NCBI RefSeq assembly: GCF_006345805.1
Contig: NW_021832994.1
Location: forward strand, 1 to 59,352
Reading direction: 5' to 3'
Length of the DNA: 59,352 nt
Source of the DNA: Octopus sinensis
Taxonomy: Eukaryota
In this document: positions 1 to 59,352 of the stretch, in pieces
Layout of the letters: every line of letters begins with the position of its first letter
Position numbering within the stretch: position 1 is the stretch's first letter
Notes under the pieces: model-generated
What the model saw: the letters and a program-made list of their open reading frames with translations, nothing else
Database searches by the model: none
What the model was told of the DNA's origin: nothing
Made by a program: the position numbers and the translations under genes

Positions 1-1334
1 AAATATATGTATGTTGTGAAAAGTCAGTGGAACTTAAGCTCTGTGTGTTGTGTGTTGCGTTGTGTGTTTGTGTGTGTGTGTGTGTGTGTGCGTGTGTGTG
101 TGTGTGTGTGTGCGTGTGTGTGTGCGTGTGTGTGTGCGTGTGTGTGTGTGTGTGTGTTGACCTACATAAGAAGTGGAGCACAAATAAACTAAGAGAGAGT
201 GGGTGGACATGTATAATGATATTAACTGATGATTGCTGGAAAGGAGGGATAGAGTGAGAGAGAGAGAGAGCGAGAGGGAAGGAAACAGAGGTGATGGCTG
301 CTAGTATAAATAATTAATGCTTACTAAGGCAAGGCAAAAGTATAATTGCTACAATGTCATCATATGTAGGCACAGGTACGACTGCGTCATAAGAAATTTG
401 CTTTCCAATTACATGGTTCCAGGTTCAATTCTACTGCATGGCACCAGGGGCAAATGTCTTCTTTTATAGCCCAAGGCTGACTAAAGCCTTGTGAGTAGAT
501 TTGGTAGGCAAAGCTGAAAAAAGCTTAGTAGCAAAATCAATAAAACGAGTCCAGTGAACTTGATGTGGGGAGTGGGAAGTCCTATGTTTTGGGTTTTGCT
601 GAGATGATGCAGACCCAACACCAGCTCTGACAGAAAGATAGATACATAGATAGATAAATAGATGGATAGATGGGTTAATGATGTGTATTTGTTTTTGGTT
701 TTCTGCTTGTTCCTCACCATTGACTGACACAGCTTTTACTTTTTTTGCTTAAGTTTGGTATTCAGTCTATTGCCCTCTTTTACTGGATCATTAATTTATA
801 AGTCGTAAACAAACTAAGTTGTTAAGTGTTGGTGTTGATGACGGGGCACAAATACAGTGAAAAGAACACACGCTTACTTTTGTGTGTGTGTGTGTGTGTA
901 TATATATATACACACACACACACACATATATTATACACACATATATACTATATATAATGTGTGTGTGCGTTTTGAAAAAAACAGTAGAAATGGATTTCTG
1001 ATAATTTTTCCCCTTTATTAATTAGATGTTTATAAATCATTAGGTGTTTATGAATGGTAAACACCTAATGAATTATAAACATCGAATTATTAAAGTGAAA
1101 AAATTGTCAGAAAATCCATTTCTATTCGGTTCTTTTTTGTTGTTTTCAAATATACAGAGTAGGTCAAAAGTCATAGACGAAATAAGATCAATACATTCTG
1201 GAATTGTCAAAGATATGCTTCAATTTTTCTAAAATTGTATAAAATTAATTAAAAAGTGATGAATATACACATGCTTGTGCATGATGACAAAATGAATCAT
1301 AATAATAATGTAATATAAATTAATATATATATGT

Positions 1335-1640
1335 GTGGCACGTAAAAAGCACCATCCGATCGTGGCTGTTGCCAGCCTCGCCTGGTCCCCATGCCGGTGG
1401 CACGTAAAAAGCACTACCTGACCGTGGCACGTAAAAAGCACCATCTGATCATGACCGTTGCCAGTCTTGCCTGGCCCCCGTGCCAGTGGCACGTAAAAAG
1501 GACCCACTACGCTCACGGAGTGGCTAGCATTAGGAAGGGCATCCAGCCGTAGAAACACTGCCAGATCAGACTGGGCCTGGTGCAGCCATCTGGCTTCACA
1601 GACCCCAGTTGGAAAGCGGACGCTAAATGATGATGATGAT
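1335..1640 (+). mobile_element. RTE 3'-end fragment; similar tails at about 8466-8615(+), 10800-10940(-), 16060-16260(+), 19600-19750(-), 35290-35480(+), 40190-40320(+)
   Basis: GGCACGTAAAAAGCAC...GGAAGGGCATCCAGCCGTAG...CGGACGCTAAATGATGATGATG, the reverse complement of the tails at 11651 and 48135. Confidence 0.8.
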
Positions 1641-2763
1641 GTGTGTGTGTGTGTGTATATATATATATGTATATATATACGTATAGAATAAAAGCACTAA
1701 TAATAACGAAGAAATAAAAGGACATTTTTATCAAAATCCTGATGAATTTTTTCTTAAAATATATATATTTGTATATACGTGTGCATATGAGTGTTTGTAT
1801 ATATATATATATTAGGTGAAAAAAAAATATATATAATATATGTGTGTGTATGTATAAATGTTTATATATATGCATATATGTATGTACGAAGGAGAGCTGA
1901 AAAGTTCCTGGTTTTAAGAGTATTGTGAAAGACCTGGTTGGGGGCCCAGCCTTCCGAGTTCTTTTACAGTGCCTAGAAAAACTGAAGGACTGCTGCAATA
2001 AGCGTGTGAATCTGAGAAGGAAATGTGTTGAATAAAATCATGATTAACAGACCCTCCTGTATTTTCTTTTACCAAAAGCCTGAATCTTTTCTTTACATCC
2101 CAGTATGTATGTATGTATGGATGGATGGATGGATGGATGGATGCATCCATGCATGTATATGTCTTCTCTTTTTATCTTTTACTTGTTTCAGTTATTAGAC
2201 TGGATTTCTAACAACCCTCCACACCAAGCAAACCTAGTGAGGGTGTAGGTTTTTATTCGCTGATGATCTGACCCTGCAACAGGTTGCACTGGATCCTATG
2301 TTACCAATGACATCAAATATATGTATATATAGTAGATGGACTTTAAATGATGATGATGATATATACATATGTGTGTGTGTGTATATATATATGAGCGTTA
2401 GACTATATACCAGAAATCCCTAGTTTGTCGGGTTCGTTCTGCGTCTGCGCAGTGATCTGATTAGTTAGAAAGAGCAAATTATTAGACGCACATGCGTCTA
2501 TCGAGTTGCGCTTCATAATAACAGGAATCTTACTGAAGAGCCTACCTGAGTAAATAAATATTATTTTTATGCTGAACAAGGCGAAACTGCAGTCTAAGAT
2601 GAACAGAGTTAGTAAAGTTTTTATCTTCATTTCACTAAATTTATCTAGCTTCTATGTTTCTAGTACATACTTCGCCCTTAATCTACTATATATGAATAAT
2701 ATATGGCCGGTGCTAGAAACACCAGCGATAATAATTAATTTTATTTTATCGCATTTTGAATTT

Positions 2764-2802
<39 letters not shown>

Positions 2803-3181
2803 AATGTATGCAGATATATATATATATGAACATGTATATAGATATATACATATATGTATGTGTGAGTGTATATCTACAATATATATATAATAGATCAGGA
2901 TTCAAGTGAATCAGGCACTTAAATGGTAAGGCACCAGGTTAGTTCAAAAAGTAAAATGTGTGTATAACAGAAATAGAGGGATACGTATGCAGGTACCGAC
3001 GTACAGGCAGGAAGATATGTATATGATTAACTGTACGTGACTGAGTATTTCATGAGTCCTGGGGCTAATCAAGAAATGCACACTGTATCAAATGTAAAGT
3101 GGTCCATAATATACTTTGGATTGACACAAGGAGCAGGTTTTAGGAGAGGTGAATAATGAATGGATAACAACAGACGTGTCC

Positions 3182-3265
3182 ATTCACAACAGCTGTTTCC
3201 AATGAATTTTAATTGATTAATGGAGACACTACCTCACGAGGAAAAAACGTTTTCATCAGGTAAAT
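3182..3265 (-). ncRNA. Type-I hammerhead-like motif (long stem-II insert)
   Basis: ATTTAC-CTGATGA-(53 nt)-GAA-ACAGCTGT-T-GTGAAT; stem I 6/6 with one GU, palindromic stem III; stem II poorly paired. Confidence 0.45.
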
Positions 3266-3312
3266 ATCTGAACCCGTTGGCATTTGAATGTTTTGCATGT
3301 TGTCGTTCATGT

Positions 3313-3398
3313 ATTCACCTGATGAAAATGGGTTTTTTCAAATGTTGCAATGTCTCCATTAATCAGTTAAGAATTTGTTGGAAACAGCTGTAGGGAAT
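3313..3398 (+). ncRNA. Type-I hammerhead-like motif (inverted partner of 3182-3265)
   Basis: ATTCAC-CTGATGA-(55 nt)-GAA-ACAGCTGT-A-GGGAAT; stem I 5/6, GUA triplet; stem II poorly paired. Confidence 0.45.
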
Positions 3399-3430
3399 TG
3401 ACACATTATCCATCTGTTGTTATTTTATTC

Positions 3431-3465
<35 letters not shown>

Positions 3466-5891
3466 TGCATACATGCACTTATATATATGTGCTTTGTTTG
3501 GGCTGAGGCTATCATAGAAGACATTTGTCCAAGGTGCCATGCAGTGGGTCTGAATCCAAGGCCATATGATTGGGAAGCAAGCTTCTTAAGTTCACAGCAG
3601 TGCCTGAGCCTATAGACAAATAGAAAAGTTTGCCTATGGACAATGAGTACTTAATAAACTAAGACGTTGTATATTTGTTATAATGTCTAAATATGAATGA
3701 ATGAGTAATATTTGGTGAAATATAGCTTAGTATGCAGTTTTATTTTGTTGAAAACTGAAAGTAAATTGTCGTTGAAACTTGGAAATAAATTGCAACAGAA
3801 ACTGGAAGTAACAACGGTGACATCTGAAAATAAGAACATAGAAGACGTTTACTATGACACATGTATAATCCCCAAGAAGTATAGCAGCTTCTAGTGGTGT
3901 GTTAGACATTTCAGAAATAGCAGCTGAAGTACAATGTTTCTAACTACTGTACTCAGTATTGAAGAACATCTCTGAAAAAGGCTATTCAGTGGTTTGCATG
4001 TTGCTAGATGACAGCCAACTCAGTTACATATATGAGCATTGCAATAACCCTGCCCAATTAATGAATTCTTGTAGAGAAAGAACTAATTGGAAACGGTGGT
4101 ATTGTTCTTGCGGATTCACTAGGAGTATATGAGCCGAAGGTCCTCCCTATGGCTTTAAATTGCATCCAGTAGTGGGGACCTGGTATGGGTGTTCCATGGT
4201 TTTGAGGAGTGTGGAACCACCTCCTATCCACTACTGTTCTCAGATCTTATCTGACTTGAGAGTCATAACATCTGTCGGGATCCCAGCAATGGGTTAATTA
4301 AGCATGGTATGTTGAAATCTTGAGATGCAGCATGGTGGATGTGAAACATTTCAGCAAATGAACTCATCCAATCAGTAATAAATATCACCAGATGTAGAGT
4401 GGATGAACAGACATCAAAGTGTCAATGACCAGGATCAACCAGTTCAGATGGTGAACTATTGCTATCATCTGTATTCATGGTGTGTGCAGATAAGATATTT
4501 AGCTAGCAAAAGACCACCAATGTGACTAAAACCTAAGCCAGATGTTCATGCTGCATCACTTGATCAAGACATCTGTTATAGGAGGTTAACATTTGTATTG
4601 GCAAGTCACACAACATGAATGGATGGATGATAAGAGCCAATTCTGTTATTGAAAAGAACCATTTGACTCTACTGACAATAATTCAGCAGATGTATATGTC
4701 AGTAAAAGACTTCTGGTTTCTGTTGCAATTTAGTTTCACTTTTTCTAAATTGGTAAGTAAACTGCATGTTAACCCAATCACACAGCACACACATGCTCTA
4801 CATAGCTATCTTGTATCTTTGGTGTCATGTGTTGCATAAGAACTATTGCGATATGTTTGGCAACAAAGACCTAGTTCTGATTCTCAAAGTCTGGGGAATC
4901 AAGAATACATTTTGACTCACAGCAGTTTCTAACTTTCTTTGTAGCTCAGGTGAAAGTCATTATGGCATTTTGCCCCACATCTAGGATGATGCAGCTGCTA
5001 AACTCACACACACACACACAGATATGTGTGTGTGTGTGTGTGTAATATAATATGTACATACATTAGGCGTGACTGTATGGTGAAGAAGCTTGCTTCTCAG
5101 CCATGTGATCTTGCTTTGGTCCTACTGTGTGGTACCTTGGGCAATTGTCTTCATAGTGGATTTGGTAGGTGGAAACTAAAAGAAGCCCATTGTGTACATA
5201 CATAATGAATGTATCTATATCTATCTATATATATATATATATTTGCATATATATGTACGTAATATTTGTGTCTCTGTTTGTCGCTCAATGACCCTAAACA
5301 ACTAGTGTTTGTTTCTTTATATTCTTGTAATTTATTGGTTCAGTGAAACAGTGAAACAGATCAATAGCATTTAAAAAAAAACAGTACTGGGGTCAACTGA
5401 ACCCTTCGAGGCAGTGCCCCAGCATGGTCACAGTACAATGATTGAAATGAGCAAGTGATAGAATATATAACATGTGAAAGTGATTTCTTAAGCAACTCTA
5501 CAGAACATAGACATTACATACGTACTACTATGGCTGCTAGCTCCGGCACCAAACGTGACGAACATAAATTGCTACCTTCAATAGCTTGAAAATTTAGCTC
5601 ACATATCTCCAGCTCTATTTACCAAGAATCGCAGTACCGATTTAGACCTGCATTCCTAAGAGATACGCATACACACAGCTTGTTATGTTGTTTACTTTTA
5701 GAAAGCTATGTGACCTTATCATTTTACAGTTCTTCTCACTCGCTCCTATCTCTAGCACCCCCTGTCTTTCTTTCACTCTCTCCCTCTCTATCTATTTATC
5801 TATCTTTCTACCTATCTATCTATCTTTCTATATGTCTATCTGATGATGTACTTACGTACTGAGACATGTATACATGTATGTATGTATGTGC

Positions 5892-5925
<34 letters not shown>

Positions 5926-5944
5926 TATATACATACATATTTAC

Positions 5945-6328
5945 CCTTTTACTCTTTTACTTGTTTCAGTCTTTTGACTGTGACCATGCTGGAACACCGC
6001 CTTTAGTCAACCAAATCGACCCCAGAACTTATTCTTTGTAACCCTAGAACTTATTCTATCAGTCTCTTTTGCCAAACTGCTAAGTTACAGGGACGTAAAC
6101 ACACCATCATCGGTTGTCAAGCGATATTGGGGGGACAAACACACACACACACACACACATACATATATACATATATACGACGGGCTTCTTTCAGTTTCCA
6201 TCTACCAAATCCACTCACAAGGCTTTGGTCAGCCCGAGGCTATAGCAAAAGGTGCCATGCAGTGGGACTGAACCCGGAACCATGTGGATCGTAAACAAGC
6301 TACTTACTACACAGCCACTCCTACGCCT
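5945..6328 (-). mobile_element. tRNA-derived SINE family 1, near-complete copy
   Basis: Minus strand TGGCTGTGTAG (box A) ... GGTTCAGTCC (box B), conserved body, internal microsatellite and tail GACTGAAACAAGTAAAAG. Other copies at about 368-520, 3490-3612, 5065-5465, 6575-6900, 13010-13400, 15100-15240, 19050-19365, 20525-20690, 21848-22015, 33985-34270 and 36193-36325. Confidence 0.75.
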
Positions 6329-6478
6329 ATATATTTACATACATAAATGTATATGTATATATTATATTTATATATATATATAATATGTATATGTTATATC
6401 TATTTTATATATATATTACAATCATATATATGTATATGCATATATATATATGTTTGTGTATGTATGTATGTGTATTTG

Positions 6479-6524
<46 letters not shown>

Positions 6525-6899
6525 GTGTGTGGTGTGTGTGGTATGTATATAAGTATATGTATATGTATGTATGTGGGTTCAGTCTCACTGCATGGCACCA
6601 CCTTGGGCAAAAGTCTTCTACTATAGTCTTCGACTGACTAAAGCTGTGTGAGTGGATTTGGTAGACGGAAGCTGAAAGAAGTTCATCGTATATACGTACA
6701 TATGCATATGTGTGATAATATTTGTGTATCTATGTTTGCCCTGCAACCATCGCTTGACAACCGATCTGGTGTGTTTACATCCCTGTAACTTAAAAGTTTG
6801 GTAAAGAGATGAATAGAATAAGTACTAGGCTTTCAAAGAATAAGTCCTGGGGTCAATTTGCTTGACTAAAGGTGGTGCTCCAGCATGACTGAAACAATA

Positions 6900-7298
6900 A
6901 AAGAATGTATATATTCTATATATATATATATATATTGTACATATATGTGTATATATGTACATATATGTGTATATATGTACATATATGTGTATATATGTGT
7001 ATATATGTATATTATGTGTATATATGTGTATATATGTATATTTGTATATATATGTATATATGTATATATATGTATATATGTGTATTATGTATATATATGT
7101 GTATATATATATGAATATATATGTATATGTATAAATATATATGCATGTATATGTATGTTATATTGCATATATATATATGCATGTATATGTATGTATATAT
7201 GCATATATATATATATATATGTGTGTGTGTGTATATATGTATGTATCTATATATATATATAGTATATATACAAATGATATATATGTATTATATATATG

Positions 7299-7329
<31 letters not shown>

Positions 7330-7474
7330 GTGTTATAGATGTTATATATATATATATTTATACATGTATATATATATGTATATATATATATATTATATAT
7401 GTATATAAATATATATATATATATAGTGTATATAATATTATATATATATGTATATATATATATATATGTATATA

Positions 7475-7514
<40 letters not shown>

Positions 7515-7735
7515 CTATGCATGTATATATATATATATGCTTGTATATATATATATATGCATGTATAATATAATATATATATGTATATATATATATATGT
7601 ATATATATCTATTATATATATATATATATATATAATATTATATATAATGCATGTATATATATATATATGCTTGTATACATATATATATATGCATGTATAT
7701 ATATATATATGCATATATGTATATATATATATATG
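6900..7735. repeat. Very long compound (TA)n/(TATG)n microsatellite
   Basis: About 830 bp almost entirely TA/TG; source of the spurious poly-IY ORFs. Confidence 0.95.
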
Positions 7736-8270
7736 AATTTTTGCATAATGAGATAAAAAAAAAACAAGGGTGTATAGATATTAGAGCATTTATAGATAGG
7801 TCTTACAGCTGTTTCGAGGATATTAATTAATAATATCCCTTCATCGGAGATGGTGTGAGAGGAAAATTAAGTCATAGTTTTGATGTGATACAAAATAGAG
7901 AGTGAGGTGGAGGAAAGAAAATAGATGTAAGATATGTATGGGTATTGAAGTTGTAAATCCATTTTTAGGCATAGTGGTATATATGCAATATTCCAATATC
8001 CTTTGAGTAAAATCCAAAAGTCCAACAGGGTTTAATATGAGTCCATCCAAATATAGAGTTTATAAGCAATGTAAGATTCTCTTAAAGTTGGTCATTCCCA
8101 GTAGTGAATTTATATAGAATGTAGCAGATTCGAGGTTTGTGTTTAAACTATCCGATGAAGGGATATAATTAATAAATATCCTAGAAACAGCTGTAAGACC
8201 TTCTATCTATAAATATTCTAATATCTATACAGCCTTGGTTTTTTTATCTCATTATGCAAAAATTCATATA
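7731..8270. mobile_element. Fold-back element with about 118-bp inverted arms (PLE pLTR-like), each with a hammerhead-like core
   Basis: Arms about 7731-7848 and 8151-8270 are reverse complements; each has CCGATGA-A-GGGATAT..ATATCCT-N-GAA-ACAGCTGT-A. Confidence 0.65.
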
Positions 8271-8964
8271 TACACACACTGACACAGAACCAACGTTGAA
8301 CCTTTTATTCGCAATATTACCGAATCTGGAACTTAACTATGGTCTGTCTATAGCACTTTTTCAGCATTACCTGGTACCTTTGGGTCTCAATGACACCATT
8401 ATCTCTAATAACCTCAACTTCTCGCTAATATATGTATATATGTATATATATATGTATATATATATATCTGGAGTGGTTGGCGTTAGGAAGGGCATCCAGC
8501 CGTAGAAACACTGCCAGATCTGACTGGGCCTGACGAAGCCTTCCAGCTTCACAGACCCCAGTTGAACCGTCCAACCCATGCTAGCATGGAAAGCGGATGC
8601 TAAATGATGATGATGATATATATATATATATAATATATACGAAAGAAGGTTTGAAAATGCAATTTTAAATGATGTTTATTTACTTACCGGTTTCACTCTT
8701 TGGAAAAAGATTGTCAAAAGTAACATGTAGAAGTTTGGTTGAGTTAATTATTGATTGTTACAAAATGCTACATTACATATATACAGTCTTTGGTAACAAA
8801 GACATGTTAAGGACATAAAAAAGTTTAACAAGTTCCTTAAAATATTGGCCACAAAAGTTTACAACATAAATATACATTCTCAAGAACATGTTAAAGATAG
8901 TTTCCAGAAGGAATTATTAAAAGTTCAGAGGGATATTGGTATTGGTATTGTATCTGTATATTCA

Positions 8965-9481
8965 GATATATATGCATTTATGTATATATATATGCATTTA
9001 TGTATACATATATGCATATATATATATGTATGTATGTATATATATGGTATGTATATATATATATATAATATATATATATACATATATACATATATGCATA
9101 TATATATATACATATATATATACCGGAATAAACACATAAATGTGAAACAAGGTGGAAAAAGAGTACTCAATACCAGGGTAGATGTATATACTTTATTTAA
9201 AAGCAGCAGAAAATTCAACAAAACCTGTTACTCTGAGTCTCACGTTCCTGTTCGTCGGACAGTTTTATTTATATATATATATATATATAATATATATGCA
9301 TAAATGTGTATATATATATATGCATAAATGTGTATATATATATGCATAAATATATGTATAGATGTATGTATATATATATATATATGTATGTATATATATG
9401 CATATATGTATATATATGTATGTATTATATATATGCATATATGTATATATATATGCATATATGTATATATATATATATGCA

Positions 9482-9514
<33 letters not shown>

Positions 9515-9636
9515 GCATATATATATGTTTATATATGTATATATATATATATATATATGCATATATATATATATGCATATATATATATGCATATATATAT
9601 GCATATATATATATATATTATATATATTATATATAC

Positions 9637-9687
<51 letters not shown>

Positions 9688-9710
9688 TATATGCATATAT
9701 GTATATATAA
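8965..9710. repeat. Two compound (TA)n/(TATATGCA)-type tracts separated by a 9125-9270 spacer
   Basis: Direct inspection. Confidence 0.9.
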
Positions 9711-11650
9711 AATTAGTTTTAGAGACAGAACCACCTTCAATCAAAACTGAAAGGTTTTATACCCGACCACTCCATAAAATGTTAAATCTTAAATCTTATA
9801 CTAACTATATTTATTCTGAATCCCGTATTTTCTGTTTATAAAACTAAACGTGTTTCATGACTGTACATCGGTATTAATTAGATATGAGGTATCTAGTTTC
9901 AATACTTATTCGGGTCGACATACTTCCAATCTTCAGGTCTGGATTCCTTAACATTTTTCCCTACCCCTACCATGATAGTCTATATCTTCAATATAATCTT
10001 ACTTAACATATAGAAATTAATAGAAATACAAATAATAAATAAAAATAAATACAAATAATAAATAAAAATAAATACAAATAATAAATAAAAATAAATACAA
10101 ATAATAAATAAAAATAATAACTGAATATTTAAAATTTTAAGGAAAAACTATTCAAAGAATAAACATTTAAGGAAAATATTTAAGGAGAAAAAAAAACTGA
10201 ACAAAACCCATTTCGTATGTGTGTGTTACCCTTTCCTTGTTTTGACATTATGTGATATTTATAAAGCAACTATCACTGTGTGTGACAAGAAGGGTCATTC
10301 ATTTTCATTATTCTGCTGGAACATGTTCTGGCTATATGGAAACACGTGAGGTTTGGCAACTGGATAGGCATCTGGCCTTAGAAATCTGCTTTAATAAACT
10401 GTCCGACCCATGCAAGCATCAAAATGTGGATGTTAAAATGATGATGATTGTGACGAAGGTGTGTGTGTGTGTGTGTGTGTGTATGCATACACATATACAA
10501 TCAGATCAGATGTCTATGTGTGTATGTGTGCAATATATTTCTCTTGTAGGAGATACAGCACACCTGCTGTGCCATCCCACCACTGCAGACATCAAAGTTA
10601 TCTGTTAATTTGTTTTTCCTTTAGGTGTTTATGCTCAAAACTTGCATATAGAAGGAATGCACCAATACACGTGTGCATAAAAAAAAAATTTCATATCTGT
10701 CTGTCTGTCTATCCATCTATCCACCTATATAAAAAATATGCATAAATATATAGAGATATATTCATATATGCCTGCATATACATTTGCATACACACACACA
10801 TATCATCATCATTGTTTAATGCCCATTTTCTATGTTGGCATGGGTTAGACGGTTTGACAGGAGCTGGCAAGCCTGAGGGTTGCACCAGGCTTCACTGTCT
10901 GTTTTGGCAGGGATTCCATTGTTGGATGCCCTTCCTAACACCAACCCCCATATATACACGTTCACACACACACATATGATTATAATTAGGCATACACCCT
11001 TGTGTTTAGAAACACTGTTTTTGTCTGTTGTACATACCTGTACTTCGAGATAGACATATGAGGCATGAAATCATGTAAACAACAAACAAGAGACAAGATA
11101 AATTAAAAACATTTTAGTTTCATGCATAAAGAAATAGAAATATCCTAACATTTTGGACAAGGCAGAAAGTTGTCTGAGTTGTTAGTGCCTTCCACAAAAG
11201 ACTGTAATATTTCTTCCAATTCTATGCTTTTTGTATTCAAATTTTGTTTTTGAAGGAAGAGGTGTGGCTGTGTTGTAAGAAGTTTCCTTCCTGACTACAT
11301 AGTTCCAGGTTCAGTCCCACTAATACACACACACACACACATGCACACTCACATACACACATACATACATACACTAATACATGCTTAGTATCATACACAC
11401 AAAAACACAATACAGTAACAGACCAGTTATTGAGTAAGCTTTAGATCAGAAATGTCCTGGGCTTCTCGATTTTATGCTTTTCTGGATACAGCCTAAATAT
11501 ATACTTAAAATATACAGTAATGTATGATTATTGTGGAGGAGCTTAAAATCCACCAAACTGTACCACGAATACAGTATATTGTTTATAGGATGAAAATTAA
11601 ACAAAGAAATGTAAACAGGATGATTTTATTTAATAGACACAGGTAGAAAT

Positions 11651-12540
11651 CATCATCATCGTTTAACGTCCGCTTTCCATGCTAGCATGGGTTGGACGGT
11701 TCAACTGGAGTCTGGCAAGCCCGAGGCTGCACCAGGCCAGTCAGATCTGGCAGTGTTTCTACAGCTGGATGCCCTTCCTAACGCCAACCACTCCGAGAGT
11801 GTAGTGGGTGATTTTATGTGCCACCGACACAGTGCCAGACGAGGCTGGCAGACGGCCATGCTCGGATGGTGTTTTTATGTGCCACCGACACAGGTGCCAG
11901 ACGAGGCTGGCTGACGGCCACGCTCGGATGGTGTTTTCTTATGTGTCACCGACACAGGTGCCAGACGGGGCTGGCGGACGGCCACGCTCGGATGGTGTTT
12001 GTTACGTGCCCTCAGCACGGAGGCCAGTCGTTGCGGTACTGGCTACGATCACGTTCGGATGGTTTTCTTATGTGCCACCGGCACTGGTACCACAAGGATA
12101 CAAATTCCATTGATGTTCATCTATTTTGATTTGGTTCGATTCGATTTGATTTGATTCGATTCGATTCTCACTTGCCTCAACAGGTCTTCACAAGTGTCAC
12201 AAGAAGGAAGGTATGCACAGGTGGACTGACTACGTCCCAGTAGGGGCCCGGATTATGGCTTCACTAGTCTTGCCGGGTCTTCTCCGCACAGCATACTTCC
12301 ATAGGTCGCGGTCTCTAGTCATTTCCATGGTGAGACCTAACGTCCGAAGGTCGTGCTTCACCACTTCGTCCCAGGTTTTCCTGGGTCTACCTTTTCCACG
12401 GGTTCCCTCAACTGCTAGGGATTGGCACTTTCTCACACACCTATCTTCATCCATTCTCGCCACATGACCATACCAGCGCAATCGTCTCTCTTGCACACAA
12501 CAACTGATGCTTCTTAGGTACAACATTTCTCTCAAGGTAC
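11651..12540 (-). mobile_element. RTE-clade LINE, 5'-truncated (ORF C-terminus, 3' UTR, (GAT)n tail)
   Basis: Minus ORF RRLRWYGHVARMDEDRCVRK...GRPRKTWDEVVKHDL is a typical RTE C-terminus; the 3' UTR has about 61-bp tandem units and a (CAT)n tail on the plus strand. Confidence 0.9.
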
Positions 12541-13236
12541 TAACGCTCTGTCAAGTAATTCTAAAAGAGACTATCTTTATCAATCCATTTAAAAAGATAA
12601 AAACCAAAACTGTTTTTTAACACATTCTATGCACATTAACCAACTTCAAAAACAGGGTGTGTTTATTTAACACAGGGTAAAGGATACTGCATGATATTAC
12701 ATGATATTCCAGGATTTGTGGAAATTTCAGAATTCTGGAAGCTGGATAATTGGTCTGGTACAGTATTCCTGTGTCTCCACTGCCTCTGCAAAAAGCTGAA
12801 AAGAAACAAAAACACCCACACTCACATATTCAACTTATACTCTGACACACACACACACACAGACATACCTAACATTACTAAGATAACATAAAGAAGCGAA
12901 AATATGTTACGTATTTCTTTATCAGAACACACACACTCACATAAGGAGACGCACATACATGTGCACATGTATACATACACACACATACATATGTTTGTGT
13001 ACGTACATTGTTTCATCTTCTGTTTGTTTCAGTCACTGGACTGTGACCATGCTACGGCACTGCCTTGGGGGGCGGGGAGGGGGGCGTTAAGTCAAGCAAA
13101 TTAACTCCAGCATTTCCTTTTTGTTTTGTGCTTGATATTTACTCTATTGGTCTCTTTCTGCTGAACTGCTAAGTTATGGGAACACAGGCCAACACTGGTT
13201 GTCAAGTAGTGGTGGTGGACTAACTCAAACACGCGT

Positions 13237-13272
<36 letters not shown>

Positions 13273-14089
13273 ACATACAAGGTTTTTGTTGGCCTGGGGC
13301 TATATCAGAAGAGACTTGCTGAGGGTAATGTGTACTGGGACTGAGGGAGTGTACTCAATACTATATGGTTGGAAAGCAAACCCCTTAACCACACAGCTAC
13401 ACCTGGTGATGCTAACAGCAAAACAGGGTTTATAACAAGGGAGTATATATTCTTTGTATTTTTGATAATCGGCAGATGTTAGAGGGTCATTCAAGAGCCA
13501 AGGGTTTTGTGCATTCACTCTTTTCAAACTGGTTTCATATCGATGGTATTGCCTTTACGTTGTTGTCATCATCATCATCATCATCATCAATGTTTCAACA
13601 TCTACTTTTTCATGCTTCCATCGGTTAACAGGATTTATTTTGAGACAGATTTTCTACATCTGGTTGCTCTCCCTGTCACCAACCCTCACACGTTTCCAAA
13701 AGCAAGGTAACATTTCTCTGTGACCTGACATATTCTCATAGGGTATTGTAAATGAATGATGACACTGCTTGTACGACTGTGACACTCATTTACAGCTATC
13801 ACATGATGTCAAGACAAGGAGACACAATCTCCCCCACCCACCCACCCACAAAGGCAACACATGCAGAAATCATCACCATCATCATCAAACCATCTTACCC
13901 ATGCTGGCATGAGTTGGATGGTTTAACAAGGAACTAATGAGCAGCAGAATTGCATTGTGTTTCACTGTCGTCTTTGGCTTATACGTACATACATACACAT
14001 ATATGTATGTATGTGTTATGTATATATGTGTATATTGTGTGTATATATATATATATATATAATATTATTATATATATATATATATATAT

Positions 14090-14138
<49 letters not shown>

Positions 14139-15039
14139 TGTATGTGTGAGTGTGTGTGCATGCATGTGTGTATATATATATATAATGATAATAATAATAA
14201 TAATAATAATTAATTAAGCAACCAGAAGATGGATTTGGTATTAGTCTTTATTTTGTGTGACAATTGTTTACTTAATTATTATTATCTCAACTAACACTGA
14301 GGAATCCTTGGAGTAGGTCCAACGAAAATATACCTCAACTGTGGATGACACCAGGTAGCCTAACCGGTGCCAGTGCTTTACTCAACACTTCAACACACTA
14401 ATCAACATGCACCCATTGGTCCAATATATATATAAATATATATATATATATGCAGCTCTCCTGTTTGTCAGGTATAACCATCGGTTGTCAAGTGATGCTG
14501 GAAGACAAACACATACATATATGATCATCATCAATTAACACCTCTTTCCATGGTGACATGAGTTGGATGGTTTGACTGAAAATTGGTAAGCTGGAGAGCT
14601 GCACAAGGTTCCAATCTGATCTGGCAAGATTTCTACAGCTCAGTACCCTTCCTATCGCCAACAACACAGAGAGTGTAGTGGGTGTTTTTCACATGTCACC
14701 AACACGGGGCCCATTGACCTCACACAAGCATTAGCCACTACTATAGTCACACTTGGCTTGACAGGTCAACACAAACATGGTATATCATCAAGGGTCTTGG
14801 TCACCTGTCACTTCCTCCATGAGGCCCAACACTTGAACTATGCATTTTATGTGCCACCAGCACAGGTGCCATACAGCACTAGCATTGGCCACAACTATGA
14901 TTTCACTCGGCTTGACATGTCATCACAAGCACAACATATCGACCAACAATTGAAGGATGCTTTCAATGGGCCAGTTATGTGACACTGGCATTGGCCACAA
15001 CTATGATCTCATTTGGCTTGATGGGTCTCCTCAAGCATG

Positions 15040-15101
<62 letters not shown>

Positions 15102-16404
15102 AGGCTTTTTTCATTTTCCATCTACCAAATCCACTCAAAAGGCTTTGGTTGGTGCCAGCCTATAGTAGATGGCACTTGCCTATGTAATGGCACTGAAACA
15201 AAGACCATTTGGTTGTGAAGCAAGTGTCTAAACCATAAAAACCATTCTTCTGTCTTATATAAGAATTACTTAATACATGAGTTAAGTAGGTGCTAAACGA
15301 AGCAATTACTTTTGCTCATGTTATTATGCTATACTTTACATTTTTACATTTATAAGTATACTTTCCCCATACTAAACTGTTGGGTAAAGTATGTTATATG
15401 TTAACTTGTTTGCAAACCACTCTTTCTTCCTACTATCAGGGCGTTCACACATTTTCATTTTATGTTCTCTCCCAAATATTCATGTGTATTCTTGAATTTC
15501 AAGCGAAAATCAGAAAAACAGTGTGTCATGGTGAAATTAAGATTAGGATTTCTGGCAGAGTGTGCCACATGAATAAAACATCTCCTGAAACTTTAGTTCA
15601 TATGTACTTTATTTCATATCTCTATACCATCATGCCAACACAAGTTCTACCAGTTCAAACCACATTTATACCACACTACATACCATCATACAAACATTGA
15701 GTCTACCTGATATGGTGATGGGTCTATGTCTGCAACATACCACACACCATAATACCAACAATTAGATCTACCAGTTCTGATGGTGATAAGTTTATGTACC
15801 ACACTACTAAGGTTGTTCTGGCTATAGTATTGAAACTGCATCAGACAGTGCATCCCTGGTTCAAAAGTCCCAGAGTATGGAACCACCTCATTGCTACTAT
15901 TGCTCCCAAATCTACCCTGATTGGTTATTGTAGGGTCTGTCAGGGTACCAGCTATGAGTTAAATAGCATGACATGGAAGAAACTCATAGCACAAACCCTC
16001 ACTGCTTGGGAATGTCTTCAGAAGGGAAAGACCAGAGGAATTAACCTTGATGCTCCTGTGCCAGTGGGCATGTAAAAAACACCAACTGCACTCTCAGAGT
16101 GGTGTGGGTGTTCGGAAGGGTATCCAGCTGTAGAAACCTTGCCAGGTCATATTGGAGTGTGGGAGCCTGGTGCAGCTGTTGGCTCTCCAGACCTCAGTCA
16201 AACCGTCCAACCCATGCCAGCATGGAAAACGGACGTTAAATGATGATGATGATGATGATGATACATATACACATATATATAAATATGTATGTATACACAC
16301 ACACACACACAGATATATATACATATATATATATATATAATTATTTAAATATATATATACATATTATATATATATATAAATACACACACACATACACACA
16401 CACA

Positions 16405-16865
16405 TAGCCTGGATGATTACTTTCTGAGTTAGTATGTTTCAGATTAGAGTTAGGCTTATGATAATGTTTGTAATTATCAGTAATTAAATTGAATTTGACA
16501 TCTGTGAAGTTGACAGATTCATGTTCATTTACTGTGGTGATAGATAAACCAAAGTTAACTTTAAAAAAACTGATGAAAGTTTTTCTATATAGATCCAATT
16601 TCCTATTTGAATCATTCTTAACAGTGAACAAAGTGTCATCACTATATAGGCGCCCAGCAATTTTCGGAAAATCACTCCCTAACTTATACAGAATGTAAAT
16701 ACCTACAAAATCCGTAACTTTGGCGGAAATCTCCAGCCCTCATAGGAATGGCAAAACTATCATAACTATTCTTTCTAGCCCAAAACTTATTCTCAAATTC
16801 AATAACAGATCTTCTCGCCGCTAAAATGATCTTAATTTCATCAATACTTGTGTCAGTATTACTCT
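16405..16865 (-). mobile_element. Penelope-like element (PLE) reverse transcriptase remnant
   Basis: Reading across one frameshift: IKIILAARRSVIEFENKFWARK..FAIPMRAGDSAKVTDFVGIYIL..GRLYSDD..FGLSITT..VNFTDVKFNL..YHKPN..SNHP, collinear with PLE RT motifs. Confidence 0.8.
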
Positions 16866-17060
16866 TAGCAAATATTAGGACCTTGTTAACTTTGGTTTAT
16901 CTATCACCATAGTAAATGAATATGAATCTGTCAACTTCCTAGATGTTAACTATAATTTAATTACTGATATTAACGAACCTTATCATAAGCCTATATATAT
17001 ATACATATATGGCACTTTGCCACCATTTCTCTCCTCTTATCTCTTGCACTCTTGCTGTAT

Positions 17061-17170
<110 letters not shown>

Positions 17171-17275
17171 AACCTTTCATCATCTGACACAAGTTCACCA
17201 CTGACAATGCCCTCTCCCATCTCAAAAAATATTTTGTCTTACAAATCACTTACTTGGTGACCCTGCCAGTGCAGG

Positions 17276-18250
17276 TGCCACTTAAAAGGCATCCATTCCA
17301 CCCTGCAAAGTGGTTGGCATTTGGAAGGGCATCCAGCTGTACAACCTTGCCAAAACTGACCTCACCTCTACTTGTGCCACATAAAAAGCATCCAGTCCCC
17401 TGCAAAGTGGTTGGCATTTGGAAGGGCATCCAGCTGTACAAACCTTGCCAAAACTGACCTCACCTCTACTTGTGCCACATAAAAGCACTCTGTCCACCCT
17501 GCAAAGTGGTTGGCATTTGGAAGGGCATCCAGCTGTACAAACCTTGCCAAACTGACCTCACCTCTACTTGTGCCACATAAAAAGCACTCTGTCCACCCTG
17601 CAAAGTGGTTGGCATTTGGAAGGGCATCCAGCTGTACAAACCTTGCCAAAACTGACCTCACCTCTACTTGTGCACATAAAAAGCACTCTGTCCACTCTGC
17701 AAAGTGGTTGGCATTTGGAGGGCATCCAGCTGTTACAAACCTTGCCAAAACTGACCTCACCTCTACTTGTGCCACATAAAAAGCATCCAGTCCACCCTGC
17801 AAAGTGGTTGGCATTTGGAAGGGCATCCAGCTGTACAAACCTTGCCAAAACTGACCTCACCTCTACTTGTGCCACATAAAAAGCACTCTGTCCACCCTGC
17901 AAAGTGGTTGGCATTTGGAAGGGCATCCAGCTGTACAAACCTTGCCAAAACTGACCTCACCTCTACTTGTGCCACATAAAAAGCACTCTGTCCACCCTGC
18001 AAAGTGGTTGGCATTTGGAAGGGCATCCAGCTGTACAAACCTTGCCAAAACTGACCTCACCTCTACTTGTGCCACATAAAAAGCACTCTGTCCACTCTGC
18101 TGGGTGGTTGGTGTTAGGAAGGGCATCCAGCTGTAAAAACTCTGCCAAAATAGACACAGAAGTCTGGTGCAGGCTCCTGCCTGGCCAGCTCCAATCAAAC
18201 CATCCCACCACCCATGCCAGCATGGAAAGCGGACATTAACTGAAGATGAT
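17276..18250 (+). repeat. 100-bp minisatellite (8 full units plus a ninth running into a LINE tail), derived from the RTE 3' UTR
   Basis: Unit TGCCACATAAAAAGCACTCTGTCCACCCTGCAAAGTGGTTGGCATTTGGAAGGGCATCCAGCTGTACAAACCTTGCCAAAACTGACCTCACCTCTACTTG; shares TAAAAAGCAC...GGAAGGGCATCCAGCTGTA with the RTE tails. Confidence 0.92.
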
Positions 18251-19121
18251 GACATCTTATACACACACACACACAAACACACATGCACACACGCACGCAT
18301 ACACACATACACAGATGCGCAGACACATATATGTATGTGTGTGTGTATCTATATATATGCATGTATATTTATGTATATATGTGCATGTGTGTGTATATAT
18401 ATATGTGTGTGTCTATATATATATTATATATATATCGTATGCATGCATAAACATACTGGCAACAACTGAGGCCCATCATTGAATGTAGTGTGTAGGCTAT
18501 ATTAGATTAATACTGAAACAATGAATATATTATGAAGACTGAACAAAGTTGGTGGATGGAACAACGTTATCAGTGACATGGATACTATTAAAAGAAACAA
18601 AATTAACTTAAACTGAATGAATCATCATAGCATTTGCCACCGGCACAATCACTGTAGAGCCTCACGTGGGTTAGCCCAGGGGCTGGTAAATTCATTTCAG
18701 CTGCTGCTGCTGCTGCTGAGAATTCAAGTTAAACTTCACCTGCCTTTCAATGTGAAATCAATGACATAATAGCATGCGTCTGCTGGATTAAGGTTGACCT
18801 TAGAACACCAACAACAACAGCAGCAACAAATATTGATGATTTCCTATCCACAATTAACAGAATGCTTATGAGATAATAATAATACGCTGATATGCAACAA
18901 ATCTTCTCGTATCTGTCTCTACTTCTGCTGGTCTTCCTGTATCGATGTCTGTCCATCTCTGTTTCTATGTTTCCGTCTATTTATTTACCTACATCAGTCT
19001 TATCAAATATTTTCTTATGCTGAACATGATAACTTACTGCTTAACCATATAGTTTTAGGCTGCGGTCAACCGAAGCCTTGTGTGAGTGGATTTGATAGAT
19101 AGAAACTGAAAGAAGCTCATC

Positions 19122-19153
<32 letters not shown>

Positions 19154-22100
19154 GTCTGTATTTTGTCCCCTACCACTGTTTGACTACCAGTATTGCTTTG
19201 TTTACATCCCTGTAACTTAGCTGTTTATCAAAAAGCACTGACAGAATAACTACCAAGCCTAAAAAAATATGTACTGGAGTCGATTTGTTCAACTAAAACC
19301 CTTCAAGGTGATGCCCCATCATGGCCACAGTCCAATGACTGAAACAAGTAAAAGATAAAAGATAGCATATTTCCTTATTTCATTAATTTTTATTAATGCA
19401 AAATGTGAAGTAAAGAAGTGACATTAAGCTAGAAAGAGACAGCACAGATTGGAGTGGAGCTAACTGCTAAAAACAACTGGCATGTTTTGGCCTTGTTTGA
19501 CCTCCTCAGTGGAGCATATTCAACTTAGTTTCCCAGGAATCTGTTTAAGTATATATCTATGTTTATATAAGTGTTTCATCATCATCATCATCACCACCAC
19601 CATCATCATCATTTAATGTCTGTTTTCCATGCTGACATGGGCTGGATAATTTGACTGGAAATGGCAAATTCGAAGACTGCGCCAAGCTCTACTGTTTTGC
19701 TTTGGCATGGTTTCTGCAGCTGGATGTCCTTCCTAATACCAACCACTTTACAAAATGTGGTTATGGCCACCTCCGGAGGGAAAGGGAGGAGAGAGAGAGA
19801 GAGAGATGGTGAAAATGTGACTGGGAAATACAAGGAAGTGTACCTAAAGGAAGGAAGACAAAGGATTGGATAAGGGTTGGTCAGTTTTGTGAGAGAGATT
19901 TTGGAAGAAGAGTGGGAGGTGGAGGTGAGGGAATGTAGTGGGTGGGGGAAAGAGAGAATCATCAAGGACAGGTTTATGTGTAGATAGGTCCCTACCCCAC
20001 TGAGTGCAAAGAGAGGGGAGGGGAATACAACAAATGATGAACATGGGAGGAGGGAGAGGGGGTTGTTAGTGAGAGATTTGTCAGGGACACGTGTGCGGGG
20101 GGGGGCGGGGGGGGGGGGGGCAGTGGATAAACAATATTCCTTTGTGAGCACACAATAAAGCTGATGTTGATAAATGCATAAATGGAAGTTTATAAATAGA
20201 GATACACACACACATGTATAGTGATAGAAAGAGGCAAACAGAAGTGGAGACACAAACACATCATCATCATCATCACCATTTCTCTATGTCCATTTTTCTG
20301 GGCTGGTCAGAGTTTATTGTGGCAGATTTTCTATGACCAGTCACGGACCTTCTCCTGTTTCCAATGAAAGTATTTCCTCACAAGCAAATATGTTTTCACA
20401 GAAGATTAGAAATGAATGGCTCCACTTGTATGACACTGACACCCATTTACAACTATAAGCAGCATATTAAGACAGAGATTTAAACTCACACACACACACA
20501 CACATATATATATGTATATATATACAATGGGCTTCTTTCAGTTTCCATCTACCAAATCCACTCACAAGGCTTTGGTCGGCCCGAGGCTATAATAGAAGAC
20601 ACTTGGCCCAAGGTGCCACACAGCAGGACTGAAACCTGAATAATGTGGTTGGAAAGCAAACTTCTTATCACACAGCCACACCTTTGCCTGTTTGTTATAC
20701 ATCGATATCGTATATTATTATCTCATGAACATTTTATTATTATTGGATAGAAACACATCGATACTTGTTGCTGCTGTTGTCTATTCTTAGGTCAACCTTA
20801 AACTGGCAGACATATGTCATTGATTGCAAATTATTCAACGTGTCCTTTTCTAAGATGGAGTTTTAGCTGCTGTTTCTAGTTTCCATGTAGAAATCTCTCT
20901 CAGCTATAGGGCGCAAGTTGAGGGAAATTTAGCTGCTATTTCTATGTAGAGGTCTCCCTCATTGTCTCATACATACATATATACCTAGATATGAGAGTAG
21001 GCTGTGATTTGAAGGAGATTTGGCTGCTATTTCTATTAGGTCTAGCTACCATGTAGAGACCTCCTTCATTGGCCCATACATACATATAAACATACCTAAG
21101 ACAGTAGGGTATAATTTAAGGGAGATTTGGCTGTTATTTCTACTACTACCATATAGAAGTCTCCCTCATTAGCTCATACATTTATACATCCATATATAAG
21201 ACAGTAGGGTGTGATTCGAGGGCAATTTGGCTGCCATAACAACCAAATATTAATTTCTGTCTAACATTCTTGTTTCTTTTGCTTTTATTTCTCTTAGGCA
21301 GCTGACCCTTTTCACAGAATTAATAATAGACCTTTACCTTAACTATATTCTCTCCCCCAACCCCGTTTTTACCCATTAAGACTGTTCTCTGTTAATCTAG
21401 TTGTTTGCATGTGGGGTATCATGACACCCTGGTGTGAGGTTTTTTGAATTTAGCATAATTGACAAAATACACCCAATACTGGTGTCAGGGAGACAGAGTG
21501 CGGAAGATGTCTACAAGAGTTGTATTACACTGGTTTTCAATTTTTCTTTTTTTTTGTTATGGAGTGGTGGGCTGTGGATAGGTGGGGCTGCGTCTGCTAC
21601 CCATCCACCCATGATCTCCTAGTCTTATTATCAAACTTTTATATTTTACTTGTTTCAGTCATAATAGGTGTCGACATGGCTGTTTGATAAGAAGCTTGTT
21701 TCTCAAACCACATAGTTTTGAGTTCAGTCCTATTGCATGGCACCTTGGGAGACACAAGCACATACACACACAAACATGTGCGCACGCACATTCACACACA
21801 TATACACACACACACACACACGTATGTCAGTCTGTATGTATATATGATGAGCTTCTTTCAGTTTCCATCCACCAAAATCCACTCACATGCTTTGGTTGGC
21901 CTGAGGCTATAGTAGAAGACACTTACCCAAGATGCCACACAGTGGGGTTGAACCCAGAACTATGTGGTTGGGAAGCAAACTTCTTACCACAGAGCGATGC
22001 CTGTACATAGAATAAACGACCATAAACTGACTTCCATCTTAAAACAGTAGGGTACATGACTTAGGGACTGCTGGCATAAGTCACTTGTAATGCATTTACA

Positions 22101-24174
22101 AAATGTCTTGTAAAACAGAATTGAATGGGTTGCTTCTATAAAAGATAAATTAGACATATTTCTACCAAAAATTGGCCCAGGTTGTTTAACTTAGAAGCAC
22201 CACCTCATAGGTAGCCATTTTAAGTCAAGTTTTTCTCATATCATGTCCCATTCAAGTTGGGAGTTGTTGTTGAATGGGATGTATTTAGTTATCTCCTTGA
22301 AGAAATTCGTCCAAATTTCATTTGAAGGTGATGGAGACTTTCTCTTTGATTTGTTTTGAGATAATATTAAATGGAGTAGGACATGTTGAGGAAAGGAAAA
22401 CGTGTTGCAGTGTATTTATGCGTTGTGGGCCTGAATTGTGTAGGAGGCATATGACATGGGGTCCCACCTTTGGATGAATTCTGAATTTGATGTTTTGATG
22501 TAAAATATGATATAAAACTGGTTGTCAAGGAGGATTAATAGATCTGTGGTAAAGCACACAGATAAATAAATTCCAGTTGTGTGAGGTACAGATAAAAAGA
22601 TAAGAGTTTTTCAGGTGCACAGATATGTGTAGATTTGCTGAACCCCAGATGTTAGACTGATGTTAAATCAAATCCGTTCATTCTGAATCTTTTTCTGTCT
22701 TTCTCATATAGTATTTTCATGTATATTCACCTATTGTTTGTTCTTTGTTATCTACCCCTATAAATCTTGCATAAACAACACATCTATCTCTTGATATATA
22801 GAACTTCTTGATGTTATTTTATAATTATACAGGCATATATACGTGTGAGTGGGTGTATAAATTAAGGTTTCGTTTTATGTTTGAGATACACGTAAAAATG
22901 ATTTAACATGAAATTGGAAAATTACTCAATTTTTTGTTGAGTACATGTTTGTTAAACTTTTACAAAGAAAATGTTGACAGTAACTTTGAAGTTTATACAT
23001 ACATGCAATTTATATGTGTATATATATGTGTGTGTGTGAGTGTGTGTGTATATATATATAGCATCATCATCATCCTCATTTAATGTATGTCTTCTGTGCT
23101 GGCATGGATTGGATTATATATATATATATATATTTATGTACACACACATATACACATATATATATAAATAATGCACGTATATATCCATGTATGTATATAT
23201 GGATATATATACGTATGAACCTATGTATACCCACACATATATATCCACACACACACACACACATAACACTTGGTGCTGTTTATTAAAGTAGAAGGGGACA
23301 AGGCTGTATTGAAGAAAAGTGCAAGAGTGGAATTTTCCACAGGATACGACGACCAGAGAACTTTACCCATGAATCATCAGCTAAATTGTTTATCATCACT
23401 TGCAGCCAGCGCAAATATACATGGTGCAGTGCACAGCTGCATGCACACACACACACACACACACACACACTCTCTCTCTCTATTTAAACCTGTCTCTGTT
23501 TTTTTCCTTCCACATCACTGTATCATTTTCTCACACATAATATCTATATCTCCATTAATTATTTCTCTCTCTCTCTCTCTCTCACTTTCTCTTTATCCTC
23601 TCTGTTTTTCTTTCTCTCTTTCTCTCTCCCAGCCTCTTTCATTCTTTACCTCTCTCTCTCTCTCTCTGTCTCTCTCAACTATTCTCTCTCTATCCGTTCA
23701 CTTATCTATCTACCTACCTACCTACCTATCTATCTATCCATCAATTTGTGTGTGTGTGTGTGTGTGCATCTGACTGTCTGTCTATCCGTCGGTCCGTCAG
23801 TCTATCCATCTATCTAGTTATCTCTCTTACTCTCTCCCTATCTTTTTCTATCCCTTCCTCCCTCTCCCTTCCTCCCTCTCTCTCTCTCTCTCTCCCTCTC
23901 TCTGCCTATCTTTCCATTTATTCAGAGATGTCCTTCATGTACACACCTTATACAACACCTAACCTAATTTCTGTTTGCTATATACATTCCTTTTCTACCT
24001 CCAATTTTATCTTCACTTTATATGTTTGCATCTAAACACAAACAAACAAACACACATGTGTATCATTTGTCTTTTCTCATTCACTTGTTCCATTCATTCG
24101 ACTACAGTTTTGCTGGATTAACATCTTGAAGGGTTTTATTGAACAAATCAGCCAAAGTACTTATTTTGCTAGCC

Positions 24175-24240
24175 TAGTACTCACCCTAGTACTCACCCTA
24201 GTACTCACCCTAGTACTCACCCTAGTACTCACCCTAGTAC
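24175..24240. repeat. Perfect 12-bp tandem repeat (TAGTACTCACCC)x5.5
   Basis: Direct inspection. Confidence 0.95.
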
Positions 24241-25157
24241 TGGGGTTGATGTAAACCATCCTGCAGCATCACCTGAAAAATAGCTGGTCTTGCACCAAAA
24301 TTGGAAAGAATTGTCAGCATTTTTTTCATCTTTATGTTCAGAGTTCAAATTCCACCATGGCTGACATTGCCTTTCATTGTTTTGGGGTCGATAAAATAAG
24401 CACAAGTTGAGCACTTGGGTTGAAGTAATCGACTAGCCCCCTCCCCTACAAAACATCAGCCCTTGTAAAAAGGGTTATTATAGTAAAAAGGAGCATTATC
24501 ATCATCACCAGCATTATTATTATTGTTGTTGTTGTTGTTATTATTAAAGGCAGCAAACTGGTAGAATCGTTAACACTCCAAGTCAGTACTTTGTCTGTCG
24601 CTATGTTCTGGGTTGATGAATAAGTACCTGCTATGTACTGGGGTCGATGTAATCAACTAATACTCTTCCTCAAAAAATTTTCATGGCCTTGTACCTAAAC
24701 TAGAAATAATAATAATAATTATCATTATTATTATTATTATTTTTAAGGGTGGTGAACTGGCAAAATTGCAAGCAAGGTGGACACTTGCTGAATGGCATTT
24801 CAGCTATCATTATATTCTGAGTTCAAACTCTGTGGAAATCGACTTTCTCTTTCATCCTTTTGGGGTTTATCAAGTACCAGTTGCACACTGGTGTTGATGT
24901 AGCTGACTAGCCATCTCCAACTACCCCGCTCCCCTGCAAAAATTTCAGGCCTTGTGCCTATAGCGGAAAGGATTATCACCACCACCACTACTACTACTAC
25001 TACAACAACAACATAGATATATCCTGATTTCAATGTCAAAGATTTATCAGCATATTCCAAAACAACATAGCAAGCATGCTTTCGGTTTTAATTTCCCAAT
25101 TCTTTTTGTGGGTTAGAAATATCAGCCAAATTTTGTTTTTAAATATGCATGTACATT

Positions 25158-25229
<72 letters not shown>

Positions 25230-25309
25230 GGGCTCCTAAATAAGGATGCCAAGTGCTGGGAACACAAAAAGGAGATATATATATAATAAAGATGTATATT
25301 CTCATCATC

Positions 25310-26520
25310 ATCATCATCATCATTGTTTAACGTCCTCCTTCCATATTGGCATGGGTTGAAAGGAGCTGCTAAGTCAGGAGACTTCAAGCTCTACTCTCTG
25401 CTTTGATATGGTTTCTACATAAAAATGCACCCACAGGCCCCCACCTCTCCACATTTAGGGATTGGCATTTCTTTATGCAGCTGCCTTCATCCATACACAT
25501 CACATGACCATATCAGTGCAGCTTTCTCTCTTACACACATCTGATGCCTCTTTTGCCCAACTTTTCTCTCAAAACATTCACACTATGTTGTACATGCATA
25601 CTGTCATTGCACATCCAGCGGATCCTGCTGGCTTCATTTGTTTCAAGCTTTTGCATGTCTTTTGCATTCACAGCCACGTTTCACAATCATGTAACATAAC
25701 TGTTCATATACAGGCATCATACAATCTGTCTTTCATGCTAAGGGTGAAACTGTATCTTACCAAGAAAGGTAAAAGCTCTCCGAACTTTGCTCAGCTGGTT
25801 CCATTTCTAGCAATTATGCTTTCACAGCTTCCTCCTACATTGCTAACTAGGGGTAAACTCATCTCTAAGGATCTCCTTGGGCACTTAAGGAAATCTATTT
25901 CTTGTGTATTCTTTGTGTTTATTATTCCTGCACATCTGCTACACACAAAGACTACTTTCTCTTTTCCTGTGATATCACTGCACTTCTTATGTGTCCTATG
26001 GACACATTAGAGTTAGGGTTCCTTCTTGACTATTCTTGGGTCACAGAAGCATGTAACCTCAGCTATATAGCACATGTGGTGCACCTTGTCGAGCACCCAT
26101 ATGTGTGGTCTGTTAATGTCTAGCACCTGATCTATTTGGATTGGGAAATCCCAGATAATTTTGCTAGTCTCTGACTCTGCCACTCCCTGTGGTTTGTGCT
26201 CATACTATGTCTTGCCACTCTTTAGCAAACATTTTTTGCACAGTTCCCAATGTACATTATTTACACTGAGTACACTCTATGGAATTTCTCCTTACCCCTT
26301 TTCTACATATCAAGCAGGGCCATCTCCTTAAAGAGATTTGTATTTTGTCTGCTTTCCTACTTATCAATAGTTTGGTCTTTGCTAATTTAATTCTAAGTCC
26401 CTTTGATTCCATATCTTGCTTCCATACCTGAAATTTCTTCTAATTTTATTAGAAAATCAGCTATGAGAACAAGATTATCAACACCCATGGTGCTCCCATG
26501 GGTAGCCGATTTTGAATTCC
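25310..26520 (-). mobile_element. Older RTE LINE remnant (RT domain to tail), interrupted by an R4-type fragment
   Basis: Minus-strand remnants DNLVLIA (YADD region), GLRINLAKTK, WPCxICRK..CTQC..HKKCS..FVCSRC, and a tail homologous to the young RTE copies. Confidence 0.75.
25998..26270 (-). mobile_element. Internal R4/Dong-like RLE fragment
   Basis: Minus strand VHWELCKK...YEHKPQGVAESETSKIIWDFPIQIDQVLDINRPHIWVLDK...DPRIVKKE; DNA-level similarity to about 30715-30900. Confidence 0.7.
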
Positions 26521-26682
26521 TTTGTTTATGGCCTGGAGGACTATAATAAACAAGAGGAAGCTGAGAACTGATTTGTCGAGCTGGCTGAATTGTTCACACG
26601 TTGGGCACGATACTTAACAGTATTAAAATCTGCTGCTACATTCTGAGTTCAAATTCTGCTGAGGTAGACTTTGCCTTTTGTC

Positions 26683-27272
26683 TGTAACGAACTTAATGTG
26701 AGTGTGTCTTGTGCACTTTTGGGGTGCACAAAGCAATCACTCACTAGCCGTTGCTTTAATAATCCAGAATCTCTACTAGTCAGAAACAAGACGCAGACGT
26801 AAAATATACATATAACTACTTTATTCTCTTTCTTGGTAAACAATAACAATAAGTGTGTTATCTGATGTCCTTGGTTCTGGGCGCGCAAGGCTGAAAGTTA
26901 ATAGATTGTAATATTTACAATATTCAGCCCAAAAACAGAAACGGATTCAAGATGGCGTCGAACAATGGAGACGATGTTGGTCTGCAACAATTTGGTAAGG
27001 ACTGCTAGAAGCTAGTTCCAACGGAGAGAAAATATATCGCGTGACGTCGCCTTCAATCGCTGGGTCCCAAGTCCTCGATGACTGCTGCTAGTGGTCAAAC
27101 GTTCTACGACCCCCTTGCCTCGCTAACTACCACGATAGGCAAGCGGGTCGTGCTTCCGGTGGTTCGCGCATGCGCGAGAGGGGGCTTCCTTTCTGTGCCT
27201 TGGTGAAGGCACCAACACGCGCGAAATACAAATGGACCGTGCGCGAGCGAGCGCCGTTGTAGGATCACTACA
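26683..27272 (-). repeat. 3' LTR (590 bp)
   Basis: TGTAAC...CTACA; about 99% identical to 28944-29428 over about 490 bp; AATAAA on the minus strand at 26820-26825. Confidence 0.88.
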
Positions 27273-28814
27273 GGCTCCCCTCCAGTGCGTACGCATGAAA
27301 GGAAACTTATTGTAGTGACTGCAAAACTCAAGGTGGACACCAGATAACCAAATAGCACACAATAATATAATGGCAAAATTTATAACATACACAAGAAATT
27401 TACTAAAGGAAAAAGAGAAAAAATACTCAATGAGCAAAAATCAAGACTGCATGCATGAAAGGTGTATACGTCACAAAGTATAGAGCCTTCCGCTGTAGGA
27501 AGCGGAAGAAAAGGCAGAACTCACAGTTAATGAACCTAAACGAAATTAAAATCCAACTTCTCTAAAGGTGGTTGATCCTGCGAAATAGCAGTTAAATCAA
27601 TTGCTGCAGGAGAGGAAATGGAATTGGCAGAAGCTCGCTAGTAACACAAAAGGCAAAAGGTGCAAACATGCTGGTGTGATGCGCGACACAGATAATTTTC
27701 TGTTAATTACGTGACCAACAGTGGTCTAACAAGGAAAAATAATTACGCCCATACATAGGCACAGCGCATGTGAACATCCGACATTCTATGAGTCGGGAAA
27801 ACTAAGCTACTGCAAACGTGTTGCAAAAACAAGGCAAGTACACGTGCGGAGCAAAAGGCGCATGAAATGCAATAGTGCTTGCCAGACCAAAAAACAGCAA
27901 GAATATGCCAGTGGTTAAGGGATTATATGCTTCGTTCATATAGGAACAAAAGGTATGACATGCTGGCGCGTCATAATGGACAAACAACCCTCTCTATGTA
28001 TACGTGACCGACTAGGGTCTATAGAAATGAGGGGTGTCCACCAAAGGCAAATTTAGCATGGAACAAACAAGCGAGAAAAGCATGTGTGACGTATGTATGT
28101 GAGAGAGAGAATTTATGTGTGTGTATGTGTGTGCGACAGAAATACAAACAAGGTGAATGCGAGCAAAATATAAAAACAGCGCATAGAAAAAATGTCTCTC
28201 ATGTGCTATTCCAGACAATGGAATTAGTTTACCAGTCTATAATAGCCTGATGTACAATAGCAGTTCGTTCTGTAACAGAAATGTTGAGATCACAAATGCA
28301 GATGCCGATTGAACACATATCGTGTCGCGATTGTGGCTTCAATGCTGTGACAGGTTAACTGGAACAGAAGAAATCTCGTAGATAGTGCTGGGCTGTGAAT
28401 TCTTGGTGTGCTAATGCACAAACGGCAAGTGGACCAAACTTCCGCGAGTTGCTATGTACATCTTGGTGGAGGTTGACGGTGTTGAAAGGCGACGTTGGTG
28501 GTGGAAGGCGACTGTAGTGGTGGCGACTGTAGTGGACTTGGGACAATATCATTCTTAGTGATGATGGCGACGAAGATAGCGACGACGTGAAGTAGACAGA
28601 CGACGATGATGATGACGAAAGTGGAGAAAAGGCATCGAATATATGATGGCGTCCGTCATCATGGCTGTAGAATAAGAAAGAGGTTCCTTCTACAACTTTG
28701 TGGTGGCCGGAAAACAAATCGTCGAAAGATGAATGCGTAGAGTTAAATCGTGTTCCGACTTCGCAGAAAAACTGGATTTTTTTGTTGATAAGTGATCTCT
28801 GGTTTTAGACCAGA

Positions 28815-28833
28815 ATCACGTCGGGAGTCACCA
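28815..28833 (-). promoter_or_regulatory. Primer-binding site, tRNA-Trp
   Basis: Minus strand TGGTGACTCCCGACGTGAT versus the classical tRNA-Trp PBS TGGTGACCCCGACGTGAT, with one extra base. Confidence 0.85.
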
Positions 28834-28834
28834 G

Positions 28835-29428
28835 TGAAACGAGCTTAATGTGATGTGTGAATATCTCTTGTGCACTTTTGGGGTGCACAAAGCAATCACT
28901 AGCTCGTTCGTTAATTATCCAGAATCTCTGCCCGTCATGAAACAACAAGACGCAGACGTAAAATATACATATAACTACTTTATTCTCTTTCTTGGTAAAC
29001 AATAACAATAAGTGTGTTATCTGATGTCCTTGGTTCTGGGCGCGCAAGGCGAAAGTTAATAGATTGTAATATTTACAATATTCAGCCCAAAAACAGAAAC
29101 GGATTCAAGATGGCGTCGAACAATGGAGACGATGTTGGTCTGCAACAATTTGGTAAGGACTGCTAGAAGCTAGTTCCAACGGAGAGAAATATATCGCGTG
29201 ACGTTGCCTTCAATCGCTGGGTCCCAAGTCCTCGATGACTGCTGCTAGTGGTCAAACGTTCTACGACCCCCTTGCCTCGCTAACTACCACGATAGGCAAG
29301 CGGGTCGTGCTTCCGGTGGTTCGCGCATGCGCGAGAGGGGGCTTCCTTCGGTGCCTTGGTGAAGGCACCAACACGCGCGAAATACAAATGGACCGTGCGC
29401 GAGCGCGCGCCGTTGTAGGATCACTACA
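28835..29428 (-). repeat. 5' LTR (594 bp)
   Basis: TGAAAC...CTACA; on the minus strand it is followed, after a 1-nt spacer, by the PBS. Confidence 0.88.
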
Positions 29429-29549
29429 CGTCCTTTCGGGGTCAATAAATTAAGTACCAGTAAACAACTGGAGTCAATGTAATCAGCTAGTCTTCTCCCC
29501 CATATTTCAGGCCTCATACCTATAGTAGAAAGGATTATTATTATTATTA

Positions 29550-29594
<45 letters not shown>

Positions 29595-29904
29595 GGCAAT
29601 GAGGTGGCAGAATTGTTAGAATGCTGGACGAAAGGCTTAGTGGCATTTTGTCCGTCTTTATGTTCTGAGTTCAAATTTTGCCGAGGTGTCTTTGCTTTTC
29701 ATCCTTTCAGGACCAATTAAAATAAATACCAGTTATATACTGGGGTCAATGTAATCGACTATACCCCACCCCCAAATTTCAGGCCTTGTGCTTATAGTAA
29801 AAAGGATTAATATTATTATTATTAAGGCAGTGAACTGGCAGAGTTGTTAGCACACTGGGTGAAATGCTTAATAATATACATAATTTCTCATCTCTTGAAT
29901 ATAG

Positions 29905-29932
29905 AGCTGTATTATTACTATTATTATCATCA

Positions 29933-29990
<58 letters not shown>

Positions 29991-30018
29991 CATTATTATT
30001 ATTATCATTATTATTATA
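29905..30018. repeat. (TAT/CAT)n microsatellite
   Basis: Direct inspection. Confidence 0.95.
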
Positions 30019-30324
30019 TGTTTGACTTTTGCTTTGTACAAGTTGACTCCAAGTCTCACCCAGTGACCTCAAGAGACAAGTTCAAAGTTTAAGTTGGTGT
30101 TATGACTAGGGTGTTATGACTAGTATGTCAAACCATAAGTAAATTAGAAGTTTGTTTTAAAAGTGATTTGATTATTAGATGATAGTCTCGTGTTAAGATG
30201 ACAGCAAAAGGTGTTTGCTGTTACATAAGTTTAAAAGTACTTTTGACACTGTTCACAGATTAAAATGTTTGGGGGATTATGTTGACAATATTTTATGTAG
30301 GATATGGGTAGTTCCCATGAGTGC

Positions 30325-31139
30325 TATTTTTTTAATTTCTTTTTTTTTTGTTTGGATTTCCTGATATCTAAGCTAGGTATTATTTCTTTTTATCACAGCT
30401 TTTGTTGGAACTCCTGGAGTCTTGCATGTGTAGCGAGTTTACCACCTGTATCCTACAGTATCATGCTATCCATTCTTTTCAGCTACCTAATACTTTCCTG
30501 ATTATTCTGGCCATGCCAAGGGGGAGAACCTTTTCTAACAGTTCTACTGGGCACTCTATTCCAATTTCCTTTATATTCCTCTTGATTCCTTCTCATACTG
30601 TGCCCAAAGACCCAACAATAATTGGCACTATCTTCACCTTCTTCATTTTCCATAGCTGGGCTATTTCGTACTTAAGAGGTTTGTACTTATCAATCTTTTC
30701 GCCTTCCTTCTAGACTATTCTTGGGTCACAGAGGCACGTAACCTCAGCTATATAGCACATGTAGTGCACCTTGTTCACCATCATTAGGTCCAGTCTGTTA
30801 GGCTCTGCTCCACAGGATTTTGCGACTCTCTTTGGTTTGTGCTCATACTACGTCTTGCCTCTCTTTAACAAACACTTTTTGCACAGTTTCCAATCTAGCA
30901 CATTCGCTACCTGGTCGTGTTGCCACAACTTGTACTGGTTTTGGGCATTCATTCGTGATATGGGCAATAGTTTCATCCATTCTTTTACAGATGTGACACA
31001 GCGGAGACGCTCATTCCTCAGGTTCACCCTCCTGTTCGTGGCCAAATCTTGGTCTTGCGCTGCCAGTATAGTGATCTCAGTCTCTTTTTTTTAGGGTTTC
31101 TTTCTTCAGACAATCCCACCTATTTTTTCCAGCAACTTC

Positions 31140-31140
<1 letters not shown>
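30325..31140 (-). mobile_element. R4/Dong-like non-LTR retrotransposon 3' portion (restriction-like endonuclease domain)
   Basis: Minus-strand remnants LKKETEITILAAQDQDLATN, NAQNQYKLWQHDQVANVLDWKLCKK, KKEGEKIDKY and VPIIVGSLG match the C-terminal RLE region of R4-clade elements; the 5' junction abuts (TAA)n at about 31140-31175. Confidence 0.7.
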
Positions 31141-31175
<35 letters not shown>

Positions 31176-32166
31176 ATAGATATATTTTGATGTCACTGTC
31201 AATAACTTGTTAATCTATTCTGACACAGCATGGCAAACATAATTTCTACTTAATTTCTTGAGCTTTTTTTCTTTTCCATGCTTTCCCTCTCTTCATCTAT
31301 CTATATCTATAGCTCAGTCTGTCTGTCTGTATCTATCTGTCTATCTATCCCTCTATTTCTCTCACTTCCCCTTCTCTCAAAAGTTTCTATCTTTGGCTTG
31401 TTCCACATGTAAAATGGTTTGGCCAGCAACCATCATAGAAACCATGCCAAATCAGGCATTGGACCCCTATGTACTCCATGGACACTTTGGATCCCGTGAA
31501 ATTTGGCAAAACATGCCAACATGGAACATGGACGTTAAATGATGATGACAGTAATGATGATGATGATTATGATGATTCTTCTCTTTTGCAGTCAGTTTCA
31601 GCCAGAGGCAGTGATCCTGCTGTGGCGCTGCCTTTAGCACTAATTTATTCACTTTAGACTCATTTCCTGGTCTTGTCTCCACAATCAGTCTTGGGGAAAT
31701 AATGGGTTGGACTGATTTGCCCTTCCTTGCATTTCTTGCCCTAATATGGATTCATCTGGTGTAATAGATAAAAATGTAAGTGTTGTTTGAATATACATCT
31801 ACATTTACATCTTGGAGATGTGATGAAATGATGAAGGTCTTTAAACCATAAGCTATTACAGTTCTGGATCTTGACTCCAGATGGAGAGGACAGGATCTTT
31901 AATGCCATGATATGGCACCCAATCCAGGGATTGATTAAACTTTCAATACCAAAGTTAGGCCTTCTGGACTTTTTCATACCTAAATTTTTTTTAAATGTCC
32001 CAGTACATACAAGTATATATTTACAACTGTTCTGTATATTAGACATCTAGAGTATCAACCCAGTGAGATGGGGCATCTTTTGCACTTTGTCAATATGCTA
32101 GAAATAACAGCTAAAATATAGTCATAAAACAGTTAACTCAATCTTCATTAAATCTCTTTCTCTCTT

Positions 32167-32200
<34 letters not shown>

Positions 32201-33260
32201 CATACATACATATATATATGCACACACGCTCACATTCTCAGAGATTTGATGATGCATACAAGAAAATAGAAATCTACAACTCAAAACATGAGTATATATA
32301 AATTTGTTATTAATAAAAAATATATACATGCATTTATTAATACAAGCACACATATATATATTTACATATAAATTGTATATCTATATGTGTGTGTGTGTGC
32401 ATATATATATATATATTGTATATGTATATGTGTGTATGTATAGACACGCCTACACACACATGTGTGTGTGTGTGATGTATACATACATATGTCCCACACA
32501 TTTAGTTGTTAAATTGATTTGTTTTGCTTTGTGTTACTGTTACACTCACACTCACACACACACACTCACACACACACACTCACACACACACACTCACACA
32601 CACACACTCACACACACACACTCACACACACACACTCACACACACACACTCACATCTATGAATGTAATGTTTGCGTGTGGCATCTGCTGTGGCAATACTC
32701 TGGATTGTAAGTAAACAAGTTATTTAAGAGTAGTTTCCACTCAGACGCTGCTGTCACCACCCTCACCATCAGCAACATTACCCATGCCATTCTCTCAATT
32801 TCTCTCTCTTCCTCTTTGTATCTCTCACTCTATCTATCTATCCATCTATCTATCAGTCTGTCTATCCGTCTATCTATCCGTCTATCTGTCCGTCTGTGTC
32901 TCTGTCTATCTATCGGTCTGCCTTTAATCTATTTCCCTTTCTCTCTCAAAGGTATAATGAATATATTTATATATTTATGCCAGATACTTGATGTAAGTCA
33001 AGCTTGTTTACATGCAATGAAACAGATATGTTTCACAAACACACTCTCCATCCCTCTCCCCCTCTCTCTCTCTCTCTTCAACCACTCTCTCTCTTTCCCC
33101 CTCTCTTTCCCCCTCTCTCTTCTTCCACCACTCACTCTCTCTTTCCTCTCCCCCACTCTCTCTTTCTCTTATTTATCTTGTTTATCAAGATTTTTTTACT
33201 CACATCTCACTCAGGCATTTGCTTTCTTCTTGTTTACCTGCTGGCCTCAATTCACACATG

Positions 33261-33312
<52 letters not shown>

Positions 33313-34660
33313 ATTATATATATATATATAAATGCACACACACACACATACGTACATCCATTAATCCATATGCACACACATACGTACACACATACACACA
33401 TGCATACACACATGTCTGTGTGTGTGTGTATGAACAATTACAATGAGCACAAGTTTGTATTATTCCCTCCTTATGTTTATTACAATTTCTCTTACAATTG
33501 CTTTGTGTATTTCATAACTTGTTATGCTACCAAGTATAGTTGTTGCCTAACCACTGTACTGGAAGCAGACTGGGTGATGATGATGCGCTACATGGAACTT
33601 GAGACTTACCAGTAGCAATTGTAGGGAACCTACTGTACACGCAAGGCACTGTGTATGTGTCTGTGTGTGAGTGTGAAAGCCCATAGCCGGGTGGTGAGGG
33701 GGATTTTGATTATCATATCAGCAGAGCTTCCCATTAATCCAGTCGACTCTGCTTTTAATGAATAACACTGTACTGGACTTGTATTCCATTCAGGGAATGA
33801 CCACTTGGTCTGACCACTTGACATCATTGAAGAACTTAAACAATGTAAGGATGCATGTTCTATAACAACATCCGTCCAATGGCCTGCTCAACACGGTCTT
33901 GTCAGTCACGGGGCTACAGCCGTGCTAAGATACTGCTTTGAAAAATTTTAGTTCAACAAATTGACCCCCCACCCCCCATCCCAGGACTTTTTCTTTTTTT
34001 TTAAGCCTGGTATTCATTCTATCGCTCTCATTTGGAGAGCCACTAAGTTATGGGGACATAAACAAACCAACACCAATTGTCAAATGGTGGTAAGTGACAA
34101 GCAAAAAGATACACACACACACACACCTTCTGCTTACCAAATCCTCTTAGAGGGCTTTGTCAGCTTCAAGCTACATCAGAAGACACTTGCTCAAAGTGCA
34201 ATACAGTAGGATCGAACCTGGAATCATGTTCTTGAAAAGTAAATTCCTTATCACGTAGCTATGCCTGTGCCTATCTATAAAATACACACTGACACACACA
34301 CACATATAATGTAAATGTTTTCCCAAATAAAATTTCACTGCTCCAGTGAAGCTATTGGGTGATTCTCAAGCACTCAACTATGAGCGCATTGTATCTTATT
34401 GCAGAAACAGCTGTAAGCAAATGAAGTTTCTAACACAACTGTTTATTTCTTTGACATTCTAATTTCTTATATATATATATCTTATATATAATAAAATATT
34501 AGGGAATAAATCCAAACTTACAGGGAAAAATCAGATTAGGATTGAATCCAATTTTATAATAAAATATTATATTATATTAAATTAGAGACAAAACCACTAT
34601 TAGGCAAATCAAGCAAAGAAAGACTTAATCCAATACATAAATTGTCTCTAATTTAATATA

Positions 34661-34768
<108 letters not shown>

Positions 34769-37052
34769 GTGTGTTTAAAAAATATCTAGCGAAATGGGAT
34801 ATGGCCTGGAACTTCTGTATTCTATTCTTTATCTCCCACTCTACCTTCACCCTTACCTGAACCTACCTACCCACAAAATGTCCCTAACAAATCCATTCCC
34901 CACAACACATCCTCCTAACATCCCTTCCTCTACCTGTACCTACTCACTATATTCCTCTCCTCTCTGTGTCTCCCATTCTCCTTTCACAATTTGAGAACTT
35001 GCTCATCCCCAGACCCTATCCAATCCTTGGTCCACTTCATTAAATCTACCTTCCTGTGAGTGTTGGGTGTATGCCCTGTTACATCTTCACCATCTTATCT
35101 TTCTCCACTCTTGCACATCACCCCTCCCCCCTCTCCCCACTTGAATCAGCCATGTGTCTCCTCAACAGTAAGATACCCCCTTTCTGCCTTTCATACTCTA
35201 ACTACTACTCCTTGCCTCGTGTGAAGCTGCTTCCCTCAATACTGCTCCCCGTCTCAATTGAGAGCTGTTGTCTTCCAAGTTCCTGGGTCACCTCACTACT
35301 GCTGTTGCCACATAAAAAGCACCCAGTACACTCTGTAGAGTGTTTCGTGTTAGGAAGGACATTCAACTATTGAAACAATAACAAAGCAGACAAGGCTTGG
35401 TGCAGCCTCCTTCCTCACTCGCCAGCTCCTCTCAAACCATCTAACCCATGCCACCATGGAAAATACATATTAAATGATGATCATGATATCATTCATCATT
35501 AATCCTTGTATTGTCCTGTTGCATGTTCTGATGATTTTCTGCCCAAGGTATTTTCAAATGCAAGATTATATATTTATATATGTTTTGTAGTTTAAATTGG
35601 ATGCAAAATGAAACAATTGTAGGTAAAGATGTTAATTATTTATTAATAAATTAATTTGTATCCATTGGATCTCTGTTTTAGGAAGTTGCACAATGAACTC
35701 TTCTCAGTGTAGCTTGCCATCAGTTTGAAATTTCTTCAATAAAGTTTGCCACATGGAATTCCCAAGTCAGCCACAATGCTGTGTTATGGCTGACATGGGA
35801 ATTCCATGCGGCAATGTAATTTAAGCCTGATGACTAGCTACACTGAGAAGAGTTTATTGTACAACAATTGTATAATTAGCTTCAAGCAGTTAAGAAACAT
35901 GTGAAGCTTACATTTTACCTATTCCACTTTGCATTTTTAGTAGCAGTAATTTATTTATTCTTTTTACATCTGTTTTTCAATGTTAGTATGAGTTAGATAA
36001 GTATTGTGATATAGTTTAACAGCCACATGACCGTCTTGCTACCTTTTTTCATCAAGGATATTTTGATTCTATTCAACTTCAAAAACACAGAACTGCCACA
36101 TAATTTATTGATAGAAAATCAACAAATATCTCTGTTTGTGACTCAGCCTGGCACAGACGGTAAACATTCACTCTCACTGACACACACATAACTGTAGGTG
36201 TGGCTGTATGGTAAGAAGTTTACTTCCCAACCATATGGTTCTGGGATCATGCATGGGCAAGTGTCTCCTGCTCCCACCCTGCCGAACCAAAGTGAATTCG
36301 TAGACAGAAACTGAAAGAAGCCCCTCCACACACACACACACGTGTGTGTGTGTTGTTGCTAACAGGGAGAGCATCGAGCCATAAAAAGTCTACTTTCAAC
36401 AAATTCTGTTTGTCTCATGTTAGTCTGGAAAAGTGGACATTACCAACCTCCACCTGTTTCCAAGCAAGACAATATTTCCTCATGACCAGACACATTTTCC
36501 CAGGAGATTGGCACTGGATGACACTGTCCATACACAATTATCTTAACAACTATTATGCAATGTCTAGTCAAAGAGACACAACCATAAACACATACTCTTT
36601 TACACACTCACACATGCATACATTTGCATACTGTTTTGTTCTCATTGTTCTGTCCTTTACCGTTTTTACTTTTATTGATTTGTTCTTACTGTCCTGTTCT
36701 TGTTACCACTTTCACCCTCCGCAAAAAAATCCCAAATTTTATTTAATTTGCTTTGCGGGAAGAACTGTTTCAACGAAGTCGCGTCTTGTCCTTACCTTCG
36801 AAACGGGGAGTAAATGAAACAGGGACAACTGATGAAGGGGAATATTCCTTGTGTTGTATATCTTGTTTCTCTGGGGTTTTTTTCGTTGTTCGAAAAAAAG
36901 TTTGTTTTCTATGTTTTTGTTTTTATGTTTTCGTTTCCCATTGTGTTCAACGTTTTTTTGATGTCCTGTACTCATATATACATGTATATGTAGGTATGTA
37001 CATATATGTATGTATGTATATATATATATGCATATAGTTTTATATTATTTAA

Positions 37053-37109
<57 letters not shown>

Positions 37110-37335
37110 GACTGGCTTGTTTCAGTTTCCATCTATGAAATCCACTTATAAGTCTTTGGTCAACCTGAAGCTATAGTAGACAACACTTGTTGAATGTGCT
37201 GTACAGGGGCCTAAACCTAAGATTGTATGGTTGGAAAGTAAGATTCTCAACCACACAAAAAGTAATATAAACAAATTAACAATATTTACCGATTCCTTAA
37301 TTATATTTCTTTTATCATTTCAGATATCCCAGAAG

Positions 37336-37504
37336 ATGTTGGAGTCTAAGAGTTGTGCTGTGAACGTCGAAACTAGCACCAAAAATCGAAAAGCACGTGG
37401 TAGTTGGACTGGCAAACTAGATTTTATATTAACATGTATAGGTTTTGCAGTTGGACTTGGAAATATCTGGAGATTTCCTTACTTATGTTACAAAAGTGGT
37501 GGTG
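37336..37504 (+). CDS. SLC6/NSS Na+/Cl--dependent amino-acid transporter (glycine transporter-like), first coding exon (N-terminus, TM1)
   Basis: Translates [56 protein letters not shown](G), containing the SLC6 signature GLGNxWRFPY. Acceptor TTTCAG ends at 37323 (exon starts 37324, ATG at 37336); donor GTAAGT at 37505, phase 1. The start codon is tentative because the frame is open back to the acceptor. Confidence 0.95.
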
Positions 37505-38579
37505 GTAAGTGCTGACTATTTTCTTTGAAAGGGAGGGTTTCTATATAATTCTTAGTCTGTCTTGCACATTCCATCCTATTGTAATCCTTTCCTGGTTATC
37601 TTCTTCTGATGCTAAGGTGTTACTTACTACGTAGGTAAAATGGCTCTTCACACAAATGTGAAGAAAACAATGTGTATGTGCTTCAACCGGAACAAATATC
37701 TTGATCTGCAATAAATCGATCAAAGATGAATTCTGTTAGGGATTTCAGGTCTCTTTGTAGTTGGGTAGGCGCCTCCGATACATGTATCAAAATCAGAGAA
37801 GCACACACTTGAATAGCATGGCTTAGACTCGAGAGAGTTTGAAAGTGAAGGCAGTGAAGGGAAACAAAAACCAGACTATTCTTTGCTATTGAAGAGTCAG
37901 TGTTCTTGTATTGCAGTGAAAAGTAGAGAATAGATTTAGGTGGCTGATACAGTGAATGACTTGCATGCAAAATGGCAGCAACACATGACCAATGAACATC
38001 CCTATGAAAGCCTTCCAAAAGTGACCAACAAGATTAGAGAATGACGTTTTCATGCAATACCAGGAAGAAGAAGCATAAAACCTTGAACTCTGGGACACAC
38101 AACATGGTACCAACAAGTGTAGGAGATGTTGTCTGCTTTCTATTGATATCCTGGAAGAGGACACAGGATTGGATTCTGTCCATGAACTGAAGGTGGTGAT
38201 GATAGATGGAGATGTTTGGCGAAATGGTTTTGTTTTGGAGGACTGGGTGGAAGCCTGACCAAAATAAAGGAAGAAAATATTTACATAATTATTTAATATG
38301 ATCCAATTGTTTCAATATATATAAATATTTCGTTTTTGTATTTGGTTTGCAAGATTCTTTATGTGAATTCATGTGTTGAAGCATATATTATTGTGTCTGG
38401 GGAAAGTCATTCTCTTTTAGTGCCTTATTATTTAATACACACACCGGTTTGATATCCACTCGTTTACTTATTTATTTTTTCTAAAATTTTTATTGCATCT
38501 TGCAACCTTTTCAATATGTATGTATATATATATATACACTCACACACATATATCTAACATAATCAAATTTATATTGCAG

Positions 38580-38710
38580 GTGCTTTTTTCATTCCATATT
38601 TTATATTCTTGATTCTCTGTGGTATACCACTATTCTTCCTGGAAGTATCATTTGCCCAGTTGGTAGCCTTAGTCCTATAGCTATATGGAGAATAAGTCCC
38701 CTATTTAAAG
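38580..38710 (+). CDS. SLC6 transporter coding exon 2 (TM2), with apparent 1-bp deletion
   Basis: TTGCAG acceptor; reads (G)[26 protein letters not shown], then the conserved [16 protein letters not shown](G) continues in a shifted frame; donor GTAAGT at 38711. Length is 131 nt where 132 is needed. Confidence 0.9.
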
Positions 38711-39895
38711 GTAAGTAACCTACTTTGCTCCACATTGAAATGTCACTCTGTGTATAAATCTTCCTTTGGTTGGTCGTGTGTGGAAGCGAGATGCTCAGTT
38801 GGGTACAATACTGGTCTTAATTTTGTAAGTTTCTGGACAGAACATTTTACCTCATCAACAAATAAGTCCAAGGTAATAAAACTTGATAATAAATTAAATT
38901 CCAATGCATTATAATATTGTATAAATCCAAGTGGAATTGACTTACATAATTGACTAAAACTATCTGCCAGACATCTCAAAAACAGGCACCTAGATTTTTG
39001 AAAGATTTATTTTTCCATACCACTTTGGGTGTTTGTCAGTTGAAGAAGAGGTTTCCTTCAAGCTGCTCTGCCATAATAGCCAAGTTGATAGAGATAACCT
39101 CATAGAAGTACTCCAACTCTTTTAGAATTGCTCTACAACATTAGTTGCTTTATAACCTGAGAGTCTAAACACATTCATCAGATGTCCCCGGTCAGTTTGA
39201 GCAGGAGGCTTTTGATTCCTTTTCTTTGCTGCTGAATTGCACAATCACTCTGTTGACTGTGGAATGCCAAGGTTTTGTGCATAACTCTTTTGCTTCTGGT
39301 GTTTGCAGCATAACTGGTTGCAATGAACAATTAATACACTGTGATTTGAAATGAAAAATAATAACACATTAACAAGTTTGAAACATCAGGTTTTGCACAA
39401 TAAAATGATATAATGAGGCGAGTCTAGTTATTTTCAAAATATCTGTATATAGACGAATACAGGTATGTCAAACAACATAATTCTTGATTTATCAAAACTA
39501 AAAGGATGTGTCAATTACCAAATGACAATTATGACTGACTCCACTTAAGAAGGGGAGATAATCTCAACAATCAAGAATTCTGAAATGCCTGCTACTGACC
39601 ACTTTGAGTTATTTCTCTTAGTTCATTTTTGCTTAAATTATGTAAATTACTTTGGCCATAACTGTTTTTTCCGCAGTTTTGTATAAGTCTAAACCCTTTG
39701 AAATAAGGTCAAACAGTTGTTGTGCAGGTGTAGGTTACTCAGCTAGAAACCTGTGTCTATGGCTATCCTCTTATCTCAAGGCAATAAGTCTGTCCTATTC
39801 CTTAATGTCAGTTTTGGAGAATACTTGATTCTTGAGTTTATCTCTCCTTCTCAAGTGGAACTTACCATTTGGAAATTATGGCACATCCTCTAGAG

Positions 39896-40081
39896 CAGTG
39901 CTCAGCAACTGTTTTTTCTCTTGCAATACACTTATATTCTTTTCAAAATTTGGCGGCATACTTAGACTAAATATATAACTCAAAGTGTGAGGAAAAAATT
40001 ATATTGAGGTTACACTGTGGCACACTGAGCATCGTCTCATGGCACACCAGTGTGCCATGGCATACTGGTTGTGGAGAACTG
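39896..40081. mobile_element. hAT (Charlie-like) MITE, 186 bp
   Basis: Perfect 8-bp TSD CTCTAGAG at 39888-39895 and 40082-40089; TIRs CAGTGCTCAGCAAC and CAGTTCTCCACAAC (11/14). Confidence 0.85.
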
Positions 40082-40367
40082 CTCTAGAGACAAAGATGAT
40101 TTTAGTAAATCAAGAATTTATGTTGTATGGTATTTGATATACCTGTATGTTTTCTATGTTCAAATGCATGACACTGGGTGTTTACAGTTACTTCTCTTTG
40201 CTCATTTTTGATTATATATATTTGGAGCCTGGTGCAGCCTCCTGGTTTGCCAGCCCTCGGTCAAACCATGCAACCTATGCCAGCATGGAAAACAGGCGCT
40301 AAATGATGATGATGATGACAATATATATATATGTGTGTGTATATATATATATATGTATATATATACA

Positions 40368-40592
40368 CGTAAAAGCACCATCCGTTCGTGGCCGTTTGCC
40401 AGCCCCGTCTGGCACCTGTGCGGGTAGCACGTAAAAAGCACCCACTACACTCACGGAGTGGTTGGCGTTAGGAAGGGCATCCAGCTGTAGAAACACTGCC
40501 AGATCAGACTGGGCCTGGTGCAGCCTTCTGGCTTCACAGACCCCAGTTGAACCGTCCAACCCATGCTAGCATGGAAAACGGATGCTAAATTG

Positions 40593-40629
<37 letters not shown>

Positions 40630-40630
40630 A
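40368..40630 (+). mobile_element. Well-preserved RTE 3'-end fragment in SLC6 intron 2
   Basis: Close match to the RTE 3' UTR, ending in (GAT)n. Confidence 0.82.
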
Positions 40631-40646
40631 TATATATATTTATATT

Positions 40647-40692
<46 letters not shown>

Positions 40693-41112
40693 TATATATA
40701 GGTGCAGGTGTGGCTATGCAGTAAGAAGTTTGCTTCTCAAACACATAGTTCTGGGTTCTGTCTCACTGCGTGGCATCTTCAGCAAGTGTCTTCTACTATA
40801 ATCCTGGGCCAACAGAAGTCTTCTGATTAGACTTGGCCTTCATAGACAGAAATTGAAAGAAGTTCATTATGTGTGTGTGTGTGTGTGTGTGAAAGAGAGA
40901 CTCCTTGCTTTGACATCATGTGATAGCTGTAAATGCAGTGTAGTGTCATTCATTTCTAATATTCTGTGAATTACATGTCTTCCTATGAGGGTGATATGTT
41001 TGGAAACAGGTACAGGTTGGTGACAGGAAGGACATCCAGTTGTAGAAAATCTGCTTCTAAGTCCAACCCATGAAGCTTGGAAAAGTAGATGTAAATGATG
41101 ATGAGGAGGAGG

Positions 41113-41147
<35 letters not shown>

Positions 41148-41328
41148 AATGTTTCAAAAGTAAAAAACCTCCCTCCTTGTAATGCCATTTCATCTTTGCA
41201 GACACCATTCCATACCCAAACTGGTTAAATTCTAAGGAACAGCACAAAGCACCTCATTTGCTAAACCCTAGATTAAGGATTTAAAGGCATCAAGTGACAG
41301 TATTTGGTTTCGAGAAATGAATTTTTCG

Positions 41329-41407
41329 AAAATGTTGGTTTCTATTTACCTTTGTGATGTGTGTGTGTATGTATGTGTTTTCTTTTATATTTTTTTTCTT
41401 TTAAATG

Positions 41408-41458
<51 letters not shown>

Positions 41459-41703
41459 TATATATATACACACACATACATACATACATTTATATATATA
41501 TATATATTATATATATATAAATGTATGTATGTATGTATGTGTATATATATATATATACATATATAAATGTATGTATGTATGTGTGTATATATATATATGT
41601 GTATATATATATATATATACACACATTTAAAAGAAAAAAAATAATAAAAGAAAACACATACATACACACACACATCACAAAGGTAAATAGAAACCAACAT
41701 TTT
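41329..41703. repeat. About 375-bp fold-back palindrome centred on (TA)n
   Basis: About 85-bp unique arms (41329-41412 and 41620-41703) are reverse complements differing by about one indel. Confidence 0.88.
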
Positions 41704-42047
41704 TAATTTCTGAATTACTACTACTTGACAGTTTGAGTCCTGGCTGCTCTTTCTAGTGGGTCGAATGGCCTATTAAGGCCATTCCTCAATTGTTGTTGAA
41801 TTTATATATATAGTCTTTGACTATTTTCTTTTTCTCACTAGACCGCTGGTGGTGATAAATTTCTATTGAATTTTTTGCTACCCTATATTGATTAATTGAT
41901 GATTTTCTGACTAATTCTGAAATTGAATCAGCAGTTTATATTTACTGCTGATAAGTTGGCATGAGTACGATGGTTTTGAAAATTTTAGGGCAGATATTCC
42001 TAGGGCATAGACACAGATGCCTCGTGTATATCTGCCCCTTCCTGGCT

Positions 42048-42146
42048 TCTTTACCGATGAGGTGTAGCCTTTGGTGGATTGACTTAATTTAATTTAATTA
42101 AGCTGGTTTGCCATTAAAAACACCGAAACAATGCGTTGTCTAAAGA
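42048..42146 (+). ncRNA. Type-I hammerhead ribozyme candidate, sense to SLC6 intron 2
   Basis: TCTTTA-CCGATGA-GGTGT-(54 nt)-ACACC-GAA-ACAATGCGTTGT-C-TAAAGA: stem I 6 bp, stem II 5 bp basal, near-palindromic stem III, GUC triplet; the only core deviation is U4C. Confidence 0.7.
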
Positions 42147-42379
42147 TGAATTAGGGTAAATGTTTTTAAATTTTCCGTTAATTTCTGAATTACTACTACT
42201 TGGCGGTTTGAATCCTGGCTGCTCTTTCTAGTGGGTCAATTGTTGTTGAATATATATATATACACATACATACATACATACATTTATATATATACACACA
42301 CACACACGCACACAATTTTTCGGTGTGCGGTGGTTAAACATGAAATTGTCAATACAACTGTTGTTGTTGTTGTTTTCAG

Positions 42380-42668
42380 GTATTGGTGTTGGAATGGTTA
42401 TAGTCTCTGGAATTGTGTGCGTCTATTACAATGTTATAATCGCCTGGACATTGTATTACCTTTTCATGTCATTCCGAAGTACTCTTCCTTGGAGTACATG
42501 TGGAAACAGTTGGAATACCAAATACTGCGTCGAAGACGATCACAACAATGCATCCGCACTCAATGGTACCTGGAACGAGAACAGTACCTACTCTATATTC
42601 CAGAATGTCAGTGTAGCCCAAGTTTTTAACCATTCCATGAGAGTATCAGCTAGTGAAGAATATTGGGA
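42380..42668 (+). CDS. SLC6 transporter coding exon 3 (TM3, EL2)
   Basis: TTTCAG acceptor; GIGVGMVIVSGIVCVYYNVIIAWTLYYLFMSFRSTLPWSTCGNSWNTKYC...SASEEYW(E), including the EL2 Cys pair; donor GTAAGT at 42669, phase 2. Confidence 0.95.
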
Positions 42669-42830
42669 GTAAGTACTTGACTGCTTTATATTTGGTGCAT
42701 TTCTGCCATTGCAGGTTTTTCCCCTTTTATGTTTGCTTCCCAACCACATTGTTCTGGGTTCAGTCCCATTGCATGGCACATTGCCTACCAAGTGGATTTG
42801 AGAAACAGAAACTAAAAGAAGCCCATTGTA

Positions 42831-42876
<46 letters not shown>

Positions 42877-43046
42877 GAGAGAGAGAGAGAGAGAGAGATG
42901 TAGGCATGGCTGTGCAGTGAGAAATTTGCTTCCCAATCACATGATTCTGTATTCAATGCATGGCACCTTGGATAAATGTCCTCTACTATAGCCCTGTTCA
43001 CCAAAGTCTTGTAGGTCAATTTGTTTGCTCATCATATTTGTATGTA

Positions 43047-44291
43047 TTAGGTTGTCAAGAAAGTTCTTGCGGTTTTTAACCTTTAAATTCAGACGCACAT
43101 ATCTTGGCTCGAACAAAACTTTATTAATCGAAATATACACCATCAGAATCGACACACTTTTGCCAACATAAAAATCCTGTGTTCTGGTGGCGATGAAGTC
43201 GTTGAAGGAGTGTTTGGCATCGTCTTGGTTTTTGAAGCATTTCTCATGCGGGGGAAGTTGTCAAGATGCTTGAAAAGGGTGTAGTTGGTAGGCGAGAGGT
43301 CTGGTGAGTATGGCAGATGAGGCAGAGTTTCGTAGCCCAATTCATTCAACTTCTGCAGGGTCAGTTGTGTGATGTGCGGCCGAGCATTGTCATGGAGAAA
43401 AATTGGTCCTTTTCTGTTGACCAATGCTGGCTGTTGTTGTCAAAGTTTCTTATGCATTTCATCCACTTCCTGACAGTACTTCTCTGCCGTAATGGTTTCA
43501 CCTGGATCCAAATAGCTGAAGTGGACGAGACCGGCCTCAGACCACCAAACAGTCACCATGACCTTATTTTGGTGCAACTTTGCCTTTGGGAAGTGCCATG
43601 GAGCTTTGTCAGCATCCAACCACTGAGCTGAGCATTGCCGGTTGTCGTAAAGAATCCACTTTTCATCGCAAGTCACAATCCGGTCCAGAAACAGGTTGTT
43701 CTTGTTGCGAAAAAGAAGACAACACTTCAAAACGGTGTTGTTTTTGGTTGTCATTCAATTCGTGCGGAACCCATTTCTCAAGTATTTTTGTTTTCCAGTC
43801 TCTTTCGAGTGGTTGGAAATTGTTGTATACATTATGTCTAATTCAGAAGCAAGCTCTCGAACAGTTGTGTGTGGATTGGCTTCCACTAAGCCCCTTAGTT
43901 GATCGTTGTCAACATCTGATGGCTGACCACTATCTTCAAGACTCTCATCACTGCTGCAAAATTTCTTGAACCACCATTGTGCTGTACGTTCATTAGTGGT
44001 TCCTGGGCCAAATGCATCGTTGATATCGTGAGCTTTTACAGCATCTTTTCGGCCTAGCTTGAACTGGAATAAGAAAATTGTACGAATTTGCTTTTTGTCC
44101 GTGTTGTATTCAACGTTCCGCAAAAAATGGCCTAATTATTCGAAAAGGAAAAGAGTAACACGATTAGATAGAGTGAAAAACGGACTTTAGAATGATATAT
44201 AATGTCAAAATAATTTAACAAAAATTAATTTGAAAATACAACATTTAAAACTAAGATTAAAAATTCCACAAGAACTTTCTTGACAGCCTAA
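43047..44291 (-). mobile_element. Full-length decayed mariner (Tc1/mariner, Hsmar1/cecropia-like), antisense in SLC6 intron 3
   Basis: TIRs TTAGGTTGTCAAGAAAGTTCTTGCGG and TTAGGCTGTCAAGAAAGTTCTTGTGG; TA TSDs at 43045-46 and 44292-93; 1245 bp. Frameshifted transposase pieces carry WVPHEL, TCDEKW, HDNARPH and YSPDLSPTNY. Confidence 0.95.
43143..44123 (-). pseudogene. Mariner transposase pseudogene (frameshifts and stops)
   Basis: ORF-track pieces 43755-44123, 43440-43754 and 43143-43424 join into one transposase with D,D34(N) spacing. Confidence 0.9.
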
Positions 44292-44723
44292 TATATGTGT
44301 GTGTGTGTGCCTGCCTTTGAGTTTGTTCCTATCCACCACTTGACAACTGATGCTGGTCTGCTTTTGTCCTGTAACTGCCAAGTTGCAGGTTGTAAGCAAA
44401 AAAATAAATAAGTATTGATTTTAATTGCATCTAGGGAGTTCCAGAGTTTTGATGAGAGTGGGACAACTGCTTGGCCACTCTCCTATGTTTTGGTTAGCCA
44501 ACAAGCTGAAGCTTTTCCCAGGGATTGCACATGGAGATAAAGGCATGGTACTAATTATATAAGTTAGCCAAGTCTGGTTAGCTTCTCTAGATAGAGAATA
44601 GCTGTTAGCCTAGGAAAGGTGTTATGATTTCATTTAACTTTCAGGAAAATTTCTTGATCCTTTTGTTTCATTTCATCTTAAAATTAATGAAGAATTTAGA
44701 AAAACAAACTTTATCATAATTAA

Positions 44724-45113
44724 CCCTTTTGTTACCAACCTGGCTGAAACTGGCTCTGGCTCTGAGTACAAATGTCTTGTTTCCATAAGTTTTGAATTAA
44801 AATCTTCCACCAAACCTTAGTCACAATTTATGTTCCTAACACTAGCTTTAATTATAACTAAATTATTTTACTAAATTCTTTGTTATATTTAACCCTTTTC
44901 ATACCAACCCGACTGAAACCGGTTCTGGCTCTGAGTACAAATGTCTTGTTTCCATAAGTTTGGAATTAAAATCTTCCACCAAACCTTAGTCACAATTTAT
45001 GTTCCTAACACAAGCTTAACGATAACTAAGATATTTTACTAAATTCTTTGTTATATTTAAAATTAATTGAAAGAAACACAGAGCATCTCAAAATAATTAC
45101 AGTAACAAAAGGG
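44724..45113. mobile_element. piggyBac-type MITE with internal tandem duplication
   Basis: TTAA on both flanks (44720-23, 45114-17); perfect 12-bp TIR CCCTTTTGTTAC; about 165 bp duplicated, with a second TTAA-CCC left end at 44889-44895. Confidence 0.8.
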
Positions 45114-45241
45114 TTAATCCAATGTTTGGAATGTAAATTAAAATGAAATTTTGATTGGAAGGTTTTAATTTAGATGACTTTAAAATGATTAAACACTAAG
45201 TATTCCTTTATTCATTTATTTATTTTCGTTTTCCTTTATAG

Positions 45242-45374
45242 GAATCAAGTGTTGAAAATAACGAGTGGAATTGAAATTCCGGGAGTGATTCGCTGGGAGC
45301 TCTTGCTGTTCTTGATCTTTGCATGGTTGATAGTATTTCTCTGTTTGTTTAAAGGAATTGAAGTTCTTGGAAAG
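45242..45374 (+). CDS. SLC6 transporter coding exon 4 (TM4)
   Basis: TTTATAG acceptor; (E)NQVLKITSGIEIPGVIRWELLLFLIFAWLIVFLCLFKGIEVLGK; donor GTAATT at 45375, phase 0. Confidence 0.93.
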
Positions 45375-45931
45375 GTAATTACATTTATTACGCTTGTTGC
45401 ATCCTGTTGTGTCTGTGTGTTTCAGGTCTTTTGCCATGCAATCTGTAAATCACTGATGTTACCTTTTGGATAAAAATAATGGCTTTATACAAGAAGAATA
45501 GGTTTGCTTGGAGTGAAATTACATCCCTAGAATCAGACAATAGTGAAATGAGTGTGTTTTTATTCTGAGGAATGAATGGAATGGTGGCTACTACCTTCCT
45601 GTGCCAGCACCTGCAATTCTAGAATCTAATTCAACCTCTTGCCCTCCATCACTTAAGATTACAACCGTGAGAGCCTTAAAACTCTCTGCTTGTCTCAAAG
45701 ACATTCCACTATCATGCAGAATGCACTGAGGAGACTTTCCCTGAGAAGACCAATGTCTCAGTCTTTGGAGACATTGCTTGTATTTGCATTATCCACCATT
45801 CACAACCATGGGCACAAAAATTGAATTGTTGTAACTAAATCATATTATTGCTTTTTTTATTGCTTTTTTTCCTTCTTTACTGTTGGTTTTTTTATTTTTA
45901 ATGTTATCAACAAATTTTCTCTTTTTTGCAG

Positions 45932-46066
45932 TTGATGCATTTTGCTGCTCCTTTCCCTTATTTTGTTCTCTTCATTCTTCTCATTCGTGGGGTTACGTTA
46001 CCTGGGTCTTTAGAAGGCATAAAATTTTATATAATACCCAGATTTGAGGAACTTAAGAAATTCCAA
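45932..46066 (+). CDS. SLC6 transporter coding exon 5 (TM5)
   Basis: TTTTTGCAG acceptor; LMHFAAPFPYFVLFILLIRGVTLPGSLEGIKFYIIPRFEELKKFQ; donor GTAAGT at 46067. Confidence 0.95.
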
Positions 46067-47421
46067 GTAAGTACTATTTTTTGTTGTTTTATTGTTTTTG
46101 TTATTGTTATTGTCGAGGCACAGGCATGGCTGTGTGGTAAGACCTTTGCTTCTCAACCACATGGTTCTAAGTTCAGTCTCACTGTGTGGTACCTTGGGCA
46201 AGTGTCTTCTGTTATAGCCACGGGCTAACCAAAGCCTTGTAAATGGGTTTGTTAGATGAAAACAGCAAGAAGTCTATCGTATATGTGTGTGTGTGCGTGT
46301 TTGCTTGTGTGTGCGCGTATGTGTTTGTGCACGTACATGCGTGTTTATTTGCGCACCTGTGTCTCCTTGCATTGACATCACAAGATGGTTGTTAAATGAG
46401 TATCACCATCTTATAAACAGTATCATTCATTTCCAGTATTCTGAGGGAATATTTCAAGCCATGGGGAAATGTAACCTTTCTTGCAAACAGGTGAGGGTTG
46501 GTGACAGCAAGGGCACCCGGCCTGAATAAACTCTGTTTGAGCCTTGCAAGCATGGAAAAACACATGTTAAAATGATGATGATGATTGTAGAGGCACTAGT
46601 AGAAATAGTTGAATGTTAGACAAGATACATTGTAGTATTTGGTTGTATCCCTTCTTGTTGTAATATCAAATCCTACAGGTTAGAACAAAAGTTTGTGCTG
46701 TATTTTAAGTCAAATTCAAAATCAATATTTAGACATTAGACATAAGCACTTTGCCCAGTGTATTAACGAATCTGTCTGCTCACTGCCTTAGAGAGTATTA
46801 TAAAGGTTTTGACAACATCAGTGGTAGAGGATTTCGATTGGCTAAAGTTGTATAATAACTTGAATGCAAAAAAATTACATGAAAGCTAAATTTTTTGAAA
46901 ATAATCTGAAGATGTTAAATGTTTCAAGTGGTTGGAAGAGATATGACAAGATCCCTTTGCATGGGAAAGAGGATATAAAATGACACTGATACATTTGCTT
47001 TGCTGCTGAATTGCACAATCACTGGTTTTTTGGCAGCATGGTTAGTTGCTTGAAACAGTTAAAATAATGTAATCTGAAATGGAAAATGATAATACGTTAA
47101 CAAGAAACAACCAGGTAGTGTTTGCACAATAAAATGGTATAATACATAATAATAGATGTATGCATATATGTATACACACACACATATATATATATATTCA
47201 AATTAAAAAATCCAGAAAATGGAGAAGTAGCATTAATATAATTTATTAACTGTAAAAATTCAGCATGTTCACTTACAGCTGTTTCGATTTTGCCCAGAAG
47301 AATTAAATTCTAGTAATTAAAACATATTTAGAGGGTAAAATCTATATCATATATATGATAATTATATTTCCCTTCTCTCTTTTTTTCTTTCTGTTATTTT
47401 TTTGTTTATTTTTTTTCAAAG

Positions 47422-47525
47422 GTGTGGGGAGATGCAGCCCTGCAGATATTCTACTCCATAGGTATGGCATGGGGTGGTATTATAACTATGGCAAGTTATA
47501 ATGAATTTAATCACGATGTTTATAA
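47422..47525 (+). CDS. SLC6 transporter coding exon 6 (TM6)
   Basis: TTTCAAAG acceptor; [34 protein letters not shown](K); donor GTAAGT at 47526, phase 2. Too short to appear in the ORF track. Confidence 0.95.
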
Positions 47526-47896
47526 GTAAGTTGAAATGATTATTATTTACATTATATAATATATATTAAATAATATTTTATAATATAATCTTTGCCAGCC
47601 TGGAAAACGGATGTTAACAGATGATGACCATACACACACACACGCATATACATCTTACTTTACCAGAAGCTATAAATTACAAGACTCGCAAGAAATGTAG
47701 AGTTTTCTTTAATATAAGAGAAAGGCTCTGATTTCCAGTATTCTGTCTTGCTTGTTTCTCATCATCATCATCATCAGCTGCTAAACTGAGCCTGGTTTTC
47801 CTTTGAATATCAAAAGGAAAATCTTGCTTGGTTTACAGCTGATGATCAGAAATGAGCTACTCTAAATACTGGAAACTGGAACCTTTCAGGTATATA

Positions 47897-47950
<54 letters not shown>

Positions 47951-47954
<4 letters not shown>

Positions 47955-48134
47955 CAGTGTTCCCTGAAGTCTTGTTATGTTTGAGCATCTAAATGCATTT
48001 GAAACATCTATCGCAGGGCTCCAAGCAACCATAATGGTGAAACGTGTGTAGGAACTTTAAAATAACAACCGTCCAACCCTTGCCAGTATGGACAATGGAC
48101 ATTAAATAATGATGATAATGATGATGATAACATT
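47951..48134 (+). repeat. 184-bp segment, exact inverted copy of 49633-49816
   Basis: No mismatch found by eye between this segment and the reverse complement of 49633-49816. Confidence 0.92.
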
Positions 48135-49574
48135 CATCATCATCATCATCATTTAACGTCCGCTCTCCATGCTAGCATGGGTTGGACGGTTCAACTGGGG
48201 TCTGGGGAGCCCGAAAGCTGCACCAGTCCAGTCAGATCTGGCAGTGTTTCTACAGCTGGATGCCCTTCCTAACGCCAACCACTCCGAGAGTGTAGTGGGT
48301 GATTTTATGTGCCACCGACACAGGTGCCAGACGAGGCTGACAAACGGCCACGCTCGGATGGTGTTTTTATGTGCCACCGACACAGGTGCCAGACGAGGCT
48401 GGCAGACGGCCACGCTCGGATGGTGTTTTTATGTGCCACCGACACAGGTGCCAGACGAGGCTGGCAGACGGCCACGCTCGGATGGTGTTTTTATGTGCCT
48501 GCCACCGACACAGGTGCCAGACGAGGCTGGCAGACGGCCACGCTCGGATGGTGTTTTTATGTGCCACCGACACAGGTGCCAGATGAGGCTGGCAAACGGC
48601 CACGATCGGATGGTGCTTGTTACGTGCCCACAGCACGGAGGCCAGTCGATGCGGTACTGGCTACGGCCACGTTCGGATGGTTTTCTATGTGCCACGTGCC
48701 ACCGCACTGGTACCACAAAGATACAAATTCCATTGATGTTCATCTATTTTGATTGATTTTCACTTGCCTCAGCAGGTCTTCACAAGTGTCACAAGAAGGA
48801 AGGTATGCACAGGTGGATCGACTACGTCCCAGGTAGGGGTCACGGGATATGGCCTGACTAGTCCTGCCGGTCCTCTCATGCACAGCACACTTCCATAGGA
48901 CTCGGTCTTCAGTCATTTCCTTGGTGAGACCTAAAGTTCGAAGGTCGTGTTTCACCACCTCGTCCCAGGTTTTCCTGGGTCTACCTCTTCCACAGGTTCC
49001 CTCAACTGCTAGGTTGTAGCACTTTTGCACACAACTATCTTCAGCACCATTCTCGTCACATGACCATCCAGCGCAGCCGTCTCTCTTGCCACACCACAAA
49101 TGACACTTCTTAGGTTCAACTTTTCTCTCAAAGTACTTACACACTCTGACGATTATGAACACTGACATTACACATCCATCGGAGCATACTGCTTCATTTC
49201 TTGGCAAGCTTACGCATATCCTCAGCTGTCACGCCGCCCATGTTTCACTACCATGTAGCATGGCTGTACGTACACACACATCATATAGTCTGCCTTTTAC
49301 TCTTAGCGAGAGACCTTTTGTCACCAGCAGGGGTAAGAGCTCTCTAAACTTTGCCCAGGCTATTCTTACTCTAGCAGTTACACTTCAGCACACCCACCCC
49401 CCCCCCGCTACTGACTGGTCTCCTAGGTAGCGGAAGCTATCAACTACTTCTAGTTTGTCTCCCTGGAACGTGGTAGAAGTTGGACTCTGCACATTTCCAG
49501 TGTTATTTCTCCTGAGCATCTGCCACAGACAAAAACTATTTTCTTAGTTAGCCTTCCTTTGACATTGCTTTGAC

Positions 49575-49577
<3 letters not shown>
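48135..49577 (-). mobile_element. RTE-clade LINE, 5'-truncated, in SLC6 intron 6
   Basis: Same family as 11651-12540, extending further 5' (LEVVDSFRYLGD, RIAWAKFRELLPLL, MLHGSETW read across frameshifts). Confidence 0.9.
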
Positions 49578-49628
<51 letters not shown>

Positions 49629-49919
49629 ATATAATGTTATCATCATCATTATCATCATTATTTAATGTCCATTGTCCATACTGGCAAGGGTTGGACGGTT
49701 GTTATTTTAAAGTTCCTACACACGTTTCACCATTATGGTTGCTTGGAGCCCTGCGATAGATGTTTCAAATGCATTTAGATGCTCAAACATAACAAGACTT
49801 CAGGGAACACTGCATCGTATCAAGTTACAAATGGCTGTATAAGCCATAATGGGTAAATGTCAGTGGGGGGGGGCATTTATAATTTGAATATAAACTTGTG
49901 CTTATTGTTATTTTACAAC

Positions 49920-50130
49920 ATATTGTGGCACTCTCTCAGATGCGACGACAAGGGTTCCAGTTGATCCGATCAACAGAACAGCCTGCTCGTGAAATTAACG
50001 TGCAAGTGGCTGAGCACTCCACAGACACGTGTACCCTTAATGTAATTCTTGGGAGAGATTTAGCATGACACAGAGTGTGACAAGGCTGGCCCTTTGAAAT
50101 ACAGGTACTACTCATTTTTGCCAGCTATAC
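49920..50130 (+). repeat. Probable interspersed-repeat (SINE-like) fragment
   Basis: A CpG-containing non-microsatellite block that resembles SINE body sequence; no second copy in this window, so support is weak. Confidence 0.3.
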
Positions 50131-50990
50131 ACATATAAACACACATCCATACGCATGCGTGCGTGCGCACGCACACACACACACACGTCATAAGAATTTT
50201 ATAAAGTTTGGAGAGATCATGAAATACTTCTTCTTTGAAATTGCACATAACGCTATAAAATAATAAGCATATATAAATATTGGGTTGAAAGGTCCTTAAC
50301 CAAAAAGGCTTTCCAATCCAATATTTGCATATTATTATTTATAGCATTTGTGTTTTGAGAACCTATTCCCAAAACGAATTTTATATATACGCACATATTC
50401 ACATATGCACTGGTGTAGCTATGTGATAAGAAATTTGCTTTTTCAATCATATGGTTCTTGGTTCAATCCCACTGCATGCCACCTTGAGCAAAATGTCTTC
50501 TACTGTAGCCCCAGGCAAAGAAAGCCTTGTGAATAGATTTAGCAGATAGAGACGAAATGCTGCTTTTGTATCAAGAATGAATTTGAGTCAAATACTGATG
50601 TGGGAATCAATACACAAAATAGTAACCTAAGAGTCATCCTGCCAGGACAGTTATTGACCAGCTGATTGAAGACTTTGGTCTACTGAAGAGCTACCTATCA
50701 AAACTGATGCAGGAGAGGCAATCTTGAAGACAAGTGGTTGATAGTGTTCATCTGTAGACAACATAGCAGCAACAGCAACAGCAGCAGCAGTAGGGATTCC
50801 TGTTTACATTATCACTTGAACAATTCCTTGGGTCACTTTACCTTTTTCCTTTCTAAAATTAGATCAGAACTGTTCGGATAAAATATTAGTTAACTGTAAT
50901 AATTGATTAAATTAATAGTACCCTGTAAATCTAATTCATTGTGTCTCTCGTTAGAATACATTGTTTTTGAATCTTTGTACATACATTTAT

Positions 50991-51208
50991 CCCTTTAGCA
51001 TTTAAATTGGTTTTATCCAGCATGAATATTCTTCCTGTATTATATTCAAACTAGCCTGATCTGGAATCTTATACCTACCCTTTCAAAGTCATTCTAAACA
51101 TATACAATGCTATCATCAAAATTTCAGAGCTATGAAATAATATATGTTTTATTTTAAATATGAATAAATAATTGTTACATTTGACAAAATAAGCTGAATG
51201 TTGAAGGC
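50991..51208. mobile_element. Degenerate piggyBac-like MITE
   Basis: TIRs CCCTTTAGCATT and GCCTTCAACATT (9/12); both flanks read TTAT. Confidence 0.4.
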
Positions 51209-51328
51209 TTATCATCTGCTGTTCTATACATTTTGTTTGAAACATTTTTGTATATCGGACTATCATCATATAGATTGCAGTAACAGAGCAATGGGTTCAT
51301 CATTATTTATTTATTTGTGTCTTTTCAG

Positions 51329-51453
51329 GGATGCACTTATTGTCCCTATGATCAATTGTGCTACAAGTATCTTCGCAGGTTTTGTCATCTTCTCAGTTCT
51401 TGGATTTATGGCTTTTGAAACTGGTGTTAGTGTTGATAATGTTGTTAGACAAG
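51329..51453 (+). CDS. SLC6 transporter coding exon 7 (TM7)
   Basis: TTTTCAG acceptor; (K)[41 protein letters not shown](G); donor GTAAGC at 51454, phase 1. Confidence 0.95.
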
Positions 51454-53194
51454 GTAAGCAGTTATTTTCTATTCTAAATTTTAAATTACTATTTGATCTT
51501 ACAAATACAACAAAATATCAACTATGTGGTTTAAAATAGCGTTCTGTATACCTACTTTATGTGGATATACTAGAGACAGCCACAGAACTGTGGTATTTGT
51601 CATGAGACAGAATCTCATGTAAATGTGTACTACTAAACAGCCTGATAATGTTCAAAGTAGCAAAAATCTAGGCTCAGCAATTCCACCACTGCTGCTTTTT
51701 TGTCTGCTAATGATACCCCTCTGTGCTATTTAGTATCGTAAGTCTATAAGAGATATCATCTTAAGGCTGCAACTTTCTGGCTGTCTACAGTATATCCATG
51801 TCAAGTTAGGTAAGACATACAGAAAGCTGTTTTGAAGTTGTACTACTACTGTCATTAATAACAAATTTTTCGAGATTTAAAATTTTGGTAATGTATGTAT
51901 AATGCTTTGTCCTTCACAAAAGTATGAGATAATTTGATGATTTCACATTGAAACAAAGGAAAAAGAAAAGAAAATTTTTGCTGCAATTAAATTTTGATGA
52001 TGATGAAGGAATGATGTTATATATGTAAATGCATTTTGTCTAGAGTGCCATGTTTGGAAGTGTAATGCTTTATCCATCCAGGTTGAACCTAATGCCCAGG
52101 ACCAATGTAATTCTTCAATGCCAAATATCCCAACCAAGTTATGCGACATGAATGTCTGGCTTGGGTTTCTGTTACATTGGTCTTTTCTGTTACATTGGTC
52201 TTTTGCTAGCTGAAATATCTTGTTTGCTCACACCATGACTACAGATCCTGGCCATTAACAGCTTCTCCACTTGCACAGCATCTGGTGATATTTGTCATTG
52301 ATTCAGTAGGTTTATTTGCTGAAATAGTTTATATCCACCATGCTACAGCATCCTACTGGGTTCAATGTTCCTTGGCTCAGGTGGTTACATGCTATTTAAT
52401 CCATATTACTCCAGCTATTTTACTCCAGATCAGAGTAGACCTGGGAACAATAGAAACCAAGAGGTGGTTTCACACTCCTCAAAATCCTTGAACCAGGGAC
52501 CTACTGCTGGATGCTGTTCAAAAATCATCCAGGGAGAATGCTATGTAGAGCAACATTGATATTTGCATTGAATGCATTGGAAACAAACATTTGTTCCTTT
52601 TGTTTAAGATACTTTGTTCTTTATTATACTCTCATTAAATTAACTCCATCTATCTATCTTCTCTGCTCCCTATTCTTTGGAGGTTTGTGTGAGTAGGTTC
52701 CTCAGACACCTTCCTTTATAGGGCCCTTATCACAAACCACTGTCATTAGACTTTCTGGCTGGTTTCCCTTGTAAGACCAACTGAAACTATCAATACTATC
52801 CAACTTCTCATTCTTGATCCACCCCTACATCCCCTGCCCAGTTAGCTTGCTAGAAGAATCCACTTTCCAATTCTTTCCTGCAACATTCTAATCATGCCTG
52901 TAATACCAGGGCTGTGACTTATCAATGTAGACAGGCAATGGCTCAACTTGGAGAGACACCCTAATCTCCAGGTTACACACCCTGTTTAACTATATTAATC
53001 TAGAGACCCTTCAGAGGAACCCCATTTTAGCTGCTTGTATTCATGATTCCACTCTTTTGCTCATTACCCAACATTCATGACCATAGGTGCACAATATTCT
53101 GAATTGAAGACAGCAAGTTTGGCTTTTTAAGCAACCTCTTCTGAGGATTAAATGTGGGAGCTGACAGATTACTAACTCTAATTATTCTTTACAG

Positions 53195-53307
53195 GTCCTG
53201 GCCTGACCTTTGTTGCATATCCCGAAGCTCTTTCTCGGTTACCTATATCCTCGCTATGGGCTGTGCTATTCTTCTTGATGCTTTTTATAATTGGTCTTGA
53301 TAGCCAG
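53195..53307 (+). CDS. SLC6 transporter coding exon 8 (EL4, TM8); gene continues beyond the window
   Basis: TTTACAG acceptor; (G)[37 protein letters not shown]; donor GTAAGA at 53308. No TM9-12 exons recognised before 59352. Confidence 0.95.
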
Positions 53308-53570
53308 GTAAGAATTGTGTACCATTAAATTTTTAAAAAACACATCAATAACCGTTTATAACTTGTTCAAAGGGAGCACGGATATTCTGTAGTTGTGAAA
53401 TTTTTGACAGGTAAATCAATTTCTGCTGCAAGGAAAGAGAAAAAATGTAATGATGATTTTAATTGAAATTAAATTGGTGATTTGAAGAAATAATCAAATA
53501 GTTTGTAGTGTTCTGATGAGTAATATTTATGTTAAAAATGAAATAAAATACAATATATTTATATATATAC

Positions 53571-53725
53571 AGGTGTAGCTCAGTGATAAGTATTTTGCTT
53601 CTCAACAACATGGTTCCAGGTTCAGTCCCACTGCATGATATCTTGGGCAAGTGGCCTCTACTACAGCCTCAGTGCAACCAAAGCATTGCAAGTAGATTTG
53701 TTAGACAGAAACAGAAAGAAGCATG

Positions 53726-53767
<42 letters not shown>

Positions 53768-53990
53768 ATAGATATACATACCTATGTGTGTGTTTCTTTG
53801 TGTTTATCCCCTGTCACCACTTGACAATGAGTGTCAGTTTGTTTACATCCTCAAACTTACTTGACAAACTTAGTTGGCAAAAGGGTTAGATCAAATAAGC
53901 ATTAAAACTCTAAAAAAATTTAATTAAAACCTTTCAATGCAATGCCTTAGCATAGCTGTTATCCAATGACTGAAACAAATAAAACTAAAA
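53571..53990 (+). mobile_element. SINE family 1 copy in SLC6 intron 8; further intragenic copies at about 40701-40868, 42695-43020, 46116-46280 and 50412-50552
   Basis: Same box A/box B head (TAGCTCAGTG..GGTTCAGTCC), body and tail as 5945-6328. Confidence 0.72.
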
Positions 53991-54021
53991 GATATATATG
54001 TATATATATATATAATATATA

Positions 54022-54056
<35 letters not shown>

Positions 54057-54447
54057 ATGTTAATAATGGGTAAGGATTAATTCAAGATGAATTTGATGAG
54101 AAGATTTGAGGGTTCAAATACAATATAATAATAATTAGTCTTCAAAATATTGTCTTTCTAAACATTTTACTAAACACAGTTCTTCAGTTTCCAAAGTGCA
54201 CTATTAGACTTTAGAAAAAATCTGCAATCATTATAAAACAAGGCATTGTATCTATCTCAGTGATTTACAGTAAATTAAGCTGTAAATTACTAAATTCCAT
54301 GCTCTCTTTGTAGTATTTTTAATTCATTTTGCTGTGTATATAAAGCTAACCTTAATTTTTTTTCTCACATTTTCTTTAAATGGATAGTATATTATTTCAA
54401 AATTCTAGGCCATTTATGATTATATATATATGTATATATGTTGTATT

Positions 54448-54511
<64 letters not shown>

Positions 54512-56725
54512 GCATATATATGTGTATATATATATATGCACATATAATAAGATTATACATATACATATGTGCATATATATGTGCATATATGTATAAATGC
54601 ATATATATATACATACATATATATGTGGTGTGTGTGTGTGTGGTGTATGCATATGTGCATATTTATATATGTATAATATATAATATATATAATATGCATT
54701 TAATGTTTTTCTTTAGGGATTTTTACTTACCCTGTTTACAAAACCTTCCTTATTCTTTTATTATACACATTTTGAGATGTTTTGAATTACCTTTTTTTTT
54801 TCATTTTGTATTTTTATTGAAATTGGGGGGGAAAAAAACTAAGATTTTTTTTTAACCTATTGAACTTACCTTTTTTTTTCTTCGTAAATAAATTTCAAAT
54901 ATTATTGAATGTAAAGTTTTAATATATATTTAAAATTTATCTTGGTATGCACAAAATTGTTTTGTTTTTTTTTTTTTTGAAATTAAAATTGTATCAAAAT
55001 TCATATATATATATATACATTTTTTTTTTTTGCTCTGTTGTTTTAATATTATCTGCATATATTTATTGTATATTCATGTATTTTGTTTTATTATCTGTCT
55101 GAAAAAAATAATAGGCAAGAGAAGTTGAATTTCTTAAATTGGGTTCTCTCACACATTTCAAATGTTAATTATTATAAATAAATATTTAAAAAAATGAATA
55201 AATTTAAATATATATATATATATATGTGTATTATTTAATAACAGTTTGACTCAGCTCTATAAGAGTTAAAGTCTTGTGTGCATGTCAGATGAACCCATCT
55301 CATCTGTTATTTAAAGAAGTGCAATAGGATTTGTGACAAATTCATGAAGGTTTCTAGACGTTGGTCAGCTCAGGTCATGTGGTATTATTGCTGTAAAAGC
55401 AATGTCAGTCCCTTCTGTTATTTTTAAACCCATCTGCTTGGACAGGAAGTTGGCAAGGATGTGTGTGCCACTGTGTCTGCAAGCTGTTGTGTAGTGTGCT
55501 TAGCAGCATCTGGTCATTGCATTTGATACTACATGTATTAACAATAATGCCACATAACCTTAACTGACCAATGGAGGCCTAAAATCTTGAAGCCATCTTG
55601 AATTTGACTCAAATCCTGTTACACTTCATTAGATATTTGATGAGATGGATTCATCCTGCAAGCCCATGAAACGTAGTCATATGGAGCTGAGTCAAACTGT
55701 CATCAAATAATATACGTAACTCCTATCAAATGTGTTGAGTGCCACTTTCTTTCATTTGTCCACTCACCCATTATATATATATGTATATGTATATATATAT
55801 ATGTATATGTATATATATATGTATATGTATATATATATGTATATGTATTATATTATAACACATACATATTTGGGTGTGCAAACAGATATGAATACTCAAT
55901 GCATTATAACAATGTGTTTATTTAAGCTTTGGATGTTTATACTCTTTTTCTAATTTCAGCCAGTGGGCTGTGGCCATGCTGGGGCACTGCAGTTTTATAT
56001 TATTAATTTCTTTTGACTATGCCTAAGGCTACATCTTGTAGGTGAGGGATTTAATCTATTGAGTCAACCAAACATATTACTGGTATTTATTTTCAGGAGG
56101 CCATTTGCCCATCACAAAGGCAATGAATATGAAGACAACTATGTCAAGTAAAAATGGTTTTGGACTCAGGTAAAATATAGTGGGAAAGAGAGAAAAACAA
56201 AAAGAACAAGCAAAAAAATAAACATATACTGCACTAATATTTTGGTTGTATTAGAAATCCTGAGAAACAGCTCTAATCACAATTATTATTATATAGGTTG
56301 TTGTTACTTTATCTCATAAAAGCTGTTCCAAGTCTCCACCAAAGACCTCAAATAACAGCAAGTTGGACGTTTCACTATGGGCGTTATTTATGGCTAGCAA
56401 TAATGTATTGTAAAGAAAAGAGGCCAGATCCTGAGAACTAAGATTCTGTTAAATTTCTAATATTTCAGTTTTGCTAGAGTTTTAAGAGAATCATTTTTGA
56501 CAATGTCTTTCTTAAAATGTGGGCAGTATCCATGAGAGCAATATTTTGTAGTTCTGATATTTTTGGGTTTCCTGGTATTTAGCAATATATATTCAAGAGT
56601 ACCATGTGATATTATCCCCAAAGCTATAATGATCACAGGTACCACTGTCGTCCTTTGATGCTACATTTTTGAGACATCTGTTTCAAAGTCCTTATATTTA
56701 ATTATTATTATTTTATTTATTATTA

Positions 56726-56760
<35 letters not shown>

Positions 56761-56782
56761 TATTATCATTATCTATTATAAA

Positions 56783-56990
56783 GGTGGTGAGGTGGCAGAA
56801 TCGTTAGCATGCTGGCCAAAATGCTTAGTGGCATTTCTTCCAACTTCACATTCTGAGTTCAAATTCCGCCAAGGTTGACTTTGCCTTTCATCCTCTTGGG
56901 GTCGATAAAATAAGTACCAGTTGAGGACTGGGGTCGACATAATTGACTTACCCCCTCCCTTGAGAATGCTGGCATTGTGCTATTATTATT
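56783..56990 (+). mobile_element. tRNA-derived SINE family 2 with (ATT)n tail; other copies at about 24300-24500, 24548-24720, 24748-24980, 26575-26682 plus 29429-29535 (split by the LTR element), 29595-29810 and 29826-29875
   Basis: Head GGTGAGGTGGCAGAATCGTTAGCA...GAGTTCAAATTCC (box B) and body GACTTTGCCTTTCATCC..GGGGTCGATAAAATAAGTACCAG, followed by ATT repeats. Confidence 0.72.
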
Positions 56991-57036
56991 ATTATTGATA
57001 TTATTATTATTATCATCATCATCATCATTATTATTA

Positions 57037-57085
<49 letters not shown>

Positions 57086-57218
57086 TATTATTACTATTAT
57101 TATTGGAACTGTAAATATAGAGGATTTCATTTGATTTGGTAACTCAGAAAATATGTCTGAAATTATAAAATGTTTGTGTTATACATACATACATATATAT
57201 ACACACACACAAACATAC

Positions 57219-57251
<33 letters not shown>

Positions 57252-58754
57252 TACATATACATACATATATATATATGTACACACACACACACACACACAA
57301 GATTTAAATGTGAGCTACTATTAATTTGATATCTCAGGAATTACAATGGTCAGCCAAGCTTCTATAGCACGCTGTGTATATTCAGACAATCATTCAAATT
57401 CAAATATATATATATACACACATGCACACACACACACACATGTACATATGTTGATGAGTCACATGTGTCATAACAAAAGAAGTACTCCTGAATATCATTG
57501 GAAATAGAGGACTGAATTATTAAATAGCACGAGCATTGAACACTTACATTTAGGACTTTGAGTTTCACAACAGCAACTCAATACTTACTGCCATTCATCA
57601 GCACTTTGCATGTTTAATGCAGAAGAAAACACTTTCAAATGGGAGAGCATCTACTTCTTGTTAGAAAAAGCAAATAAATATCTCTCTGTTTTAAAGACAA
57701 GTTTTGTTGCCAACAGTGTTTTCTCCTGTATTAATTGTGCATTATACTTGCTACGGGTGATGAATGGTAGCAGGCGTTGCTTTACTGTTGAAAAACTCAG
57801 GGTTATGAATTTGATACCTTTGTCATTTAATAAATTTACTTGTGTATTTCCAATGATTTTGAGGTCTAATAATTCTTTTGTTATTACACACATCTTTTGT
57901 CACTTAATATGTGTGTATATATATATATAATCATCATCATCAACATCAACATCATCATCATCATTTATTGTCTACTTACCATGCTAGCAAGGGTTAGATT
58001 CTTTGACAGGATCTGGCATGCTGCAAGGCAATGCTGAGCTCTAATATTAGTTTTGACATGGTTTCTGTGTTTGGACAGCCTTCTTGGTGCCAACTTTTGT
58101 ACAGAATACACAAGGTGTTTTTATGTGGCAACAGCACAAGTGAGAAAGCCTTGTAACTTGCAAGACAGAAAAAGAAAAGGGTAAAATGAAAAGGAACTAT
58201 CTCCTACAGCTATGAAGGGAGTCATTCAGAGGAGAAGGTGGAAATGGATTGATTTATGCCTAGGGTTGAAAGGCTAACAAATAATGATGGCGGTGGAGGT
58301 AAAAATAGTGAGTGATGAACAAGGGTGGAGATGTAGTTGAAGGGAAATACTAGTATACGTGTACGCGTGTACACACACACACATACATATTGCTTAGGTA
58401 TAGTGAGACAAATACACTGGTGTAGAACTCAATATGAGTCTGGTCCAGAACACAATGAAATAGAAAACAGAAAGAGATGATACCAGAGATACAAAAGTTT
58501 GTTGCATGAACTTCATTAGTTTTTACCGCTGTTTCTGCTATATAAGGTGCAGTGGACTCTTTGTTGAGTATCAGAAAAACATCCTATAGGCTTCATCAGA
58601 GCCTTTAATGTGAAGTGCACGTCATTGGGGAAATAGGTGTGTGTGTGTGTATATATATACATAATATATATATACATATGTGTGTGTATGTATGTATATA
58701 TGTATGTTATATATATATATATTATATATATATATAATATATATATATATATAC

Positions 58755-58802
<48 letters not shown>

Positions 58803-59352
58803 TATATATTTATAATTTTTGGATTTGGTTTGCAAGATTCTTTATGTGAGTTCGTGTGTTGAAGCAGATTCTGTTGTTTATGGGGAGAGTCATTTTTCTT
58901 TTGTTGCATCTGCAACCTTTTCAATAGTCTTGAGAGTCAAGACCATTGAAAAGGTTGCAAGATGCAACGAAAATTTTAGGAAAATGAAAATAAGAAATAA
59001 GTGGAAATTTTACTGGTGAGTGTGTTACATTATAAGGCACAAAAAGAAAATGACTCTCCCCAGACACAACAATATACCCTTTTACTCATTTCAGCCATAT
59101 GCGGCTGCGGTCATGCTGGAGCACCACCATGGTCTTTCTGTCTTCCTCAGGCTGGGTTTTTCACATCACCACTCCTGTATGTACCTTTTTCCCAGATTTT
59201 GGTATATTTACTGTATAAAGGAGTTTGATTCCGCTACCCTGATCTGTATGTCATGTTGGGCGCTGTTGGTGGAGAGGAGGAAGTCTAGTTCCTTATTGAA
59301 GACATCTACACTCACCTTATGCAAATTTCTTAATTTTCGTGGCAGGGCATTG

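What the first reader, a model, noticed from the sequence alone, without database searches (positions are those of the whole stretch)
42048..42146. Complete type-I hammerhead ribozyme on the sense strand of SLC6 intron 2
Seen: stem I TCTTTA(42048-53)/TAAAGA(42141-46); core CCGATGA (42054-60); stem II GGTGT/ACACC with G10.1-C11.1, closing a 54-nt insert that can itself pair (CTTAAT/ATTAAG plus wobble pairs); GAA; near-palindromic stem III ACAATGCGTTGT; canonical GUC triplet, predicted cut after 42140. The only core deviation is U4C. Established: Penelope-like elements and metazoan retrozymes carry type-I hammerheads with short palindromic stem III, often acting as dimers. Inference: any transcript of this transporter contains a potential self-cleaving RNA about 240 nt upstream of the exon-3 acceptor, which could tune splicing or mRNA yield, or release a linear or circular RNA.
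Basis: partly seen in the sequence, partly recalled or inferred. Interest (0 to 1): 0.8.

Follow-up and report, generated by a model that had tools for sequence, protein, structure and literature searches.

The report
Mutated hammerhead ribozyme in retroelement relic
The hammerhead-ribozyme-shaped sequence is really there in the transporter gene's intron, but it is most likely a mutated leftover of a small ribozyme-carrying mobile element (a canonical hammerhead lies 40 kb upstream), and nothing shows that it regulates the gene.

Summary
The motif at 42048-42146 (+) is exactly as described: three helices, a CUGANGA/GAA core with one deviation (U4C), GUC, predicted cut after 42140, 240 nt before SLC6 exon 3. 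A descriptor this loose matches random sequence about 0.006 times per window, and this is its only hit with stem III of at least 3 bp. No covariance model finds it, though: no Rfam hammerhead family at E<=10, and neither of two models built here. Rfam does find a canonical type-I hammerhead at 2527-2600 (+), 40.1 bits against a threshold of 34. The two share a large AU-rich insert in helix II, a self-complementary helix III, and AAGAUGAA right after the cut site. Both sit in AT-rich, strongly folded blocks of about 370-475 bp bounded by (TA)n microsatellites. The flagged block carries 85-110-bp terminal direct repeats, about 1.2 units. Best reading (about 0.75): a decayed, single-copy, non-autonomous hammerhead retroelement of the retrozyme / Penelope-like kind. 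U4C, a dimer-type helix III with no partner, and a misfolded monomer ground state all predict little or no cleavage. Regulation of SLC6 is unsupported. No other genomic copies or orthologous introns could be reached. This is a new member of a known kind, of low to moderate interest.

The parts
42048..42146 (+). Flagged hammerhead-like motif (HHR2), type-I topology, 99 nt
   Evidence: Read directly. Only descriptor hit with stem III of at least 3 bp. No Rfam or custom covariance-model hit.
42048..42053 (+). Helix I, 5' strand UCUUUA; pairs with 42141-42146
   Evidence: 6 Watson-Crick pairs.
42054..42060 (+). Core C3-A9, reads CCGAUGA; position 4 (42055) is C instead of U
   Evidence: U4C reduces activity in vitro (PMC3088659).
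42061..42124 (+). Helix II: GGUGU 42061-65 / ACACC 42120-24 closing a 54-nt AU-rich insert (42066-42119) that forms a further 10-bp plus 7-bp hairpin
   Evidence: RNAfold minimum-free-energy and centroid structures.
42125..42127 (+). Core G12 A13 A14
42128..42139 (+). Helix III ACAAUGCGUUGU: a 4-bp hairpin, or a 12-bp self-duplex with two G.U pairs in a dimer
   Evidence: The cofold dimer minimum-free-energy structure pairs the two copies over all 12 nt.
42140..42141 (+). C17 and the predicted scissile bond (between 42140 and 42141)
   Evidence: Position in the hammerhead consensus. Inferred, not assayed.
42141..42146 (+). Helix I, 3' strand UAAAGA; with the next 4 nt it shares AAGAUGAA with the canonical hammerhead at 2596-2603
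   Evidence: about 0.16% of random 14-mers do as well.
41703..41812 (+). Upstream copy of the terminal direct repeat, with a 25-nt palindromic insert at 41763-41787
   Evidence: 57/60 and 24/25 identical to 42178-42262.
41813..42177 (+). Single-copy centre of the element, holding the hammerhead and several hairpins (such as 41988-41997 / 42028-42037)
   Evidence: No other copy in the window. The 475-nt unit folds with z = -3.8, 0 of 100 shuffles as stable. GC 0.35.
42178..42262 (+). Downstream copy of the terminal direct repeat; ends in (TA)n that runs into the flanking microsatellite
41406..41680 (.). (TA)n/(TACA)n microsatellite on the left of the element
42250..42316 (.). (TA)n/(CATA)n/(CA)n microsatellite on the right of the element
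42380..42668 (+). SLC6 coding exon 3; the acceptor AG is 42378-79 and the cut site lies 240 nt upstream
   Evidence: Translation. All 40 homologues carry Pfam PF00209.
2527..2600 (+). Canonical type-I hammerhead (HHR1): AUCUUA CUGAAGA GCCU[35 nt]AGGC GAA ACUGCAGU C|UAAGAU, cut after 2594
   Evidence: Rfam RF00163, 40.1 bits against a gathering score of 34, E about 1e-6 for the whole window.
2396..2768 (+). 373-bp AT-rich structured block carrying HHR1, bounded by (TG)n(TA)n and (TA)n
   Evidence: Fold z = -2.7. GC 0.34. No other copy in the window.

Best explanation
The motif is the hammerhead of a small, non-autonomous, ribozyme-carrying retroelement, of the metazoan non-LTR retrozyme / Penelope-like-element kind. 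The element landed in a (TA)n microsatellite inside the SLC6 intron and has since decayed.

In live elements of this kind, tandem or multimeric transcripts are cut by type-I hammerheads. The weak, self-complementary helix III of these ribozymes makes them work as dimers between neighbouring copies. The unit-length RNAs carry 5'-OH and 2',3'-cyclic phosphate ends, are circularised by a tRNA ligase and are copied back into DNA (established for the family: PMC7229834, PMC4209133).

The copy here is about 1.2 units: a 450-475-bp unit with 85-110-bp terminal direct repeats and a single ribozyme. Its ribozyme carries a transition at core position 4 (U4C), has no partner for dimerisation, and has a monomer ground state that is not the active fold. 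I therefore infer that it cleaves the SLC6 pre-mRNA poorly or not at all and is a neutral passenger of the intron.

Shown here: the anatomy, the rarity by chance, the context, and a canonical hammerhead in the same window. Inferred: common descent with that hammerhead, the mode of insertion, and the loss of activity.
For: (1) Descriptor-level match with all three helices, G10.1-C11.1, A15.1-U16.1 and GUC. The chance rate is about 0.006 per window, and none as good appeared in 38 Mb of random sequence.

(2) The same window holds an Rfam-validated type-I hammerhead on the same strand, so this genome carries hammerhead elements.

(3) The two motifs share unusual traits. Both have a large AU-rich insert in helix II (35 and 54 nt). 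Helix I reads AUCUUA/UAAGAU in one and UCUUUA/UAAAGA in the other. Both have UUAC before the core. Helix III is self-complementary in both (ACUGCAGU and ACAAUGCGUUGU). Both have AAGAUGAA straight after the cut (p about 0.002).

(4) The contexts are alike and retrozyme-like. GC is 0.34-0.35. The blocks are 373 and about 475 nt and fold far better than shuffles, z = -2.7 and -3.8. Both 3' ends run into (TA)n. Terminal direct repeats are 81/85 identical. Published retrozymes are 150-450-bp, low-GC, highly self-paired repeats; the mussel ones are 350-390 bp (PMC7229834). Some PLE clades form partial tandems and prefer microsatellite targets, (TA)n for the Naiad clade (PMC8557442).

(5) The dimer ground state is the double hammerhead, -57.5 kcal/mol against -45.8 for two monomers, as described for metazoan type-I motifs (PMC4209133).

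(6) The repeat arms differ by about 4.7%. If they were identical at insertion, one or two substitutions are expected in a 99-nt motif, so a post-insertion U-to-C transition is unremarkable (inference).
Against: No covariance model supports the motif. Rfam Hammerhead_1, _3, _II, HH9 and HH10 give nothing at E<=10 on 136 nt. Two models made from the canonical copy do not retrieve it. Outside the ribozyme the two elements share no detectable sequence. The shared 8-mer was noticed first and tested afterwards. No second copy of either element is in the window, and no other genomic copies could be fetched, so repeat-family status is not shown. No reverse transcriptase or GIY-YIG reading frame was found among the ten largest ORFs. 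The extension of the upstream repeat towards the cut-site equivalent is not significant. Loss of activity is inferred only; a natural U4C hammerhead still supports viroid infectivity (PMC3088659).
Confidence: 0.75

Rival explanations
1. Chance look-alike: an AT-rich intron segment that happens to satisfy a relaxed hammerhead descriptor and has no ribozyme ancestry.
For: Every covariance-model test fails. One core position deviates. The 54-nt insert and the longer helix III are atypical. With two mismatches allowed, the window gives 18 hits against 7-15 in shuffles, so slightly looser criteria are pure noise. At 0.05 hits per Mb a large genome should hold hundreds of chance matches. My descriptors were fitted after the fact.
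Against: The expected count is about 0.006 per window, and 0 at the observed helix quality. A validated hammerhead with the same peculiarities lies in the same window on the same strand. The retroelement-like context and the perfect double-hammerhead dimer fold also argue against chance.
Confidence: 0.12
2. Domesticated intronic ribozyme: the motif self-cleaves nascent SLC6 pre-mRNA 240 nt before the exon-3 acceptor and so tunes splicing or mRNA yield.
For: It sits on the sense strand of an intron close to an acceptor. There is a precedent in conserved intronic type-I hammerheads of amniotes, in RECK, CTCL and DTNB (PMC6155905). U4C can be tolerated in vivo in a viroid (PMC3088659).
Against: No conservation data exist. 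There is no hit to Rfam HH9, HH10 or Hammerhead_1. The core is mutated, no helix I - helix II tertiary contact is evident, and helix I cannot be extended. The monomer ground state is inactive and there is no partner copy for a dimer. The motif lies inside an evident insertion with terminal repeats. In vertebrates retrozymes are depleted from introns, read as selection against genic copies (bioRxiv 10.64898/2026.07.22.740005). The gene copy itself has an apparent frameshift in exon 2.
Confidence: 0.05
3. A still-active copy of a mobile element: the C4 variant is a working subfamily, and the locus contributes self-cleaved RNA to retrozyme or PLE propagation.
For: Metazoan element hammerheads vary greatly within a genome (PMC4209133). 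The helices are intact and the dimer fold is strongly favoured. The terminal repeats differ by only about 5%.
Against: There is only one ribozyme in the locus, so a unit cannot be excised. No own promoter or second copy is evident. U4 is otherwise near-invariant. The canonical copy in the same window has U4.
Confidence: 0.08

Closest known systems
Metazoan non-LTR retrozymes (type-I hammerhead repeats of 150-450 bp expressed as circular RNAs; PMC7229834)
   Same: Type-I hammerhead, low GC (0.35), a unit of about 450-475 bp, highly self-paired RNA, and direct-repeat (more than one unit) architecture. The mollusc examples (mussel, 350-390 bp) likewise lack the classical loop-loop contacts.
   Different: Only about 1.2 units with a single ribozyme instead of a tandem array. 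The core carries U4C. Helix II carries a 54-nt insert. Copy number and RNA circles were not testable.
Hammerheads in the pseudo-LTRs of Penelope-like elements (PMC4209133, PMC8557442)
   Same: A dimer-type, self-complementary helix III and a larger-than-usual helix II. The G10.1-C11.1 pair is kept. The element has a partial-tandem structure and is inserted in a microsatellite.
   Different: No reverse transcriptase / GIY-YIG reading frame lies between the repeats. The repeats do not contain the ribozyme. Helix III is longer than in minimal PLE motifs. The (TA)n target preference was reported for the Naiad clade, which lacks canonical hammerheads.
Rfam Hammerhead_1 (RF00163), as matched at 2527-2600 in this window
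   Same: The same order of elements, the same core apart from position 4, and a 6-bp helix I. The AAGAUGAA tail and an AU-rich helix II insert are shared with that copy.
   Different: The flagged motif scores below E = 10 against RF00163, while the copy at 2527 scores 40.1 bits.
Conserved intronic hammerheads of amniotes (HH9/HH10; RECK, CTCL, DTNB; PMC6155905)
   Same: A type-I hammerhead on the sense strand of an intron of a protein-coding gene, thought to derive from retroelement ribozymes.
   Different: Those have canonical cores and conserved tertiary contacts and are deeply conserved across species. Here the core is mutated, the contacts are absent, and conservation is unknown.
Natural U4C hammerhead variant of a viroid (cited in PMC3088659)
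   Same: The same single core deviation.
   Different: That variant is backed by stabilising tertiary contacts and by infectivity data. No such support exists here.

Membership tests
Hammerhead ribozyme, type I | Three helices in the order I-core-II-GAA-III-H-I, with G10.1-C11.1, A15.1-U16.1 and H17 (not G) | tested here: met
   helix I 6 bp, helix II 5 bp plus extension, helix III 4 bp, GUC.
Hammerhead ribozyme, type I | Invariant core C3 U4 G5 A6 N7 G8 A9 / G12 A13 A14 | tested here: not met
   Position 4 is C (42055); all other core positions match. U4C is a documented but activity-lowering natural variant (PMC3088659).
Hammerhead ribozyme, type I | Score at or above the Rfam RF00163 gathering threshold (34 bits) | tested here: not met
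   No hammerhead-family hit at E<=10 on 2.2 kb or on 136 nt. The copy at 2527-2600 scores 40.1 bits.
Hammerhead ribozyme, type I | Site-specific Mg2+-dependent self-cleavage giving 5'-OH and 2',3'-cyclic phosphate ends | not testable with these tools
   Needs in vitro transcription or end-specific RNA sequencing.
Hammerhead ribozyme, type I | Helix I - helix II tertiary contacts for activity at physiological Mg2+ | tested here: inconclusive
   Helix I is a plain 6-bp open helix that cannot be extended past a U.U mismatch. No recognisable loop partner was seen. Mussel retrozyme hammerheads also lack these contacts (PMC7229834).
Same ribozyme lineage as the window's canonical hammerhead (2527-2600) | Retrieved by a covariance model of that copy | tested here: not met
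   Models R1 and R2, filters off, E<=10: not retrieved.
Same ribozyme lineage as the window's canonical hammerhead (2527-2600) | Shared sequence not demanded by the fold | tested here: inconclusive
   AAGAUGAA after the cut site, p about 0.002 per random 14-mer but tested post hoc. The best local alignment of the two elements puts the 3' halves in register but is not significant.
Non-LTR retrozyme | Unit of 150-450 bp, GC below 45-50%, highly self-paired RNA | tested here: met
   Unit of 450-475 bp, at or just above the published upper limit. GC 0.35. Fold z = -3.8.
Non-LTR retrozyme | Tandem copies, each with its own hammerhead | tested here: not met
   About 1.2 units and one ribozyme; the upstream partial unit starts after the ribozyme position.
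Non-LTR retrozyme | Many dispersed or tandem copies in the genome, and unit-length linear and circular RNAs | not testable with these tools
   The source genome and its relatives are not in the reachable collections.
Penelope-like element | RT (and GIY-YIG EN) reading frame flanked by pseudo-LTRs that carry the hammerhead | tested here: not met
   The 365-bp centre has no long ORF. The ten largest ORFs of the window have no RT or EN domain.
Domesticated intronic hammerhead (HH9/HH10-like) | Conservation of the motif at the orthologous intron across species | not testable with these tools
   The best relatives of exon 3 are 60% identical or less. The one locus fetched (L001) aligns only over the exon.
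Domesticated intronic hammerhead (HH9/HH10-like) | Match to Rfam HH9 (RF02275) or HH10 (RF02277) | tested here: not met

The most novel reading that the evidence does not exclude
The C4 hammerhead is catalytically competent in vivo, for instance as a dimer with transcripts of sister copies or helped by its long helix II, and has been co-opted to cleave nascent SLC6 pre-mRNA upstream of exon 3. That would be the first invertebrate counterpart of the conserved intronic hammerheads of amniotes. It would belong to an undescribed lineage of hammerhead elements marked by a 35-54-nt AU-rich insert in helix II.
Probability: 0.05. Interest if true: 0.65.

Novelty: new member of a known kind. Interest (0 to 1): 0.25.

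Why it matters
Type-I hammerheads carried by retrozymes and Penelope-like elements are already known by the thousands in invertebrate genomes, so one more copy, and a mutated one, changes little. There are three modest points of value. First, this genome evidently hosts hammerhead elements with an unusually large AU-rich insert in helix II, a variant that standard covariance models only partly tolerate. One copy passes Rfam and the other is invisible to it, so censuses based on Rfam would undercount such families. Second, a sense-strand intronic copy with a core mutation fits the reported depletion of intact retrozymes from genes. Third, if the motif did prove active and conserved, it would give a tractable invertebrate case for the open question of what intronic hammerheads do to splicing.

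Tried and rejected
- **Rfam, permissive mode:** run on 2.2 kb and on 136 nt around the motif. No hammerhead hit; only microsatellite 'miRNA' artefacts and a weak snoRNA-like hit.
- **Covariance models from the canonical copy:** one full (R1) and one loop-trimmed (R2), both with filters off. Neither retrieves the flagged motif. A MAFFT alignment of the two hammerheads was out of register, so no joint model was built.
- **Further decayed copies in the window:** a descriptor allowing 2 mismatches and signature-string searches gave only noise. BLAST of either element against the window found no other copy.
- **Orthologous intron or other genomic copies:**
  - The exon-3 peptide search gave only fragments 60% identical or less.
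  - The one locus fetched aligns only over the exon; another look-up failed.
  - Window ORFs are not in the protein collection.
  - DNA pattern scans of metagenome, viral and prokaryote genome collections gave 9, 1 and 89 hits. The nine metagenome hits were inspected and lack helix II. The descriptor scan of the fetched loci found no hammerhead fold at any pattern site.
- **tRNA-derived SINE idea for the direct repeat:** prompted by a T-arm-like GGTTTGAATCC. ARAGORN and Rfam find nothing, so it was dropped.
- **Extension of the upstream repeat back to the cut-site equivalent**, which would have tied the element's 5' end to ribozyme cleavage: not significant.
- **Terminal redundancy in the element at 2396-2768:** none found.
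- **Penelope-like RT/EN remnants among the largest ORFs:** none.
- **Cephalopod hammerheads in the literature:** no description found in the searchable library or in the supplement of PMC7229834.

Full report
**The observation**

The sequence at 42048-42146 (+) reads UCUUUA CCGAUGA GGUGU [54 nt] ACACC GAA ACAAUGCGUUGU C | UAAAGA. Helix I has six Watson-Crick pairs. The seven-base core differs from CUGANGA only by C at position 4. Helix II has five pairs, starting with G10.1-C11.1. GAA follows. Helix III opens with A15.1-U16.1. The triplet GUC precedes the predicted cut after 42140.

RNAfold confirms that the 54-nt insert extends helix II with a 10-bp and a 7-bp stem. The SLC6 gene is on the same strand. 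Coding exon 1 starts at ATG 37336, exon 2 is 38580-38710, and exon 3 is 42380-42668. The cut site therefore lies 240 nt before the exon-3 acceptor, as stated.

**Is it more than chance?**

A descriptor modelled on the motif allowed at most one core mismatch, helices of at least 5, 4 and 3 bp, and a loop 2 of up to 60 nt. It hits only this site on either strand. It hits nothing in 200 dinucleotide-preserving shuffles of the window.

A looser version with helix III of at least 2 bp finds two sites in the window. In 38 Mb of first-order Markov sequence it found 2 hits, none as good as the observed one. That is about 0.006 expected per window.

Two cautions apply. The descriptors were written after the fact. 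The same rate also predicts a few hundred chance matches in a genome of a few gigabases. With two mismatches allowed the signal drowns in noise: 18 hits against 7-15 in shuffles.

**Model-based tests fail**

Rfam reports no hammerhead family for this site at E<=10, either on 2.2 kb or on a 136-nt slice. This is a real negative. It is softened only by the fact that the motif piles up several penalised features: U4C, a 54-nt insert, and a helix III longer than the model's.

**A canonical hammerhead in the same window**

The whole-window Rfam scan at gathering thresholds gave one hit. It is Hammerhead_1 (RF00163) at 2527-2600 (+), 40.1 bits against a threshold of 34, E about 1e-6. The sequence is AUCUUA CUGAAGA GCCU [35 nt] AGGC GAA ACUGCAGU C | UAAGAU.

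This copy has a canonical core and a perfectly palindromic helix III. It matches the published profile of metazoan type-I motifs. That profile is helix I of 6 bp, helix II of 4 bp, and helix III of 1-2 bp capped by a small palindromic loop, active as dimers (PMC4209133). So this genome carries hammerhead elements.

**What the two motifs share**

- Both have a large AU-rich insert in helix II.
- Both have near-identical helix I sequences preceded by UUAC.
- Both have CGAAAC.
- Both have a helix III that pairs with itself. ACAAUGCGUUGU forms 12 pairs with a second copy, two of them G.U.
- Both have AAGAUGAA immediately after the cut. About 0.16% of random 14-mers of this composition do as well, but I noticed the match before testing it.

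Against common descent, single-sequence covariance models of the canonical copy do not retrieve the flagged motif. This holds for the full model and the loop-trimmed one, with filters off. The two elements share nothing detectable outside the ribozyme. The literature stresses extreme sequence variability of element-borne hammerheads within a genome (PMC4209133), so this does not exclude kinship. It leaves kinship unproven.

**Context**

The flagged motif lies in a discrete insertion.

- A direct repeat, 41703-41812 and 42178-42262, is 57/60 plus 24/25 identical. The upstream copy has a 25-nt palindromic insert. The repeat brackets a 365-bp single-copy centre.
- This makes about 1.2 units of a 450-475-bp unit, flanked on both sides by (TA)n/(TACA)n microsatellites.
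- The downstream end falls in an internal (TA)n of the unit.
- The unit has GC 0.35 and folds far better than shuffles: z = -3.8, 0 of 100 shuffles as stable.

The canonical hammerhead sits in a similar block. That block is 373 bp, GC 0.34, z = -2.7, and also lies between microsatellites.

These features match non-LTR retrozymes. Those are 150-450-bp, low-GC, highly self-paired repeats with type-I hammerheads; mussel examples are 350-390 bp and lack the classical loop contacts (PMC7229834). They also match habits reported for Penelope-like elements. Those habits are partial tandems forming pseudo-LTRs and a bias for microsatellite targets, with (TA)n reported for the Naiad clade (PMC8557442). 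[quoted passage not shown]

No RT or endonuclease reading frame was found among the ten largest ORFs of the window. The elements here are therefore non-autonomous.

**Mechanism and likely activity**

For the family, the mechanism is established. Hammerheads cut multimeric transcripts into units. Those with a weak palindromic helix III do so as dimers between neighbouring copies. The units are ligated into circles and reverse-transcribed (PMC7229834, PMC4209133).

For this copy I infer near-inactivity, for four reasons.

- U4C 'considerably decreases activity in vitro', although one viroid tolerates it in vivo (PMC3088659).
- The monomer's lowest-energy fold pairs core bases C4-G8 with the 3' strand of helix III. 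It is 2.1 kcal/mol more stable than the hammerhead-constrained fold.
- The active double-hammerhead fold is the dimer ground state, -57.5 against -45.8 kcal/mol. No second copy exists in the intron or nearby, and the copy 39.5 kb upstream has a different helix III.
- No helix I - helix II tertiary contact is evident.

With a single ribozyme the locus cannot release a unit-length or circular RNA. The 4.7% divergence between the repeat arms would, if they were identical at insertion, predict one or two substitutions within the 99-nt motif. A post-insertion U-to-C transition is then unremarkable (inference).

A fast ribozyme in an intron can either abort co-transcriptional processing or be tolerated through exon tethering. 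I recall this from Fong et al. 2009 and Dye et al. 2006, which were not checked here. Conserved intronic hammerheads do exist in amniotes (PMC6155905).

Nothing found here supports such a role for this motif. In vertebrates retrozymes are depleted from introns, which is read as selection against genic copies (bioRxiv 10.64898/2026.07.22.740005). A mutated copy in an intron fits that picture.

In addition, exon 2 of this gene copy is one nucleotide short of keeping frame between exons 1 and 3, with the shift near 38654-38665. This is either an assembly indel or a pseudogene. If it is a pseudogene, regulation is moot.

**Limits**

I could not reach the source genome, its relatives or any RNA data.

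- The exon-3 peptide finds only fragments 60% identical or less.
- The one locus fetched aligns only over the exon.
- Window ORFs are absent from the protein collection.
- DNA pattern scans of metagenomic, viral and prokaryotic collections returned only hits with no hammerhead fold.
- No cephalopod hammerhead description was found in the library.

**Verdict**

| Reading | Probability |
|---|---|
| Decayed single copy of a hammerhead-carrying non-autonomous retroelement | about 0.75 |
| Chance look-alike | about 0.12 |
| Still-active element copy | about 0.08 |
| Domesticated regulator of SLC6 | about 0.05 |

This is a new member of a known kind. Interest is 0.25.

Noticed in passing
window 2527-2600 (+), element 2396-2768: Canonical type-I hammerhead above the Rfam gathering score (RF00163, 40.1 bits). 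It has a palindromic helix III (ACUGCAGU) and a 35-nt AU-rich loop 2, with the cut predicted after 2594. It sits in a 373-bp structured AT-rich block between microsatellites, about 35 kb upstream of the SLC6 start codon. Whether it lies inside the same transcription unit is unknown.
   Followed up: yes
window 38580-38710 (shift near 38654-38665): SLC6 exon 2 is 131 nt, one short of keeping frame between exon 1 (ends 37504) and exon 3 (starts 42380). [12 protein letters not shown] reads in one frame and [17 protein letters not shown] in the next. This is either an assembly indel or a pseudogenising frameshift.
   Followed up: partly
window 41763-41787: A 25-nt palindromic insert (GAATGGCCT..AGGCCATTC) is present in the upstream copy of the element's direct repeat and absent from the downstream copy.
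   Followed up: no
window 41892-41954 (+): A weak C/D-box snoRNA-like match (SNORD52, 27 bits against a gathering score of 45, E 0.005 on 2.2 kb) lies inside the element. UGAUGA is at 41887-92 and CUGA at 41947-50, but there is no convincing terminal stem. Probably chance.
   Followed up: no
window 41400-41640, 42240-42310, 42820-42880: Dozens of sub-threshold Rfam 'miRNA' hits (mir-3149, mir-297, mir-1277, mir-466 and others) are artefacts of (TA)n/(TACA)n microsatellites folding on themselves.
   Followed up: yes
window 1335-1414 / 1424-1503; 995-1050 / 1058-1113; 1618-1672 / 2338-2392: Three other repeats lie near the canonical hammerhead. One is an 80-nt tandem pair spaced 89 bp apart (88% identical). 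One is a 56-nt inverted repeat with a 7-nt spacer (89%, MITE-like). One is a recurring 'GGAC..TAAATGATGATGATGAT' tail followed by (TG)n(TA)n.
   Followed up: no
L001 10029-10156 (ENA ERZ25073280, contig ctg50803): The closest retrievable relative of exon 3 comes from an unidentified eukaryotic contig: 58% protein identity, and 77% DNA identity over 128 bp. The alignment begins 6 nt before the window's exon-3 start. There is no intron similarity and no hammerhead in 20 kb.
   Followed up: partly
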